Assembly (NCBI GenBank): GCA_965229885.1
Contig: CBDDJX010000002.1
Location: 423,945-487,944 of the forward strand
From: Vicinamibacterales bacterium
Lineage (GTDB): Bacteria > Acidobacteriota > Vicinamibacteria > Vicinamibacterales > CAVVIG01
Reading direction: 5' to 3'
Length of the DNA: 64,000 nt
Part shown: piece by piece, positions 1 to 64,000 of the stretch
Layout of the letters: each line of letters begins with the position of its first letter
How positions within the stretch are numbered: the first letter of the stretch is position 1
The notes under the pieces: generated by a model
What the model was told of the DNA's origin: nothing
What the model saw: only the letters and a program-made list of their open reading frames with translations
The model's database searches: none
Made by a program: the position numbers and the translations under genes

Positions 1-1
1 G

Positions 2-1276
2 CTGACGGCGCCGCCGCCCGTGCCGATCGTCAGGGGCGAGGGTGCGTACCTGTATACGGAAGACGGCCGGCGCCTCCTCGACGGGACGTCGTCGTGGTGG
101 GTCAATATTCATGGCCACTCGCATCCACGACTGAATGCCGCGCTGGCCGCACAGGCCGCCGAGCTCGAGCACGTCATGTTTGCCGGCTGCACGCATCCGC
201 CCGCCGTCGAGCTGGCCGAGCGTCTGCTGGCCGTGCTGCCGCCCGGACTGACGCGCGTGTTCTATTCGGACAACGGATCGACTGCCGTCGAGGTCGCGCT
301 GAAGCTCGCCTGCCAGTACTGGGGGAATCGCGGCGAGCCGTCTCGGCGGTCGTTTGTCGCGCTCCATCATGCGTATCACGGCGACACGGTCGGCGCGATG
401 TCGGCGAGCGAGGACTCGATCTTCACGCGTCCCTTCACGCCGATGCTGTTCCCCGTGCACCGCGCGCACGCGCCGTATTGCTATCGCTGTCCGCTCGGGC
501 TCGATCGGGTCACCTGCGCGATCGAGTGCCTGGGGGATCTCGAACGGCTGCTGGCGGCGCATGGAAACACGATCGCCGGCGTGCTCGTGGAGCCGATGCT
601 GCAGGGCGCCGGCGGCATGATCGTCTGGCCGGCGGAGTTCCTCGCGGGCGTCCGGCGGCTGTGCGACCGCTACGGCGTCCTGATGATCGCCGACGAAGTG
701 CTGACGGGATTTGGCCGGACCGGCCGGATGTTTGCGTGCGAGCACGCGGCGGTGTCACCAGACATCATCTGCCTGTCGAAGGCGTTGACAGGCGGATACC
801 TGCCGCTCGGGGCGACGGTGACCCGCGAGCCGGTGTACGACGCATTCCGCAGTGACGATCGCAGGAAGACGTTCTTTCACGGGCATTCCTTCACGGCGAA
901 CCCGCTCGCCTGCGCCGTGGCGATCGCCAGCCTCGAGCTGTTTCACGACACCGGAGCGCTCGAGCGTGTGCACGACCTCGAAGGCTGGCTGCGGCAGGGT
1001 CTCGCCCCGCTTGCCTCGCTGCCCTCAGTCGGAGAAGTCCGCATCATCGGCGGCGTCGGCATCGTCGAGCTGGTGACGGACACGGCGGCCAGGACGGCCG
1101 CGGGGTACCTCGATCACGTCGGTCCGCAGCTGACGAAGGCGTTTCTCGATCGCGGCCTGCTGCTTCGTCCACTCGGCAACATTCTGTATTTCATGCCCCC
1201 GTACGTGGTGACCGAGAGCGAGACCGCGTGGGCCATCGAGCAGATCCACGAGGTCCTGGCGGGGTTGCCAGCCTGA
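2..1276 (+). CDS. bioA: Adenosylmethionine-8-amino-7-oxononanoate aminotransferase (5' end outside window)
   Basis: SSWWVNIHGH, YSDNGSTAVEVALK, YHGDT, IADEVLTGFGRTG, SKALTGG (PLP Lys), HGHSFTAN; frame open back to window start. Confidence 0.93.
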   Translation: MTAPPPVPIVRGEGAYLYTEDGRRLLDGTSSWWVNIHGHSHPRLNAALAAQAAELEHVMFAGCTHPPAVELAERLLAVLPPGLTRVFYSDNGSTAVEVALKLACQYWGNRGEPSRRSFVALHHAYHGDTVGAMSASEDSIFTRPFTPMLFPVHRAHAPYCYRCPLGLDRVTCAIECLGDLERLLAAHGNTIAGVLVEPMLQGAGGMIVWPAEFLAGVRRLCDRYGVLMIADEVLTGFGRTGRMFACEHAAVSPDIICLSKALTGGYLPLGATVTREPVYDAFRSDDRRKTFFHGHSFTANPLACAVAIASLELFHDTGALERVHDLEGWLRQGLAPLASLPSVGEVRIIGGVGIVELVTDTAARTAAGYLDHVGPQLTKAFLDRGLLLRPLGNILYFMPPYVVTESETAWAIEQIHEVLAGLPA

Positions 1277-1403
1277 TGTCCGGCACGGGGCGACAAGTGA
1301 AACGGTGGCCATTGCCCGCGACCTCGCGCGGGGTTCATGGATGGCCTCCGTCGCGTCCTCTGTGATTCTCGTCGTCGGTTTCGCGGCTGACTGTATCGAT
1401 TTC

Positions 1404-2636
1404 CTACGACCTCGCCGGGCGATCCGCAGAGGCCTCGACGCGCTCGACGGATGACGAGTGCATTGATCCCGCCAGCGTCAAGGACACGAACGAGACGAGA
1501 GCCAACGCGCTCGCTGCATAGAAAGCGTAGCGATAGTCACCGAAGGCGACAAACACGCGGCCGGCGATGATGGGTCCCAGAATGCCCGCCGTGCCCCATG
1601 CCGTAAAGAGCAGACCGTAGTTCATGCCGAGGTCGCGGGTTCCATAGAGGTCCGCGGTCGTAGACGCGAACACCGACAGCTGCGTGCCGTAACACCAATA
1701 GACTACTGCGACCAGGACATAGAGCAGGAACGCCTGCTCCCGCCAGATGAATAACGCGGGCATGGCCAGTGCCGAACCGAGCACCATCACGCGAAGCGTC
1801 ATGAGACGCCCCAGGGTATCGGAGAGCCAGCCCGAGAGAATGCGCCCTCCCGTGTTGCCGACGGCGCCCACGGTGATGGCGAAGGTGGCCGCGGCGGCGC
1901 TCAGCCCCGCCGAGAGTGCAAACGGCACCAGCTGACTAATCGTCATCAGACCTGCGGTCGCGCCCAGGCAATACGCGACCCAGAGGAAGTAGAAACGCGG
2001 CGTGCCCAGCATTTCCAGCGGAGAATAATCCTTCTTCTTGCTGGCCGCGGCCGCTGGAGGGGTCCATCCAGCCGGTTGATACCCTTGTGGCGGATTCGTC
2101 AGTAGCCACGTACCGATCATGCCCATGAGGAAAAACAGGATGCCGAGAAGGCGAAAGGTCGGCCGCCAGCCGATCGACGAGATCAAACTGGTTGCGACCG
2201 GGCCGAAGATCGCGGAGCTCGCGCCATAGCCCCCGACCATCAGACCGACGACCAGACCGCGCTTGTCGGGAAACCACTTCGACGCGACCGGCATCGGCGT
2301 GGCATAACCGAACCCGTTGCCGGCTCCAACCACGATTCCGAAGATGATGTACAGGAACAGCAGAGAGGTCGTGAAGCTGGTCAGAAAGAACCCGGCGGAT
2401 ACCAGGACGGTCCCGAGCAACGCGGGGATCCGTGGACCGAACGTATCCTGGATGCGGCCGCCCAGAATAAACGTGAGGGCGAACGTCACGATCGCGAGTG
2501 TAAACACCCCCGACGTCTGGGAGCGGGTCCAGCCGAACTCCCTCTCAAGCGGGAGCACGAAGACGCTCCACGCGTAGAGCGAGCCGAGCGCGAGATTCAT
2601 TGATACGCCGCCGATGACGACACGCCAGCGATTCAT
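1404..2636 (-). CDS. MFS transporter, oxalate/formate antiporter (OFA) family
   Basis: About 12 hydrophobic segments; LGSLYAWSVF, KWFPDKRGLVVGL, GMNYGLLFTAWG. Confidence 0.85.
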   Translation of the reverse strand: MNRWRVVIGGVSMNLALGSLYAWSVFVLPLEREFGWTRSQTSGVFTLAIVTFALTFILGGRIQDTFGPRIPALLGTVLVSAGFFLTSFTTSLLFLYIIFGIVVGAGNGFGYATPMPVASKWFPDKRGLVVGLMVGGYGASSAIFGPVATSLISSIGWRPTFRLLGILFFLMGMIGTWLLTNPPQGYQPAGWTPPAAAASKKKDYSPLEMLGTPRFYFLWVAYCLGATAGLMTISQLVPFALSAGLSAAAATFAITVGAVGNTGGRILSGWLSDTLGRLMTLRVMVLGSALAMPALFIWREQAFLLYVLVAVVYWCYGTQLSVFASTTADLYGTRDLGMNYGLLFTAWGTAGILGPIIAGRVFVAFGDYRYAFYAASALALVSFVSLTLAGSMHSSSVERVEASADRPARS

Positions 2637-2771
2637 GATTTGTCCCCTAATCCCATTCTTGTGATCTCACGCTGAGTCCGAGCGCAGGTTGCGCTAATTG
2701 GAAGGCCACAGTATACGAAAGAGCGCGAAAGAATCAAGTGAGAGGGAGTACCTGTAGGGAAAACCGCCGCT

Positions 2772-3725
2772 CTAACGAAACCGGGCTTCGATTTGCGGAA
2801 GGGCGGCAAGGAGGACGTCGCCGACCACCTGCAGGCTGCGGGCGCTGACGGCGTCGAGCGTGTCCCGGGGCGTGTGCCACGGCTCGTATTCGAGATCGAT
2901 GATGTCGACCGACGGTACGCCCGCCCGCAGGAACGGGATGTGGTCATCCTCGATCTGTGTCGTGTGAGGCACGAAGTACGTATCGAGTTTCAGTCCCTTC
3001 GCCGCCGCCCAGATCATGTCGGTCAGCCACGGCGTGGAATTGAGGTCGCGCTTCAGCTGCAAGTCACGATCGCCGACCATGTCGACAAGAATGTTCGCCT
3101 TGATGCCCGCCAGCGTCCCGGCCCGCTTTCCGGCCAGGACGTAGTGCCGGCTCCCGTAGGTATTGTCGGGAGCGCCAGGCCGGCTGCAATCGTCCCAGTT
3201 CTCGCAGAACGCCTCTTCGCCATCCAGAAACAACAGCTCGATCGTCAGCAGGTTCCGGCGGGCCTTCAGCACGCGCGCCATCTCGAGGAGCAACGCCGCG
3301 CTCGATCCGCCGTCGTTCGCCCCGACGAACCGGCTGTCGCGAAAGAGCTTCGTATCGTAGTGGCCCGAGATGACGATGCGATCGGTGCGCGCACCCGGGA
3401 TCGCGGCGACCACGTTCACCATGCGCACGTTACCGATCGGCGTGTCGTTGTCCCAGGCCTGCTCGGCGGCCGCCACCCCGACTGCCGACAGCTGGCTCTT
3501 CACGTACGTGCGCGCCTGGTCGAGGGCTGCCGAGCCGGCCGGCCGGGGCCCGATCGCGACGAGCTGGCGCAGATGCTCCCAGGCCCGGCCCGAGTCGAAG
3601 GCCGGAGCGGCGGGCTGGCCAGACGCCGCCGACGCGAATACCAACATCAACGTGGAGACCGCAGAAATCGCAGAGACACGTCGGCTCTGCGTGTTCCGCG
3701 GGTTCTTGGTTGATCGTGGTGTCAT
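2772..3725 (-). CDS. M28 family metallopeptidase / glutaminyl-cyclase-like, exported
   Basis: GHYDTK, GANDGGSS, DGEE, DMVGD, EDDH, WHT Zn ligands; ATG overlaps gltA stop (ATGA); start uncertain. Confidence 0.85.
   Translation of the reverse strand: MTPRSTKNPRNTQSRRVSAISAVSTLMLVFASAASGQPAAPAFDSGRAWEHLRQLVAIGPRPAGSAALDQARTYVKSQLSAVGVAAAEQAWDNDTPIGNVRMVNVVAAIPGARTDRIVISGHYDTKLFRDSRFVGANDGGSSAALLLEMARVLKARRNLLTIELLFLDGEEAFCENWDDCSRPGAPDNTYGSRHYVLAGKRAGTLAGIKANILVDMVGDRDLQLKRDLNSTPWLTDMIWAAAKGLKLDTYFVPHTTQIEDDHIPFLRAGVPSVDIIDLEYEPWHTPRDTLDAVSARSLQVVGDVLLAALPQIEARFR
3659..3701. repeat. REP-like imperfect palindrome in 5' part of M28 ORF
   Basis: CCGCAGAAATCGCAGAG...CTCTGCGTGTTCCGCGG. Confidence 0.55.
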
Positions 3726-5014
3726 GCTCGTTTTTCGCGCGGGACGTAGTCGCGGCACGCGGCGCCCTTATAGATCTGCCTGGGGCGGGCGATTTTCTGC
3801 TCGGGGTCGAGCAGCATTTCCTGCCACTGGGCGATCCAGCCGGCCGTCCGTGCGATGGCGAAGAGCACGGGGAACATCTCGACCGGGAGGCCCATTGCCT
3901 GGTAAATCAGGCCGGAGTAGAAATCGACGTTGGGATACAGCTTGCGGCTGACGAAGTAGTCGTCCTGCAGCGCGATCCGCTCGAGCTCGAGCGCGATCTC
4001 GAGCAGCGGGTTCCTGCCCGTAACGTCGAAGACTTGATCGGCCATCCGTTTGATGACCTTGGCGCGGGGGTCGTACGACTTGTAGATGCGGTGGCCGAAT
4101 CCCATCAGCCGGCCGTGGCCTTCGCCCGACTTCACGCGCTTGATGAACTCGGGCACTTTATCGATCGAGCCGATCTCGTTCAGCATCCGGAGGACCGCCT
4201 CGTTGGCGCCGCCGTGCAGCGGACCGTAGAGCGCGGCCGCGGCGCCTGCCACGGCGGCGTACGGGTCGGCGTGCGAGCTGCCGATGTTCCGCATGGCGCT
4301 CGTGCTGCAGTTCTGCTCGTGATCGGCGTGGAGGATGAAGAGCACGTCGAGCGCGCGCGCCAGGACGGGGTTGGCGTGATAGCGCAGCTCCGTCATCCGG
4401 AAGAGCATGCCCAGGAAATTCGCCGTGAAGCTCAGATCGTTGTCCGGGTAGACGTACGGCCAGCCGAGCCCGCGTCGAAACGCGTACGCCGCGATGGTCG
4501 GCACCTTGGCGATGAGCCGGTGGATCTGCCGCAGGCGCGAGGCTTCGTCGAAGATCTGTTTCGCATCCGGATAGAACGTCGACAGCGCACCGGCGGTGCT
4601 CAGGAAGATGCCCATCGGATGCGCATCGTGGTGGAACCCGTCCATGAACTTCTTGGTGCTCTCGTGCAGCATCGTGTGGGAGTTGATCTGGTGGGTCCAG
4701 GCGTGCAGCTGCGATGACGTGGGCAGCTCGCCGAACACGATGAGATAGGCGGTTTCGAGGTAGTTGCTTTGCTCGGCGAGCTGCTCGATCGGATACCCGC
4801 GATAGAGCAGGATGCCCTTATCGCCGTCGATGTAGGTGATCGCGCTCCTGCAGTTCGCCGTGTTCATGAATGCCGGGTCGTACGTCATGAGCCCGAAGTC
4901 GTCGGGGGACGCTTTGATTTGCCGCAGATCGATGGCGCGAATCGTGCCGTCCTGGATCGGCAGGTCGTACTTCTTGCCCGTGCGGTTGTCGGTAACGGTC
5001 AGCGTATCGGTCAT
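3722..5014 (-). CDS. gltA: Citrate synthase
   Basis: ITYIDGDKGILLYRGY, LHADHEQN, GPLHGGANE, GFGHRIYK, YPNVDFYSG. Confidence 0.96.
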   Translation of the reverse strand: MTDTLTVTDNRTGKKYDLPIQDGTIRAIDLRQIKASPDDFGLMTYDPAFMNTANCRSAITYIDGDKGILLYRGYPIEQLAEQSNYLETAYLIVFGELPTSSQLHAWTHQINSHTMLHESTKKFMDGFHHDAHPMGIFLSTAGALSTFYPDAKQIFDEASRLRQIHRLIAKVPTIAAYAFRRGLGWPYVYPDNDLSFTANFLGMLFRMTELRYHANPVLARALDVLFILHADHEQNCSTSAMRNIGSSHADPYAAVAGAAAALYGPLHGGANEAVLRMLNEIGSIDKVPEFIKRVKSGEGHGRLMGFGHRIYKSYDPRAKVIKRMADQVFDVTGRNPLLEIALELERIALQDDYFVSRKLYPNVDFYSGLIYQAMGLPVEMFPVLFAIARTAGWIAQWQEMLLDPEQKIARPRQIYKGAACRDYVPREKRA

Positions 5015-5140
5015 ACCACCACTCTCATGTCCCATTGCTCACGTCTCAGCCACTCTGAGACTTCAGCCCGAGACTGTCACCCTAATAGATAACCCGAATC
5101 CGGCCGTCTGGTCATCTGGTAATTGTAGGCGAACGGCAGA

Positions 5141-5830
5141 TTAGTGGGGCTGATCCCCGAGGTGATGCCGCACATCGCGCGCGGAGACGATGAAAATCAC
5201 GTCCTCCGCGATGTTGGTCGCGTGATCGCCGATGCGCTCGAGATGGCGGGAAATGAGGATGAGATCGAGCGCCGGCTCGATGGTGGACTGGTCCTGAAGC
5301 ATGTAGGTGAGCAGTTCGCGGAAGATCTGCGTCTTCAAGGCGTCGAGCTTGTCGTCCTCGTCCAGCACCTGCTGGGCGAGATCGGCGTCGAGCCGCACGA
5401 AGGCGTCGAGCGAGTCGCGGAGCATCGTCTGCGCGATGGTGGCCATCAGCGGGATGTCGATCAGCCGCTTCACGGCCTGGTGCTCCGCGTACCGCCGGGC
5501 CGCCTCGGCAATGTTCACTGCCAGGTCGCCAACCCGCTCCAGATCCGTATTGATCTTCACGGCCGCCACGATCGTGCGGAGGTCGGCCGCCATGGGTTGG
5601 TGGAGCGCCAGCAGCGTGAAGCAGCGGCTGTCGATCTCGACGTGCAGCGAGTTGAGCGGCCCATCGCCGTGCAACACGCGCTCGATGAGCGCGTTGTCGC
5701 GTTCCACGAGGCCCCTGATCGAGAGGCGCACTTCCTCCTCGGCGAGGCCGCCCATCTCGAGCAGACGGGCCTTGCACTGCTCGAGCTCTTCGCGAAAGTG
5801 CGGCACGACGTGCTCTCCGGATCCCGTCAT
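5141..5830 (-). CDS. phoU: Phosphate signalling protein PhoU
   Basis: QPMAADLR, DLERVGD, HLERIGDHATNIAE; follows pstB. Confidence 0.95.
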   Translation of the reverse strand: MTGSGEHVVPHFREELEQCKARLLEMGGLAEEEVRLSIRGLVERDNALIERVLHGDGPLNSLHVEIDSRCFTLLALHQPMAADLRTIVAAVKINTDLERVGDLAVNIAEAARRYAEHQAVKRLIDIPLMATIAQTMLRDSLDAFVRLDADLAQQVLDEDDKLDALKTQIFRELLTYMLQDQSTIEPALDLILISRHLERIGDHATNIAEDVIFIVSARDVRHHLGDQPH

Positions 5831-5869
5831 TGTCCTTATTCTTCTCTTTCTCTTTTCTTGCGCTGGCGC

Positions 5870-6721
<852 letters not shown>

Positions 6722-6722
6722 G

Positions 6723-7544
6723 CTATCCTCCGGGGATTTCCGGCGCGTTACGGCTGTGTAAAATCCGTGTAACGGCAGGCACCGCTTCCGCCGGCTCCAG
6801 AAACGCTTCAACCTGCTTACGCAGTTCGTCCTGAATGCGATCGACCCTCCGCCTGGCGTCGAGGACTCGAAAGTGGAACTCGTCGGCCATTGAGGCGTAC
6901 TCGCGAAGCAACCGCTGTTGATACGTGCGGAAACTTTCGTAGATGTCGTCGCCGGTCTTCAGATCCATTCCAGATTCCCAGAAGTCCATCCCGCGCGATT
7001 CGAGGACGCGACCGATGAGCTTGTCGACGTCGATCTTGAGGTAGAAGACCATATGCGGCGTAATCGCGAACCCGTACAGGTTCCTCAGCCACTGGCGGTC
7101 GATGCCGCGCACGCCGGCGCGCGCCAGCGCCGTGAAGATGTACCGATCCGACAGGACGATGAACCCGGCCTTGAGCGCCGGAATGATTTCCTTTTCCAGC
7201 CGGTCGGCGAAGTCCGTGGCGTAGAGCAGGACGAAGGTCAGCTTATTGAGCGTGTTGCTCGATTTCGCCAGCTCGATCGTCGGCTGCATCAACGGCGATC
7301 GCGTCCATCCGGTTTCGACGACGCCGTAGCCCTTGACCTCCAGCCACTCGCGCAGCAGCTGAATCTGCGTGCTGCGTCCGACGCCATCCGTGCCTTCGAT
7401 GGCGATGAGCTTGCCGGGGTAGCCATCAATCGGCAGATATGGAACGCCCCGGCCGTAGTACCGGCCGGGCTGGATGCCGAGGTTGGCGGCCCCTTCATTG
7501 CGTCCCCCGGGGCGATCTTCGTCGAGATCAGACGGGCTCGTCAT
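6723..7544 (-). CDS. Thymidylate-kinase-like protein, paralog B, altered P-loop
   Basis: [13 protein letters not shown] (K->R), LSDRY, WESGMDL. Confidence 0.85.
6745..6773 (-). promoter_or_regulatory. Putative Pho box (three units, 11-bp period)
   Basis: Minus strand GTTACAC-ggat-TTTACAC-agcc-GTAACGC just upstream of pstB start. Confidence 0.6.
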
Positions 7545-8226
7545 CGCTCATCTCCGAAAGCTTGGTCTCGATGTGTTTCGCGGCGCGCGAGCGCACGACA
7601 CGCTGCTGCTCGGTGATGCTGCCGACGGCGTTGACCACCTCGAGACCATATTCGTCCACGAGCCTGTCATATTCTTCGAGCACCTTGCCCTGGAACAGGC
7701 GGAAGCTGTCCGCGGGATTCGTGCTCCAGCCCAGATCCATGCCCGCCTCATAGAACTTGAGCTTCACGCGCCGTGCCATCAGACGGTCGAGCGATACATC
7801 AATCGGGACGCGGAAGTAGAGCGTCAGATCGGGCCGCACTGCGAAGCTGTAGAGCTCGCGCACCCATTGCCGATCAACGCCCCGCGTCGCGTCGCGGGCG
7901 AAGGCCGTGTAGGCGTACCGGTCCGCGAGCACGATCATGCCCGCCTTGAGCGGCGGGATGATCTTGTACAGCAGGCGATCAGCGAAGTCGGTGGCGTGCA
8001 GCAGGCTGAACGTCATCGGAGTCAGTGCGTTCTTCTTCTTTCCCGTCTTGGTGGCCGCCTTGACCAGGGCGGATGAGTTCCATTCCGTGACGAAGACCCG
8101 ATGCCCGCCGGCGCTCAGCCACTTCGCCAGCAGCCCGAGCTGCGTCGTCTTGCCCGAGCCGTCGATCCCTTCGACGACGAACAGCCTTCCCGGGTACTCG
8201 TGAGGTGTCGTCAGGTTGTTCAGCAT
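7528..8226 (-). CDS. Thymidylate-kinase-like protein, paralog A
   Basis: VVEGIDGSGKTT, LADRY, YEAGMDL; no canonical TREPG motif. Confidence 0.87.
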   Translation of the reverse strand: MLNNLTTPHEYPGRLFVVEGIDGSGKTTQLGLLAKWLSAGGHRVFVTEWNSSALVKAATKTGKKKNALTPMTFSLLHATDFADRLLYKIIPPLKAGMIVLADRYAYTAFARDATRGVDRQWVRELYSFAVRPDLTLYFRVPIDVSLDRLMARRVKLKFYEAGMDLGWSTNPADSFRLFQGKVLEEYDRLVDEYGLEVVNAVGSITEQQRVVRSRAAKHIETKLSEMSDDEPV

Positions 8227-9769
8227 ATGTGTGCCCGCCGATCTCGACCCGCAGCGGTTTGCCGATCATCCGCTCGAAGGGCGCCGCGTGCCGCGCGGCC
8301 GCCCACAACTCGAGCTCGGCGTCGCCGCTCGCGCGGACCTGTAACAGAGCGTCTTCGCCGCGGTTGTGCAGCTCGATGCCCGAGAGGCTCTGGGAGTGGC
8401 TGCGATCGAGGCTTTCCGCCAGCCGGAGGATCGCGGCGAGCGTCCGCACGGTCTGGCGTCGCTTCCGCGGCAGGTGCGCGTACTCCTCGTGGTGGTTCTT
8501 CGGCGTCGCGCGCCGATGGTATCGCGCAACGAGCGCGATGGCATCGACCTCCTCGGGCTCGAATCCGCGCAGGTCGCCGTTCTTGATCAAGTAGTACGAG
8601 TGCTTGTGATGGCCCTCGTAGCTGATATGCACGCCGATGTCGTGGAGCAGCGCGGCGTACTCGAGCCACTCACGCTCCCGGTCGGTCAACCCGTGCACGG
8701 CGCGGGTCTCCGCGAACATCGCCATGGCGAGGCGCGCGACCTGGGTCGCGTGCTCGGGCCAGTAGTTGCACCGTTCCGCCAGCTCGACGACGCTGCGGCG
8801 GCGGATGTCAGGATAGCGATCGGCCTGCGCAATCTCTTTTCGGTGCCGCGCGATATAGTCGAGCACGAGCCCCTCGCGCAGCGACATGTCGCAGAGGGTG
8901 ATGTCGTCGGCGCCGAGGCGCCGGACCATCGCGTCGAGCAGCACCGCACCCGCCACCGATAGATCGGCGCGGCGCGGCTCGAGGCCCGGCACGCGCAGCC
9001 GTTTGTCCAGGCTGAGCTCCACCAGCTGCTTCTTGACGCGGCGCAACGCCTTGGCGGACACGCGCCGGTTGCGCAGCGTTGGGCCCGTCGATCGGCCCTG
9101 AAGGCCGGTGGCGATGCCGCCCAGGCTCAGGATCGTCCCGGATGTTCCGATGACGCGGTCGAATCCCGCGTGCGCAATCTCGTCGAGGAATTCACCCGCT
9201 TCGGCGTCGATGTGCTTGACCAGTTTCCGTTCGTCGCGCGGGACCAGCGGATCGCTCTTCACGAATCGCTCCGTGAGACGAATCACGCCGAGCTTGAAGC
9301 TCCGGCCCATGTCAACGTTCGACCCGACGCCGCGCGTGATTTCGACGCTGCCGCCGCCGATATCGACGACCACGATCGCTTCCGATGCGCTCCCGATGCC
9401 GTAGACCGCGGCTAGGTGGATGAGCCGGGCTTCCTCCGTTCCCGCGATGACACGCGCGCGGATGCCTGTCTGTTGCATGACCGCGTGGAGAAACTCGCCG
9501 CCGTTTTCGGCTTCCCGGACCGCGCTGGTCGCCACCGCAATGATCTTGTCGACGCGGTGCGATTCAGCCAGGCGGCGAAATTTCGACAGCACCTGAAGCG
9601 CGGCGTGCATGACCTCGGGCGTGAGCGCACGCCCGTCCAGGCCGCCGGCGCCGAGGCGCACCATCTCTTTCTCGCGGTCGATGATTTCGAACGACAGATC
9701 CGGCCGCACCCGCACGACGATCATGTGCAGAGAGTTGGTGCCGATGTCGATGGCAGCAATGCGCATCAT
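7979..9769 (-). CDS. ppx: Ppx/GppA exopolyphosphatase with HD domain
   Basis: AAIDIGTNS, ATSAVREAEN, EEARL, DIGGGSVE, LREG, LLHDIG, LAESLDRSH; last 248 nt overlap next gene. Confidence 0.92.
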   Translation of the reverse strand: MMRIAAIDIGTNSLHMIVVRVRPDLSFEIIDREKEMVRLGAGGLDGRALTPEVMHAALQVLSKFRRLAESHRVDKIIAVATSAVREAENGGEFLHAVMQQTGIRARVIAGTEEARLIHLAAVYGIGSASEAIVVVDIGGGSVEITRGVGSNVDMGRSFKLGVIRLTERFVKSDPLVPRDERKLVKHIDAEAGEFLDEIAHAGFDRVIGTSGTILSLGGIATGLQGRSTGPTLRNRRVSAKALRRVKKQLVELSLDKRLRVPGLEPRRADLSVAGAVLLDAMVRRLGADDITLCDMSLREGLVLDYIARHRKEIAQADRYPDIRRRSVVELAERCNYWPEHATQVARLAMAMFAETRAVHGLTDREREWLEYAALLHDIGVHISYEGHHKHSYYLIKNGDLRGFEPEEVDAIALVARYHRRATPKNHHEEYAHLPRKRRQTVRTLAAILRLAESLDRSHSQSLSGIELHNRGEDALLQVRASGDAELELWAAARHAAPFERMIGKPLRVEIGGHTYAEQPDDTSRVPGKAVRRRRDRRLGQDDAARAAGEVAERRRASGLRHGMELIRPGQGGHQDGKEEERTDSDDVQPAARHRLR

Positions 9770-9842
9770 TCGGGTTCGGGACGCATAACTACCGGCGCCG
9801 CGGGCTCGGCTATAATCATCGCTCCACCGTCATCCTACTATC

Positions 9843-10778
9843 ATGCCCCGTTCCGCCGGACCTTACGACCTGCTTCGCCCACGCCTCGAGCGATTTACGC
9901 GGATGTTACATGGCGTTGAAGAAGGCGATGTCCGGGCGCTGCACCGCGCGCGGGTCGCGTCGCGGCGTCTCCGCGAGGTGCTTCCCGTACTCAAGCTCGA
10001 TCCGGAGCTCGCACAGAAGCTCGGCCGTCGGCTGCGAAAAATCACGGAGCGGCTCGGAACGGTGCGCGAGTTCGACGTACTGCTTGGTGTGATTGACGAA
10101 CTGAACGCGACTGGACGTTACCCGAACGCGGCGCTGGTGCGCGTTGCCGCCGGCATCGGCGACGATCGGAGTCATGTGCGGGAGCGCCTGCTCGCAAAGG
10201 TACCCATCCACGAACTGCGGCGCGTCGCGGCCCGGCTGGAGAAGACGGCTCGGGCGGTCGAACAGGATGCCGCCCCGTTTGGTCCCGGGACCGCACGACG
10301 CTCGTGGCGATGGGCCATCGATGCGCGCGTCGCGCGGCGCGCGTCAACGCTCGCCGCCGCCGTGTCTGACGCCGGTGCCGCCTATCTCGCCGAGCGCCTC
10401 CACGCTGTGCGCATAGCGGTCAAGAAACTGCGGTACGCCCTCGAACTCGCCACCGAGGCGGCGGCGGGCGTCAGGTCGAGTCAAGATCTCGTGCAGCTCC
10501 GCCGTACGCAGGGCGTACTGGGACGGATGCGCGATCTACAGGTACTGATCGATCGTGCGCGCGACGTCCAGGCGGCGTTGACACCGCCAAGCCTCACCGC
10601 CTGGCGGGAGCTCGATGGGCTCGTGGTGGCGCTCGAAGAGGACTGCCGGCGCCTTCACGGCCGATATATGCACGGCCGGGACGCGCTGCTGGCTGTGTGC
10701 GCTCCGCTCTCCGGACATCACGAACACGAACACGAAGTCAGAAGTCAGAAGGTTAGAGTGACAAGGACGTCCGCGTGA
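9843..10778 (+). CDS. CHAD domain protein (polyphosphate-binding family)
   Basis: LHRARVASRRLR, LGTVREFDV, LHAVRIAVKKLRYALE, LGRMRD. Confidence 0.9.
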   Translation: MPRSAGPYDLLRPRLERFTRMLHGVEEGDVRALHRARVASRRLREVLPVLKLDPELAQKLGRRLRKITERLGTVREFDVLLGVIDELNATGRYPNAALVRVAAGIGDDRSHVRERLLAKVPIHELRRVAARLEKTARAVEQDAAPFGPGTARRSWRWAIDARVARRASTLAAAVSDAGAAYLAERLHAVRIAVKKLRYALELATEAAAGVRSSQDLVQLRRTQGVLGRMRDLQVLIDRARDVQAALTPPSLTAWRELDGLVVALEEDCRRLHGRYMHGRDALLAVCAPLSGHHEHEHEVRSQKVRVTRTSA

Positions 10779-11272
10779 CGGAGCTCTATTTGATTCGCCA
10801 TGGCGTCGCCGAAGAGCGGGGCGAGGCGTGGCCCGACGATACAAAACGGCCGCTGACCGAGGACGGGATGTCGAAGCTGCGCAAGACCGCGCGTGCGCTG
10901 GAGTGCCTCGGCGTCACGCTCGATGTCATCGTGACGAGCCCGCTTGTCCGCACGCGGCAGACCGCCGAGATGATCGCCGGTGGGCTCGAGCCCCATCCAC
11001 CCGTCGTAACGGCGGATTCGCTGGCGCCAGGGGGAACCGTCGCGGCCCTGCTGTCGGATCTCGAGAAGTACGCCAAGCGCGAGCGCATCGCGCTCGTCGG
11101 TCACGAGCCGGGGATCGGCGAGCTGGCCGCCCGACTCGTCGGCACGCGGCATCCGATTCCGTTCAAGAAGGGCGCGGTCTGCCGCATCGACGTCGAAGAG
11201 CTGCCGCCGGTCGGCCCGGGGGATCTCCGTTGGTTCCTCACGCCGAAGATTATGAGGAGCATACGTCGGTAA
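10775..11272 (+). CDS. sixA: Phosphohistidine phosphatase SixA
   Basis: LIRHG, RPLT, SPLVRTRQTA, LVGHEP. Confidence 0.9.
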   Translation: MTELYLIRHGVAEERGEAWPDDTKRPLTEDGMSKLRKTARALECLGVTLDVIVTSPLVRTRQTAEMIAGGLEPHPPVVTADSLAPGGTVAALLSDLEKYAKRERIALVGHEPGIGELAARLVGTRHPIPFKKGAVCRIDVEELPPVGPGDLRWFLTPKIMRSIRR

Positions 11273-11275
11273 GGC

Positions 11276-11707
11276 TTAGCACCTCAGATAATCCCCCTGC
11301 CAGCTCTTCACGCGTTCCTTGATCGCCTTCGTCGCGAGGCTGCCGGCCAGAACCTCACGCACCAGTCCTGGTAGCTCATCGTCGGCGGCGAACCGGAGCG
11401 CGACAAGCTGCTGCGGGGTCAGTTCGGGAATCCGGCCATGCAGGTCAGAGGGCAGGACCTCCTTCAGCCGATGCCGCATTTCGAGTCGAATCACTCGATC
11501 CTGAACCGTGAGCGTCATGGTGCGCGCGAGGACGCCGAGCGTGAGCAGCGCGGCCGCCACCACGACCGTCCATGCGGTGCTTCTCGAGGGCGCCAGATAG
11601 GCATGGCGAATGGTGTTCAAGACGTTGATCAACAGTACGGGGAGAACGAAGAAGTGGAACGGAGGAAGCAGGCGAAAGTGGTTCTTGAGGGTCTGCGTTT
11701 GCGGCAT
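11276..11707 (-). CDS. Small membrane protein (DUF6526-like)
   Basis: QDRVIRLEMR, QLVALRFAADDEL, IKERVKSWQGDYLR; GGAG RBS. Confidence 0.75.
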   Translation of the reverse strand: MPQTQTLKNHFRLLPPFHFFVLPVLLINVLNTIRHAYLAPSRSTAWTVVVAAALLTLGVLARTMTLTVQDRVIRLEMRHRLKEVLPSDLHGRIPELTPQQLVALRFAADDELPGLVREVLAGSLATKAIKERVKSWQGDYLRC

Positions 11708-11778
11708 CGGGCTTACTCCTTGCCGCCGATTCTACGACTGTGCCATCTAGCCGTCTACGAATCGATCGCCGGAGCGGT

Positions 11779-11834
11779 TTGACATCCCGGACGTCAGATA
11801 CCTAGACTCGGGCTGCACCCGGACATCGGATACC
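11779..11834 (+). promoter_or_regulatory. Sigma70-like promoter with two 17-bp direct repeats
   Basis: TTGACA (11779)-18 nt-TAGACT (11803); CCCGGACGTCAGATACC (11786) and CCCGGACATCGGATACC (11818). Confidence 0.45.
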
Positions 11835-12044
11835 GGTGCCCCTACACGGGCTCATGTCGGGTACGTTCTGTCAGGTCCGCTGGCCCATCAGTTGACCCGC
11901 ACCGTCGCTGCCACCGTGGGCCCGCCAATCAGCGCGGGGATTGCCGAAAGGTTCACCGTCTCCGCGACGTCAAACAAGATAGAACGCGTAAATCTGCGCC
12001 GAGCGGATGTCGGGCACAGGCACCAGCTTATCGGATACAGGCGC

Positions 12045-12069
12045 GTCACATGGTTAACGAAGATGTAAC
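12045..12069 (+). promoter_or_regulatory. Putative Pho box upstream of porin-pstSCA
   Basis: TTAAC (12054) and GTAAC (12065) at 11-bp spacing, plus upstream GTCAC. Confidence 0.45.
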
Positions 12070-12153
12070 GTGGGCGACTCACGTCGGACATACCTCGTCG
12101 CTACCGTGGAAGCACGATGCTCCCTGGGCCCTTCCCGGGAGAAGGAGGCTTTC

Positions 12154-13317
12154 TTGCGACGAGTCCTTGTTTCCGCGGTCATCCTGATCGCCTTGACTGC
12201 CACGGCGTCAGCCCAGCAGGCCGACAGCCCGACCGCCGCTCAAGCAGCGCAAGCTTCGAGCAATAATAAAAAGGGGCAATCAACCTACGACAAGATCTGG
12301 AAGTTCGCCGAGTGGTACGAAAACGACTCACATCCCGTTGTCCAGCGAGTGTTGTTCAGTGGGCGATACCAGCACGAGTACGCAGCGATCGATGCTGATG
12401 AAGGGGACCTCAGCGAGTGGAACGTCCGTCGCATGCGGCTTGGCCCGAGAGTGACGCTATTCCGCACGTTCACACTTCATGGCGAAGTTGAGCTCAATCC
12501 AGAGGAAGCGGACCCGTTCTACGTGCGCCTTACGGACATGTACGTGCAGTGGAGCAAAAGCGGCACATTCGTGCTGACGGTTGGGAAGCACGGCGTCCCG
12601 TTCACGATGGACGGGTCGACTTCCTCCAAGGAGCTCCTCGCGATCGACCGAAGCAACCTGAGCAACAACATCTGGTTTCCCCAGGAGTACGTTCCGGGCG
12701 TCAGCGTTTCGGGCAGGCTCGCGCCGTGGGTCTATCGAGCAGGCGTCTACTCGGCAGGCGAAGCCAGCCGCGAATTCGGCGAGTTCAACGGCGGCGTCTT
12801 CACCCTCGGCGTCCTCGGCTACGATTTTGCGCAATCGCTCGGAGTGAAGGAAGCGTTGCTGGCTGGCAACTACGTATGTCAGCATCCGGATCCTCAGAAC
12901 ACCTTCACGCGACAGCTGGAGCACATTGTCTCCGTCAATTTCAAAATCCAGGCCGACACGTGGGGGATGCGAACGGATGTTTCGGCTGCGTCGGGGTATC
13001 TGGATCAGAGCGATCTTTGGGGCTTGATGGCCATGCCCTTTGTCAAGGCCACCGACAAGCTCGAGTTCGTCGGTCGCTACACATTCCTTGCCAGTGATGA
13101 CACGAATGGCGTCCGCCTCGCGACGTACGAAAGCCGGCTGGTCTCAGGCCGCGGCGACCGCTACAACGAGCTGTATCTCGGCGCCAACTACTACTTCTAC
13201 GGCCACAAGCTCAAACTGCAAAGCGGCGTTCAGTTCGCCGACATGAACGGTCGCGCCGCCGACGACGGCGCCTATTCGGGCGTTTCGTGGACAACAGGCT
13301 TGCGCGTCGGCTGGTAA
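12154..13317 (+). CDS. Phosphate-selective porin, OprO/OprP-like
   Basis: Signal peptide, VRRMRLG, alternating beta strands, LGANYYF, terminal Trp; AGGAGG before TTG; upstream of pstS. Confidence 0.82.
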   Translation: MRRVLVSAVILIALTATASAQQADSPTAAQAAQASSNNKKGQSTYDKIWKFAEWYENDSHPVVQRVLFSGRYQHEYAAIDADEGDLSEWNVRRMRLGPRVTLFRTFTLHGEVELNPEEADPFYVRLTDMYVQWSKSGTFVLTVGKHGVPFTMDGSTSSKELLAIDRSNLSNNIWFPQEYVPGVSVSGRLAPWVYRAGVYSAGEASREFGEFNGGVFTLGVLGYDFAQSLGVKEALLAGNYVCQHPDPQNTFTRQLEHIVSVNFKIQADTWGMRTDVSAASGYLDQSDLWGLMAMPFVKATDKLEFVGRYTFLASDDTNGVRLATYESRLVSGRGDRYNELYLGANYYFYGHKLKLQSGVQFADMNGRAADDGAYSGVSWTTGLRVGW

Positions 13318-13365
13318 GGCGTCTGCTCCACGCGCTACTGTAGAACTTGGCAAAAGAGGAAACCT

Positions 13366-14412
13366 ATGACATCGATTCGAACGCTCATCGCGGCTATCGC
13401 GTGCACAACCGTCGCCGGTTGCAGTGGTGGCAATCAACAGTCTGAGCAGCAGAACACGATCCAGATCAACGGAGCGGGCGCGACCTTTCCCTTTCCGATC
13501 TACTCAAAGTGGTTCGACGAGTATCACAAGCGGCATCCGAACGTGCAGATCAACTACCAGTCGGTTGGATCTGGCGCCGGCATCCGTCAGCTCGTGAACC
13601 AGACGGTGTTCTTCGGCGCGACCGACGGACCGATGACCGACGAGCAACTCACATCCGCGCCCGGCCCGATTTTGCATTTGCCGGCCGTCCTGGGTGCGGT
13701 CGTACCCGTGTACAAGATCCCGAACCTCGACGCTGAGCTGAAGTTCAACGGCGCGGTGCTGGCGGATATCTTTCTCGGCAAGATCACGAAGTGGAACGAT
13801 CCCGCTCTGGCCAAGCTGAACGCCGGCGTCACGCTGCCGAATACCGACATCACCGTCGTTCACCGGTCCGACGGTTCGGGCACGACGTACATCTGGGTCG
13901 ACTATCTGGCGAAGGTGTCGCCCGAATGGAAGATGCAGGTCGGGGTCGGCACCTCTCCGAACTGGCCGGTCGGCGTCGGCGGCAAGGGCAACGAGGGCGT
14001 CGCCGGTCTGGTGACGCAGTTGCCAGGGTCGATCGGCTACGTCGAGCTGATCTACGCGCTGCAGACTAAGATCAGTTACGGCCGCGTGGAAAACATGGCC
14101 GGCGAATTCGTCAAGGCTTCCGTCGAGTCGGTGACGGCCGCCGCCGCCGCTGCCGCGCCCACCATGCCGGTGGATTTCCGCGTGTCGATGACGAACGCAG
14201 CGGGCCCGGGCGTCTACCCGATCGCGTCGTTCACGTGGCTTCTGTTTTACGAGGACCCGCAGGACAAAGCGCAGGCGAAGGCGATGGCGGACTTCATGAA
14301 TTGGGCCCTCAGCGACGGCCAGAAGTACTGCGCGGAGCTTGGGTACGCGCCGCTTCCGGCCAGGATCGTCCAGCTCGAGTTGGCCGCGGTCGAGAAGATC
14401 AAAGTCAGTTAG
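13366..14412 (+). CDS. pstS: Phosphate-binding lipoprotein
   Basis: Lipobox VAGC; GAGATFP, YQSVGSGAG, HRSDGSGTT, GKGNEGV. Confidence 0.96.
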   Translation: MTSIRTLIAAIACTTVAGCSGGNQQSEQQNTIQINGAGATFPFPIYSKWFDEYHKRHPNVQINYQSVGSGAGIRQLVNQTVFFGATDGPMTDEQLTSAPGPILHLPAVLGAVVPVYKIPNLDAELKFNGAVLADIFLGKITKWNDPALAKLNAGVTLPNTDITVVHRSDGSGTTYIWVDYLAKVSPEWKMQVGVGTSPNWPVGVGGKGNEGVAGLVTQLPGSIGYVELIYALQTKISYGRVENMAGEFVKASVESVTAAAAAAAPTMPVDFRVSMTNAAGPGVYPIASFTWLLFYEDPQDKAQAKAMADFMNWALSDGQKYCAELGYAPLPARIVQLELAAVEKIKVS

Positions 14413-14417
14413 TCTAT

Positions 14418-14456
14418 GCGGGAAGGGCTGGATGGGCTGGAAGCGCGGGATGGGCC
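14418..14456 (+). repeat. G-rich 9-mer repeat, also present inside dnaE2
   Basis: GCGGGAAGGGCTGGATGGGCTGGA versus 30937-30960 GCGGGAAGGGCGGGATGGGCAGGA. Confidence 0.6.
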
Positions 14457-15397
14457 GTAGCGGCGACGCCGGGTTCCGGATGGGGACCGGTGTGTTCGCG
14501 CTTGCGCTCGTCCTGATCGTTCTCGCCATCGGCTTCGAGTTGTCGCGGCAGTCGATGGAATCGATTCAGAAGTTCGGCCTGGACTTCTGGCGGACCTCGA
14601 CTTGGGATCCGGTCGCCGGCGAGTTCGGGGCGCTGCCGTTCATCTGGGGCACGCTGTATTCGTCCATCCTCGCCCTCGTCATCGCGACTCCTGTCTCGCT
14701 CGGCATCGCGATCTTCACTTCCGAATTGTGTCCAGGCTGGCTCAGGCAGCCGCTCGTCTTTCTGACGGAGCTGCTCGCCGCCATTCCTTCAATCGTCTAC
14801 GGTCTCTGGGGCATCTTCGTGATGGTGCCCGCTGTGCGATCGTTTGAAGTGGCGGTACCGGACTGGCTGCGGCGGACACCGTTTTTCAGCGGCCCGCCGC
14901 TCGGCGTCGGCATGCTCGCCGCAGCAGTGATTCTCGCGATCATGGTCATCCCGTTCACGTCGTCGGTGGCGCGCGAGGTCCTCAAGTCGGTACCGCTCGC
15001 CCAGCGCGAAGGCGCGTACGCGCTCGGCGCCACGCGCTTCGAGGCCATTCGCGCGGCGCTCTTCTGCGCGCGCACCGGCATCATCGGCGCCATCATGCTC
15101 GGCTTCGGGCGCGCGCTCGGGGAGACGATGGCCGTCACGATGGTGATCGGGAACAATCCGCAGGTATCGGCGTCGCTCTTCGCGCCGCAGTACACGATGG
15201 CGGCTGTCGTCGCCAACGAATTCACTGAAGCGGCGGACGATCTCTACCTGTCGGCTCTGGTCGAAATCGGCCTCGTCCTCTTCATCATTACCCTCATCGT
15301 GAATGCGCTGTCCCGCCTGCTGATTTGGAGTATGGCCCGGCCCGGCAAGCCTCGTATGGCCGCATCGGTGGTGCCCGCCGAGGGGTCGGCAGCATGA
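14450..15397 (+). CDS. pstC: Phosphate ABC transporter permease
   Basis: ELLAAIPSIVYGLWG, GRALGETMAVTMVIGN; start approximate. Confidence 0.95.
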   Translation: MGRSGDAGFRMGTGVFALALVLIVLAIGFELSRQSMESIQKFGLDFWRTSTWDPVAGEFGALPFIWGTLYSSILALVIATPVSLGIAIFTSELCPGWLRQPLVFLTELLAAIPSIVYGLWGIFVMVPAVRSFEVAVPDWLRRTPFFSGPPLGVGMLAAAVILAIMVIPFTSSVAREVLKSVPLAQREGAYALGATRFEAIRAALFCARTGIIGAIMLGFGRALGETMAVTMVIGNNPQVSASLFAPQYTMAAVVANEFTEAADDLYLSALVEIGLVLFIITLIVNALSRLLIWSMARPGKPRMAASVVPAEGSAA

Positions 15398-16233
15398 ACG
15401 CCCGGAAGGTGACGTCCGCTCTATTTGTCGGGTTCTGCGGCCTGTCGGTGCTCGTCGCGCTCGTACCGCTCGCGTTCGTGTTGTTCTTCGTCGTCAGCCA
15501 GGGCATCCAGGCGGTCAATGTCGATTTCTTCACACAGATGCCGAAGCCGGTCGGCGAACCCGGTGGCGGCATGGCCAACGCCATCGTCGGCACGCTCCTT
15601 GTGACGTCGCTCGGATCGCTAATGGCGATACCTATTGGAGTCATGAGCGGCGTGTATATGTCTGAATACGCCGGCACGCGTCTCTCAAGCGCCGTGCGGT
15701 TTGCCGCGGACGCCTTGAACGGCGTGCCGTCGATCGTGATCGGTGTGTTCGTCTACGGGATTGCCGTGCTGCCGTTCAAGCAATTCAGCGCGCTGGCCGG
15801 CGGCGTCGCACTCGGCATCATGATGATTCCGATCATCGCGCGCACGACCGAAGAGCTGCTGCTGCTCGTCCCCAATACGATGCGAGAGGGTGCGCTCGCG
15901 CTCGGCGCGACGCGCGCGCGCGCCGTCTTCACCGTCGTAGTACCAGCGGCGCTGCCCGGCATCATCACGGGGATCGTGCTCGCCCTGGCGCGCATTGCGG
16001 GCGAGACCGCACCGCTCCTCTTTACGTCATTCAACAATCGCTTCTTTACGACGAGCCTGCGTCAGCCAATCGCGACGCTCACCGTGCAGATCTACACCTA
16101 CGCCATCTCCCCGTACGAGGATTGGCACCGGCAGGCGTGGGCCGGCGCGCTTGTGCTTGTCACGATCGTGCTCTGTTGTTCGCTGCTCGCACGCCTTGCC
16201 ACACGGCGCATCGAGGGCCTCCGCGGCCAGTAG
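15394..16233 (+). CDS. pstA: Phosphate ABC transporter permease
   Basis: GVPSIVIG, ARIAGETAPLLFT, AWAGALVL; ATGA overlap with pstC. Confidence 0.95.
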   Translation: MNARKVTSALFVGFCGLSVLVALVPLAFVLFFVVSQGIQAVNVDFFTQMPKPVGEPGGGMANAIVGTLLVTSLGSLMAIPIGVMSGVYMSEYAGTRLSSAVRFAADALNGVPSIVIGVFVYGIAVLPFKQFSALAGGVALGIMMIPIIARTTEELLLLVPNTMREGALALGATRARAVFTVVVPAALPGIITGIVLALARIAGETAPLLFTSFNNRFFTTSLRQPIATLTVQIYTYAISPYEDWHRQAWAGALVLVTIVLCCSLLARLATRRIEGLRGQ

Positions 16234-16305
16234 GGTCAAGAAAACTACGCGACCATGGTCGTGGCGCAGATAGGACTTCAGTCCGGCCGTCTTCGTGGTT
16301 GCCTT

Positions 16306-17217
16306 TCAGGCTGTGACTACGATCCGATTCCGGAGCATCCCGACCCCCTCGATTTCCGTCTCGACGACGTCGCCGTCTTTGAGGTACTCGGGCGGCGTCC
16401 ATCCCAGGTCGACGCCTTCGGGCGTGCCGGTCGAGATGATATCGCCAGCCTCGAGCGTCATTCCGCGCGAGAGGTACTCCAGAATGACGTTGACCGGGAA
16501 GATCATCTCGCCTGTCGTGGCGTCCTGCCGCGTCTCGCCGTTGACACGCAGCGTGATGCGCTTCTTCTGAGGATCACCGAACTCGTCAGAGGTGACGATG
16601 ACTGGCCCCATGGGACAGAAGCCGTCCAGGCTCTTCCCTTTGAACCACTGCTTGTGCCCAAACTGAAGATCCCTCGCAGAGACGTCGTTGATGACGGTGT
16701 AGCCGAAGACATGATCGAGCGCAGTGTCGCGCTGGATGTTCTTCCCACGGACGCCGATGACGACACCGAGTTCGGCTTCGTAATCGACTTGAGTGGTGGC
16801 GGACCGGTCCCACGGAATGGGATCAAACGGTCCGTTCGCACTCGTCGAGGCCTTCGTGAAGAACACCGGAATCTCCGGAACCTTCATCGGGCTGTCGATC
16901 CGCGTCGTCTCACGCACGTGGCTGGCGTAGTTCTTGCCGACGCAGACGATGTTCTTCAGCGGGCGTGGAATCGGCGCGTGCCAGCGGACGTCGGCGGGGG
17001 AGTGGCCACCCGCAAAGGATCTTCCGGAAAACTGGGCGCTGTACCGCTCGGCGGTCCGGCGCCAAGCGTCAACGCCCGATTGAATCAGCTCCAGCAGGGT
17101 TGGCAGAACCGGACCAGAGCCCGCAAGCAGCTTCTGAACGTCCACTATTCTGCCCTCATGAACGACGCCGAGTCGCGCCGTCGGATCATCCAGGGTCGAA
17201 AACGTCGCATATCGCAT
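16306..17217 (-). CDS. Fumarylacetoacetate hydrolase family protein
   Basis: CVGKNYASH, DYEAEL, NDVSARD, GKSLDGFCPMGP, TGTPEGV. Confidence 0.9.
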   Translation of the reverse strand: MRYATFSTLDDPTARLGVVHEGRIVDVQKLLAGSGPVLPTLLELIQSGVDAWRRTAERYSAQFSGRSFAGGHSPADVRWHAPIPRPLKNIVCVGKNYASHVRETTRIDSPMKVPEIPVFFTKASTSANGPFDPIPWDRSATTQVDYEAELGVVIGVRGKNIQRDTALDHVFGYTVINDVSARDLQFGHKQWFKGKSLDGFCPMGPVIVTSDEFGDPQKKRITLRVNGETRQDATTGEMIFPVNVILEYLSRGMTLEAGDIISTGTPEGVDLGWTPPEYLKDGDVVETEIEGVGMLRNRIVVTA

Positions 17218-17237
17218 GCCGGCGGCGATTATAGCGT

Positions 17238-17363
17238 TCAAAGTCTGGTGAGTTCACACTCCCGAGCTGGGCCGGTCAGTTTGCCCTGGTCTGTCTGCGC
17301 AGATGTAACCGCTGAAATCGTGGCAATCAAGATTGCCGTCATCAGCCACTTGAAACACTTCAT
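17238..17363 (-). pseudogene. 41-codon signal-peptide ORF, probable stub of a TonB-dependent-receptor-like exported protein
   Basis: AGGAGG RBS; MKCFKWLMTAILIATISAVTSA-QTDQGKLTG then abrupt divergence. Confidence 0.45.
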
Positions 17364-17462
17364 CGTTCCTCCTGAAATATGAGTCGAGGAGGAATCGTAA
17401 AGGCCCGCTGTCATCCGCTTATGACGGATATGTTATGGGCGGGTTAACTCGATGATTGCGGG

Positions 17463-18251
17463 CTAAATAGTCGTGCCGGGCGGGATGACGCCGTCCTTGG
17501 GGACAACGATGACGCCGTTTCTGATGACGAAGCCGTCGCCATCGGCCTCTTCCACTCCCGCTTCGTTGACCAGCCGTGCCCCGTCGCCGATGCGGGCGTT
17601 CTTGTCGACGATGACGCGGTCGAGCACGACGTCTCGGCCGATGCCGAGCCGCGGGTACTCGACATCATCGTCGGATTCGTAGGCGTCGGCACCGAGCAGG
17701 ACTGCGCGCCGGACGACCGCTCCAGGCTGAATCGTCGTGCGAATGCCGATGATCGATTCCTCGACCGTGCAGTGATCGAGGGAGCAGCCCTCCGCGAGGA
17801 GGACGTCGCGAACGGAGCAGTCGCTCACCCGCGACCCCGGCAGGAAGCGCGGATGCGTATAGATCGGCCGCCGCGGATCGTAGAACTTGAACGGCGCGCT
17901 GGGGCGCGTGAGCATGATGTTCGCGTCGTAAAACGAGCCGACCGTGCCCTGGAACCAGTGCGGGTTGTCCGGCGTCTGCTCGGCCGCGAGCACCTCGACG
18001 AACCCCGGACTGAACAGATCCATCCGGTAGGTCTGCGAGATGTGACGGTTGAGCGAGGCCGAGTTGAACTGCGTCAGGACGAAGATCCGCCGGATGCCGG
18101 CGTGCAGGCAGTTGCTCACTGGAATGTCGATCAAACGGCACTCACCGCCGATCGGTACGGCCGGCTTGGAGCGGTGCTGCGTCAGCGGGAAGAGTCGAGT
18201 GCCCTGGCCGCCGCCAAGAATCAGCGCCAGCGCTTTTTGACTTGCAGCCAT
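17463..18251 (-). pseudogene. glgC: Glucose-1-phosphate adenylyltransferase with large in-frame internal deletion
   Basis: [21 protein letters not shown]; WFQGT joined directly to [11 protein letters not shown]; C-terminal beta-helix intact; only 262 aa. Confidence 0.85.
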
Positions 18252-18359
18252 ACGACCAGCGAATAGTACTCCGTCACACGAAGCATTCCGTACCTGTCAA
18301 GCGTTCATCGTACCATCGGCACGAATGCGTCGTTGCCCCCTGCGAAACTCACGGGTCGG

Positions 18360-19691
18360 TCATGCTGGCAGCGCGACCGTAAATCGCGCGCCGCCTCCGG
18401 CGCAGTTCTCGGCTCGGACCGTGCCTCCGTGCAGCTCGACCAGATGCCTCACGATCGCGAGACCCAATCCCGTCCCGCCGGGATCGCGGGAGCGTGACTT
18501 GTCCACGCGGTAGAACCGTTCGAACACACGCGACAAATCCTCCCCGGGAATGCCGGGCCCCTCGTCCAGCACCGAGATCGAGACGAAGCCATTGATGCGC
18601 AACGCTTCGATTCGCACCGTTGTGCCCTCCGGCCCGTAGGTGATGGCGTTGGCGACCAGGTTGCGCAGCGCGTCATGCAGCCCGGCCGGATCGCCGCGGA
18701 CGATTTCGGCGTCGGGCGCAATCGCGATGTCGATGCGCTGCTGCCGCGTCGCGAGGGCGCGCGCGAGATCGGCGGCGACCGCCTGGGCGAGCGTGCGGGT
18801 CTCGCACGCGACGACCGCGAGCGTCTCCTGGCCGGCATCGAGCCGCGCCAGTCGCAGCAGATCTCTGACCAGCCGCTCCATGCGCTCGGTCTGGCGCGTA
18901 ATGATCGCGAGGAAGTGGCGGCTCTCTTCGGGGTTCGCGTCATCCTCGGACAGCGCTTCCAGGTATCCGCGGATGGCGGTCAGCGGCGTGCGCAGCTCGT
19001 GCGACACGTTGGCGACGAAGTCGCGTCGAATCTGATCTGCACGCTTCAGATCGGTGATGTCGTGCAGCACGACGACCACGCCGTGCGCGGAGTCGCCGGT
19101 CGCCGGCGCCGCGCGGGCGACGATTGTGCGCGAGGGGTCGCGGGGCGGCGAGAACTGCAGCGGTTCCGGCACGCGATGGGACAACGTCGAGGCCAGGAGC
19201 TCTGCGATCGCGGGATGGCGAATCGTCTCGACGTACGGACGTCCGACGCCGACAGCGTCCAGTTTCAAGATCTGCCGCGCCGCGTCGTTGGCGATCTGGA
19301 GCCGTCCCTGCGGGTCGACGACGATGACGCCTTCCACCATGCCCGTGAGAATGGCTTCCATCCGGCCGCGATCGCGCGCCTGCTCGGCGAGCCGCCGTCC
19401 TACCTCCTGCACCGATTCGTCCATCGACCGCGCGACCATGCCCAGTTCGTCGTCGCCAAAATCGATCCGCGTGGGCGTCAGGTCGCCGGCGCGGTAGCGC
19501 TCGGCGACGTGCGCGACGCCGCGCACCCGGTGGCGGATCCGCGCCGACGCGATCCAAGCAATGAGTGCAGCCAGAAGAACCGCGAGGACGAGCGCCGCGG
19601 GCGTGACGCCGAGTACACCGGCCACCCCCAGCGCAACGACCGTCGAGCTCAGGGCGACGACGAAGAACTTGGCCTGGAAGGTCTGGGTCAC
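18360..19691 (-). CDS. phoR: PhoR-like sensor histidine kinase (TM-HAMP-PAS-HisKA-HATPase)
   Basis: [38 protein letters not shown]; near pst genes. Confidence 0.85.
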
Positions 19692-20377
19692 GGCGAGCCG
19701 ACGAGTTTGTAGCCGAACTGCTTCACGGTGACGAGCGCTTCGGTGAGCGGCGGCAGCTTCTCGCGGAGCCGGCGCACGTGCACGTCGACCGTGCGGGTTC
19801 CGCCGGTGTAGCGATAGCCCCAGACCTGTTCGAGCAGGATGTCGCGCGACAAGAGGCGACCGCGATGCTGCAGCAGATACGCCAGCAGCAGAAATTCTTT
19901 CGCGGTGAGCGCGACCTCTCGGCCATCGAGCAGGACGGTGTGCCGGTCGGGGTCGAGGACGATCGCGCCGAGCGAGAGCGGCCGGCCCGACGGCGCGTCG
20001 TGGCGCTGCGCGCGCCGAAGCAGCGCCCGCACGCGGGCGACCAGCTCGTTCGGGCTGAAGGGCTTTGCGAGGTAGTCGTCGGCGCCCATCTCGAGGCCGA
20101 CGATGCGATCGGACTCCTCGGCGCGGGCGGTCAGCATGATGATCGGGATGGTCGCCGTGTGCTCGTTGGCGCGCAGCAGCCGGCAGACCTCGAGTCCGTC
20201 GACGTGCGGCAGCATGACATCGAGCACGATGAGATCCGGCGTCTTGGCGCGCACCGCGTCGAGCGCGTCGCGCCCCGACGACACGCGCGTGGCCGCGTAC
20301 CCGGCCTTCTCGAGATACCGTGCAACCAGTTCCGCGATGTCGAGATCGTCCTCGACCACCAGGACGCGTGTAGACAT
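19688..20377 (-). CDS. phoB: OmpR/PhoB family response regulator
   Basis: [33 protein letters not shown]; overlaps phoR start. Confidence 0.82.
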
Positions 20378-20384
20378 GCGTTGC

Positions 20385-21077
20385 TTAGAGCAGTCGAATC
20401 ATCAGCGGGCAGCCCCAGGCCAGGCCGAGGGCGATTGAGAAGACACCGACGATGAGCGAGATGCTGCGCGCGCTGCCCTGATGCGCGTGGAGCCGCGCGA
20501 GCGGCCAACCGAGCACGCCAGACAGCGCCGCCATCCCGACCGTCGACCCGAGTCCAAACAGCGAAATGTAGGCAATCCGCGCCGCCGTCGTCGGCAGGGT
20601 CGTCAGCACGAGCGCGGTGAGCGCGCCGCTGCCCGCGAGTCCATGCACCGCGCCGACGAGGAGCGGCCGGCGGGCGAGCGTCCAGCGTCCCACGTGCACG
20701 TGCGCCGGAACAGCGGCATGACGGTGGACGAGGTGTCCGTGCTGATGAACGTGTGCGGGGCCGACCGTGCCCTGGCGGGCGGCCTGATGGACCGCGCGCC
20801 AACCGAGGCCGATCAGCATCAGCGCCACCGAGAACTCGAACGCGTCGGAGACGCGGGGGGGCATCTCCGCTCGCAGTAGGAGGAGCACGGCGCCGACCGC
20901 CAGCAGCGACAGCGTATGACCGAGTCCCCAGCAGGCGCCGACGAGCGCCGCCTGGTAGCCGTTGCGCTCGCGCGTCACCATCGTCGAGACAGCGGCCAGG
21001 TGATCCGGTTCGAGCGCGTGGCGCATGCCGAGGAGCGAGCCGAGCCCGGAGCTCGTGAGGAGTTCGAGTACTGGCAT
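20385..21077 (-). CDS. Nickel/cobalt transporter-like (NiCoT/UreH-type) membrane protein
   Basis: RHALEPDH, WGLGHT, His-rich loop, HGLAGSG. Confidence 0.82.
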   Translation of the reverse strand: MPVLELLTSSGLGSLLGMRHALEPDHLAAVSTMVTRERNGYQAALVGACWGLGHTLSLLAVGAVLLLLRAEMPPRVSDAFEFSVALMLIGLGWRAVHQAARQGTVGPAHVHQHGHLVHRHAAVPAHVHVGRWTLARRPLLVGAVHGLAGSGALTALVLTTLPTTAARIAYISLFGLGSTVGMAALSGVLGWPLARLHAHQGSARSISLIVGVFSIALGLAWGCPLMIRLL

Positions 21078-21147
21078 GGTGTCGCGACTGGCCGCTATCT
21101 TACGTGAATCTGCCTGGTCTTGCCTGGCGGTGAGGCGGAGGCCGTCG

Positions 21148-21891
21148 TCAGTCGGCGGCGAAACAATAAAACAGTCCCGCGCCGCCCGTGCTTTGCAGTT
21201 CCTGCTGACGACACCCGCTCGACGGGTGGGCCGAATTCCACGACGTCGCGCCGTCCCCCTGACCCCTGCGATCGTGATGGCCGACCTGCGCGCGCCCCGC
21301 ACGGCTCGACCAGTTCCCGCAGGTGAGATCCGTGTTGCCCTCGAACGCCGTCCCGTCTGGCCGCGATCCGGTGAGGATGTCGTGCACGTTTGGCTGGTCA
21401 CCTACGCCGTTCACGGGATCAAGTCGTTCGGTGACGGCATTCTCCTTGTTGATGCCGCTTTCGGCGCTGTGAAGCTGCGCAACATTTGCTGCGATGAGGT
21501 CACCGCCGGCGTTATACCAGGGGCCGTTCCCGATCCGGTCGCGCGCGCTGACGGCGGGCTCAGTCTTGGTCGCCATGGCGCTGAGATAGGCGCGCCACGT
21601 GTGGTCTCCCGATCCCTCGGCCGTGGCGAGCGCCTGGCAATGCGCGTCGGCTCCAGCCAGACCGCCAAGGTCTCCGCCCTGGCCGATGCCCCGGCTGGTG
21701 ATGAAAAATCTCGTCACGGACTTGGCGCCGCCCATCTGAATGGATTGAGGGGCACTCTGAGCGCCCGCCGGCGGCGCATTCGTCGCGCCCGTCTGCAGGT
21801 CATGGTTCTGGCCGCATGAAGCGAGGAGCAGGGCCACGCCGCATGCGGCGCACAGACGCGCTGCGCCAGGCATGCTTCTGATCGACTGCAT
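21148..21891 (-). CDS. Lectin-like lipoprotein
   Basis: Lipobox LASC; [38 protein letters not shown]. Confidence 0.75.
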
Positions 21892-21965
21892 ATGATGTCC
21901 TGGACGATAATCCTATGCGAGGACAGAGCGATAAGTCCTGCGGAAACGATTGGCGGAGCTTCCTG

Positions 21966-23642
21966 ATGTCTCAACTCAACAAGTACAGCTCGCGGATTAC
22001 CCAACCGAAATCTCAAGGTGCGTCGCAGGCGATGCTCTATGCCACCGGCATGACCGACGCGGACATGAGCAAGCCGCAGGTCGGTATTGCGAGCGTCTGG
22101 TACGAAGGCAATCCCTGCAATATGCATCTGCTCACGCTGGCCGACAAAGTGAAAGAGGGCGTCGTGGCGGCCGGGATGGTCGGCATGCGGTTCAACACCA
22201 TTGGCGTCAGCGACGGTATTTCGATGGGCACCGACGGGATGAGCTTCTCGCTCCAGTCGCGCGATCTCATCGCCGATTCGATCGAGACGGTGATGGCGAG
22301 TCAGTGGTACGACGCGAATATCTCGCTTCCCGGGTGCGACAAGAACATGCCCGGCTGCGTGATGGCGATGGCCCGGCTCAATCGGCCGTCGCTGATGGTG
22401 TACGGCGGCACGATCCGGGCAGGCCATGGGGACCACAACGAGAAGCTCGACGTCGTCTCGGCGTTTCAGTGCTACGGCCAGTTCCTGTCTGGCGCGATCG
22501 ACGAAGAGCAGCGGCAGCGGATTGTCCGGCACGCGTGTCCAGGGGCGGGCGCCTGCGGCGGCATGTACACGGCGAACACCATGGCTGCAGCGATCGAGGC
22601 GCTCGGGATGAGCCTGCCGTACAGCGCGTCGACGCCGGCGGAAGATCCGAAGAAGCTTCAGGAATGCGTGGAATCGGGAAAGGCGATCCGTCGCCTCCTC
22701 GAAATGGACTTGAAGCCTCGCGACATCATGACCCGCGTGGCGTTCGAGAACGCCATGGTCCTCGTGACGGTGCTCGGTGGATCGACCAATGCCGTCCTGC
22801 ATCTCATTGCCATCGCACATTCCGTCGACGTCGACCTCACGGTCGATGACTTCCAGAGCGTGAGCGACCGCGTCCCCCTGCTCGCCGACTTCAAGCCGAG
22901 CGGTTCGTTCGTGATGGAGGATTTGCATCAGGTCGGCGGTCTGCCTGCCGTGCTGAAGATGTTGCTCGAGGGAGGACTGGTCAACGGCGACTGCCTGACG
23001 GTCACCGGCAGGACGCTAAGTGAGAATCTGGAGGGCCTGCCCGGCCTCACGCCGGGCCAGGCGATCGTTCGGCCGCTGACGAATCCCATCAAGGCGACCG
23101 GTCATATCCAGATCCTCAAGGGCAATCTTGCGCCGGAAGGGGCTGTTGCGAAGATCGCGGGGAAAGAGGGTGTGCGCTTCTCGGGTCCGGCGCGAGTCTT
23201 CGATTCCGAAGAAGAGATGCTCCTGGCGCTCGAACGCCACGAAATCACCAAGGGCGACGTCATCGTCATCAGGTACGAAGGACCAAAGGGCGGACCGGGC
23301 ATGCCCGAAATGCTCACGCCGACGTCGGCCGTTGTCGGCGCCGGGCTTGGCCATGACGTGGCGCTTCTCACCGACGGTCGTTTTTCCGGCGGGTCGCATG
23401 GGTTCATCGTCGGGCACATCACGCCGGAGGCGCAGGACGGAGGACCGATTGCCCTGATTCGGTCGGGCGAGCGCATCACGATTGACACGGAACAGCACCG
23501 AATCGCCGTGGACGTCTCGGACGAGGAGCTTGCCCGCCGGCGAGCGGAGTGGCAGATGCCGCCGTTCAAGGCGAGCCGCGGCACGCTCGCGAAGTACATC
23601 CGCCTGGTCAGCAGCGCCAGCAAAGGGTGTGTCACCGAATGA
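21966..23642 (+). CDS. ilvD: Dihydroxy-acid dehydratase
   Basis: [48 protein letters not shown]. Confidence 0.96.
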
Positions 23643-24577
23643 CGTTCTGGCGACGATGGGTGGGACGGCCTCAAGACCTGTTTCTCCGCAAGGCCCTGTT
23701 CCAGATTCATCTCTGGACGGGGATCGGCGTCGGCGTGTACGTCTTCTTGATCTGCGTATCCGGCAGCGTGCTTGTGTACCGGACTGAGCTTTACCTGAAG
23801 TTCGCGGCCCAACCTGTCTTTGTTGCCGCCTCGGGCCCTCGAATGTCGGCAGAAGAGCTCAAAGACGCGGTGCGGCGCGCATACCCGGCGTATCAGGTGA
23901 GGCAGGTGTGGGAAGGCAAGAGCGCCGAGCAGGCCGTGGAAGTTGTCCTCGAGAGCGGCAACGACAAGAAGCAACGGCTGTTCGATCCGTATCGCGGCAG
24001 CGATCTGGGGAACTCTATTCCGGCCGGCCTTCGGTTGACGAGCTGGCTCCTCGACTTCCACGACAACCTGCTCTACGGAGAGACCGGTCGCCGCATCAAC
24101 GGCATCGGCGCGCTGTTCGTGACGCTGCTCTCTGTGACGGGAGCGATTATCTGGTGGCCTGGCATCGGGAGCTGGCGCCGTAGTCTGACGATTGACCTCA
24201 AGGCCAACTGGAAGCGCCTGAACTGGAGCCTGCACAGCGCGCTCGGGTTCTGGTTTCTCGGGTTTGTCCTGCTGTGGGGTATCACAGGCGTGTACCTGTC
24301 ATTCGCAGCTCAGTTTGCGGAGCTCGCTGACTTCTTCGAGCCTTTTGACGAGGCCAACCCCGATGCGACGCGAGTCGTCGACACGATGCAGTATTGGCTT
24401 GCCTACCTGCACTTCGGCCGGCTCGGCGGCCGAGGGATTCCTGGCTGCGGCCGGGGGCTATGCAACTCGACGACAAAGCTGATATGGGCCGTGTCCGGAC
24501 TCGTACCGCCGCTGATGTTCGTGACGGGCGCGCTGATGTGGTGGAATCGCGTCGTCCGTCCCGCTGTGCGATCGTGA
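23639..24577 (+). CDS. PepSY-associated TM helix domain protein
   Basis: [32 protein letters not shown]; ATGA overlap with ilvD. Confidence 0.85.
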
Positions 24578-24596
24578 AGCCGGTGCCGTTACCGTC

Positions 24597-25913
24597 TCAG
24601 GCTTCTCTGACCCCGTGGCTGCGTGCGAGGAAGTAGAGCGCCACGACGACCAGCAGCACGCCGTTGATCCCGATGACCATCGGTGCACCGATGAACGTCG
24701 CGAGATAGCCGCTGGCTAGGCTGCCAAGCGGCATCCCGCCACGGAATGCCACCATGTAGATGCTCATCACGCGGCCGCGCATTTCATTCGGCGCGATGAG
24801 CTGGATGAGCGACGTCACGGTGGAGAAGACCACCATCAGCGCCGCGCCCGTCAGGAACAGCAGCATCTCGCTCACCCACAGCACGCGCGAGGTCGCGAAC
24901 GCCAGAATCAACAGGCCGTACACCGCCTGCACGATGAGCGCGGTGAGTCCCATCCGTGGGAACTTGCCGAGCCACGCGACGACGAGCGCGCCGACGACGG
25001 AGCCGGCGCCCGAGAACGCCAGCAGGTGACTGTAGGTTTCGGCGCCTTCGTTGAAGACGCTCTTCGTGAAGAGCGGCAGGAACGTCAGCACCGCAAAGCC
25101 GAGGAACGTCGTCGTCCCCGCGAGCACGATGAGCGCAACCAGGCTGCCGTGGTCCCGTACGTAAGAGAGGCCGATGCCCATCTCGTCCCGCATGCTGCCC
25201 GCATTTGTCGTCGGGATGTGCTTCACGTGCAGCGACATCAGCGCCCAGATCACGACGAGGAATGACGCGGCGTTCAACGCGAAGCACGCCGCCATGCCAT
25301 GGGCATCGGTGAATCCCCATCTCGCGAATGCCGCGATCGTGACGCCAAACGCCAGCGGGCCGAGCACGCGCGCGACGTTGAACTGAATCGAGTTGAGCGC
25401 GACCGCGTTCGGCAGATCCTTCGTATCGACGAGCGACGGAATAAGCGCCTGGTAGGCCGGACCGCCGAATGCCTGCGCGAGGCCGGTCGCGAACGACAGC
25501 AGCAGGATGTGCCAGATCTGGACGACGCCGGAGAAGAGGAGCAGGGCCAGCGTGGCCGCTGTCGCCATCTGGATGTACTGCGAGGTGAGCAGCGTCCGCC
25601 GGCGATCGTGCCGATCCGCCAGCACGCCGCCGATGAGCGTGAAGAGCATGATTGGGAGCTGCTGCAGGAACGCATCGAGGCCGAGGAAGAACGCCGATCC
25701 CGTGAGCGACAGGACCATCCAGTTTTGCGCGCTGAGCTGCGTCCACGTGCCGATGCTCGAGCTGCAGGCGCCGAACCACTGCACGCGGAAGTCGCGGTAG
25801 GTGAACGCGGCCAGCATGCGGCGAAGCGTGCGCGAGCCGAAGGACGTCGGCGAAGCGACCATGGCAACGTCTGCGGGGGGCGTGGGAACTTCGGCGGGAC
25901 GGGTGTCAGCCAA
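24597..25913 (-). CDS. MFS transporter
   Basis: GVLADRHDRRR, NAVALNS, EMRGRVMS. Confidence 0.85.
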   Translation of the reverse strand: MADTRPAEVPTPPADVAMVASPTSFGSRTLRRMLAAFTYRDFRVQWFGACSSSIGTWTQLSAQNWMVLSLTGSAFFLGLDAFLQQLPIMLFTLIGGVLADRHDRRRTLLTSQYIQMATAATLALLLFSGVVQIWHILLLSFATGLAQAFGGPAYQALIPSLVDTKDLPNAVALNSIQFNVARVLGPLAFGVTIAAFARWGFTDAHGMAACFALNAASFLVVIWALMSLHVKHIPTTNAGSMRDEMGIGLSYVRDHGSLVALIVLAGTTTFLGFAVLTFLPLFTKSVFNEGAETYSHLLAFSGAGSVVGALVVAWLGKFPRMGLTALIVQAVYGLLILAFATSRVLWVSEMLLFLTGAALMVVFSTVTSLIQLIAPNEMRGRVMSIYMVAFRGGMPLGSLASGYLATFIGAPMVIGINGVLLVVVALYFLARSHGVREA

Positions 25914-26003
25914 TCGGCGTCCTGATCTGTCCTAAACGAATGGAGGGTATGACTTTAGCCATGCTACTCCACGAAGAACACCGCGTCATCTTATCTTAAA
26001 TGC

Positions 26004-26063
26004 TTGATCCGGCCGAAGGCCGTGCGTTATAGTCCGACTCGAAAGGCGAAGATAAAGCGAATA
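26004..26063 (+). promoter_or_regulatory. Promoter and putative LexA-type operator of the imu cassette
   Basis: TTGATC-18 nt-TATAGT, then GCGAA at 26046 and 26057 (GAAg-N7-GAAt). Confidence 0.55.
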
Positions 26064-26068
26064 TTTAT

Positions 26069-26800
26069 ATGTTGCTCGCACGGGCCGACCTCGAAGCGCT
26101 GCTGCGCGACCGGAAGCTCGTTCCGCCTGTCGCGCTCGATGACCACACTGACGAATACGCCACCGCGCCCACTGGCGTTACCGCATTGGACACGCGGCTG
26201 GGCGGCGGGTTTCCGCGAGGTCAGTTGTCGGAAATTGTGGGCTCGCGATCGTCAGGCCGCGCAAGCGTGTTGCTGCAGATGCTCGCCGCGGCGACGGCGC
26301 GGCGCGAAATCGTGGCCCTCATCGATGTGCTCGACATGCTCGATGTCGCCTCGGCTGAGGCCGCCGGCGTCGATCTCGGCCGGTTGCTCTGGATCCGCGG
26401 CCAGCTCCCCATCGACCCGGGCCAGTGCCGCGACGTGCATCAGCGCGCGTTCGATCGGGCGATCAAAGCGCTCGTGCTCGTGCTGCAGGCGGGGAACGTC
26501 GGCCTCGTCGCCTTCGACGTCGCGGAGGCGCCGCCGCACGCGCTAGAGCGGCTGCCGTTCACCACGTGGCGGCGCCTGCAACGCATCATCGAGGGGAGCC
26601 AGACGGCCTGCGTGCTGGTCGGCGATACACCAATCGCGCGCAGCGCCGGAGGGATCACGCTCCAACTCGGGATTCAGGATTCGGAATTCGGGATTCGGTT
26701 TCGCGATCGATTACTCGCGGGTCTTGATGTGAACGCACAGGTGATCCGCGCCAGAGCCATGACAAATGTACGCGTGTCTCTATCGACCACCTGCGCCTGA
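26069..26800 (+). CDS. imuA: ImuA-like RecA-fold protein
   Basis: PTGVTALDTRLGGGFPRGQLSEIVG, degenerate Walker A SSGRAS, WRRLQR; first gene of the cassette. Confidence 0.85.
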   Translation: MLLARADLEALLRDRKLVPPVALDDHTDEYATAPTGVTALDTRLGGGFPRGQLSEIVGSRSSGRASVLLQMLAAATARREIVALIDVLDMLDVASAEAAGVDLGRLLWIRGQLPIDPGQCRDVHQRAFDRAIKALVLVLQAGNVGLVAFDVAEAPPHALERLPFTTWRRLQRIIEGSQTACVLVGDTPIARSAGGITLQLGIQDSEFGIRFRDRLLAGLDVNAQVIRARAMTNVRVSLSTTCA

Positions 26801-28121
26801 AGATACGGCGAACGTGGACGCGCTGCTCGCGATTGCGCGCGAGTTTTCACCGCGCTACGAGCAACATCGCGACGACCTCGTGTCGATCGATGTCAGCGGC
26901 CTCGATCGGTTAATCGGCCCGCCGCGGACGATCGGCGAGGAGTTGCGGCGCGACGCGGCGGCCCGAGGGGTGCACCTGCACGTGGCGCTCGCCAGGACCC
27001 GGGCCGCCGCGCTCGTGTTGGCACTCGCGCGTCCAGGGGTGACCATCGTCGAACCCGGCAGAGAACACGAATCGCTCGCCTCCTTACCAATCGCGATTCT
27101 TGAAAGGGCTGACCCTTCAGCCCTGAGCCTTGAGCCGTTGTGCCGCCGCTGGGGGATCAGAACGCTGGGGGAGTTTGCCGCGCTGCCGTCGGCCGATCTG
27201 TCGGCGCGTCTCGGCCGGCGTGCGCTGGACTGGCAGTCGATCGCGCGGGGTGAGGACACGGCGCCGCTCGTGCCGACGCGGCCCGAAGAGCGGTTCGAAT
27301 CATCGCTCGAGCTGGAATGGCCGGTGGAGGGCCTCGAACCGTTGTCGTTCGTGTTGACGCGGCTCCTCGAGCCGCTGTCGGCGCGCCTCGAGCGCCGTGA
27401 CCGAGGCGTTGCGATCCTGCATCTCGAGCTTCGACTCGTCACCCATTCAACATCGCTCGGGGCAGACCGTGATCGGCACGCGCGCCACCTGCAGTTGCCG
27501 TCGCCGATTCGTGACGCGCGGACGCTCCGCACGCTCCTGCTGCTCGATCTCGAATCGCACCCGCCGCCGGCCGCGGTCGAGCGCGTGACGATCCTCATCG
27601 ACCCGACGCCGGGCCGCGTCGTGCAGCACACCTTGTTGACACGCGCACATCCGACGCCCGAGCAGCTTTCGACGCTGCTCGGGCGGTTAGGCGCCTTGAT
27701 GGGGCAGGACCGCATCGGCGCGCCGGCGACCGTCGATTCGCACCGTCCTGGTACGTTCCGGATGGAGCCCTTCGCGACGGATCACGACGTTCACCACGAT
27801 CACCGCAGCCGCCTTCGCGCCGGAGGCGCTTCGGCGGCCTCTGCGGTGAATGTCGTGTCAGCATTGCGCCGTTGCCGTCGGCCGGTGCCGGCGCGCGCGG
27901 TGATCGAGGACGGCTGTCCCACGCGTCTCACGACGGACCGTCGCGGCTATGCAGGCGGACGCGTGCTGACCGCAGCCGGTCCATGGCGCACATCGGGCGA
28001 ATGGTGGGGCAAGGCGTGGAATCGAGATGAATGGGACGTGGCGCTTGCCGATGGCGCGGGGTACCGCATTTTCCGGGATCGCGACACAGACGGATGGTTC
28101 ATCGATGCGATCGTTGACTAA
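26766..28121 (+). CDS. imuB: ImuB, inactive Y-family polymerase-like
   Basis: MYACLY, DVSGL, WGIRTLGE, GPWRTSGEWW..RDEWDV. Confidence 0.87.
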   Translation: MYACLYRPPAPEDTANVDALLAIAREFSPRYEQHRDDLVSIDVSGLDRLIGPPRTIGEELRRDAAARGVHLHVALARTRAAALVLALARPGVTIVEPGREHESLASLPIAILERADPSALSLEPLCRRWGIRTLGEFAALPSADLSARLGRRALDWQSIARGEDTAPLVPTRPEERFESSLELEWPVEGLEPLSFVLTRLLEPLSARLERRDRGVAILHLELRLVTHSTSLGADRDRHARHLQLPSPIRDARTLRTLLLLDLESHPPPAAVERVTILIDPTPGRVVQHTLLTRAHPTPEQLSTLLGRLGALMGQDRIGAPATVDSHRPGTFRMEPFATDHDVHHDHRSRLRAGGASAASAVNVVSALRRCRRPVPARAVIEDGCPTRLTTDRRGYAGGRVLTAAGPWRTSGEWWGKAWNRDEWDVALADGAGYRIFRDRDTDGWFIDAIVD

Positions 28122-28235
28122 AAGCACTACCACGGAGGACACAGAGAAAAACCTGGAGGACACGGCTGATAGAAATGTTTCCGTGCTCTCCGTTTATCAG
28201 CGTTAAAACCACCGTGACCTCCGTGGTAGTGATTT
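28121..28235. repeat. Inverted-repeat (REP/MITE-like) element filling the imuB-dnaE2 gap
   Basis: CACTACCACGGAGG (28125) / CCTCCGTGGTAGTG (28218) perfect 14-bp IR, extendable with one mismatch. Confidence 0.75.
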
Positions 28236-31200
28236 GTCATACATCGAGCTCCACACCGCCTCCGCCTTCAGCTTTCTGCAAGGCGCCTCGCTTCCTGAAT
28301 CGATTGTCGAGCGCGCCGCCGATCTCGGCTATCCGGCCGTGGCGCTCCTCGATCGCAACGGGGTCTACGGCGCACCGCGGTTCCACAAGGCCGCAACCGC
28401 GGCCGGCCTGCGCGCGATCGTCGGAGCGGAACTGACGATCACGGCAGGAGGGGGCCTCTTGCCCGTGCTTTGTGAAACCCAGGAGGGCTATCAAAATCTC
28501 TGCCGCCTGATCACCCGCATGAACATGCGCGCGCCGAAAGGCGAAGGCGCCTTGACGCTGGACGATCTGGACGGCTCGACCCGCGGCCTCGTCGCGCTCG
28601 CCGGCCGCGCGGCGCTCTGGGCGCCAAGCGCCTTGGGCGCCTCACATCATGTCCGCCGCGATGGGGCGAGCGGTCTGATGGATCGCCTCGTGGGCCTGTT
28701 CGGCCGCGGCGGCGTGTACGTCGAGCTGCAGCGCCATTTCCGCCGCGACGAGGAAGCCGATAACCAGGCGCTCGTTCATCTCGCGTCGGCGTTCCACGTG
28801 CCCATCATCGCGACAAACGGCGTGCGTTTTGCGACGACGTCCGAGCGGCCGCTGTTTGATGTCGTCACGTGCATTCGCCACCACACCACGCTCGCGGAGG
28901 CCGGGCGGCGTCTCGCGCCGAACGCCGAGCGGTACCTCAAGCCGCCTGCGGACATGGCGGCGCTCTTCAGCGATCGGCCCGAGGCGATCGCCCGTACTCG
29001 CGAGCTTGCGGATCGCCTGCAATACACGATGGCGGATCTCGGCTACCGGTTTCCTGACTACCCGGTGCCGCCGGGCGAAACGCAGGCGACGTTTCTGCGG
29101 CAGATGGTCGAGATCGGCGCGCGCGAGCGGTACCGCCCGTACCACGATCGGGCGCGCGCGCAGATGGCGCGCGAGCTCGATCTCATCGAGAAGCTGAACC
29201 TCGCCGGCTATTTCCTGATCGTCTGGGACATCGTTAACTTCTGCCGGCAGCACGACGTCCTCGTGCAAGGGCGCGGGAGCGCCGCCAACAGCGCCGTCTG
29301 CTACAGCCTCGGGATTACAGCCGTCGATCCGGTCGCCATGGATCTGCTGTTCGAGCGCTTCCTGTCGGAAGAGCGCAGCGAATGGCCCGACATCGATCTC
29401 GATTTGCCGAGCGGCGATCGCCGCGAGCTCGTGATCCAGCACGTATACGAAACATACAACTCACGGGGAGCCGCCCCCGAAGGGCCAAGAGTGGGAATGA
29501 CCGCCAACGTCATCACCTATCGGGGCCGCAGCGCCGCGCGCGACGTGGGCAAGGTGCTCGGCTTCGGCGCTGACCAGGTCGACCGCCTCGCGAAGGTCAT
29601 GAACCACTTCGAGTTCACCGATCCGGCCGAGGCGCGGCCCCGGCAGCTTATGTCGATCGGCCTGGATCTGAGCTCAGATCGGGTGCGGCTGTTCTCGCGG
29701 CTGTGGGGCGACATCCAGGATCTCCCCAGGCACCTCGGCCAGCATTCCGGCGGCATGGTGATCTGCCAGGGTCAGCTCGACGCCGTGGTCCCGCTCGAAC
29801 ACGCCAGCATGCCCGGCCGCGTCGTCGTGCAGTGGGACAAGGACGACTGCGCAGACATGGGGCTCATCAAGGTCGATCTCCTCGGTCTAGGGATGATGGC
29901 GGTCATTCAGGACTCGCTCGCGCTCGTGAATCGAGAGGTCTCGATCAAACGTCCGATTGTTGATCTCGCGCATTTGCCGCAGGACGATGCGCGTGTGTAT
30001 CGCATGCTCTGCGAGGCGGACACGATCGGCGTGTTTCAAGTCGAGTCGCGCGCGCAGATGGCGACGCTGCCGCGCCTCAAGCCCGCCTGCTTCTACGACA
30101 TCGTCGTGCAGGTGGCGATCATCCGGCCAGGACCCATTGTCGGGAAGATGGTTCACCCCTATCTGAATCGGCGCGCGGGACGGGAGCCGGTGGTCTATCC
30201 GCATCCCCTGCTCGAGCCGACCCTGGCGCGGACGCTCGGCGTGCCGCTGTTTCAGGAGCAGCTGCTGCGCATGGCGATGGTCGCGGCCGGCTTTACCGGC
30301 GGGCAGGCCGAAGAACTGCGGCGCACGTTCGGGTTCAAGCGATCCGAGCGGCGGATGAAGCCGATTGAGGTCCAGTTGCGCGACGGCATGGCGCGGCAGG
30401 GGATCACCGGCGCCGCCGCCGAGCAGATCATCACGTCGGTGACGTCGTTCGCGCAGTACGGCTTCCCCGAATCGCACGCCGCCAGCTTCGCGCTCCTGGC
30501 GTATGCCAGCGCGTATCTGAAAGTCCATTACCCGGCGGCGTTCTATACGGCGCTGCTCAACAACCAGCCGATGGGGTTCTATCACCCGTCGACGCTCGTG
30601 AAAGATGCGCAGCGCCGGGGCGTCCGGTTCCATCCGATCGACGTGCACCTGTCGGACTGGGACTGCACGGTCGAAGTCGACGGTGCGATCCGGCTCGGGC
30701 TCCGGTATGTGAGCGGATTACGCCAGCAGGCCGGCAAGGCGATCGCCACGGCGGCGCGACGGCGGTTCGTCTCCCTCGATGATCTCATCGCGCGGACCGG
30801 TGTGCGCCGCGACGAAGTCGTCACGCTCGCCGACATCGGCGCGCTGAACGCGTTCGGCTACGATCGCCGCTCGGCGCTCTGGCAGGCTGAGCGCGCCGTG
30901 CGGCCGTCCGGCGAATTATTCGATGAGACAGGACAGGCGGGAAGGGCGGGATGGGCAGGAGACGCCGAAGAGATCGAGAGCGCCTGCGGCCATGCTGAGC
31001 GAGGGCCTGGGCAGTCCGAGCGAAGCATCAGCGTCAGTTCGCGCTGGGGCCCCACGCGCGGCAGCCGCGCGTGGGGCCCCAGCGCCAGTAAAAAAAAGAT
31101 GACGACTGCCCGTTGAAGCCGATGACCGAAGCCGAGCGCATCGTCGCCGATTATGCCGGGACCGGGCTGACGGTCGGCCGCCATCCGATGGCGCTTCGGC

Positions 31201-31541
31201 GCGAGGAACTGGCGATGCGGGGCGTGCTGCGCGCGTCGGATCTGCGCGCGGCGCGGCAGGGCCGACGCGTGCGCGTGGCGGGCATGGTGATCACGCGGCA
31301 GCGACCGGGCACGGCCAGGGGGTTCGTGTTCCTCACGCTCGAAGACGAGACCGGCGTCGCGAACATCATCGTCCGGCCGGATCTGTTCGCCCGCGATCGG
31401 CTGACGATTGTCGAGGAGCCGTTTCTCATCGTCGATGGTGTCCTCCAGAATCAGGACGGCGTGACATCGGTCCGCGCCGAGCAGCTGCTGGGCCTGCGGG
31501 GCATCGGCGACCTCGAATGTGACGCTCGTGACTTTTATTGA
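28234..31541 (+). CDS. dnaE2: Error-prone DNA polymerase DnaE2, split by a -1 frame break at 31090-31098 (ORFs 28234-31116 and 31113-31541)
   Basis: PHP ELHTASAFSFL, GRGSAANS, PDIDLD, GQHSGG, GFPESHAASFA; OB fold RQRPGTARGFVFLTLEDETG, terminal RDFY. Confidence 0.92.
31041..31085. repeat. Perfect palindrome inside the dnaE2 linker
   Basis: GCGCTGGGGCCCCACGCGCGGC-A-GCCGCGCGTGGGGCCCCAGCGC, 22-bp arms. Confidence 0.9.
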
Positions 31542-31722
31542 CGTCATTCCATGGGCGCCCGCCATTCACGGCAGTTTCGTCACACGATCGACGGTTTCGT
31601 AACGGATTCCCCCTGGCGTGCGCGTTTCTGCACGAAACCGCGTGGTACCTGAATTGCCCTTACCCTCCATGACGTAGCGATCAGCGACGATAAATGACTT
31701 GGTAGCAGGGACGAGGTATCCC

Positions 31723-31998
31723 ATGAGTGCGGTATACATGCCGGCGAATGAACCGATCGATCCGGTCGAGGCGCTGACCGAACGGGGCACACAGCCCCAC
31801 AGCCGCGCCGAGGACCCCGAACGGCCGGTCGAAGTGTTGCCCAACTCGGTGCGGATCCACGAGCTGACGATCGCGTGCGCGGCGATTGCCGCCTATCTGG
31901 AACACATCGCGCCGGACAAGCAGGAAATCGCGCTTGTGCACGCGCTCGACGTCGGCGTCACGGAGCTCGCGGCCCGGCGCGAGCGCTTCAAGAAGTAG
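31723..31998 (+). CDS. Hypothetical protein
   Basis: GAGG RBS, plausible helical C-terminal half; no family recognised. Confidence 0.45.
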   Translation: MSAVYMPANEPIDPVEALTERGTQPHSRAEDPERPVEVLPNSVRIHELTIACAAIAAYLEHIAPDKQEIALVHALDVGVTELAARRERFKK

Positions 31999-32007
31999 CG
32001 CAGGTCT

Positions 32008-33015
32008 TCAGACCTGCCGTTCCACGCCCGGCTGCCTGGAGCCCACGTCCTGCGGACTGCGCCAGAAATCCATCATTGAGACGCGGTGCACGCAGCCGAC
32101 CGTGCAGTAGGGCGCGCAGGCTTTGCGTGTGTCGAACTCGCGCTTGATGTCGTCGATCGAATACGACTCGAGCGGCACACCGGGGTACCCGCGCTGCTGC
32201 GAGCAGTAGTGGACCAGGCCCTCCTCGCAGACATAGAGGTAGCGCGCACCGGCACGGCAGCGCCATTCGTTCGGCTTCCCGTCCGCAAGGTTGTCCTGGA
32301 AGCCGCGGATGCCCGAATAGAGATTCTTGACCACCTGCCACGGACCGTTGATGGCCGCCGACACCTCGTCGTAGACCTTGCGCTCGGCGTCGCCGAGCGG
32401 CTTGAGCCGCCCGGCGCTGTCGTGGATGATGCCAATCGAGGTGGAGAAGCCGAGATCGCGCGCGCGATTGTTGATGGTGCGCGCGTCCTCCGAGTTCCTG
32501 ATGCCGCCGCCGACGACCGAGTTGATGTTGACGTCGAAGGTGCCATACGTCTTGAGATCCTGCAGTTTCTTGTCGAGTACGCGGAGGCTCTTCTTTGACA
32601 CCTCGTCGGGGTCGACGTTGTCGATGCTGATCTGCAGAAAATCGAGTCCGGCGCGGTTCAGGGCCTCGATGCGTTTCGGCACCAGAAAATAGCCGTTCGT
32701 AATCAGGCCGGCCATCATGCCGCGGGCGCGGATATGTCGAAGCAGCTCGTCGAGGTCCGGATGCAGCATCGGCTCGCCGCCGCTGAACGCGACGACCGAC
32801 GTGCCGAGTTTGGCCAGTTTGTCGATGCGCCGCTTCATGGCGGCGGTCGGCACCGGCTCGGACACCTTGTCGTACTCGTTGCAGTAGGCGCAGTCGATGT
32901 TGCAGCGGCGGATGGGGATGATCTGGACGAGCAGCGGATGGGACGTGTGGGTCAGCCCGCGCAGAAATTCCCGCGCCGATCGGCACTTGCGGCTTGCCGT
33001 CGTGGAAATGGCCAA
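32008..33015 (-). CDS. Radical SAM protein with C-terminal Cys cluster
   Basis: CNIDCAYC, GGEP, TNG; CRAG..YCS..CAPYCTVGC. Confidence 0.88.
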   Translation of the reverse strand: MAISTTASRKCRSAREFLRGLTHTSHPLLVQIIPIRRCNIDCAYCNEYDKVSEPVPTAAMKRRIDKLAKLGTSVVAFSGGEPMLHPDLDELLRHIRARGMMAGLITNGYFLVPKRIEALNRAGLDFLQISIDNVDPDEVSKKSLRVLDKKLQDLKTYGTFDVNINSVVGGGIRNSEDARTINNRARDLGFSTSIGIIHDSAGRLKPLGDAERKVYDEVSAAINGPWQVVKNLYSGIRGFQDNLADGKPNEWRCRAGARYLYVCEEGLVHYCSQQRGYPGVPLESYSIDDIKREFDTRKACAPYCTVGCVHRVSMMDFWRSPQDVGSRQPGVERQV

Positions 33016-33033
33016 GATCCCGAAATTATAGCA

Positions 33034-34020
33034 TCAGGCGAAGGCGCTATCGGCCCTGAGACGCCGCATCTGTTCGCCGATCTTGATCGACCCCTTCAGG
33101 AGGGCGCTGACGGGAATCACCCCCAGCAGCCGATGCCGTCCGATCGCCGCGAGCCCGGCTGACGCGATGCATCCACAATTGCTGCAGTTGGGCGCGCCGC
33201 CGAATTGGCACGGCGAGATGCTCGTCTTGAGGTCGGCCGAGATCGTCGTCGTCATGCGCGCAAACACGCATCCGTCCGGGGGTTGTGGAGGGTCGGCGTA
33301 CACGGCGAGAAGCTCGTTCGGCAGCAACAGCTTCGGGTACCGATGCCGCATGGCGTGCAGATCGCTGATGACGCGCTTGCGGTCGTCCGGGCGGAGGATT
33401 TCGTCGGAGACCTCGCCGATCTGCGGTGTGTAGAGACTGTGCAAGATCTTCAGGACTTCGGGTCGCGCCGACCAGAAGGCGAGAAAGTCTGCGATGTATC
33501 CCCGCCGGTGCACCTACTGGCGCGTGATCGTGCAGTGGACCGAGATCCGATGGCCGGCGATGTTCTTGAGGATGCGCTCGTACGTGGCCGGCGTCCGCCG
33601 TGCGTCGTGTTCGGACTGGAGGCCGTCGATGGAGACGGTCAGCGAAAAGCGAGGCAGGTCGTGCCACTCGAGCGGCATGTCGCGCACCGCACTCGTGACC
33701 AGCTGCACGTGAATCCCGCGCTGCGACAGCAGCGGGAGCAGCGTGTTCAGCTCGCGGAGGCGCACCAGCGGTTCGCCGCCGACGATCGACAGATGGAGGG
33801 GGCGATGGCGATCGACGAGCGCGAGGACGCCGTCAACCAGTTCCTGCCCCTTGAAATCGCGGACCTCACGCAACGTGACTGCGCCACCCAGGTGATCGTC
33901 GCCGTACGCGTAGCAGCCGGGACAATGCAGCGGTCACTCGCGTGTGATCTCGATGGACAGCGCCGGGATATAACCCCGTAGCACGCTGCCCCACGACTCG
34001 AGCACCGCCTGTAGCTCCAT
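33034..34020 (-). pseudogene. Radical SAM gene with in-frame TGA (33934-33936) and TAG (33514-33516)
   Basis: Single frame: MELQAVLESW..EITRE*PLHCPGCY..GGEPLVR..CTITRQ*VHRRGY..CQFGGAPNCSNCGC. Confidence 0.82.
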
Positions 34021-34067
34021 CGTGCAACTATAGCAGTGCTGCTAATCTTATGTGCGAATGACTGGGC

Positions 34068-34460
34068 ATGATTAGAAGGGGGCGATCGCGGATCCAGGGA
34101 TGGGGCGTGTACGCGACGAAAGAGATCCCGAAGAACACGCGCATCATTCACTACGCGGGCGAGAAAATTTGCAATCAGGAAAGCCTGAGGCGCGAGCGGC
34201 GCTACATCCGGCGCGGCCACATTTGGTGCTTCAAGCTGACAAACCGGTCCGTCATCGACGCGGGCGTTGGCGGCAATGTCGCGCGATACGTCAATCATGC
34301 CTGCCGGCCGAACAGCTACATCGATATCAAGGACGGCGTGATCTGGATCCGCGCCGCGCGAACGATCCGACGAGGCGAGGAGATCACGTACCACTACCAC
34401 ACCGACGGCGAGGGGCTCATTATGTGCCGGTGCCGTCTCGGGTGTCAGACTCTGCTCTGA
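34068..34460 (+). CDS. SET domain protein (lysine methyltransferase fold)
   Basis: GWGVYA, YAGE, ARYVNHACRPN, GEEITYHY, post-SET CRC..GC. Confidence 0.9.
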   Translation: MIRRGRSRIQGWGVYATKEIPKNTRIIHYAGEKICNQESLRRERRYIRRGHIWCFKLTNRSVIDAGVGGNVARYVNHACRPNSYIDIKDGVIWIRAARTIRRGEEITYHYHTDGEGLIMCRCRLGCQTLL

Positions 34461-35012
34461 TGGGGCCGTCCATCTTCCTTACTACCTGCATGGATTCGCC
34501 TCTTCGGCGAACTCCACCAACGCGTCGTACCTGGGCGAGCAGTTGCGGCGGCTGGCCGCGAGCCCGCGACACTCATCGGATCGAGCCTCGGCGGCACGCT
34601 CGCGATCCTTGCCGCGTCATCGTTCGGCGAGCGCGTCGAACGGCTGGTGCTGCTGGCCCCGGCCGTCATGTTCGCAAAGGAGGGCCACCACCTGCTCCCG
34701 CCGGGGCGCATTGCCGAGTGGCGGCGGCTCGGACGGCTGCCCTTCTTCCATTACGCGGACAACGCCGACCGGATGCTCAACTTCACGTTCTACGAAGACA
34801 GCTTCTGGTACAATCCGTTCGACGTGGCGTTTCCGCAGCCGACGTTCATCTTCCAGGGGCTGCGCGACGCGTCGGTGGATTCGCCGACGGTTGAAGCCTT
34901 TGCTCGGGTACGGCCGACCGTCGCGCTGTCGCTGCTCGAGGACGATCATTCGTTGACCAACAGCCTGCCCCGCATCTGGGATGGTATTTCGGCGTTTCTG
35001 GAGGTGCTGTGA
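34460..35012 (+). pseudogene. YqiA/YcfP-like alpha/beta hydrolase, frameshifted and internally shortened
   Basis: YYLHGFASSA, then a different frame LIGSSLGG..LLAPA..QGLRDASV..DDHSL. Confidence 0.72.
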
Positions 35013-36577
35013 GCGATCGCGTCGCCACGGAGGCGCGGAGATCACGCAGGGAACTCCTGGTCCTGCTCGGGGGCCTCTGTGCTGCCGGGGTGAAGGGAGC
35101 CAGATCCTCGGCCTTTCAGGGCGCCGTCGACGACGCCGGGACGATCGATCTGCGCATTGGCTTTGCCCGTCCAGGCGGCGGCTACGCGATCCAGGCGCTG
35201 CCGCTCGAAACCTACATCGCGCGCGTCCTCGCCGGCGAGGCGGCCCGCGACAGCCCGGCGGTCGCGCTCGAGGTGCTGGCCATCACCATCCGCACTTTCG
35301 CGCTCGGCAATCGCGATCGGCACCGCGCCGATGGATTCGATCTCTGTGACGAGACGCACTGCCAGGTCGCGCGCACGGCCACGTCCGCGACGACCCGGGC
35401 TGCACAGGCGACCGCCGGCCAGGTGCTGATGCGGAATGGCGCGATCGCGTCGGTGTTCTACAGCGCGTCCTGCGGCGGACGCACGGAGATTCCGTCCCAC
35501 GTCTGGCCGGGCGCCGACGACCCGCCCTACCTTCCGTCGAGCGACGATGCCGCGTGCGGCGGCGCCCCGGTGTGGGAGGCGGCGCTCGATGAGGCCGACC
35601 TGCTGCGCGCCTTTCGCGCGGCTGGTTTTCGCGGCGACCGATTCCGCGGGATGCGCATCGCCTCACGAAATGATTCGGGACGTGTCGCCCGTCTCAGCCT
35701 CGAAGGGCTGACACCGCCTGAGATTTCAGGCCAGGACCTCCGCGTCGTCGTGGGGCGAACGCTCGGCTGGCAACACATCAAGAGCACCAGTTTCGAGCTG
35801 CGCCGGCAGGGAGCCCGGGGAGCCCGGGGAGTGGTGTATCGTTTTGGCGGCCATGGGTCGGGGCACGGCGTCGGCCTCTGTGTCATCGGATCGACCAACC
35901 TCGCCGCGCGCGGCGTCAGCGCCCCTGCCATTCTGGCAAAGTACTTTCCAGGCACTGACATCGCGAGCGCCGGGCCCCGGCTGACGCCTGACGTGGCTCG
36001 CATCGGGCCCGGTGCTCCGCGCGTCTCGACGTTCGGCGTGCTCGTCTCGCTGCCCGACGATGACGAGGGCGAGCGAATGGCGATTACGCGGCTGACCGCA
36101 CAAGCGCGTGACGAGATTGCCGGCACCCTCGGCGTTCCGCCTCCGGCGAAGGTCACGCTTCGCTTCCATCCGACGACCGATGACTACGCGCGGGCGACGG
36201 GGCAGTCGTGGTTCACCGCTGGGGCGTGGGTCAGGGACGAATTGCACCTGCTGCCGCTCGCCGTGCTGCGCGAACGCGGTGTGCTGGAGCGCACCATCCG
36301 TCACGAGCTCGTGCACGTGATGGCCGACGGCGTTCTCGGCAAACGCCCGGCCTGGGTGCGCGAAGGCGCCGCGATCTACTTCGTGGGAGAGAGGCCGATT
36401 CCGGGTCAGGGAACGGTCGGCGCCGCCGTGCGTCCGGAGCTTCGCGGCGATTGCCCTCGGGACGACGAGCTGCTGCGTCCCGTCTCGGTCGGCGCGCTGA
36501 GCAACGCCTACGCGCGCGCGCGGTCGTGTTTCGCTCGGCAGATCGCCGCTGGCAAGAGCTGGCGCAACGTGAAATAA
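35009..36577 (+). CDS. SpoIID/LytB domain protein with C-terminal HExxH peptidase-like domain
   Basis: LETYIARVLAGE, DLCDETHCQV, YSASCGG, GSGHGVGLC; RHELVH..WVREG. Confidence 0.85.
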   Translation: MSDRVATEARRSRRELLVLLGGLCAAGVKGARSSAFQGAVDDAGTIDLRIGFARPGGGYAIQALPLETYIARVLAGEAARDSPAVALEVLAITIRTFALGNRDRHRADGFDLCDETHCQVARTATSATTRAAQATAGQVLMRNGAIASVFYSASCGGRTEIPSHVWPGADDPPYLPSSDDAACGGAPVWEAALDEADLLRAFRAAGFRGDRFRGMRIASRNDSGRVARLSLEGLTPPEISGQDLRVVVGRTLGWQHIKSTSFELRRQGARGARGVVYRFGGHGSGHGVGLCVIGSTNLAARGVSAPAILAKYFPGTDIASAGPRLTPDVARIGPGAPRVSTFGVLVSLPDDDEGERMAITRLTAQARDEIAGTLGVPPPAKVTLRFHPTTDDYARATGQSWFTAGAWVRDELHLLPLAVLRERGVLERTIRHELVHVMADGVLGKRPAWVREGAAIYFVGERPIPGQGTVGAAVRPELRGDCPRDDELLRPVSVGALSNAYARARSCFARQIAAGKSWRNVK

Positions 36578-36589
36578 CGGCGGATCTGC

Positions 36590-37274
36590 GTGTCGAGCCA
36601 TAAGTAAGTGTTACCGGGCGGCGCGTCGTCGCGCCATGTTTGGTGTTACCGACGGGGAGAGGTCTTTGAGCGACAGGGCCGCGGAGACCCGCGCGGTCTT
36701 TGCGTGTGTCTCCGCGGCCCCCGCCGTCGAGGGCACCAGCCCGCGCCGATGATTCGCGAGGGCATAAACCCGCGCGAGCTTGCGGTCAATGCGCGCCGCG
36801 AGCGCGAACGGATCGAGCCGGTCCCGCTGGCGCACGAGCGCCACCACCTTCGCGGCGTGGGCCTGCGGGCAGGCCTGGACGCGCTCCAACGGGGTCTGCG
36901 GGCGCGTCGTAGTACCGGCGCAGGCGGGACCACGGATAGCCCGCCGCGACCCAGACCGCCCGGAGTGCCCGCACCACCGCGGCGTCATAGCGCGTGTGTC
37001 GGCCCCGACGCGGGCCCCGCGGGGGCCGCACGGCTGGCCGCCGCCAGGCCCGAATGATCGCCTTCCGATGGTAGCCCGTCACCGTCACCGCCTCTGTGAG
37101 CACGCGCCCCTTCTCCGTCCGCGAGGCCCCCACGTACCGGTCCCGCATCGGCGCCAAATGCTCCGGCCTCGCCTGTGGTCCCACGCGGGTGCCCTCCTGT
37201 GGCACACCCGCTTGGGTAACACCCTTTAGGGCGCGACGATCTTTCCTTCGGTCACACTTACCATGGCGCGATAC
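36590..37274 (-). mobile_element. Internally deleted IS (about 685 bp) with paired end repeats and 7-8 bp target duplication
   Basis: Ends GTGTCGAGCCAT / revcomp GTATCGCGCCAT; GATCTGC(G) at 36583 and 37275; transposase N-terminus (KGRVL..TGYHRK) fused to C-terminus (QTPLERV). Confidence 0.75.
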
Positions 37275-37327
37275 GATCTGCGCGTTGGGGGCCCACGTCT
37301 GCTCTATAATAGGACGAAAGGTGACCT

Positions 37328-38296
37328 ATGCTGATTAAGCGCCCCGCGGATATCCGCAGCTCGGAAATCACCGACAAGACAACCTATCTCAATCGGCGGG
37401 ACTTCGTTCGCGCGGCCACGGGCACCGTGGCGCTCGCGGCGGCCGGGGCCTTCGGCGCCGAGGCGCTGCTGCACGCGCAGTCGCCCGCCCCGCACGGCAC
37501 GAAGTTTCCGAACGTCAAGCCGAGTGAGTTCGGCACGACCGAGAAGCAGAACACGTGGGAGCAGATCACCACGTACAACAATTACTACGAGTTCGGGACC
37601 GACAAGGGCTCGCCGGCCCGCTACGCGCGGGGGCTCAAGCCGGCGCCCTGGTCGGTGGCGGTCGAAGGCGAAGTGGCCAAGCCGGCCGTCTGGCACCTCG
37701 AGGACATTCTCAAGGGGCAGACGCTCGAGGATCGGATCTACCGGCATCGTTGCGTCGAGGCCTGGTCGATGGTGATCCCCTGGGTCGGTTTTCCGCTCGC
37801 CGACTTCATCAAGAAGGTCCAGCCGACGGCCAAAGCCAAGTTCGTCGAGTTCACGACGCTCGCCGATGCCGACCAGATGCCCGGCATCCGCTTTCCCAGT
37901 CTGCGCTGGCCGTACGTTGAAGGGCTGCGCATGGACGAGGCGATGCATCCGCTGACGATCCTGGTCGTTGGGCTGTACGGCGAGGTCCTGCCGAATCAGA
38001 ACGGCGCGCCGCTCCGCGTCGCGAGCCCCTGGAAATACGGCTTCAAGCACGCCAAGTCGATCGTGAAGATCCGCTTCGTCGAGCAGCAGCCGATGAACAG
38101 TTGGCAGCGGGCGCAGTCGAACGAGTACGGCTTCTACGCCAACGTGAATCCGACCGTCCACCACCCGCGGTGGAGCCAGGCGAAGGAAACCCGTCTGCCA
38201 GCCCTGTTCAGAACGCACACAACCCAGATGTTCAACGGGTACGGCGACCAGGTGGCAAACCTGTACAGCGGTATGGATCTGAAGAAGAACTTCTAG
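37328..38296 (+). CDS. msrP: Protein-methionine-sulfoxide reductase catalytic subunit
   Basis: Tat NRRDFV, YNNYYEFG, RCVEAWSMVIPW, PWKYGFK, EYGFYANVNP; TATAAT at 37305. Confidence 0.95.
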   Translation: MLIKRPADIRSSEITDKTTYLNRRDFVRAATGTVALAAAGAFGAEALLHAQSPAPHGTKFPNVKPSEFGTTEKQNTWEQITTYNNYYEFGTDKGSPARYARGLKPAPWSVAVEGEVAKPAVWHLEDILKGQTLEDRIYRHRCVEAWSMVIPWVGFPLADFIKKVQPTAKAKFVEFTTLADADQMPGIRFPSLRWPYVEGLRMDEAMHPLTILVVGLYGEVLPNQNGAPLRVASPWKYGFKHAKSIVKIRFVEQQPMNSWQRAQSNEYGFYANVNPTVHHPRWSQAKETRLPALFRTHTTQMFNGYGDQVANLYSGMDLKKNF

Positions 38297-38306
38297 CCCT
38301 GGCCTC

Positions 38307-39017
38307 GTGACCGAGAACCAGATCACACGCTGGCTGCTGAAGCCGGCGGTGTCCGTTGCCGCCCTCGTGCCGGCGGCCATTCTCGTCTACCTCACGTGGG
38401 CCGCGTACAACGGGAACCAGAGTGCGTGGCCCGCGCTGACGGGTAATCTGAGCGCCAATCCCCTCGAAGACATCACGCACCAGACCGGCGATTGGGCGCT
38501 GCGTTTTCTCTGCATCACGCTGGCGGTCACGCCGCTGCGCTGGCTAACGGGGTGGAACGGCGCGATCCGCTTCCGCCGTATGCTGGGTCTGTTCGCGTTC
38601 TTCTACGCGACGCTCCATTTCCTGATCTATGCGTTGGTCGATCGCTTCGCCAGCCTCGACTTCACCAGCGGGATGGTGTCGTGGGCGGCCGCGCGCGCGC
38701 TGGGGGCTTGGATCGTCGACGACATCTACGAGCGGCCGTTCATCACGATCGGGTTCGCGGCATATATTGCCATGTGGCCGCTCGCCCTCACGTCGACCAC
38801 CGGCATGATCCGCCGCCTCGGCGGGCGTCGCTGGCAGCGGCTGCACCGGTTGATCTATGTCTCCGCCGTCGCCGCCGTGATTCATTACCTGTGGCTCGTC
38901 AAGTCGGACATCCGGCATCCGGCGACCTACGGTGTGATCGTCGCGATCCTGTTGGGACTCCGCCTGTATTGGGCTCGCATCCACAGACGCCCCGCGGCCG
39001 CTCGGATACCCGGATAA
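38307..39017 (+). CDS. msrQ: Heme-binding membrane subunit
   Basis: TGDWAL, RRMLGLFAFFY..LHF, WQRLHRLIY. Confidence 0.92.
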   Translation: MTENQITRWLLKPAVSVAALVPAAILVYLTWAAYNGNQSAWPALTGNLSANPLEDITHQTGDWALRFLCITLAVTPLRWLTGWNGAIRFRRMLGLFAFFYATLHFLIYALVDRFASLDFTSGMVSWAAARALGAWIVDDIYERPFITIGFAAYIAMWPLALTSTTGMIRRLGGRRWQRLHRLIYVSAVAAVIHYLWLVKSDIRHPATYGVIVAILLGLRLYWARIHRRPAAARIPG

Positions 39018-39023
39018 CGGCAG

Positions 39024-40001
39024 CTATCGACGCGGAAGCCATGTGGCTACCTGAGCAAAGTCCACATTGCCGCCGGTGAGGATCACGCCGACGCGGGCGC
39101 CCGCCATGGCGACGGTGCCCTGCAGCGCCGCGGCCGCCCCGAGCGCACCCGTCGGTTCGACGACGAGCTTCAGCCGCTCCCATAACAGGAACATCGTCTG
39201 CAGCAGCGTCGCATCATCAACGGTGATCATGTCGCTCACGTACTGCAGGACGAGCGGGAAGGTCAGCGAACCCAGCGAAGGCGTGCGTGCGCCGTCGGCC
39301 ACCGTTTGCGGGTTGTCCACGGTCTGCAGCTGTTTCGTCCGAAACGATCGTGTCGCATCGTCGCCGGCCGCCGGTTCGACGCCGATCACGCGGCAGCGCG
39401 GGGCCAGCGCGCGCGCGGCGATGGCGCTGCCCGACAGCAGCCCTCCACCACCGCACGGAACAAACAGAAGATCGAGTGGGCCCGATTCTTCGAACAGCTC
39501 GACGGCCACCGTGCCCTGACCGGCGATGACGTCTGCGTGGTCGTACGGCGGAATCACCGTGAGGCCGCGCTCCCGCGCAACACGACGTCCTATCGCTTCG
39601 CGGTCGTCGCGCTCGCGATCGTAGCGAATGACTTCACCGCCGTATTCTTCCGTCGCCTGTCGCTTGACTGCCGGTGCGTCGGTTGGCATGACGATGACGC
39701 GTGGGATGCCAAGCACGTGGCCCGCGAGCGCCACCGCCTGCGCGTGATTGCCTGACGAGAATGTGAGGACGCCTCGCCGCCGTTCGTCGGCAGACAGCCG
39801 CGACATCGCGTTGTAGGCGCCGCGGAATTTGAACGCGCCGCCGCGCTGAAGGTTTTCGCACTTGAAATACAGCTGCGTCCCCGTGCGATTGTTCAACGTT
39901 TGCGATGTGACGATCGGCGTGCGATGCATGACGCCGGCGAGCTGCCGGGCGGCGTCCTGAATGTCGGCGAAGGTGGGGCGGATCGGCGACATCGGCGGCA
40001 T
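39024..40001 (-). CDS. PLP-dependent threonine/serine dehydratase family (threo-3-hydroxyaspartate ammonia-lyase-like)
   Basis: KCENLQRGGAFKFRGA, SSGNHAQ, GGGGLLSG, TGGN. Confidence 0.9.
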   Translation of the reverse strand: MPPMSPIRPTFADIQDAARQLAGVMHRTPIVTSQTLNNRTGTQLYFKCENLQRGGAFKFRGAYNAMSRLSADERRRGVLTFSSGNHAQAVALAGHVLGIPRVIVMPTDAPAVKRQATEEYGGEVIRYDRERDDREAIGRRVARERGLTVIPPYDHADVIAGQGTVAVELFEESGPLDLLFVPCGGGGLLSGSAIAARALAPRCRVIGVEPAAGDDATRSFRTKQLQTVDNPQTVADGARTPSLGSLTFPLVLQYVSDMITVDDATLLQTMFLLWERLKLVVEPTGALGAAAALQGTVAMAGARVGVILTGGNVDFAQVATWLPRR

Positions 40002-40040
40002 AAGGGGGCGCTATGCTATCATCAGGGTTCTCCAGAGTGA

Positions 40041-40117
<77 letters not shown>

Positions 40118-40127
40118 ACTTCCCCCT

Positions 40128-40590
40128 TTATCTATTGACGGTTTCTGCGAAGACGATACCCGTCTCCCCACAGTCTCCCCGACTGGGCAGGACCGCAGAG
40201 GAATCCAGCAGGCGAATCGCGCTCTCAACTGCCGCTGGACTGACGTGCATATATCGTTGGGTGGTCGAAAGATCCTGATGGCCGGCAAGTTCCTGGATGG
40301 CTCGTGCCCCCGCGCCCTTCATCGCCAGATGCGAGCAGAACGTGTGCCTGAGCACATGGACGCCGACGTCCTTGAGCTTGGCCCGTCGTGCTGATCTCAG
40401 GACCAGCCCCTGAACCGCTCGCTGGTTCAATGACGTGCCGTCGTTAGCACAAAGCACCGCTCGGTCCGCGAAGGTGGCGATGTTCACGCAGGGCCTTAGC
40501 GAGGCGAGCCGTGAGGGGCACGTAGCGCAGCCGGCCACCCTTCGGGCTCGTGACATGACCTTTCCACTCAGAACGCTCAACGCACAGACG
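40128..40590 (-). pseudogene. Tyrosine recombinase C-terminal remnant, frameshifted
   Basis: PKGGRLRYVPL, then HVLRHTFCSHL..LAGH..TTQRY; abuts tRNA 3' end. Confidence 0.85.
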
Positions 40591-40818
40591 CCGCCACAGA
40601 CGGCGAAAAGACTGGGCGTGTCTCCGGCAACCGCCCATCGGTGGCTCTCCGAGTCGAGAAATCCGCGCAGCTCTGCGGGACGGGGCGCAGCTCTGTTGCC
40701 ATAGACCCCGACGATGTGTCATGGTCTTCCGTCGAGTAGAATTCCTCTAACATCGGCCTCGGTCCTGGGGCTGGCTGGGACGGCGAGGGCCTACAACGTT
40801 AACGGTTAGGAGGTCACC

Positions 40819-41133
40819 ATGAGAGCACTGATTCACGTCAAGCTGCCCGTTGAACCCTTTAACAGTGCGGTCCGCAAGGGCACGATTGGAGACACCATCA
40901 AGCGCATCCTGGACGACACGAAGCCAGAGACCGTGTATTTCACGGAGTACAACGGGTAGCGTGGAGCCGTCTTGATCGTTGACGTGGCGGATTCGTCGAA
41001 GGTCCCGGCCATCGCGGAGCCCTGGTTCCTGTCCTTCAACGCGCAGGTGGAATTCCACATCGTGATGAGCCCGGAGGAACTCGGTCGGGCTGGCATCGAC
41101 GCCATGGCGAAGAAGTGGCCTGCCGCTGGGTAA
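40819..41133 (+). pseudogene. Small conserved-looking protein with in-frame TAG at 40957
   Basis: AGGAGG RBS; KPETVYFTEYNG*RGAVLIVD..IAEPWFLSFNAQVEF continues in frame. Confidence 0.65.
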
Positions 41134-41203
41134 TTCTTCACTGTCTCGAAAACCCCTCCGACTTTCGCTCCGCCAACTGCCTAAATCGTTGGCAGAATAG
41201 GGG

Positions 41204-42457
41204 TGGCCTTCGCCAAAACCGTTGCGGCATGCGAGCGACACCTCCTCAGGGGACGTGACGAACACGAGTCGCGGGAATCTCCGGACGCTCACCCGCGGCC
41301 GCGCTGTGCATACACGGGCGACACCTCAAGCGCATAGCGTACGGTCGACCGAGGGCGTCAGGCGGCGCGTCGTTCGTAGCGATGGTGTAATCCGCCGACT
41401 TCCCGGAACGCGACCACGGCACCTTCAGCAACGTCCTGGGTGCGTCGTGGCGTGGGCGCGTCTTTATTGAGCGAGAGATGCGTTCGCGAGCCATGATAAT
41501 AGGCGAGATAGCCGGCCATGACGCACCGCAAGTGCCGCTCGCCGAGTACGATCACGTGGTCCAAACACTCGCGCCGGATGGATCCGATCAGCCGCTCCAC
41601 GTACGGATTCTGCCACGGGCTGGATGGACTCGAGAGGACCTCACCGATGCCCATGCCTCCAAGTCGGCGTCGGAACGCGTCGCCATAGATCGCGTCGCGA
41701 TCTCTCAACAGCCATCCTGGCGCGGTGTCATCCGGAAACGCGTCAATCATCTACTGCGCCGTCCAGGCCGCCGTCGGATGTTCCGTGACGTTGACGTGAA
41801 CGATCCGCCGCCGGCGATGCATCAGCACGACGAAGACGAATAGGACTCGGCCCGTGAAGGTCGGTACGGTAAAGAAATCGATCGAGACCAGCGTGGCGAC
41901 GTGATTCGTCAGAAAGGTGCACCACGTCTGTGAGGGCGGACGGCGCGGTCGCCGCACGAGCCGCGAGACGGTTCGCTCCGATACCTTGATGCCCAGTTTG
42001 CCCAACTCGCCGTGGATCCGAGTGGTTCCCCAATGGGGATTCGCGGCGGCCATCTGGTTCACGGGCGTTCGAATGGCGACCTCCGTGCTCGGGCGGCCCG
42101 AACGAATCCGCGCCGACCGCCGGGTCCATCGCCGACGGAGCCACTCGCGATGTCATCGCACGACGGTGTCGGGCTGGACGAGCACGAGCGCCGCGCGCCA
42201 GTGTCGCCACGTCTGAGCCAACACGATCCAAAACAGCCGATCGCGCGTCCGGAGCTTCGGACGGGTGACCGTGCGTCTCAACGCGTTGAGTTGCTGGCGG
42301 AGCGCGAGGTTCTCGAGGACCAGTTCGTGATGTCCGCGACAGGCCAACACCAGCGCCCTGACGAGGACCAAGATCATCTCCCGCACGCGTCGATTCTGTC
42401 GTTCTTCGCGCGGCGAATCAATCCTCACTCATCCCGTGCTGATTTTGGCGAACGACA
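41204..42457 (-). mobile_element. Degenerate integrase-core (IS481-like) element
   Basis: IRs TGGCCTTCGCCAAAACC / TGTCGTTCGCCAAAATC; ENLALRQQL, IDFFTV, RDRD, PWQNPYVERLIGSIRRECLD; stops at 42153 and 41751 plus a frameshift. Confidence 0.8.
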
Positions 42458-42563
42458 GCGTAGCGCAGGTTCACTTGGGTGTCGCGTGCGCCTCACCCGG
42501 GTGTCGAGTGCAGGCTTGAGTCTGCGGTGACGTCGCAGCGGGGGACTGAGGCCCCACGCTCAA

Positions 42564-43601
42564 TTATGGCGAGGGCTCGGAGTCGAGCAGCGCCAGCAAG
42601 GCCCATGCGGTCGTGGAAATCCGCTGCGCATAGCTCTCCTGCCCAGGCGGCCGCGTGGTCTCGACCCAGCCGCCGCCGTCGTCCTGGGAGGCGATGAGAT
42701 AACCGCGGCCGCGCTGAATCGCCTCGCGGAGTTCGGCCGTCGAGTACACGTCGCCCGCGAGTTCCGCTGCGGACACGCTCGACAACGCGAGCACCGCCAG
42801 GGCGGTATCGAAGGCCTCCGACTGGGATGTCACATACGGTCCCCAGCCCCCGTCCGGTCCCTGCCCCTCTTTGAGCAGTAGCAGGCACCGTGCGCGCTGC
42901 TCAGCGGCCGCCTGGTCGGCGCTCCTCTCGAGTCCGTACAACACCGAGGACGCGTCCAACACATTGGGCACGTCGAACGATCGTAACCAGGCGTCGGCAC
43001 GTGCGCGCGCCGCGCTGGCAGCGTCCGACCGCGCACGCGCGAGCACGCGACGAGCCGACGCGGTGGCGAGTGCCTGCCCATAGGAGGTGGCATTGCCGAG
43101 GATCTGCGACGGGTTGAGCTGCCACGATCCGTTTTCGTGCTGGTGGGGAAGGAGCAGCTCGGCAGCGCGGTCGAGTGCATCCTGACTCGCGCGGCCGGCA
43201 TCGGCCATCGAGACCAGCGCCCCAGCGAACTGGATTCTCGCCAGGGGCAACTCCTCGGATCCGCCCCGGCGTGCGCTCTGCTCCCAGCGCTCCGGCGTGG
43301 CGAGCCACGCGAGCGTGTCGTCGAGCGCGGTGCCGAACAGGTGGCCGTGCGAAGCCGCCGCAAGCAGCGCCCGCGCGGCATCCCCGTTGTTGTGGCAAGA
43401 GTAGCAAGGATGTTCTCTCCTCCATCGGGGGACCTCCGCTGCTAGGTAGGTGACAGCGCGGGCCGCGGGCGTCACGGGTGCTCCGGACTGTGCGGCCAGT
43501 GGCCAGGCGGCGGCGCCGACCCAGAGCAGGCCAAGGATGATCATCGCCCGCCCCGGGGTCCCGCGAAGGTGTGGCTCTGGGGCCGAAGTCTTTCCACGCA
43601 T
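42564..43601 (-). CDS. Exported prenyltransferase/squalene-cyclase-repeat protein with CxxCH motif
   Basis: Signal peptide; CYSCH; QW-type repeats QHENGSW, QGPDGGW, QDDGGGW. Confidence 0.72.
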   Translation of the reverse strand: MRGKTSAPEPHLRGTPGRAMIILGLLWVGAAAWPLAAQSGAPVTPAARAVTYLAAEVPRWRREHPCYSCHNNGDAARALLAAASHGHLFGTALDDTLAWLATPERWEQSARRGGSEELPLARIQFAGALVSMADAGRASQDALDRAAELLLPHQHENGSWQLNPSQILGNATSYGQALATASARRVLARARSDAASAARARADAWLRSFDVPNVLDASSVLYGLERSADQAAAEQRARCLLLLKEGQGPDGGWGPYVTSQSEAFDTALAVLALSSVSAAELAGDVYSTAELREAIQRGRGYLIASQDDGGGWVETTRPPGQESYAQRISTTAWALLALLDSEPSP

Positions 43602-43617
43602 CAGCGTCTCTCCGGAA

Positions 43618-44805
43618 CTAGAAGAACCAGCTCAGCGAGACAAACGCTGTGGTCCCCGCCGGGCCATACTCCGAAGGCACCGCGCGCGTCGCCGTGACCT
43701 CGCTGTCTCCGATCCCCAGAAAGATGCCCCCGATGATCGCTGCAGCGTCGCTCAGGGAGTACGCAACGGTTGGAGAGATCAGGGAGCTGCGGTCATTCAG
43801 GTTAAAGATCCACACGCCGGAGAGACTCCACAGCGGTCGCAACTGGTACGACACCTGGGCCGCGGTCTCATCCCGACCCAAGACCTGGAGCTCGCCCCGA
43901 CTGAACGAGTTCGACTGCAGGACACTCGGGTACTGGTCGACGTTGCCGGCGCCAAGACCATCTCGCTGGTACTCGACAACCACGTACAGGTCACGCTGCT
44001 TCACCTGGCTGAGGCGGTCGACGCCGATCGTGCCGCGAAAGGCTGCACCGTCATTCTGCTCACGGATCACAGTTTCCCCGCGCACGGCCCACGTTCCAAG
44101 TGAGCCGGCTGCAGCGAACGCGCCCGCGATGTCCCCGTAGAGTGTCCCGCCCCACCCGGACATCTCCCAGCTGTGCCAGGTCGTCAGCCCTCGTCCGAGC
44201 GCAGTGAGCTCTCGTCCCACTGCCGTGTCGGTCGGTCGCACGACGAAATCTATCTCGCTCAGGGGGCCTGGATACATTCGCAGCCGAGCGGCGTCCACGC
44301 CGGCCCGAAACTCTCGAAACGGATCGGCGGGACTGAACGGGACGAACGGGTCGGCCGGCGTCAGCAACAGCGTCGTGCCCCACGACACCGCTTGGCGGCC
44401 TGCCGTCACGTCCACTCCTGCCACTGGTGACCAGCTCACCTGGAGGCGATCGAAACGGTGTTGCCACAACACATGATCATCGTCAGCGAGGGTCCACTGG
44501 AGATCGAGCGCCTCGCCGCCACTCGGCACCGCTCCGACAGCGATTCCCGTCGCGACGTTCCCCCGACGGAAGGTGGCCACATGCTCATACGCGGCGCCGA
44601 TAGACACCGGACCCACCGGCTGCTCGACGGTGAGCCGAACACGGTTGAAGCTCTGCAGGTCGCCGCCGCTCACCGGAGTCGCATCGGACCACAGCGGTAC
44701 GGTCTGCAGGTATGCCGTGATCGGGCCTTGCTGGGCCTCGACCGACTGGCCGCCAACGAGAAACAGGAGTCCCAGGCCCAGGAGGCGCGGCGTGGCACCC
44801 CTCAC
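43618..44805 (-). CDS. Outer-membrane beta-barrel protein
   Basis: Signal peptide, GRQAVSWG, GVDAAR, C-terminal LSWFF. Confidence 0.7.
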   Translation of the reverse strand: MRGATPRLLGLGLLFLVGGQSVEAQQGPITAYLQTVPLWSDATPVSGGDLQSFNRVRLTVEQPVGPVSIGAAYEHVATFRRGNVATGIAVGAVPSGGEALDLQWTLADDDHVLWQHRFDRLQVSWSPVAGVDVTAGRQAVSWGTTLLLTPADPFVPFSPADPFREFRAGVDAARLRMYPGPLSEIDFVVRPTDTAVGRELTALGRGLTTWHSWEMSGWGGTLYGDIAGAFAAAGSLGTWAVRGETVIREQNDGAAFRGTIGVDRLSQVKQRDLYVVVEYQRDGLGAGNVDQYPSVLQSNSFSRGELQVLGRDETAAQVSYQLRPLWSLSGVWIFNLNDRSSLISPTVAYSLSDAAAIIGGIFLGIGDSEVTATRAVPSEYGPAGTTAFVSLSWFF

Positions 44806-45503
44806 CGGCGCGTCTCGTCCGAGTCGATGGCGCCATCCACCATGCGGACAAGCCGGCGGGAGCGCTCCATCACTCGCGAGTCGTGCGTCGCGAAAACGAA
44901 GGTGACACCAAGCTCCTGATTCAGCTCATACATCACGTTCAGTAGCGCCTCGCTGGTAGAGGAGTCGAGGTTGGCCGTCGGCTCATCGGCCAGTACCAGC
45001 GCCGGTTTGCTCGCGACGGCCCGAATGACTGCCACGCGCTGCTGCTGTCCGCCAGACAACTTTCCGGGCCGTCGCTCCTCAAGCCCAGTCAACCCAGTCT
45101 TCTCGAAGAGTTCACACACCCGACGCCGGCGGTCCTCAGGTGGAACTCCCTGTAGCAGCATCGGAAACTCGGCGTTCTCCATCGCGGTCAACACTGGCAG
45201 CAGGTTGTATGCCTGAAAGACGAACCCAATCTTCTCCAACCTGAGCTGGGCCAATTCTCGATTCGACATCTCCGTGAGATCTCGACCTGTTACCAAGACG
45301 CGCCCGTTGGTGGCACGGGTCAGGCCCCCGAACAGATTGAGTAACGTCGTCTTGCCTGAGCCCGAGGGCCCCGCCAAGGCGGTGAACTCACCGGGCGCAA
45401 TCACGAGGCTGACGTCGCGCACCGCGTGCACCTCCTCGGCCACCTGGTGGAAGGTCTTCCAGACGGCTTCGGTGCGAACGGCAGGAACTGCCGGCTCGGT
45501 CAT
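44802..45503 (-). CDS. LolD/MacB-type ABC ATP-binding protein
   Basis: [31 protein letters not shown]. Confidence 0.92.
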
Positions 45504-45513
45504 TGGGGGAGTC

Positions 45514-46788
45514 CTATCGCTCGAACTTCATCGACTCGCTGACGTCGATCGTCGCGGCGCGAATCGCTGGGTAGATGGACGCGATCCCGCCGACTGCCAA
45601 GATAAAGAGCAGAGCCTGCACGACACGCGCGACGCGGAACAGCGGAACGATGACTGGATCGATGACCACGCCGGAGAAGGTCATCTCGTTGCTCATCATC
45701 GACGAGAAATCGAGGCCGTCCCCCCAGAAGTACCACGTGACGAACACACCCAGACCAATGGCCAGCACCGCGCTCGTCGCCGTCAACACCAGCCCCTCGA
45801 CGAGCACCAGGGCCCCGGTCTGACGCGGTGTCAGCCCAAGTGCCTGCAGGAGCCCGAACTCGCGATGTCGATGGAGCACGGACATCAGCACGGTATTGAC
45901 GATGCCGAATCCGATGATGACGAAAAGGATCCCGTAGATCAGGTAGTTTCCGAAGTCGTCGATGGCCACCGCCGCGTTGAGCTCAGGCATCGCTTCGCGC
46001 CAGTCAATCACGCGAAGGATGCCGCCGTCGATCGGCTCCGCGAGCCTCGTGCGCAGCTGCGAGGTAAGGCGGGCCACGTCGTCGCTCTCCGCCACCAGTA
46101 CGCCGACATTCGTCACATCCCGTCCCGACCCCAGCCATGCGCCCGCCGTGTCAAGCGGCACGTGGACGAGCGCCTGATCGATAGCTGGCACACCCGAGCG
46201 AAACACGCCGACAACGCGCACGAGCTGCCCGGCGATCTCTTTGTTCACATCCTGCGCGGTCACGACCAGGCGCGAGCCGACTCGAAGGTCAAGACTCTCG
46301 ACTAAGTCCACGCCGACATACGCGGCCAAGCCATCGCCCGGTTCCAAATAGCGCCCCTCCACGACCTGGTCGTCAAGGGTGCTGAACTCGGCCTCCGCCA
46401 GCGGATCGACCCCGAGCACCTGCACTGGCCGTGCGCCAGCCGCCGAGCTGGCGAGCCCCCGGACGATCATCTTGGCGGACACGACGGTGACAAGGTCAGC
46501 GACGCCAGGTTCTTGCAGGGCGCCCTCGACGGCTGCCCTCGCATCAGCGGACAGCCGATCTTCAATCTTTCGGCTGACTTGAAAATCAGGGCTCTCGATC
46601 GTGACGTGTCCTGTTCCCATTCGCACGCCGGAGTCGATCCAGGACTCGTGCATGGCGTCCCCGAGGCTCAGGGAGAACATCAGCAGGGAGCCGCCGACCA
46701 GTATCGCGAGGGCTGTCAGTAGCGTGCGGCGGAGATGCCTCCGAAGATTGCGCAACGCCAGGAGACTGATGACCCCGATGTGTTGCAT
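45514..46788 (-). CDS. LolC/E (FtsX-like) ABC permease
   Basis: LRNLRRHLRRTLLT, NTVLMSVLHRHREFGLLQALG. Confidence 0.88.
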   Translation of the reverse strand: MQHIGVISLLALRNLRRHLRRTLLTALAILVGGSLLMFSLSLGDAMHESWIDSGVRMGTGHVTIESPDFQVSRKIEDRLSADARAAVEGALQEPGVADLVTVVSAKMIVRGLASSAAGARPVQVLGVDPLAEAEFSTLDDQVVEGRYLEPGDGLAAYVGVDLVESLDLRVGSRLVVTAQDVNKEIAGQLVRVVGVFRSGVPAIDQALVHVPLDTAGAWLGSGRDVTNVGVLVAESDDVARLTSQLRTRLAEPIDGGILRVIDWREAMPELNAAVAIDDFGNYLIYGILFVIIGFGIVNTVLMSVLHRHREFGLLQALGLTPRQTGALVLVEGLVLTATSAVLAIGLGVFVTWYFWGDGLDFSSMMSNEMTFSGVVIDPVIVPLFRVARVVQALLFILAVGGIASIYPAIRAATIDVSESMKFER

Positions 46789-46798
46789 GAGTGGCCCG

Positions 46799-48058
46799 CT
46801 AGAGTCCCGATAGGGTGTCGGCTGGCGGTGCCTGTGACGCACGCAGCGCCGGATAAAGTGCCGCCAGCACGGCAGTCGCGATGAGAGCCAGCGCAGCCTG
46901 AAGCCACACCACGAAGTTGTATTCCACGCGAAGCGTGGGTCGCATCAGCGTGCCAAACGCCGAAAGCTCCCCGTACAGCCAGCTCATGTCCGGAGGAGCC
47001 GTGTGCCACCACACCATCAGCGGAAACGTCACCGCGCTGCCGATGACGAGGCTCAGGAAGCCCATCGCGACCGCCTCAGCGATCACGATCAGCATGACCA
47101 TCATCGGCGTCGTGCCCAGGGCCAGCATCACCGCGAACTCTCGCCGTCGCTCGTAGGTGGCCATCAGCATCGTGTTCGCCACCCCGAACATCGCGACCGT
47201 GAAGACGATGAAGAAGATGATGACATGGAAAGAGTCAGCGAGTGACGTGTACTCGAGCATCTCAGGTCGAAGCTCGGTCCAGGAAGCGACTTCCAGATCG
47301 AGGCCCGCCGCTGCCAGGGCAGCCGTCAGATGAACCGCCGTGTCGTCCGCCAGCCAGGGGTCGGCGGTGGCCACCGACACCTCGTGAATGCGTCCGGGGC
47401 CAAGGGCAACCAGTGACTGCAAGTCCTCGATGGGGAGGACCACGAACGTCGTATCGAGCTCCGCCAGCCCCGTCCGAAAGATTCCCGTGACCCGGAACAC
47501 ATCGTTACCCATTGAACCGTCGGCCCCCGGCGCGACGACGACAACCTCGTCTCCGACGTCAACCGCCAACTGACGTGCCATCTCGGTACCGAGGACCAAC
47601 TCGTGACGTCCAGGTGTAGGGAGACTGCCGTCGCTCAATTCATCGAGGAACCGACTCAGACGAGGTTCGAGTTCGGGATCGATCCCCATCAGCATTCCGG
47701 CCGCCGTCGATTCTCCGGAGCTGACGAGACCGCCTGCGTAGACCCGGGGAGCGGCCGCCACCACGGCCGGGTCGCTTGAGACGGTCCGGAGGAGCTGCGA
47801 GATGTCCGCGCCATCGCGGCCGCCGATCGTCTCGTACAGGCTGCGCTCGGGACGGTAGTCGCGCGCGTGAATCTCAATCTGTCCGCTGACAAGCCCGGTG
47901 GCGTTCTCGACCATCTCGGCCGTGATTCCGTCCGTCCACCCCACGATGACGACGACGGCAAAGTAGCCCGCGCCAAGTCCCAGCGCGGTGAGGACGGTCC
48001 GTTTCCGGTGACGCCCCAGATTGCGCCAGCCAATCCGGATCCAGGGACTCGCCGTCAT
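46799..48058 (-). CDS. LolC/E (FtsX-like) ABC permease
   Basis: WRNLGRHRKRTVLT, NTMLMATYERRREFAVMLALG. Confidence 0.88.
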   Translation of the reverse strand: MTASPWIRIGWRNLGRHRKRTVLTALGLGAGYFAVVVIVGWTDGITAEMVENATGLVSGQIEIHARDYRPERSLYETIGGRDGADISQLLRTVSSDPAVVAAAPRVYAGGLVSSGESTAAGMLMGIDPELEPRLSRFLDELSDGSLPTPGRHELVLGTEMARQLAVDVGDEVVVVAPGADGSMGNDVFRVTGIFRTGLAELDTTFVVLPIEDLQSLVALGPGRIHEVSVATADPWLADDTAVHLTAALAAAGLDLEVASWTELRPEMLEYTSLADSFHVIIFFIVFTVAMFGVANTMLMATYERRREFAVMLALGTTPMMVMLIVIAEAVAMGFLSLVIGSAVTFPLMVWWHTAPPDMSWLYGELSAFGTLMRPTLRVEYNFVVWLQAALALIATAVLAALYPALRASQAPPADTLSGL

Positions 48059-48064
48059 TGGTGA

Positions 48065-48820
48065 CTATCTCTGACGCTTGAGATTCTGCAAGGAGAAGAA
48101 GGACCGATCGATCTCGATGTCGAAGTTCAGCTCCTCATAGCGGATAGTCGTGCGCTCACCTGGCTTGTCTTCGGGGTACATCTGCATCACCGACGGCACG
48201 GTTCGGCCACCCAGGTTCTTGAACTCGGCGTAGCGCATCGTGCGAGCCAGGCCACCGTCTTCGTCGTAGTACCGCGCCCAGATCGGCATCGTATCGCGCT
48301 GGCGCACCTGGAACTCGACGTGACCCCAGACCACGGCCGCTTCGGCCTTCGGCGTCAGCCGGAACTCCCAGACGGCGATGCCTTCACGCTCGCCGTCGAA
48401 GGCGATGGCAATATCGTAGTCGTCGACGATCTGACTCTCTTTGACAAGATCGTCGTTCGTCAGGTGGGAACCCATCCAGGAGCCGGCCATCATGGAAACG
48501 GGAACTTTGATCGTGCGGTCAATGTTCGGCAGATAGTTCCAGATGTTTTCGTCGGCCATCAGGGTGGCCGTCCCCGCTTCCTTCGCGGGCGACTGGATCC
48601 GGACGAGCGAGTAGTCAGTCCCGAGCGACCACAACTCCATCGTGATGCGTCGCTCCCAGTGCTCGGTCACGACCTCCATGGTCGCGACGCCATGGCTGGA
48701 GTCGCCGCGCAGGAGCCGATCCACCCGTTCCATGATGTCGCGCGCCGCCCCCTGGGCGAAGGAGGGCGTGACCCACAACGCAGCGGCGACCACCACCGCG
48801 CTCGTCCTCATCACGTGCAT
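48065..48820 (-). CDS. LolA-like outer-membrane lipoprotein-sorting protein
   Basis: Signal peptide, SPAKEAGT, WNYLP, SWMGSHLTNDDL, FSLQNL. Confidence 0.85.
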   Translation of the reverse strand: MHVMRTSAVVVAAALWVTPSFAQGAARDIMERVDRLLRGDSSHGVATMEVVTEHWERRITMELWSLGTDYSLVRIQSPAKEAGTATLMADENIWNYLPNIDRTIKVPVSMMAGSWMGSHLTNDDLVKESQIVDDYDIAIAFDGEREGIAVWEFRLTPKAEAAVVWGHVEFQVRQRDTMPIWARYYDEDGGLARTMRYAEFKNLGGRTVPSVMQMYPEDKPGERTTIRYEELNFDIEIDRSFFSLQNLKRQR

Positions 48821-49112
48821 TGTGCCCCCCTAGGCCCGCTGGGTCAGTCGGTGGATCCCCAAGTCGATAGGCCGTATTAGGGCTGTCGCGTTAACCGACC
48901 GCCCGCTATGGGCCACCCGGCCGGCCGGTCGCAAGCCCCCAGGACACGACGCGGATGAGCACCACGGTCACAGGGCGGATTATGAGGGACGTTCGGGCTT
49001 TGGTCAACGCGGACCGGCAGAGGGACGCCGACGTGCACTGGAGGCGGTGTGTGACAGCACCTGCTCGGCGTCCGAGGCGGCCGTCACGATTTCCGATGGG
49101 GTCATGGAGCGG

Positions 49113-49380
49113 CTAGCGGCTCCAGCTTTGTAATGCGCGGATGTAGTTCGCGCGCTCGAACGCGGCCGGATCCTTCGTTTGCTTGAGGCTCGCACGGCCC
49201 CTGACGTCGTCCAGACTCGTCACCTTGTGCCACTCCATCCAGTGCTCGAGGCCCAAACGCATGGCGGACACGTACGCCGGGCCGTGCCGCAAGAGCGCCG
49301 AGACCATCTGCACGGCGTCGGCGAGCACCGCTTTGATGCCGTCGTTCGGTGCAGCGACGCCGCCGGTGACGGCGAGCGAA
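49113..49380 (-). pseudogene. C-terminal remnant of a dihydroorotate-dehydrogenase-like protein, cut by an IS
   Basis: SLAVTGGV..DAVQMVSALLRHG..FERANYI; junction is the IS end at 49381. Confidence 0.75.
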
Positions 49381-51238
49381 TGAGCTTGATCCGGTTTCGT
49401 GGACACAATCCGAAAGGTGGATACGATGTCCAGAAGGGGATCACGCAGAGCGGGACGACGCGCGCGACGACAGTTCACGGAGGAGTTCATGGCCGGCGCG
49501 GTCCGGCTCGTGTTGGATGAGGGCAAGACGATCGGTGCCGGCTCGCGCGACCTGGTTCTGATGCCGTCATCGCTGGCGCATTGGGTCCGACACGCCCAAG
49601 CCGATCGGACGAAAGGCAAGACCGGCCTGACGCCGGCGGAGCGGGAGGAGCTGGCACGGCTCCGCAAAGCGAATCGGATCCTCGCCGAGGAGCGCGACAT
49701 CCTGAAACAAGCGGCGGCCTTCTTCGCGAAGCAGAGCCGATGAGGTGTACCTTCATCGCGGCGAAGAAGGCCGAGCATACGGTGAGCATTCTCTGTCGAT
49801 GTCTGCGCGTGACGCGCAGCGGCTTCTACGCCTGGCAGCGTCGTCCGGAATCGACGCACACCCGTGATGATCGTCGGCTGACCGTGCTGGTGCGGGCCTC
49901 GTTCGAGGAGAGTACGCAGCGGTACGGCAGCCCGCGCATTCACGAGGATCTGATCGAGCAGGACGAGCACGTCAGCCGCAAACGGGTCGTGCGATTGATG
50001 CAGGAAGACGGCCTGCAGGCGCGGCGCCGGAAGCGCTACAAGCTGACAACCATGAGTGATCACGCCCAACCGGTCGCGGCGAATCTACTGGACCGCCAGT
50101 GCGAGGCGGACGCGCCGAATCAGCGGTGGGTCGGCGACACGACCGAGTTCGTCATCGGCAGCAGCGGCAAGCTCTACCTCGCGGCGATCCTAGATCTGTT
50201 CTCGCGGTGCATCGTGGGCTGGGCCGTCAGCGCCGTGAACGACCGTCATGTGACGATCACCGCCCTGGAGGCGGCGCTCACGCGCCGGTGCCCCGAGATC
50301 GGCCTGCTCCAGCACTCCGACCAGGGCTCGACATACGCGAGCGAGGATGATCAGGACGTCCTCGAGGCGCGCGGCATCGTGTGCAGCATGAGCCGGCGGG
50401 GCAACTGCCACGATAACGCGGTGGAAATGGAAAGCTGCTTCTCGACGAGGTGTTCTCTCAAAGCGGAACTCGCCGGTCGCTTCGACAGCTGCAGCGAGGC
50501 CAAGCGGGAGTTGTTCGCTTACATCGAGGTGTTCTCTAACCAACGTCGCCGGCACTCGACGATCGGCCAGATCCCCGGCAAGCCGTACTCTTGGAAGAGG
50601 CGGAGGAAGAGCGGGCAGCCGTAACGATCGCGGTCGAGAGCAGGCCGTCCGGCGCTTCTTCCACCTGAAGCCGCTGTTGCGACTGACGAGGCGACTTCGA
50701 ACGGGGTATTCCAGCGAGCGTGCGCGGCAGCGTCCGCGGTGACGGCGTAGACGGAGCAGGCGTTTCTTGGTCCAATGCTTCGTGCGGGCGTTCGTCGTTG
50801 TACTCGTGACGAAACCGAACCGGATCTGTTGGTCGCGCAGATTGGCGCTCGGGGGACGCGTGGCATCGGGATCAGCGGCCGATGCATCCGCTCATGGCGC
50901 CCGTTCTGCTGCGGGCACGCGGGGGCGATCAGTTCCGGGAGGATCCCGAGCCGAATCCACCAGACGGACAACGTGGACAGGCGACCGAGCGCGGTAGTGG
51001 CGAAGGGCACGCCATTGTCGGCGGATGATCCCCAGCAAGCCGTACTCTTGGAAGAGGCCGAGGAAGTGTCGGGCGGCGTACGAGCGGCGCGCGCGGGCAG
51101 AGGGCAGGGACGCCATGGCAAACCGCACAGGACGCGGTTTCCCACAGCGCCCACACCCGTCGCTCTTGTCTGGAAATGAGGAACGAAGAGCCACTCAAAC
51201 AGCGTAGTGAACCTGTCCACCAGATCGGATCAGGCTCA
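49381..51238 (+). mobile_element. IS3-family element (orfA 49426-49743, orfB from 49740), interrupted by foreign transposase fragments
   Basis: IRs TGAGCTTGATCCGGTTTCGTGGACA / revcomp TGAGCCTGATCCGATCTGGTGGACA; WVGDTT, HSDQGS, GNCHDNA; no TSD. Confidence 0.88.
50570..51075 (-). mobile_element. IS481-like transposase fragments nested in the IS3 element
   Basis: LFQEYGL, DNGVPF, WWIRLGI, PQQNGRHERMHR; about 40-bp direct repeat at 50570 and 51027. Confidence 0.7.
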
Positions 51239-51340
51239 GTGACTCGGGCATTGCCGCCCGAGGCCGCATGACGCTAAGACAGCAGCGCGCATCATTTTTG
51301 CGGACCACACGACGCGTGCTATCAGCACTTGGGGCCGCAG

Positions 51341-51739
51341 CTATCTCACATCTTCTCGAGCGATCAAAGCCTCCACTCGAGCGCGAATGTCGTCGCGAAT
51401 GGCGCGAATGCGTTCGATCGGCTTGCCCTTCGGGTCTTCGAACGGCCAGTCGTCGCACCGTACCCCTGGCACATACGGACACTCGTCGCCACAACCCATC
51501 GTAATCAGCAGCTGCACCTGAGCGGCGAGTTCAGTGGTGAGCTTCTGAGGGTGGGCACCACTCAAGTCGATCCCCTCTTCCTGCATGACCATGACGACCT
51601 CGGGATGAACTCGGTCGCCAGGCACCGTTCCTGCGGAGAAGGCTCGTCCCTTGGTGGGGTCCGCCAGCTTGTTGAATAGCGCCGCGGCAATCTGGGAGCG
51701 GCCGGCGTTATGAACACACGCAAAAGCCACAGTCTTCAT
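51341..51739 (-). CDS. arsC: Arsenate reductase, LMW-PTP fold
   Basis: CVHNAGRSQ P-loop, TMGCGDECP, WPFEDP. Confidence 0.9.
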   Translation of the reverse strand: MKTVAFACVHNAGRSQIAAALFNKLADPTKGRAFSAGTVPGDRVHPEVVMVMQEEGIDLSGAHPQKLTTELAAQVQLLITMGCGDECPYVPGVRCDDWPFEDPKGKPIERIRAIRDDIRARVEALIAREDVR

Positions 51740-51794
51740 TCGTTCTGCCTTCAGACGTCGCGAATATTCGCCGTCCTTCTGAGGTCCCGCGGTG

Positions 51795-52484
51795 TCAAAC
51801 ACTCGACTGATCGGTGCCAAGTCGCGCTACGAGCCACGCGTGGGTGCGACGCGGTCTCAGCGCCCTCTCAGCCGATGGTTCGAGAACGCGCCTCAGATCA
51901 TCTACGGAGTCGATGTCGTACCACGAAGGAATTAGCGTGACAGAGAGTCGGTGCACCTCGGCCGCGGACAGGGTCGCTGCCAGGACGTCGGGGGTGCTCC
52001 ACGGGATTCCGTGAAAGATCTCTGGATGGTTCGTGCGAAGACTAACCAGGTAGTAGCCTCCGTCCATGGAGGGACCGAGGACAAGGGGATCGCCCTCGCG
52101 CCTGAGCACAGCGATCCCCTGTTCGACGTGCTCGGCCGGCAACGTGGGCAGATCCGATCCAATGATTGTCACCGCGGAGCACCCCAGGGCAAAGATGTCC
52201 GCGAACGCGTGCTCGAGCCGTTCGCCGAGATCGTCTCCGCGCTGGGGCAACACGCGGAACTTGCCGCCGGCAAGCTGAGCGATCTCGGCGCCCCCCGATT
52301 CGGGCGCGAACACCAACAGGCGCTCAACGCCTGGCACGCTTTGCGCTATGTCCAGCGTGTCAAGCAGAATGGCGCACCGCAAGTCCGTTCCGTCGTCCAC
52401 GCCAAGCGACTTCAGTAGTCGTTTCTTGCCGCGCGCGTCTGACGGCGCTCGCGCCATCACGGCCAGGGCGACTCGATCACTCAT
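51795..52484 (-). CDS. DUF2064/TIGR04282-type transferase (arsenosugar-cluster-associated family)
   Basis: QRGDDLGERL, IGSDLPTL, LGPSMDGGYYL, IPWST, DIDSVDDL. Confidence 0.87.
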   Translation of the reverse strand: MSDRVALAVMARAPSDARGKKRLLKSLGVDDGTDLRCAILLDTLDIAQSVPGVERLLVFAPESGGAEIAQLAGGKFRVLPQRGDDLGERLEHAFADIFALGCSAVTIIGSDLPTLPAEHVEQGIAVLRREGDPLVLGPSMDGGYYLVSLRTNHPEIFHGIPWSTPDVLAATLSAAEVHRLSVTLIPSWYDIDSVDDLRRVLEPSAERALRPRRTHAWLVARLGTDQSSV

Positions 52485-53244
52485 CGATCGTCCCTGGCTC
52501 CGAGGCTCGTCTGCCACTGGCTGTCGAACCACGAGACGTCCGATAGCGTTGCGCCAACCACTCGGGAGATACGCCGAGAAAAAAGAGAACGACAAGCAGT
52601 AGGTTCTCCGAACTCCGGCGCAGCCATCCATCAGCCTCCCAACGGCGTGCCGACGTCACGGCCGGAAGCGCCGAATGGTACAGGCGACCCGCTCTTCGCA
52701 GGCGTCGCACTAAGTCGACATCCTCCATCAGCGGGAGCTCGCGATATCCGCCGAGCGCGACAAACACATCGCGCCGCGCGAATAGCGCCTGATCGCCGTA
52801 CGGCAACTGGAACCATCGCACGCGAGCCGCGACGCCACGCTCGATCACCCGGGCCCAGCGACTCGAGGAGTCGAGCTGGAACCTGAAGCTCCCGCCAATC
52901 ACCGGCCGAGCCGCCGAAATCCTCGTCAGCTCCTCGAGCCATCCCGCGGGAAGCCGCGTGTCAGCGTGGAGGAATAGCAGCCAAGTGCCCGTCGCGCCCG
53001 ATGCGCCGACGTTCATCTGTCGACCGCGGCCTGGAAGCGACGCAACCCAACGTACCCGCGGCGCGGTACGTTGAAGTTCCTCAATCGCCGGTGTGTGCGG
53101 GCTTCCGTTGACGGCGATGATCTCCACGCTCGCGTGGTGACCGATCGATGCGAACGCCCGCTCCAGGCACTTCGTATCGTCGAGGACCGGCATGATCACG
53201 GACACGAAAGGCACGCGGCTATCGTCCATCGCCAGATGATTCAA
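52477..53244 (-). CDS. GT2 glycosyltransferase, TIGR04283-type
   Basis: GRGRQMNVGA, LLFLHADT, PYGDQALF, PLMED, TSARRW. Confidence 0.88.
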   Translation of the reverse strand: MNHLAMDDSRVPFVSVIMPVLDDTKCLERAFASIGHHASVEIIAVNGSPHTPAIEELQRTAPRVRWVASLPGRGRQMNVGASGATGTWLLFLHADTRLPAGWLEELTRISAARPVIGGSFRFQLDSSSRWARVIERGVAARVRWFQLPYGDQALFARRDVFVALGGYRELPLMEDVDLVRRLRRAGRLYHSALPAVTSARRWEADGWLRRSSENLLLVVLFFLGVSPEWLAQRYRTSRGSTASGRRASEPGTIDE

Positions 53245-53274
53245 GCACGAGACGGGTCACCTGGCGCAATGTGC

Positions 53275-53949
53275 TCAATGACGACAGTAACTGCACACGG
53301 TGGACTGAGTCGGAACCGTCGACACTGTGGTCAGGCCTGTAAGCTTCTGGAGCCAGCCGCCGCGGAGCAGCCCGCCGAGCGCCGCACCGTAGGCTGCATG
53401 CGCGGCGAGTACAGTCGCCGCAAAGTGCCATCCGAATTCACGGCCGAAGAGCCCGACGCCGAGTGACTCGACAACGGGGCTGCCGAGGAAACCGATGCCG
53501 ACGCCGAGACCGTATGCGATCGCCAGCGCGACTGAGCGACCGCCCGTCACCACCACAAAGATGATGCCGAACGCGGCGCCGTTCCAGAAGTGATACGCGA
53601 AGCCAGCGACGTCTGACCAGGTCGACGGCCCCAAGGCAAACCGATCGAGCAGCAGCACGCCCATCAACTGGGGTAGGTTGCCAGGCATGAAACCCAGTCG
53701 AAACCCAGGGTAACGGAGGGCCTCCAGCGCGAGGGTTGCCACCGCGCCCGCGACCGCCCCGCGCGCAATCACGGACGCGAGATCTGGTTGCCAGTGCCGC
53801 GACACGAACCAGACCACGAGCAGGCCGGCGATCGACGGCAGCAGCGCGACCAGCGCGAGATCGTGAAGCGACGCGTACCCGAGCTGCGCGACCGGAAACA
53901 CTAGGGGTCCGACGGCGGCCAGCAGCATGACAATGGCACGCATAAACAT
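53275..53949 (-). CDS. Membrane protein of unknown function
   Basis: About 6 TM segments, YHFWNG, C-terminal CSYC; AGGAG RBS. Confidence 0.65.
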   Translation of the reverse strand: MFMRAIVMLLAAVGPLVFPVAQLGYASLHDLALVALLPSIAGLLVVWFVSRHWQPDLASVIARGAVAGAVATLALEALRYPGFRLGFMPGNLPQLMGVLLLDRFALGPSTWSDVAGFAYHFWNGAAFGIIFVVVTGGRSVALAIAYGLGVGIGFLGSPVVESLGVGLFGREFGWHFAATVLAAHAAYGAALGGLLRGGWLQKLTGLTTVSTVPTQSTVCSYCRH

Positions 53950-54012
53950 CACATTCTCCTGACTAAGACGACGGAAGCGACGGGACATGCGCCCGCCGCT
54001 CCCCACCACGGC

Positions 54013-54522
54013 CTACTGCGCCGCCATCGTCGCGAGCCCACCGATCTTCTCGTCGAGCATCTGCGCGATCATTCCGATCTTGTCGTTCTTGAACTGCCCG
54101 AGTAGCGTCGACGGCTTGTCGTACTGAACGTACGTCTTCCCGTCGGTGTCGGTGTAGACCGCGATGCGCAGTGGCACATACAGGCCCACCGCGTGGCTCT
54201 GCTCGAACAGCTGCTTCCCCACAGTCGGATTGCCCACCAGAAACACCGTCGCCTTGAGGCTTAATCCCGTCATCGACAGCATCTTGCCCTGGTCGACCTG
54301 GACCATTACCATCATGCCGTTCTTTGTGACGAGCGACTTCGCCGCGTCGCTCACCTGTTCGAACGACTTGCTGGACGCCACCGTGACCAGGGCGTCGGCG
54401 GCGCCATCAGCTGCGTACGCCGGCACGGCGACCACCGAGATTGCCAGCGCGAGCGCGAGCGCACCCGCCCACATCTGGCGCCATTTATTGCGTTCCCGAC
54501 CTTCGTTGCGGATGATAGACAT
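54013..54522 (-). CDS. Exported DUF302 domain protein
   Basis: Signal peptide; VGNPTVG, VGLYVPLRIAVY, YDKPS. Confidence 0.82.
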   Translation of the reverse strand: MSIIRNEGRERNKWRQMWAGALALALAISVVAVPAYAADGAADALVTVASSKSFEQVSDAAKSLVTKNGMMVMVQVDQGKMLSMTGLSLKATVFLVGNPTVGKQLFEQSHAVGLYVPLRIAVYTDTDGKTYVQYDKPSTLLGQFKNDKIGMIAQMLDEKIGGLATMAAQ

Positions 54523-54632
54523 TGCTTTCTGCTCCACCTGGCTGCACGAGCTGCGTGAATCGCAATCGCGTGTTCCTAGAGTGAGTGCGACGGTCTGGCC
54601 GTTCGTTACAGCGGCTGCTTCAGGATGTGAGA

Positions 54633-54949
54633 TTGACCACGGAAGCGACCGACGACCTGATCGAGCGCTTGCGCCGGCGCGACGAGCCCACGCTCCTCGC
54701 GATCGTGCAGGAGTATGCACGGCCGCTCTATCGGGCGGCCCGAGGCATGGGCTTTCGCGACCATGAGGCGGAAGACCTCGCCCAAGATGTACTGACCACC
54801 TTCATCCAGACGCTGGACCGCTTCGAGGGGCGCTCGCAGGTCAAAACCTAGCTATTCGGAATCCTCCATAACAAGGTTCACGAGCGGCGGCGGTCGCTCG
54901 CCCGCGAATCGTCGACCGACTCTATCGACGACACGTTCGAGTCGCGCTT
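54633..54949 (+). pseudogene. ECF sigma factor, nonsense mutation at 54849 and truncated by IS
   Basis: AEDLAQD..DRFEGRSQVKT*LFGILHNK; IS end begins at 54950. Confidence 0.82.
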
Positions 54950-55713
54950 TGAATCGTACCGGGTTCGTCGGAGGGCTCATTGCTTGAGAGGATGGAGCCC
55001 ATGGCACGACCGAGGAAGTATTCAGCTGAGGTTACGAGAGCGGGCCATTCGGATGGTCCGCGCGCATGGTCCCGAGCATCCGTCGCAGTGGGCCGCGATC
55101 ACGGCGATCGCGAGCAAGTTCGGCTGCACCGGTGAGACGCTGCGGAATTGGGTGCGCCAGGCCGAACGCGATACGGGCCGGCGGGGTGGCCTGACGACCG
55201 ACGAGCGCCAGCGCCTGAAGGAACGGGAACGCGACAATCGCGAATTGAGACGCGCGAATGAGATCTTGCGGAAGGCCTCCGCATATTTTGCCCAGGCGGC
55301 GCGCGACCGCCGAGTGAAGTAATGGTCCAGTTTGCGGATGACCACCGGGCCACGTAGGGGGTTGAGCCGATCTGCGCGGTGTTGCCGATCGCCCCCTCGA
55401 CGTATTTTCTGCACCACGCCCGGCAGGTGAACCCGCCGCCGCGGCCGGCGCGCGCCAAGCGCGACGACGACTTGCGGATCGCCATCCAGCGGGTCTGGGA
55501 CGCGAATTGGCAGGCATACGGACCGCGGAAGGTCTGGCAGCAGCTCGGCCGCGAAGACGTCGACGTCGCGCGCTGTATGGTCGAGCGGCTGATGGGGGCG
55601 ATGGGCTTGGCCGGCGCGGTCCGCGGCCGCGCATGGGTCACGACGCCCGCCGCTGCGACCGCCGGCGTGCGTCCCCCGGCTTTGGTCGACCGCCAGTTCA
55701 CCTCGCCGCGGCC
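54950..55713 (+). mobile_element. Truncated IS3-family (IS51/IS6110-like) copy
   Basis: Starts TGAATCGTACCGGG; near-identical to 61890-63197; extra T near 55033 breaks orfA; ends within orfB. Confidence 0.9.
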
Positions 55714-57407
55714 GCGGACCGCGCCGGTCGGCGGATCGATCTCCTCGGCGAACAACGCCACGTCGTTGCCGAACGACAGTAGTTGCTCGAACAGCTCGCC
55801 GGCCGCCGCGACATCGCCTTGCAGGGCCAGCGCCTCGACGCCCCAGAAGCTGCAGATCCCGAACGCGGCTTCGCCCCCGGTCAGCCCGTCATCATCGCCC
55901 AGATAGCGGTACAACAGACCATTGATGCCGAGCCGTTCCCGCACACGTGCCACGGTGCCGCGTATTCGTGCCGATTGCGGATCGGCATAGCCCATGAGCG
56001 ACAGCAGCAGGAGGCTGGCATCGAGCGTGTCGCCGTCGAACACGCTGACGTAGCTGCCCAACCGTTCGTTGAACCCGTGCGCCTCGATCGCGTCGCGAAC
56101 CGCGTCGCGTCGGCCGGCACGTGCCTCAGCTCGCACAGGCGCGACAGGCGGTCCAGCGCCACCCAGCACATCGCCTTCGAATGCGTATGATGCTGCCGGC
56201 CGCTGCGTGGCTCCCAGATGCCTTCGTCCGGCTCGCCCCACCTGCGGACGACCACGTCGCCGAACCCCGCGAGCGTGCGGGCCGTGACGCGATCGAGCTG
56301 CCCGCCACGCTCGACGTAGTGCCAGGCGGCGTCGATCACTTCACCGTAGGTGCCGAGCTGCAGTTGATCCGTGGCGGCGTTGCCGATGCGTACCGGCGCC
56401 GACCGGGCATGGCCCTCGAGATGATCGAGCACGGACTCCGGTAGGCGCGATTCGCCGTACACGTCGTACAGGATTTGGAGTTCGGGCCAGGTCAGTCGCG
56501 TCGCGTGCAGCAGCCAGGAGAGGAACGCCTCGCTCTCGATCATGAAGCCGAGCTCTTCGAAGGCGCGCAGCGACAGCGAGGCATCGCGCAGCCAGCAGTA
56601 GCGATAGTCCCAGTTGCGCGTGCCACCGATCGCCTCCGGCAGCAACGCGGTCGGCGCGTAGGTCAGCAACTTGAGCGTAATCGCGCTCCGGCGGACCACC
56701 TCGGTGTACGGGCCGTCGTAGCGGCATGAGCGCATCCACTCGCGCCACCAGGCGACGGACCGGGCGATGCGGTCGGCTGCAGCGCCACCCAGAGGCAGGA
56801 GCACGAGGGGCAGCCCTCGGTCGTAGGCGACCGAGAATGTCCGCGTATCGCCGGCCTGCAACCGCTCCCGGCCGCGCGCGCCCGGCCCACTCTCGACGGT
56901 CATCGGGATGTCGCTCCGGATCGCCAACACGCTGGCTTGGTGCTCGCAGGTGAGCCCGAAGGCATTCTCGATCAGCTGCGGCACCATTCGGCCGTAGTCG
57001 GGGCGCGGATCGAACAGGACCTCAATTTCGACTGTGCCCTCGAGACACTCCACCTGCCGCAGCAGCTCATGGTCGGGCCACAGCTCCCGAGCCTTGTCGT
57101 GTCCAGACGCGACCGGCATCAAATCGGTGAGGCGCACAACGCCGCTCGCGGTCCGGAAGGTGGTTTCGAGCACCGCGGTCTCGCCCACGTACCAGCGCGT
57201 CGTGGTGAACGGGTCCACCGGCGCAATCCTGAACCGGCCCCCACGGCGTGCGTCCAGTAACGCTGCAAAGAGTGATGGACTGTCGAACCGGGGCCAGCAG
57301 AGCCAGTCGACCGACCCGTCCGTGGAAACGAGCGCCGCCGAGCGGCAATCGCCAATCAGCGCGTAATCACCGATCGGACGGTATACGGGCTGGTCTCTCT
57401 CGCTCAT
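55713..57407 (-). pseudogene. Glycoside hydrolase family 15 (trehalase/glucoamylase-like), frameshifted near 56100, 3' truncated
   Basis: IGDYALIGDC, PRFDS, RNWDYRYCWLRD, DEGIWE; second frame LDASLL, LLYRY, ICSFW, FAEE. Confidence 0.87.
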
Positions 57408-57759
57408 CCGCCTCCTGTTGGACGTTCCACGCCGGGTGTCTGAGCCAGTCAGGGGGGCGGCATGCACACATCCTGCGGTCACCATCCTCGGTCCCCGCCT
57501 ACTCGCTGATTGCCTGAGTTCGTCCCGCCAACAACAGAATCGAGGTTGCCGCATCGCCGCAGTCCGCGACCGCGGCTCGTGTGAGACAGATCACTCGAAA
57601 CGAAGATGATCCGCAGTCCCCTCCGTGATGTCGAACGTCGATAGGTCACAATCAGGAAGTGATAACCGGGTCACGCTCGACGGCAAGGATCGGATCACCA
57701 TTCACTACACGCCGAACACGCTCAAGACGCTCCTCGTCCACTCGACACGCGGACGAGAA

Positions 57760-57870
57760 ATCGAGCTGGCGGCGCTCGCCGCTCACCAACCCGACGTCAT
57801 CGTCGACGCGCTGATCGGCCATGGTCTGCGGGAGGCGCCCCACGGGCGCGCCGCGGAACTCATCCGATCC
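57760..57870 (+). pseudogene. Short YjeF-N / NAD(P)HX epimerase-like fragment
   Basis: PDVIVDALIGHGLREAPHGRAAELI. Confidence 0.45.
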
Positions 57871-57906
57871 CATGCCGTCGACGTCCGCGGAAGCAGACGG
57901 TCTTGG

Positions 57907-59031
57907 TCAGGCACCACCCATCAACATGCCAAGCCGCCACGCGGCAGCCGAAACAACCGCCGAGGCGGGCAACGTGATCGCCCAGGCGGCGATGATGCTG
58001 GACACGGTGGACCACCGCACCGCGCCTCGACCAGAGCGAAGTCCGGCGCCGACGATTGCGCCACTCGCCACGTGCGTCGTCGATACCGGCAGCGCCACGA
58101 ACGAGGCGACGAGCACGAGCGCGGCCGCAACGCCGCTCGCGGCCAATCCTTCGAGCGGGTCGATCTCGGTGACGCGCTCCGCGAGAGTTTCGGTGACCCG
58201 GCGACCGCCGAGGTAGCTGCCGGCGCCCATGACCACAGCGCCGATCAGGTACAACGGCGGGGCGGCAACGCCCAGCGCCGCCGCGGCGGCAATCGCCAGC
58301 GCAGCGATCTTCGGCGTGTCGTTGAGGCCGCGTGCAAAGCTCAGCGTGGCAGTCGTCACCCAATGCAGGCCATCGGTCACGCGTACAGCGCTGATCGTCT
58401 CTTCAGTGGCGCACGCACGCTGCTCGTCGTCGACGACGAGCGGCCACACGACGGGCTGGACGGCCACGGCGGAGGCCAAGCCCTCCATGGGCACTCCTAT
58501 CAGCGGCCGTTCGGTGACGCACACGCAGTACCGTGCTGCGGCCGGCAACCGGCGGTTCGCCAGCGTGTGCACCAGATACGACAACCCGGCCGCCACGATG
58601 GGGCTCAGCGCCAGCGGCGCCGCGACGGCGCCAACGACGAGCGGCCACCGCACGCCGTGCAGGCCGTCGGCGGCTAGGGCCGCCCCGACAATGGCGCCAA
58701 TCAACGAGTGCGTGGTCGACACCGGAAGCCCGGTACGCGAAGCGGTCAGTACCCACGCGAAGGCTCCGACCGCGACGGCGAGCGGAAATAACGGCGCGCG
58801 CGCGAGCGTCCCGTCGATCAGGCCCGTGCTGAACGTCCGGAAGATCGACGTCGTGAGCGCGAGCGCCGCGACGGCGCCGGCAGCCGTCCAGATGGTGCCC
58901 CACATCAGCCCCTGCCGATAGCTCGCCAGCCGACTGCCCACGAGCGTCGCCACGCCCTTCGCCACGTCGTTGGCGCCGTTCGCCCAGGCGACACCCGCGG
59001 CGCAGATAATCGTGAACAGTGCCAGCATCAT
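57907..59031 (-). CDS. PiT-family anion transporter (variant)
   Basis: NGANDVAK, PVSTTH twice, RGLNDTPK. Confidence 0.87.
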   Translation of the reverse strand: MMLALFTIICAAGVAWANGANDVAKGVATLVGSRLASYRQGLMWGTIWTAAGAVAALALTTSIFRTFSTGLIDGTLARAPLFPLAVAVGAFAWVLTASRTGLPVSTTHSLIGAIVGAALAADGLHGVRWPLVVGAVAAPLALSPIVAAGLSYLVHTLANRRLPAAARYCVCVTERPLIGVPMEGLASAVAVQPVVWPLVVDDEQRACATEETISAVRVTDGLHWVTTATLSFARGLNDTPKIAALAIAAAAALGVAAPPLYLIGAVVMGAGSYLGGRRVTETLAERVTEIDPLEGLAASGVAAALVLVASFVALPVSTTHVASGAIVGAGLRSGRGAVRWSTVSSIIAAWAITLPASAVVSAAAWRLGMLMGGA

Positions 59032-59034
59032 GCA

Positions 59035-61511
59035 TCAACAACAACCGGAGCCGGGTGTGCAGCAGTCACTATCCCCGTCGATATTGATATGGCTGCTTGG
59101 ACCTTCGAGGACCGCAAACGACCCCGCGTACGGTGCGTGCGAGAGCTTCGCCGCTGTATCGGTGCACACTTCAACGGGCGTGCCGCGCGGAAACAGATGT
59201 CCCTCTTCATCGATAGTGGCCTTGAGTGGCCCGAGATACACCGCGTACTGGCCTACGTAGGTGCATCCAGCTTTCTTCTCGAACTTGTAGGCGCGCGCCG
59301 TCACCGAATAGAACTTGCACCCTTCTACCTCGCGCCAAAAGGCCTTCTTGAGAATCGACACGCCGTAGAAGCCGGCGCGCTCGAGGCCCGCCAGAAACGC
59401 CTCCTCGGTCAGTGCGCCGCTGATGCATTCGCCCCACAACTGGCCATCGGCGCGCATCTTCGGTGGCACCTCACGATCGGCGACGATGTCGGCAACAACG
59501 GCCCGGCCGTAGTCTTTGAGGACCCGCCACATCTCTCGAAATACTTTCGGCTTGTCTGGCGACAGATTGATGACGCAGTTCGAGGTCACGACATCGGCAG
59601 TGGCATCGTCGATCGGAATGGATTCGAGGAAACCGCGCCGGAACACGACGACGTCCCATCCGAGCGTACGGGCGACCCGCAGGCGGCAGTCGTTCGCCAC
59701 TTTCAGCATCGCTTCCGTCATGTCGATGCCGTATACCCGGCCCTCGGAACCGACCTTCTTCGCCGCGATGAAGCAGTCGATGCCCGCACCAGACCCGAGG
59801 TCGACCATCGTTTCGCCGGGCGCGAGCGCGGCGGCCGACACCGGGCTGCCGCAGCCGTAGAACCGGTCAACCACGTCGCGCGGGATGTGCGCGAGATCCG
59901 ACTCGTCCGGGCGCACCGGACAGCACAGCTCCGCCTGGGGCTCCTCGGCGGCGTGACCGTAGAACTCGCGGACCAATCCGCGCGACCGCTGAATGACTTC
60001 CTCCGACAGCACGCACGCGGAATGTGTCGTGCGCACGATCGCATCCTCGTCGTGTAACGTCCGCTCGCCCATCGCCCGGAATACGACGGGCCGGTCAAAG
60101 CCTGAACGCGGCTGCACGGTGGCGCGGCCCTCGGTAGCCATTTCCGACCAGGCGTCCGCGGCGAGCCCTTTGTACAGGTCGCAGTAGGGATCGTGCCCGG
60201 CGAAGCTGCGCGTGGCCCAGTAGCCGTGCTCGACGTCGCCGCCGCCACAGAGAAATTTCAGCGGGCAGGGCCGGCACAGTGGCTTGCGCTCGACCGTGGC
60301 CTCGCGCAGCTCACGACAGACCGGGCTGTCCTTCCAAATCCGCTCGAGCGACGCGGCGCTGAGATCGCCGCACCGGAGTTCCGACACGCCTGCCATCGAT
60401 GCCGAGGGGTACACGCAGCCGTCGGTGTAGACGCAGAGGCTGTTCCAGCCCGCCCCGGCCAGATCGTTTTTCACGCCGGCCCGGCCGTCCAGGCGGAGAC
60501 GAAATTCTTCGACGTTGTCGATCGTGATGCCCAGTTCGGCAGCGACGGCCCGGCCACGGCGCACAGCGGCCAGAATCGCATCGGCCGCCGGGAGGCTCGC
60601 AAACGGTCCGTCCAGCACGCGGCCGCGGCGGTGCGGCCACAGCAGGTGCACATTCCGAACGTCGAGCGTTGCCGCCAGCCGGACGAGCGCTTCGACATCG
60701 TTCAGGTTGTGTGCGAGCAGCACCATCGTGATGCTCGGCCGAAGACCGGCGCAACGGCGTCGCGGATCCCTGCCACGATTCGCTCGAACGTTCCGGCGCC
60801 ACGGATCGGATCGTTCGTCTGGGCCGACGCCCCGTCGAGGCTGATTTGCACGCGCAATCGGTCTCCCGCAAGCGCGGCGAGGCCGGGGAGTCGTTCCCCT
60901 TTGAACAGGGTGCCGTTGGTCAGGATCACCAACTCGCGTTGATGGTCCTCGACGATGCGGCGCGCGAGGTCCAGCGCGTCTGGGCGCGCAAGCGGTTCGC
61001 CGCCGGTGAAGAGGAACCGCTCGACACCGAGCGCGGCGCCCTGATCGATGGCGTCCACCAGGCGGCCGGTCGGCAGCCCCTGTGTCTGGTCGGGTCCCGA
61101 CGAGACGAGACAATGGGCGCATGCCAGATTGCAGAAATCGTTCACGTGCAGCCATATTTCGCGGAGACGGTCGGTCTGCAGGTACGCTGAGCGCCCAAGG
61201 TACGGGACCGGGACCGCGCCGTCAGTCGAGATGAAGTCATGACGCAACGCGTCGCGCGCGAACGTTTCGACATGCAGCCACGCCCTGACCACATCCAAGC
61301 CCGTTTCGGCCGCGTACGCCGACACGACAGCGCGCAGCGGCGTCTTGCCGTCGAGCAGCGTCAGCAGCCGGAGGCCGCGTTCATCGGTAACCACCCAGTT
61401 CGGCTTGGCGGGATCGAGCGCAACGATGGCGCCCGAGGTGCGTATAGTCGTGTCGGCCGGCGCTCGAAGCGTCGCCGTGTCGTCGAGTGCAAGAGGAATC
61501 ACCGAGTCCAT
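59035..61511 (-). CDS. PqqD-like / radical SAM / SPASM / ArsM-like methyltransferase fusion (about 825 aa), one frameshift near 60750
   Basis: CNLACAHC, GGEP, TNG; CRPCPLKFLCGGG..YC; LCCP, YGCGSP, DLGSGAG, GIDMT, SNCVINL, WGECISGAL; terminal CC..CC. Confidence 0.85.
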
Positions 61512-61571
61512 CGAAAATACCTTTCCATCAGTCCACGCACGAGAGGGGTCCGTAGCGATCGACGGTACTGA

Positions 61572-61690
61572 TCACCCGCGCTCATGATACACGTGCACGA
61601 ACCCGGCAGTTTCCTCGTCGAACACGGCGCGATCGACGCCAGCCAACTCGAGCGTGATCGTCTTCACGTCGTGCCCCCTCCACTTAGAGA
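61572..61690 (-). pseudogene. Fragment of a mercuric-reductase-like flavoprotein disulfide reductase (dimerisation domain)
   Basis: VKTITLELAGVDRAVFDEETAGFVHVYHERG. Confidence 0.5.
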
Positions 61691-61889
61691 GCCTCCCTCG
61701 AGCAATTCTGATTCCGGGCGAACGCATCACACCTGCCCGTCCTTGGTCTTCTCGTCTGGTACGCCCCGCCGGGGCGGATGTGGAACCGCTCACGTTGGCA
61801 CCCCGAGGCGAGGCAGGAGCCACACCTGAACGAGCAACCAGATCACCAGTGCCGCTACGCCTGCCAACGCGCTTTCCATCGCACCGGGC

Positions 61890-63197
<1,308 letters not shown>

Positions 63198-63412
63198 GGC
63201 TCTACGCAAGGGGCACACGTTTGGGATATCTGCTGGCACCCTTGACCGTACCGCCTGAATGCCGCCCAGGCCGCAGAATTCATGCACCCACGCGCCTCGG
63301 AGTACGAAGCGCGTTACGATCAGCAGACCGCGGTAGCCGGAGTCACTTAATTCGCTTTCCGAGAATTCCGGCACGATTCATTTTGTCAGCGATCTATGAC
63401 AGTGTTGGGTAC

Positions 63413-64000
63413 ATGCATCGCAACCCGCTGAACCCGATCGCTGCGTACTGCCTGCGCGGCCACGAAAGTGTCGAAGGGTGGCTTCAGCCAGGCGCGACCT
63501 CGCTGATTTGGTCGTTGATCGAGGTCCAGAAGCACGAGGGGATCTCGGGAGATATCGCCGAAATTGGTGTGTGGCATGGCAAGTTGTTCATCCTTCTCAG
63601 TCTCGCGCTGGCTCCGTCTGAGAAGGCGCACGCGGTCGACCCATTCGACATGCCGGGGTATCCGAACTTCGTCGACGCATTTCAACGCAATGTGACACGG
63701 TTCGAGATCCCACCGGAAAAAGTAGTGACGCACCAGATGAAGTCGGAACAGATCCCACTGGGTCAGGCCTCGTCGTTCCTTGGGGGCAGCGTGCGACTCA
63801 TCAGCCTCGACGGGGACCACCGCCGCGCCAGCATCGTGCACGACCTCCGGTTGTCCAAGGAGGTGCTGTCCGACTTCGGCGTTATCATCGTCGACGACAT
63901 CTTGAGCGCTTGGGCCCCGAGCGTCACGGAGGGGATCATCGACTTTCTGCGCCAGGACGCGGGTGACCTCGTCCCCTTCGCCCTGGCGGCCAGCGATGGG
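63413..64000 (+). CDS. Class I SAM-dependent methyltransferase (Methyltransf_24-like), runs off window; not in ORF track
   Basis: VEGWL, IAEIGVWHGK, VDPF, ISLDGDH, HDL, IIVDD. Confidence 0.8.
   Translation, partial: MHRNPLNPIAAYCLRGHESVEGWLQPGATSLIWSLIEVQKHEGISGDIAEIGVWHGKLFILLSLALAPSEKAHAVDPFDMPGYPNFVDAFQRNVTRFEIPPEKVVTHQMKSEQIPLGQASSFLGGSVRLISLDGDHRRASIVHDLRLSKEVLSDFGVIIVDDILSAWAPSVTEGIIDFLRQDAGDLVPFALAASDG

Follow-up and report, generated by a model that had tools for sequence, protein, structure and literature searches.

A putative PPK3-type polyphosphate kinase pair whose partner subunit keeps the DRY motif, in a Vicinamibacterales ppx and pstB-phoU locus

PPK3, a polyphosphate (polyP) kinase built from two subunits with the thymidylate kinase (TMK) fold, has been described from Sulfolobus acidocaldarius (PMC12995831, J Biol Chem, February 2026; preprint 10.1101/2024.08.28.610084). 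Its genes are two annotated dTMP kinases in an operon with ppx, sixA and CHAD genes (PMC12995831). Saci_2019 is the catalytic subunit (cPPK3) and Saci_2020 the second subunit (rPPK3), and the complex is alpha2beta2. Saci_2020 is inactive alone, which is attributed to its having lost the DRX arginine and the basic cleft, and it raises activity about 6- to 10-fold. The reaction is reversible and favours ATP formation from polyP and ADP, and the Sulfolobus proteins formed no dTDP (PMC12995831). S. tokodaii STK_15430 (PDB 5h70) is named as a cPPK3 homologue in the same paper; this protein, ST1543, was first described as an unusual thymidylate kinase (10.1101/2024.08.28.610084). CHAD domains bind polyP (PMC6537752).

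PPK3 is placed inside the dTMPK superfamily, apart from PPK2, and most PPK3 genomes are said to have neither PPK1 nor PPK2 (PMC12995831). PPK2 enzymes (PF03976), notably those of the two-domain class II, are also P-loop polyP kinases; in the two-domain form the inactive domain oligomerises the active one, a comparison made in PMC12995831. Bacterial PPK3 members are predicted (PMC12995831), and Acidobacteriota are mentioned in the preprint (10.1101/2024.08.28.610084); the accessible text of the two reports gives no activity for any bacterial PPK3. In the portion of the PMC12995831 table that covers 31,788 of 47,545 genomes, five Chloracidobacterium rows are PPK3-positive and two Luteitalea genomes score 0. 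Among the results listed by literature searches on PPK3 subunits there was no further paper beyond PMC12995831 and its preprint.

The window, a stretch of 64,000 nucleotides of Vicinamibacterales DNA, carries two adjacent TMK-fold genes, here called A and B, among genes of polyP and phosphate metabolism:

5141..5830, minus strand: phoU (PF01895, E 1e-48)
5870..6712, minus strand: pstB-type ABC ATPase (PF00005)
7544-6723, minus strand: gene B, putative regulatory PPK3 subunit of the rPPK3 clade, 273 aa (PF02223, E 3e-23)
8226-7528, minus strand: gene A, putative cPPK3, 232 aa (PF02223, E 1e-23)
7979..9769, minus strand: ppx, Ppx/GppA-family exopolyphosphatase with an HD domain (PF02541, PF21447, PF01966)
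9843..10778, plus strand: CHAD-domain protein, divergent from ppx (PF05235, E 5e-30)
10775..11272, plus strand: SixA phosphohistidine phosphatase (TIGR00249, above cut-off)
11276-11707, beyond CHAD-sixA: DUF6526 gene (profile match)

Profile matches within the window give the gene order ppx-A-B-pstB-phoU on the minus strand, with CHAD-sixA divergent on the plus strand. The reading frames of A and B share 17 bases. The preliminary description of this DNA had reported just such a layout, an overlapping pair of TMK-fold paralogues between ppx and pstB-phoU and opposite CHAD-sixA, and both the coordinates and the PF02223 matches agree with it. The name pstB was given from the gene's own sequence and its place before phoU, the profile match itself being to PF00005; its likely start is the ATG at 6712, 10 bases past the stop of B, while the listed frame runs from 6811. 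The pst system lies in two parts, with pstB-phoU (5141-6712) following the kinase pair on the minus strand, and a phosphate-porin gene (a profile match) together with pstS, pstC and pstA-like genes (assigned by inspection) at 12070-16233 on the plus strand, beyond CHAD-sixA. A promoter scan of the gap between ppx and the CHAD gene found nothing.

No stop ends the ppx frame ahead of gene A, and the frame continues 248 bases into that gene (7979-8226); ppx/A overlaps of 113-305 bases are present in 66 of 71 scorable loci. A functional Ppx tail within the overlap was considered and rejected, as synonymous sites carry no extra constraint (values at four-fold sites of 0.51 and 0.48 inside, against 0.45 and 0.47 outside). 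Because of this, the tail is probably unselected read-through. The overlap could couple translation of the two genes.

Of 225 confirmed loci, the best 80 were used to follow conservation, some of them cut by contig ends; these 80 loci are kin and are therefore not independent. Record titles are Acidobacteriota or Vicinamibacterales in 79 of these best 80, and the locus titled Bifidobacterium (L064), with 80-84% identity and the Vicinamibacterales gene order, is probably mislabelled. Within this sample of kin, A adjoins B in 78/80 loci, and linkage to polyP genes is conserved, with ppx present in 78/80, CHAD in 77/80 and sixA in 74/80. A pstB gene follows B in 70 of the best 80 (one is a weak ABC-ATPase match) and phoU lies no more than 5 kb away in 60; pstC/pstA-like genes stand between B and pstB in four. 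The majority-residue share is about the same for the two proteins, 0.898 for B and 0.890 for A. Given this conservation across loci, the A/B pattern is not due to chance.

The PDB entry best matched by both A and B in phmmer searches is S. tokodaii ST1543/STK_15430 (2plr/5h70), with E-values of 3e-56 (A) and 7e-45 (B); the best true TMK gave 6e-15 (A) and 3e-14 (B). AlphaFold2 models of the two proteins (pLDDT 91.8 for A and 88.2 for B) both returned the eight chains of ST1543 as Foldseek ranks 1-8. For A the Foldseek TM-scores were 0.83/0.92 with 46% identity, and by query length the values were 0.83 for A and 0.71 for B. ST1543 was deposited as a dTMP kinase (PDB 2plr, 4nzy, 4rzx, 5h70) and its structure was solved without a partner subunit. 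It shares TEWNSS, KKK, HATDF, TAYARD and EAG-D stretches with A, and B differs from it at the Walker A motif, the Lys patch and the HATDF histidine. The motifs of A and B that bear on function are located as follows:

8146..8169, minus strand: Walker A of A, GIDGSGKT, residues 20-27, with Lys26
8029..8049, minus strand: Lys patch of A, KTGKKK at 60-65 (patch residues 60-66)
7371..7394, minus strand: Walker A of B, GTDGVGRS, residues 51-58, with Arg57 replacing Lys
7140..7148, minus strand: DRY of B, residues 133-135, intact

The two P-loops, the Lys patch of A and the Lys-to-Arg change of B had all been pointed out in the preliminary description, as had the lack of TREPG and a shared [YW]E[AS]GMDL motif; each is present in the sequence as described. 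At the position of TREPG, A has TEWNSS and B has TGWTRS, and the shared motif reads YEAGMDL in A and WESGMDL in B. Over 210 residues the two proteins are 42% identical. The Walker A Lys of A is kept in 77/77 readable P-loops of the best 80 of 225 loci, and the Arg of B, whose conservation had also been in question, is found in 80/80 of the same sample, as is its DRY. A and the Saccharolobus cPPK3-type proteins have in common the Walker A Lys, DRY, TEWNSS, the Lys patch and HATDF, and TEWNSS, KKK, HATDF and TA-ARD stretches link A to the archaeal catalytic subunits. The KKK of the Lys patch, present at the equivalent place in ST1543 and the Saccharolobus proteins and missing from B, makes the patch a candidate part of a positively charged polyP cleft. 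B and the archaeal partner subunits are alike in being without the Lys patch, TEWNSS and the HATDF histidine (His-to-Tyr).

Canonical Tmk (PF02223, TIGR00041) has the fold and both the Walker A and DRX motifs in common with A and B. It differs from them in sequence (20-27% identity, from a comparison with three TMK rows), in the thymidine-site stretches, which are replaced in A and B, and in the lid, which is longer in A and B and carries the EAG/ESG-MDL stretch. When aligned with the TMK of T. thermophilus and with the tmk of the same genome, neither A nor B conserves the dTMP-binding residues, the EP motif among them, the residues in question being those that we take to bind dTMP and form the thymidine site. 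The TIGR00041 cut-off (83.25) is passed by A (86.5) and B (84.4), and a Sulfolobaceae-type catalytic subunit also lies above it (105.9); as a membership test this profile is uninformative, since it does not separate PPK3 from TMK.

A canonical tmk, which the preliminary description had thought worth looking for elsewhere in the genome, was found on contig C3 as a separate PF02223 gene (G000:C3:894218-894812; L001:1477-2070) scoring 113 bits with PF02223 and 101 bits with TIGR00041. It still has the stretches ANRY and SSIAY, which are gone from A and B, and, judged by its sequence, is likely the housekeeping tmk. In this gene SFPDY replaces TREPG and a Gln follows the Walker A Lys, and the TMKs of two relatives are the same in both respects. 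Loss of TREPG, taken as proof against TMK function, was rejected as sufficient: with SFPDY at that position in what is likely this genome's tmk, the loss is weak evidence by itself.

The saci_2020 primer sequence gave 0 matches in metagenomes, and Sulfolobaceae-type pairs from a motif scan stand in for Saci_2019/2020 in the comparisons. The scan, made with a catalytic-subunit motif, gave 24 loci. Seven were Sulfolobaceae-type (four distinct pairs) and 16 held pairs of other kinds, while in the last no partner was in view. Two of the four distinct pairs are Saccharolobus, named via the catalytic subunit. In these Sulfolobaceae-type loci the catalytic-type gene comes first, as A does here; ppx and sixA were matched in 7/7, and pstB and phoU gave no match within 4 kb. 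A is 40-42% identical to three of the Sulfolobaceae-type catalytic subunits and B is 26-30% identical to the partners.

A careful phylogenetic tree was built from 43 of the 69 rows collected; the 26 left out were nine additional catalytic or partner rows whose kinds were represented already, nine TMKs and eight degenerate partners of a second pair type (described below). PPK3-type proteins were split from TMKs with 100/100 support and by a long branch, the eight TMK rows all coming from this genome and its order. B falls in one clade with all partner subunits, including the four Sulfolobaceae-type ones (99/99). Because the branch of the Sulfolobaceae partners is long (2.84), they could have been drawn out of place in the tree; the branches of B-type proteins are short. 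Catalytic rows formed a grade, with 25% of bootstrap trees joining them in one clade, and in a quick tree A-type and Sulfolobaceae sequences grouped with an SH-aLRT of 80. The quick tree also put the degenerate second-type partners beside the outgroup, a placement that carries a long-branch warning. Forcing the Vicinamibacterales A and B rows together was rejected (p-AU 0.0003), which excludes a recent A+B duplication within Vicinamibacterales; the A/B split is thus old.

These results bear on the annotation found in databases, under which A and B would be redundant or broad-specificity dTMP kinases. Both proteins score above the TIGR00041 cut-off, their homologues are named 'dTMP kinase' in the sources, and ST1543 itself entered the literature as an unusual thymidylate kinase (10.1101/2024.08.28.610084), but the genome has a separate TMK, the thymidine-site stretches are replaced in both A and B, the branch away from TMKs is long and fully supported, and the Sulfolobus orthologues made no dTDP (PMC12995831). 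A pair of dTMP kinases is extremely unlikely on this evidence.

A and B are instead likely members of the known PPK3 family, with A the likely catalytic subunit (cPPK3) and B the likely regulatory one, and the pair is not a new kind of enzyme. The likeness to the S. acidocaldarius enzyme (SaPPK3) extends to two adjacent TMK-fold paralogues with ppx, sixA and CHAD as neighbours, a third and separate tmk, no PPK1 or PPK2, lost dTMP-site residues, and a basic patch on the catalytic subunit only, for which the Lys patch of A is the candidate here. There are also differences. SaPPK3 is archaeal, while the present pair is bacterial with relatives in Vicinamibacterales; CHAD-sixA is divergent and pstB-phoU follows the pair, unlike the SaPPK3 locus; B keeps the DRX arginine (DRY) where Sulfolobaceae-type partners have DGY; and many relatives of the pair also carry PPK2, and some PPK1, unlike the Sulfolobus genome. 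The preliminary description had proposed a new polyP kinase heterodimer, a catalytic and regulatory pair acting on polyP rather than housekeeping dTMP kinases. The second part fits PPK3 well by clade, motifs, the separate tmk and the neighbouring genes, but "new" has to be dropped, as PPK3 is already characterised from S. acidocaldarius and bacterial homologues, Acidobacteriota among them, were predicted (PMC12995831; 10.1101/2024.08.28.610084). "Heterodimer" agrees with the family in its two subunits and probably not in stoichiometry, the characterised enzyme being an alpha2beta2 tetramer (PMC12995831).

A 1:1 model of A with B scored 0.67, against 0.00 for the best of three controls; the score mark used is reached by 116/157 solved complexes and 2/215 mismatched pairs, counts that are only rough because own alignments were used. 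Runs agreed in at least 97% of contacts, with a partner pLDDT of at least 82. The modelled interface is formed by helices 69-87 and 116-128 of A and 100-118 and 152-159 of B, presumably the usual TMK dimer face, and the score may therefore reflect likeness to solved TMK/ST1543 dimers and not binding. The model is 1:1, whereas SaPPK3 is a tetramer.

A very probably transfers phosphate between polyP and ADP/ATP by means of its Walker A motif, DRY and basic patch, with B activating it by assembly and in a non-catalytic way. The two proteins are predicted to bind each other and to work as a family-3 polyphosphate kinase. By analogy with the Sulfolobus enzyme, the reaction of A would be reversible and favour ATP from polyP and ADP, and B would activate through oligomerisation in an alpha2beta2 assembly. 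The motifs of B suggest that what would impair it catalytically is the replacement of the Walker A Lys by Arg, together with the missing Lys patch, and not a loss of the DRX arginine. PolyP would be made at high ATP/ADP and returned as ATP at low energy charge, and as the pair would be the sole recognisable polyP kinase in this genome, both tasks would fall to it. Alongside the pair, Ppx would degrade polyP, CHAD would bind polyP, and PstB/PhoU would serve the uptake of phosphate and its control.

The state of the DRX motif sets B apart from the Sulfolobaceae-type partners. Replacement of the DRX arginine, a trait of Sulfolobus-type rPPK3 (Saci_2020, STK_15420), is absent in B; DRY is present in 12/12 readable distant partners and DGY in 7/7 Sulfolobaceae-type loci. 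A Walker A Arg was found in the partner at 16/16 readable non-Sulfolobaceae loci and at 6/7 Sulfolobaceae-type loci (3/4 distinct), a Saccharolobus pair (in L136) having a partner that keeps the Lys. On these alignments the Walker A Lys-to-Arg change is a more general mark of partners than loss of the DRX arginine, and by tree and motif B is assigned to the rPPK3 lineage but not to its DRX-less Sulfolobus type. The accessible text of PMC12995831 has no mention of a Walker A Lys-to-Arg change in the partner, although the alignment in its Fig. S14 may show it.

B keeps the arginine whose loss is held responsible for rPPK3 inactivity in PMC12995831, and it is as conserved as A; both points count against the reading of B as a non-catalytic activator. 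A polyP kinase in which B has a catalytic role of its own (e.g., AMP to ADP), or lends residues to a shared site, would account for this conservation, for the DRY in 80/80 loci (best 80 of 225) and 12/12 readable distant partners, and for B-type branches that are short beside the 2.84 of the DRX-less Sulfolobaceae partners. Such a role for B is nevertheless improbable: the Walker A Lys is replaced in 80/80 of the same best 80 loci, the Lys patch, TEWNSS and the HATDF histidine are lost as in the Sulfolobaceae partners, and the Sulfolobus partner of the same clade is inactive alone (PMC12995831). A broader proposal, held only tentatively and on balance doubted, is that the widespread B-type subunit binds nucleotide and serves as an allosteric switch, or as a second active site, and so decides which way polyP flux runs; Arg for Lys in Walker A, an intact DRX arginine and conservation equal to that of A are the reasons for considering nucleotide binding. 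An allosteric site in B is compatible with the PPK3 assignment given above. If B is a nucleotide switch, the Sulfolobus enzyme, with its more decayed partner, would represent a derived state, and regulation by nucleotide would apply to most PPK3s.

No match to PPK1 (PF13090) or PPK2 (PF03976) was found in the whole genome (95.8% complete), and neither A nor B matches PF03976; an absence first noted for the window thus extends to the genome. A survey of relatives covered 41 genomes, kin and several of them incomplete, of which 25 carry a window-type A and 16 do not; several of the latter carry the second pair type or fragments. Among the 25, PPK2 was matched in 21, PPK1 in eight and neither in four, this genome being one of the four, and among the 16, PPK1 was matched in nine and PPK2 in 11. 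Mutual exclusion of PPK3 with PPK1/PPK2 is not seen in these counts (8/25 vs 9/16 for PPK1, 21/25 vs 11/16 for PPK2). PPK3 in this order therefore usually coexists with another polyP kinase, in contrast to PMC12995831, where most PPK3 genomes are stated to lack both. Two relatives have a PPK1 match about 9-15 kb from A (G005:C14, A at 502030 and PPK1 at 517357; G021:C12, A at 913342 and PPK1 at 904154).

The frequent presence of PPK2 (21/25 genomes with the pair), taken with pstB after B in 70/80 and phoU within 5 kb in 60/80 of the best 80 of 225 loci, would suit a pair that mainly senses polyP or a nucleotide in order to regulate PhoU/PstB or Ppx and carries out little phosphoryl transfer. 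This is highly unlikely, as none of the catalytic motifs of the active archaeal subunit is missing from A, 4/25 genomes (this one included) have no other PPK match, and neither pstB nor phoU is matched within 4 kb at Sulfolobaceae-type loci. Read as a PPK3, the pair fills a gap, being the candidate polyP kinase of a genome that has ppx and CHAD and no PPK1/PPK2 match.

The kind of system was already known. With DRY intact in the partner, the way in which the second subunit activates the first can be tested directly. PPK3 would also be extended to a Vicinamibacterales family, represented among the rows listed in the PMC12995831 table only by the two Luteitalea genomes, both 0. Thousands of such 'dTMP kinase' entries are probably PPK3 subunits, and their annotation would need correction. 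A non-thermophilic homologue could be an easier PPK3 to assay and is a candidate ATP-regeneration enzyme.

Six entries of the protein collection that appeared to be natural single-chain A-B fusions (P0003, P0004, P0006, P0007, P0034 and P0051; 389-469 aa) are probable assembly artefacts and were set aside. All are single-member clusters, and most show deletions or linkers that resemble junk or frameshifts, the junction of P0034 being cleaner. The second, unlinked TMK-fold pair is absent from this genome and occurs in 14/40 relatives (L105-L118; e.g., L105:5075-6425, L111:4868-6219, L113:4968-6387). Its first gene encodes a catalytic-type subunit with 41-45% likeness to A; the partner that comes next, in loci where it can be seen, is strongly degenerate, the Walker A Lys being absent and DRY replaced by APY or the like. 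Within about 5 kb of this pair there is no match to ppx, CHAD or sixA. In a scan of 15 ORFs of two loci, its neighbours included, in L111, a CotH kinase and a phosphate porin and, in L113, a PLD-domain gene.

Follow-up and report, generated by a model that had tools for sequence, protein, structure and literature searches.

A broken radical SAM-ArsM fusion gene in a decaying gene cluster of a Vicinamibacterales bacterium, with a probable function of the ArsM-plus-ArsS type

The window (the whole stretch of 64,000 nucleotides that was analysed) codes on its minus strand for a fusion of a radical SAM/SPASM protein with a complete ArsM-type methyltransferase. The fusion family is widespread in bacteria and is abundant in uncultured Vicinamibacteria. 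It probably carries out chemistry of the ArsM-plus-ArsS type, using for this a radical SAM module that is unrelated to ArsS and is of the peptide maturase type. The cluster to which the gene belongs is being lost in this strain, by insertion of an insertion sequence (IS), by deletion and by a one-base frameshift.

The 825 residues of the fusion are encoded by two open reading frames on the minus strand (60750-61511 and 59035-60750), which are joined over a one-base gap at 60750. The first leads from the initial Met to ...IRDAVA at base 60750 (254 residues, P0001); beyond this point it is out of frame and meets a stop at 60702. The second leads from AGLRPSITM..., which begins at base 60750, to the stop codon at 59035-59037 (571 residues, P0002). 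The two add up to 254 + 571 = 825 residues, and P0003, the closest intact relative, has precisely this length, so that the joined length of about 825 residues given in the original prediction is correct. The junction in P0003 is IREAVAAGLRPSVSM, and no residue is missing. From the N- to the C-terminus, the domain order is a PqqD-like RRE, the radical SAM domain (with CxxxCxxC), SPASM, a complete ArsM and a CC..CC tail. The features are as follows.

60750-61511, minus strand: 5' part of the fusion (254 residues), with the PqqD-like RRE and the first half of the radical SAM core, according to profile matches
61230-61427, minus strand: PqqD-like/RRE domain, residues 29-94, according to PF05402 and the fold alignment to CteB and TigE
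61110-61133, minus strand: CxxxCxxC radical SAM cluster motif (C127, C131, C134), 100% conserved among 116 family members
60750, minus strand: frameshift site, one base short compared to intact relatives, according to contig comparison
59035-60750, minus strand: 3' part of the fusion (571 residues and stop), with the remainder of the radical SAM domain, SPASM, a linker, ArsM and the Cys tail
60262-60453, minus strand: SPASM auxiliary Fe-S cluster domain, residues 100-163 of P0002 (PF13186, TIGR04085)
59086-59982, minus strand: ArsM-type As(III) SAM methyltransferase module, including the C-terminal domain, residues 257-555 of P0002
59038-59082, minus strand: flexible C-terminal tail that ends in CC-x6-CC (conserved Cys, low pLDDT)

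The radical SAM core (PF04055) is matched over residues 124-252 with 75.9 bits (cut-off 29.5). It contains an invariant T169-G170-G171-E172-P173 stretch, which we take to be the SAM-binding GGE motif. SPASM scores over both cut-offs (PF13186, 25.3 bits, cut-off 21.5; TIGR04085, 29.1 bits, cut-off 27). The full SPASM pattern has seven or eight Cys and includes CxxCxxxxxCxxxC. The SPASM Cys of P0003 (C360, C381, C399, C413, C416, C422 and C444) are conserved in 88-99% of the family, and the position four residues after C422, where this pattern would have its last Cys, is taken by an invariant Asp (D426). The PqqD profile (PF05402) stays under its gathering cut-off of 23.4, with 17.8 bits for the whole protein (E-value 0.004) and 19.7 bits for the domain alone. 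Among the relatives, however, 15 of 28 N-terminal domains match at an E-value of at most 0.05, the best having 1.2e-9.

The AF2 model of the fusion (pLDDT 84.7, pTM 0.83) has strands followed by three helices at residues 14-90, which corresponds to a winged-helix RRE fold located N-terminal to the radical SAM core. The tail is flexible (pLDDT below 50 at residues 813-825). For the radical SAM module, the nearest structures are peptide maturases with an RRE (CteB, TigE, SuiB and anSME). CteB aligns from its chain residue 2 to model residues 18-462 (Z 30.3), and TigE aligns from its chain residue 5 to model residues 13-466 (Z 27.0). Both presumably have an N-terminal RRE. The PqqD-like character of the N-terminal domain, proposed in the original prediction, is thus supported by the profile matches of relatives and by the fold. 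RiPP maturases (CteB 5wgg/5why, TigE 8vpo, SuiB and SkfB) and anSME therefore share with the fusion the fold from residue 13 or 18 to 462 or 466 (Z 27-30 over 402-410 aligned residues) and the SPASM Cys pattern CxxCxxxxxC. They differ in sequence (13-20% identity), in having Cys rather than the invariant D426 after CxxCxxxxxCxxx, and in context: the fusion is joined to ArsM, and no precursor peptide gene is evident. Taken alone, the radical SAM module suggests a peptide substrate by its structural likeness. The fusion might then be a RiPP-type peptide maturase, in which the RRE binds a leader, radical SAM/SPASM modifies or cross-links the peptide and the methyltransferase adds methyl groups to it; arsenic would then not be a substrate. 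The end-to-end alignment of the N-terminal 460 residues with CteB and TigE and the PqqD matches in 15 of 28 members favor this explanation; the ArsM module and the gene neighborhood, described below, do not.

The C-terminal module retrieves CrArsM (5evj, E-value 3.8e-40) and CmArsM (4fr0, E-value 4.9e-38) by phmmer, with YGCG, SNCV and GEC aligned, and has a Foldseek match with an E-value of 1e-22. Model residues 526-809 adopt the three-domain ArsM fold, aligning to residues 39-347 of 6cx6 (VIA-align Z 27.6, rmsd 7.2, 283 residues). CmArsM, CrArsM and human AS3MT resemble the module in sequence (33-37% identity), in the three-domain fold (Z 23-27.6) and in the equivalents of the Cys in the CC, YGCG, SNCV and GEC motifs. 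The fusion has, however, about 510 additional N-terminal residues and a CC..CC tail, and it scores below the cut-off of NF008823 (arsenite methyltransferase, 263 bits), with 228.4 bits for the window protein and 227.1 bits for P0003. The module stays under every NCBIfam ArsM cut-off (228 vs 263, 189 vs 500 and 148 vs 400 bits). Methyltransf_31 matches the window protein with 103 bits. Following the ArsM module, the protein ends with ...DCCTPGSGCC. The ArsM motifs CC, YGCG, SNCV and EC and the CC..CC tail, which had been named from the sequence, are present in the window and are 97-100% conserved among 116 family members. In this set, which extends down to 40-50% identity, the four As(III)-binding Cys of ArsM (assigned by what we take to be the residue numbering of CmArsM) are at least 99% conserved, and the tail Cys are kept in 97-99% of the members.

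The fusion might also act only as a methyltransferase for arsenite, another metalloid or a thiol, with radical SAM/SPASM as an Fe-S redox or regulatory module and no additional As-C bond being formed. ArsM catalysis requires re-reduction of Cys pairs, and in close relatives the gene for an FAD disulfide reductase overlaps the fusion gene, both of which would fit. The SAM-cleavage machinery, however, is fully conserved (CxxxCxxC in 100% of the members, T169-P173 invariant), which argues for real radical SAM turnover, and the position of the fusion among its neighbors matches that of ArsS, which is a catalytic enzyme. We thus consider a pure methyltransferase unlikely.

Fused proteins of 800-900 residues account for 112 of the best 120 matches (72-91% identity), and both halves are in one frame in 26 of 27 related loci, so that the two halves are indeed one gene in the relatives, as had been assumed. 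The fusion occurs in Vicinamibacteria, Nitrospirota and Desulfobulbaceae. A full-text search, which had most subscription journals outside its reach, found no publication on a radical SAM-ArsM fusion.

The original prediction had restored one base near 60750. This restoration holds for the intact relatives and for a near-identical contig from a seawater metagenome (X1), which has three differences in 901 bases and an extra G at 60750 that keeps the frame. It does not hold for the strain analysed here, which has a true pseudogene in an IS-disrupted cluster. Contigs from three runs of three studies (X15, X17 and X20) are identical to the window, also over 60750. X15 is a possible source of this assembly, while X17 and X20 represent other organisms and studies. 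From these contigs, we judge that the frameshift is genuine and that the gene is a recently broken pseudogene in this strain. Runs from several different organisms have this broken allele in common. The window has small word shares with sponge, groundwater, vent and sediment runs, and no habitat is drawn from them.

An assembly or sequencing artefact, with an intact gene in the organism, is improbable in the extreme. It would be in line with the identical run X15 possibly being the source of the assembly and with the comparison having been made on assembled contigs of the runs rather than on raw reads, but the X17 and X20 contigs also show no difference over 60750, and the sequence at the break (GCGCCGG) is not a long homopolymer. 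It is also very improbable that the gene still works here, either as two polypeptides or via ribosomal frameshifting. The copy has no other lesion (each of the 266 columns with at least 97% conservation is intact), an ATG is located just behind the break (...SITMVLL...), and the downstream PiT gene is intact. The break, however, falls between residues 254 and 255 and thus cuts the radical SAM barrel midway, no slippery heptamer was seen at 60750, and a recent mutation explains the intact conservation equally well. The destruction of the partner FAD reductase gene and the IS-associated DNA that interrupts the cluster also fit decay. The following features surround the fusion gene.

61889-63198, minus strand: IS3-family insertion sequence with 40-nt terminal inverted repeats (HTH_Tnp_1, HTH_21, rve)
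61502-61679, minus strand: what is left of a MerA-like FAD pyridine-nucleotide disulfide oxidoreductase (of its 506 residues, only ~398-432 and 472-506, in two different frames)
57907-59031, minus strand: PiT-family permease, starting 3 nt past the fusion stop (PHO4, 241 bits, full length)
55881-57554, minus strand: truncated GH15/trehalase-like gene between PiT and the partial IS (positions 2-209 of 427 of the Glyco_hydro_15 profile)
54950-55713, plus strand: incomplete second copy of the IS3-family element, inverted, with 99% identity to the first (inverted repeats I1, I2)
54013-54720, minus strand: DUF302 protein (PF03625, 47.7 bits)
52477-53244, minus strand: TIGR04283-family "arsenosugar biosynthesis glycosyltransferase" (210.4 bits, cut-off 182)
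51795-52631, minus strand: TIGR04282-family (DUF2064) "arsenosugar biosynthesis glycosyltransferase" (170.2 bits, cut-off 134; DUF2064, 108 bits)

The upstream FAD disulfide reductase gene has been destroyed by the IS3-family element, which separates off its 5' part, and by an internal deletion. An intact counterpart is found in a related locus (L002; 716 bits on NF004991). The cluster is split by the partial IS copy and the truncated GH15 gene. The latter is placed outside the conserved neighborhood because it has no counterpart in 80 related loci. The genes for the TIGR04283 and TIGR04282 proteins are on the same strand as the fusion gene, 5.8-7 kb downstream. Arsenic-linked neighbors, which had been called for, are thus present in the window by NCBIfam naming, the names of these two families resting on gene context rather than on experiment. 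We consider it probable that the locus is the IS-disrupted remnant of an arsenosugar-type set with FAD disulfide reductase, PiT, TIGR04283 and TIGR04282. Assignment of the region as foreign DNA by GC content was rejected, the GC content being 0.63-0.71 throughout.

The fusion gene overlaps the upstream FAD reductase gene by 13 nt, and the downstream gene follows after 3 nt or overlaps. The order in L002 is FAD reductase, fusion, DUF1499, and, further on, TIGR04283 and TIGR04282. The gene for PiT follows the fusion gene in L003 and precedes it in L023. In four related genomes, these accessory genes surround ArsS. In two of them (G010 and G036), the order is ArsM, ArsS, PiT and FAD reductase, with TIGR04282 and TIGR04283 coming next in one order or the other, and the FAD reductase is 58-60% identical to that of L002. 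The third (G039) has the same order without a PiT match. In the fourth (G027), ArsS is found with FAD reductase, TIGR04283, TIGR04282 and DUF1499, and there is no ArsM within the stretch fetched. Overall, FAD reductase, TIGR04283 and TIGR04282 are present in four of the four ArsS genomes, an adjoining ArsM in three, PiT in two and DUF1499 in one. In the marine clade, the immediate neighbors of the fusion are MsrP and MsrQ, and TIGR04283 is absent from the fetched flanks of five loci (L010, L012, L013, L016 and L027). Classical ars resistance genes are not among the conserved neighbors. It should be noted that these neighbors, the five loci without TIGR04283, the lack of classical ars genes, the ArsM scores below the NCBIfam cut-offs and the context-based names of TIGR04282 and TIGR04283 count against the assignment to ArsM-plus-ArsS-type chemistry.

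That ArsS and the fusion strictly exclude each other was considered and rejected. Among 41 relatives, ArsS occurs in three genomes and the fusion in six, with no overlap; G000 has no ArsS, and its best match to TIGR04167 (49.9 bits) is the fusion gene. In a class sample of 151 genomes, ArsS occurs in 64 (a count that includes the unpublished G143, which enters no other result) and the fusion in 11. Two of these 11 (G074 and G096) also code for ArsS elsewhere. The fusion is thus not a strict alternative to ArsS, which counts against the ArsS-type assignment.

The gene context argues against the peptide maturase considered above: the intergenic space beside the fusion gene is tiny, neighbor clustering, which covered ORFs of at least 80 residues, found no conserved small ORF, and the accessory genes are those that flank ArsM-ArsS. 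In addition, none of the four Cys that bind As(III) varies, even in members with as little as 40% identity. A peptide substrate is therefore quite unlikely. ArsM-plus-ArsS-type chemistry is proposed because the same accessory genes flank ArsS in four related genomes. On balance, the intact fusion would combine in a single polypeptide the activities that ArsM and ArsS have as separate proteins. The undescribed organoarsenical suggested in the original prediction is not clearly indicated by the context, which fits the known arsenosugar-type pathway instead. What the fusion acts on, how it reacts (including the As-C bond formation and channelling of the original prediction) and what tail, RRE and reductase do are inferences. 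The four conserved Cys of the ArsM module would bind As(III), which would be methylated by SAM. A second SAM would be cleaved reductively by the radical SAM module, and a carbon radical would be coupled to trivalent, probably dimethylated, arsenic, resulting in a further As-C bond; ArsS-like 5'-deoxyadenosylation is the default guess. Transfer of As(III) from one site to the other may be the task of the Cys-rich tail, and the neighboring FAD reductase may re-reduce the Cys pairs.

To our knowledge, ArsS and ArsL are the only radical SAM enzymes known to make As-C bonds. ArsM with ArsS (arsenosugar) resembles the fusion in that a methyltransferase with four As(III)-binding Cys is paired with a radical SAM enzyme, and in the accessory genes found in genomes of the same order (MerA-like FAD reductase, PiT, DUF1499, TIGR04283 and TIGR04282). 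In the fusion, however, both modules are in one chain, a Cys tail is present at the ArsM end, and the radical SAM part is an RRE-radical SAM-SPASM module that scores 49.7 bits against the cut-off of 300 for ArsS (TIGR04167), covering profile positions 2-141 only. ArsS transfers a 5'-deoxyadenosyl group to DMAs(III), which results in DDMAA (PMC13598754). ArsL with ArsM (arsinothricin) is another pair of a radical SAM enzyme and ArsM. According to its description, ArsL forms the As-C bond and ArsM methylates the product; ArsL has a Cys-rich C-terminal tail that binds arsenite, is defined by an RCCLKC tail and is not described as SPASM-type (10.1101/2024.02.01.577332). The fusion also ends in a Cys-rich tail, but its radical SAM part is SPASM-type and lacks RCCLKC. 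By that description, the earlier assignment as SPASM-type rather than ArsS or ArsL is thus supported. The ArsM part matches NF040538 over the C-terminal domain, with 189 bits far under the cut-off of 500, and no arsQ-like gene was seen with the fusion.

It is tempting to speculate further, although we regard this as doubtful, that the fusion was recruited from peptide maturases and represents a second line of radical SAM enzymes in which As-C bond formation evolved independently. The RRE, which formerly bound a peptide, would dock the protein's own CC..CC tail, which would be a swinging As(III) carrier between the ArsM and the radical SAM/SPASM sites. The product of such a "carrier-arm" organoarsenical synthase need not be that of ArsS.

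Under the preferred assignment, ArsM-plus-ArsS-type chemistry in one chain, the fusion shows which two activities belong together, and an intact orthologue is a target for single-gene expression. The fusion bears on the question of which organisms in soils, groundwater and the sea produce complex organoarsenicals. If As-C bond formation by the fusion is true, it would be a third, unrelated radical SAM solution to this reaction, beside ArsS and ArsL.

The fusion gene occupies two overlapping reading frames on the minus strand. The first starts at 61511 and runs from M to GIRDAVA at base 60750, after which it is out of frame and reaches a stop at 60702. The second is open from 61155 and continues as AGLRPSITM from base 60750 to the stop at 59035-59037. 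The N-terminal piece (P0001, 254 aa) and the C-terminal piece (P0002, 571 aa) add up to 825 aa; the nearest intact relative (P0003) has precisely this length, with a junction that reads IREAVAAGLRPSVSM. The original prediction, restoration of a single base near 60750, is therefore exact. Profile scans of the fusion gene gave the following matches.

Residues 29-94, minus strand: PqqD, weak match, 17.8 bits
Fusion gene, minus strand: Radical_SAM, 75.9 bits
Fusion gene, minus strand: SPASM, PF13186 25.3 bits (cut-off 21.5), TIGR04085 29.1 bits (cut-off 27)
Fusion gene, minus strand: Methyltransf_31, 103 bits
Fusion gene, minus strand: arsenite methyltransferase NF008823, 228 bits, below the cut-off of 263

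No NCBIfam model run against the whole fusion protein attains its own cut-off. The predicted order (PqqD-like, radical SAM/SPASM, ArsM-type) is borne out by these scans and by an AlphaFold2 model of P0003 (115-sequence alignment A1; pLDDT 84.7, pTM 0.83), with disorder in residues 504-510, which link the modules, and in the tail, residues 813-825. With VIA-align, model residues 18-462 match the sactisynthase CteB (Z 30.3, rmsd 4.5, 410 aligned) and residues 13-466 match TigE (Z 27.0), both alignments beginning at the target N terminus. Residues 526-809 match CmArsM with bound As(III) (6cx6; Z 27.6). At the sequence level, a PqqD match with E <= 0.05 was obtained for 15 of 28 N-terminal domains, the best having E 1.2e-9. 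With the ArsS model the score is 49.7 bits (cut-off 300), and there is no RCCLKC tail, the defining feature of ArsL. Thus, the N-terminal domain is PqqD-like, and the radical SAM part is of the SPASM type rather than of the ArsS/ArsL type. An invariant THSACVLSEE (window ~59983-60015, P0003 residues 495-505; C500 100% conserved) lies in a low-confidence linker at the SPASM-ArsM boundary.

The break was checked with Logan contigs (not reads) of four public sequencing runs, aligned over 60300-61200. In X15 and in X17, a single contig crosses the whole region, and X20 covers it with two, one of which spans 60613-61200; none differs from the window. These three runs carry three organism labels and belong to three studies, and this assembly may derive from X15. 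A contig from X1, a seawater metagenome, has three base differences and one extra G behind 60750, so that the frame stays open. The sequence around 60750 is not a long homopolymer; contig-level evidence leaves some room for an artefact common to the runs. All 266 columns with at least 97% conservation in the family alignment are intact in the window copy, so the frameshift is the sole visible lesion and probably recent. The surroundings contain the following features.

49581-50624, plus strand: further rve/HTH_21 transposase
53275-54009, minus strand: 244-aa ORF between the DUF302 and TIGR04283 genes, without any Pfam or NCBIfam match
54950-55713, inverted orientation: partial IS copy, 99% identical to the element at 61889-63198
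61889-63198, minus strand: IS3-family element whose inverted ends are 40 nt long; orfB divided between two ORFs (HTH_21 62134-62769; rve 61929-62276)
Same strand as the DUF302 and TIGR04282 genes: TIGR04283 gene, 210 bits (cut-off 182)
Same strand as the DUF302 and TIGR04283 genes: TIGR04282/DUF2064 gene, 170 bits (cut-off 134)

Three IS3-type elements thus lie within 14 kb. Between the full element and the fusion gene, a gene for an FAD pyridine-nucleotide disulfide oxidoreductase (506 aa when complete) has been reduced to two fragments, which lie in different frames and encode residues ~398-432 and 472-506. Close relatives have an undamaged copy, which overlaps the fusion gene start by 13 nt; the protein from locus L002, in a related MAG, scores 716 bits with NF004991 and 387 bits with MerA, under the MerA cut-off. 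An intact PiT permease gene begins 3 nt downstream of the fusion stop, followed by a truncated GH15 gene and the partial IS copy, beyond which DUF302, the 244-aa ORF, TIGR04283 and TIGR04282/DUF2064 share one strand. The window's fusion gene is a pseudogene, probably a recent one, within a cluster that is being dismantled.

A protein search with P0002 returned 2523 matches among 8000 scored candidates. Among the best 120 of these (72-91% identity), 112 have 800-900 aa, and nearly all combine Radical_SAM and methyltransferase Pfam domains. A genome-contig scan found 27 loci with the full protein, in Vicinamibacteria/Vicinamibacterales, other Acidobacteriota MAGs, Nitrospirota (50% identity) and two Desulfobulbaceae (40% identity; L028 9110-11887 and L030), the last two with an added Cys/His-rich C-terminal domain after ArsM and a frame that runs off the contig. 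Both halves share one frame in 26 of the 27 loci. L002 (4047-6520; 85% identity) has its own frameshift in the N-terminal half, at a site unlike the window's; it may reflect a separate break or a misassembly. Across 116 aligned members, conservation is 100% for the CxxxCxxC cysteines, 88-99% for seven SPASM-region cysteines, at least 99% for the four ArsM cysteines (CC, YGCG, SNCV, GEC) and 97-99% for the tail cysteines. In the window's own family, the fusion was found in none of the 24 same-order and none of the 5 class-sample genomes searched, with G000 left out of the count. Its nearest protein matches (83-91% identity) derive from metagenomic contigs and from MAGs of groundwater and other Acidobacteria or Vicinamibacteria. 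This distribution and the flanking IS copies hint at horizontal acquisition.

Among 41 genomes of the order, the fusion is present in three (G000, G038, G040) and true ArsS in six others; TIGR04283 exceeds its cut-off in 13, among them all three with the fusion and five of the six with ArsS. Four ArsS loci were compared. Two (G010, G036) have the order ArsM, ArsS, PiT, FAD reductase, then TIGR04282 and TIGR04283 in either order, and their FAD reductases share 58-60% identity with the one linked to the fusion; a third locus (G039) is the same without a PiT match. In G027, ArsS adjoins FAD reductase, TIGR04283, TIGR04282 and DUF1499, and ArsM was not found in the 14 kb examined. Among the fusion loci, L002 reads FAD reductase, fusion, DUF1499, and further on TIGR04283 and TIGR04282, and L023 reads TIGR04283, PiT, fusion. 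In ten more loci of the marine clade, TIGR04283 lies two genes upstream of the fusion, with MsrP and MsrQ in between. One accessory set therefore goes either with ArsM plus ArsS or with the fusion. This context, including the TIGR04283 and TIGR04282 genes in the window, whose family names themselves rest on context, supports the arsenic link.

In a 151-genome class sample, the fusion occurs in 11 genomes and ArsS in 64 (including the unpublished G143). Two of the 11 (G074, G096) have both. Together with five marine-clade loci in which TIGR04283 is absent from the examined flanks, and with the context-based TIGR04282 and TIGR04283 names, this argues against a simple replacement of ArsS. Locus L107 (G019:C39, 5379-7241), from the window's own family, has a third arrangement: behind an unfused true ArsM (NF008823, 371 bits) lies a radical SAM protein of 332 aa, whose best NCBIfam match (Rv1681 family, 87 bits) is also the best for the radical SAM part of the fusion. 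Next to these two genes are an FAD reductase match and weaker TIGR04283 and TIGR04282 matches. Some ArsM-like matches in relatives, among them G047:C2:1733681-1735009, contain a single in-frame TGA; these genes could be broken, or could encode selenocysteine-containing proteins like those of the NCBIfam 'UU' families.

ArsS couples a 5'-deoxyadenosyl radical to DMAs(III), yielding DDMAA (PMC13598754); ArsL binds arsenite through a Cys-rich C-terminal tail. By analogy, we propose that the ArsM module would methylate Cys-bound As(III) and the radical SAM/SPASM module would then use a second SAM to build another As-C bond. Arsenic may be ferried between both sites by the CC..CC tail, which is flexible and conserved, and recycling of the cysteines may fall to the FAD reductase. 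The RRE domain and the CteB-like fold suggest instead an enzyme that modifies a peptide, not arsenic; we rate this, the main rival, lower because there is scarcely any room beside the fusion for a precursor gene (neighbour ORFs of at least 80 aa considered) and the arsenic-binding cysteines are invariant. A literature search found no paper describing a radical SAM-ArsM fusion, and the family looks undescribed. It is a variation on the theme of ArsM plus a radical SAM enzyme.
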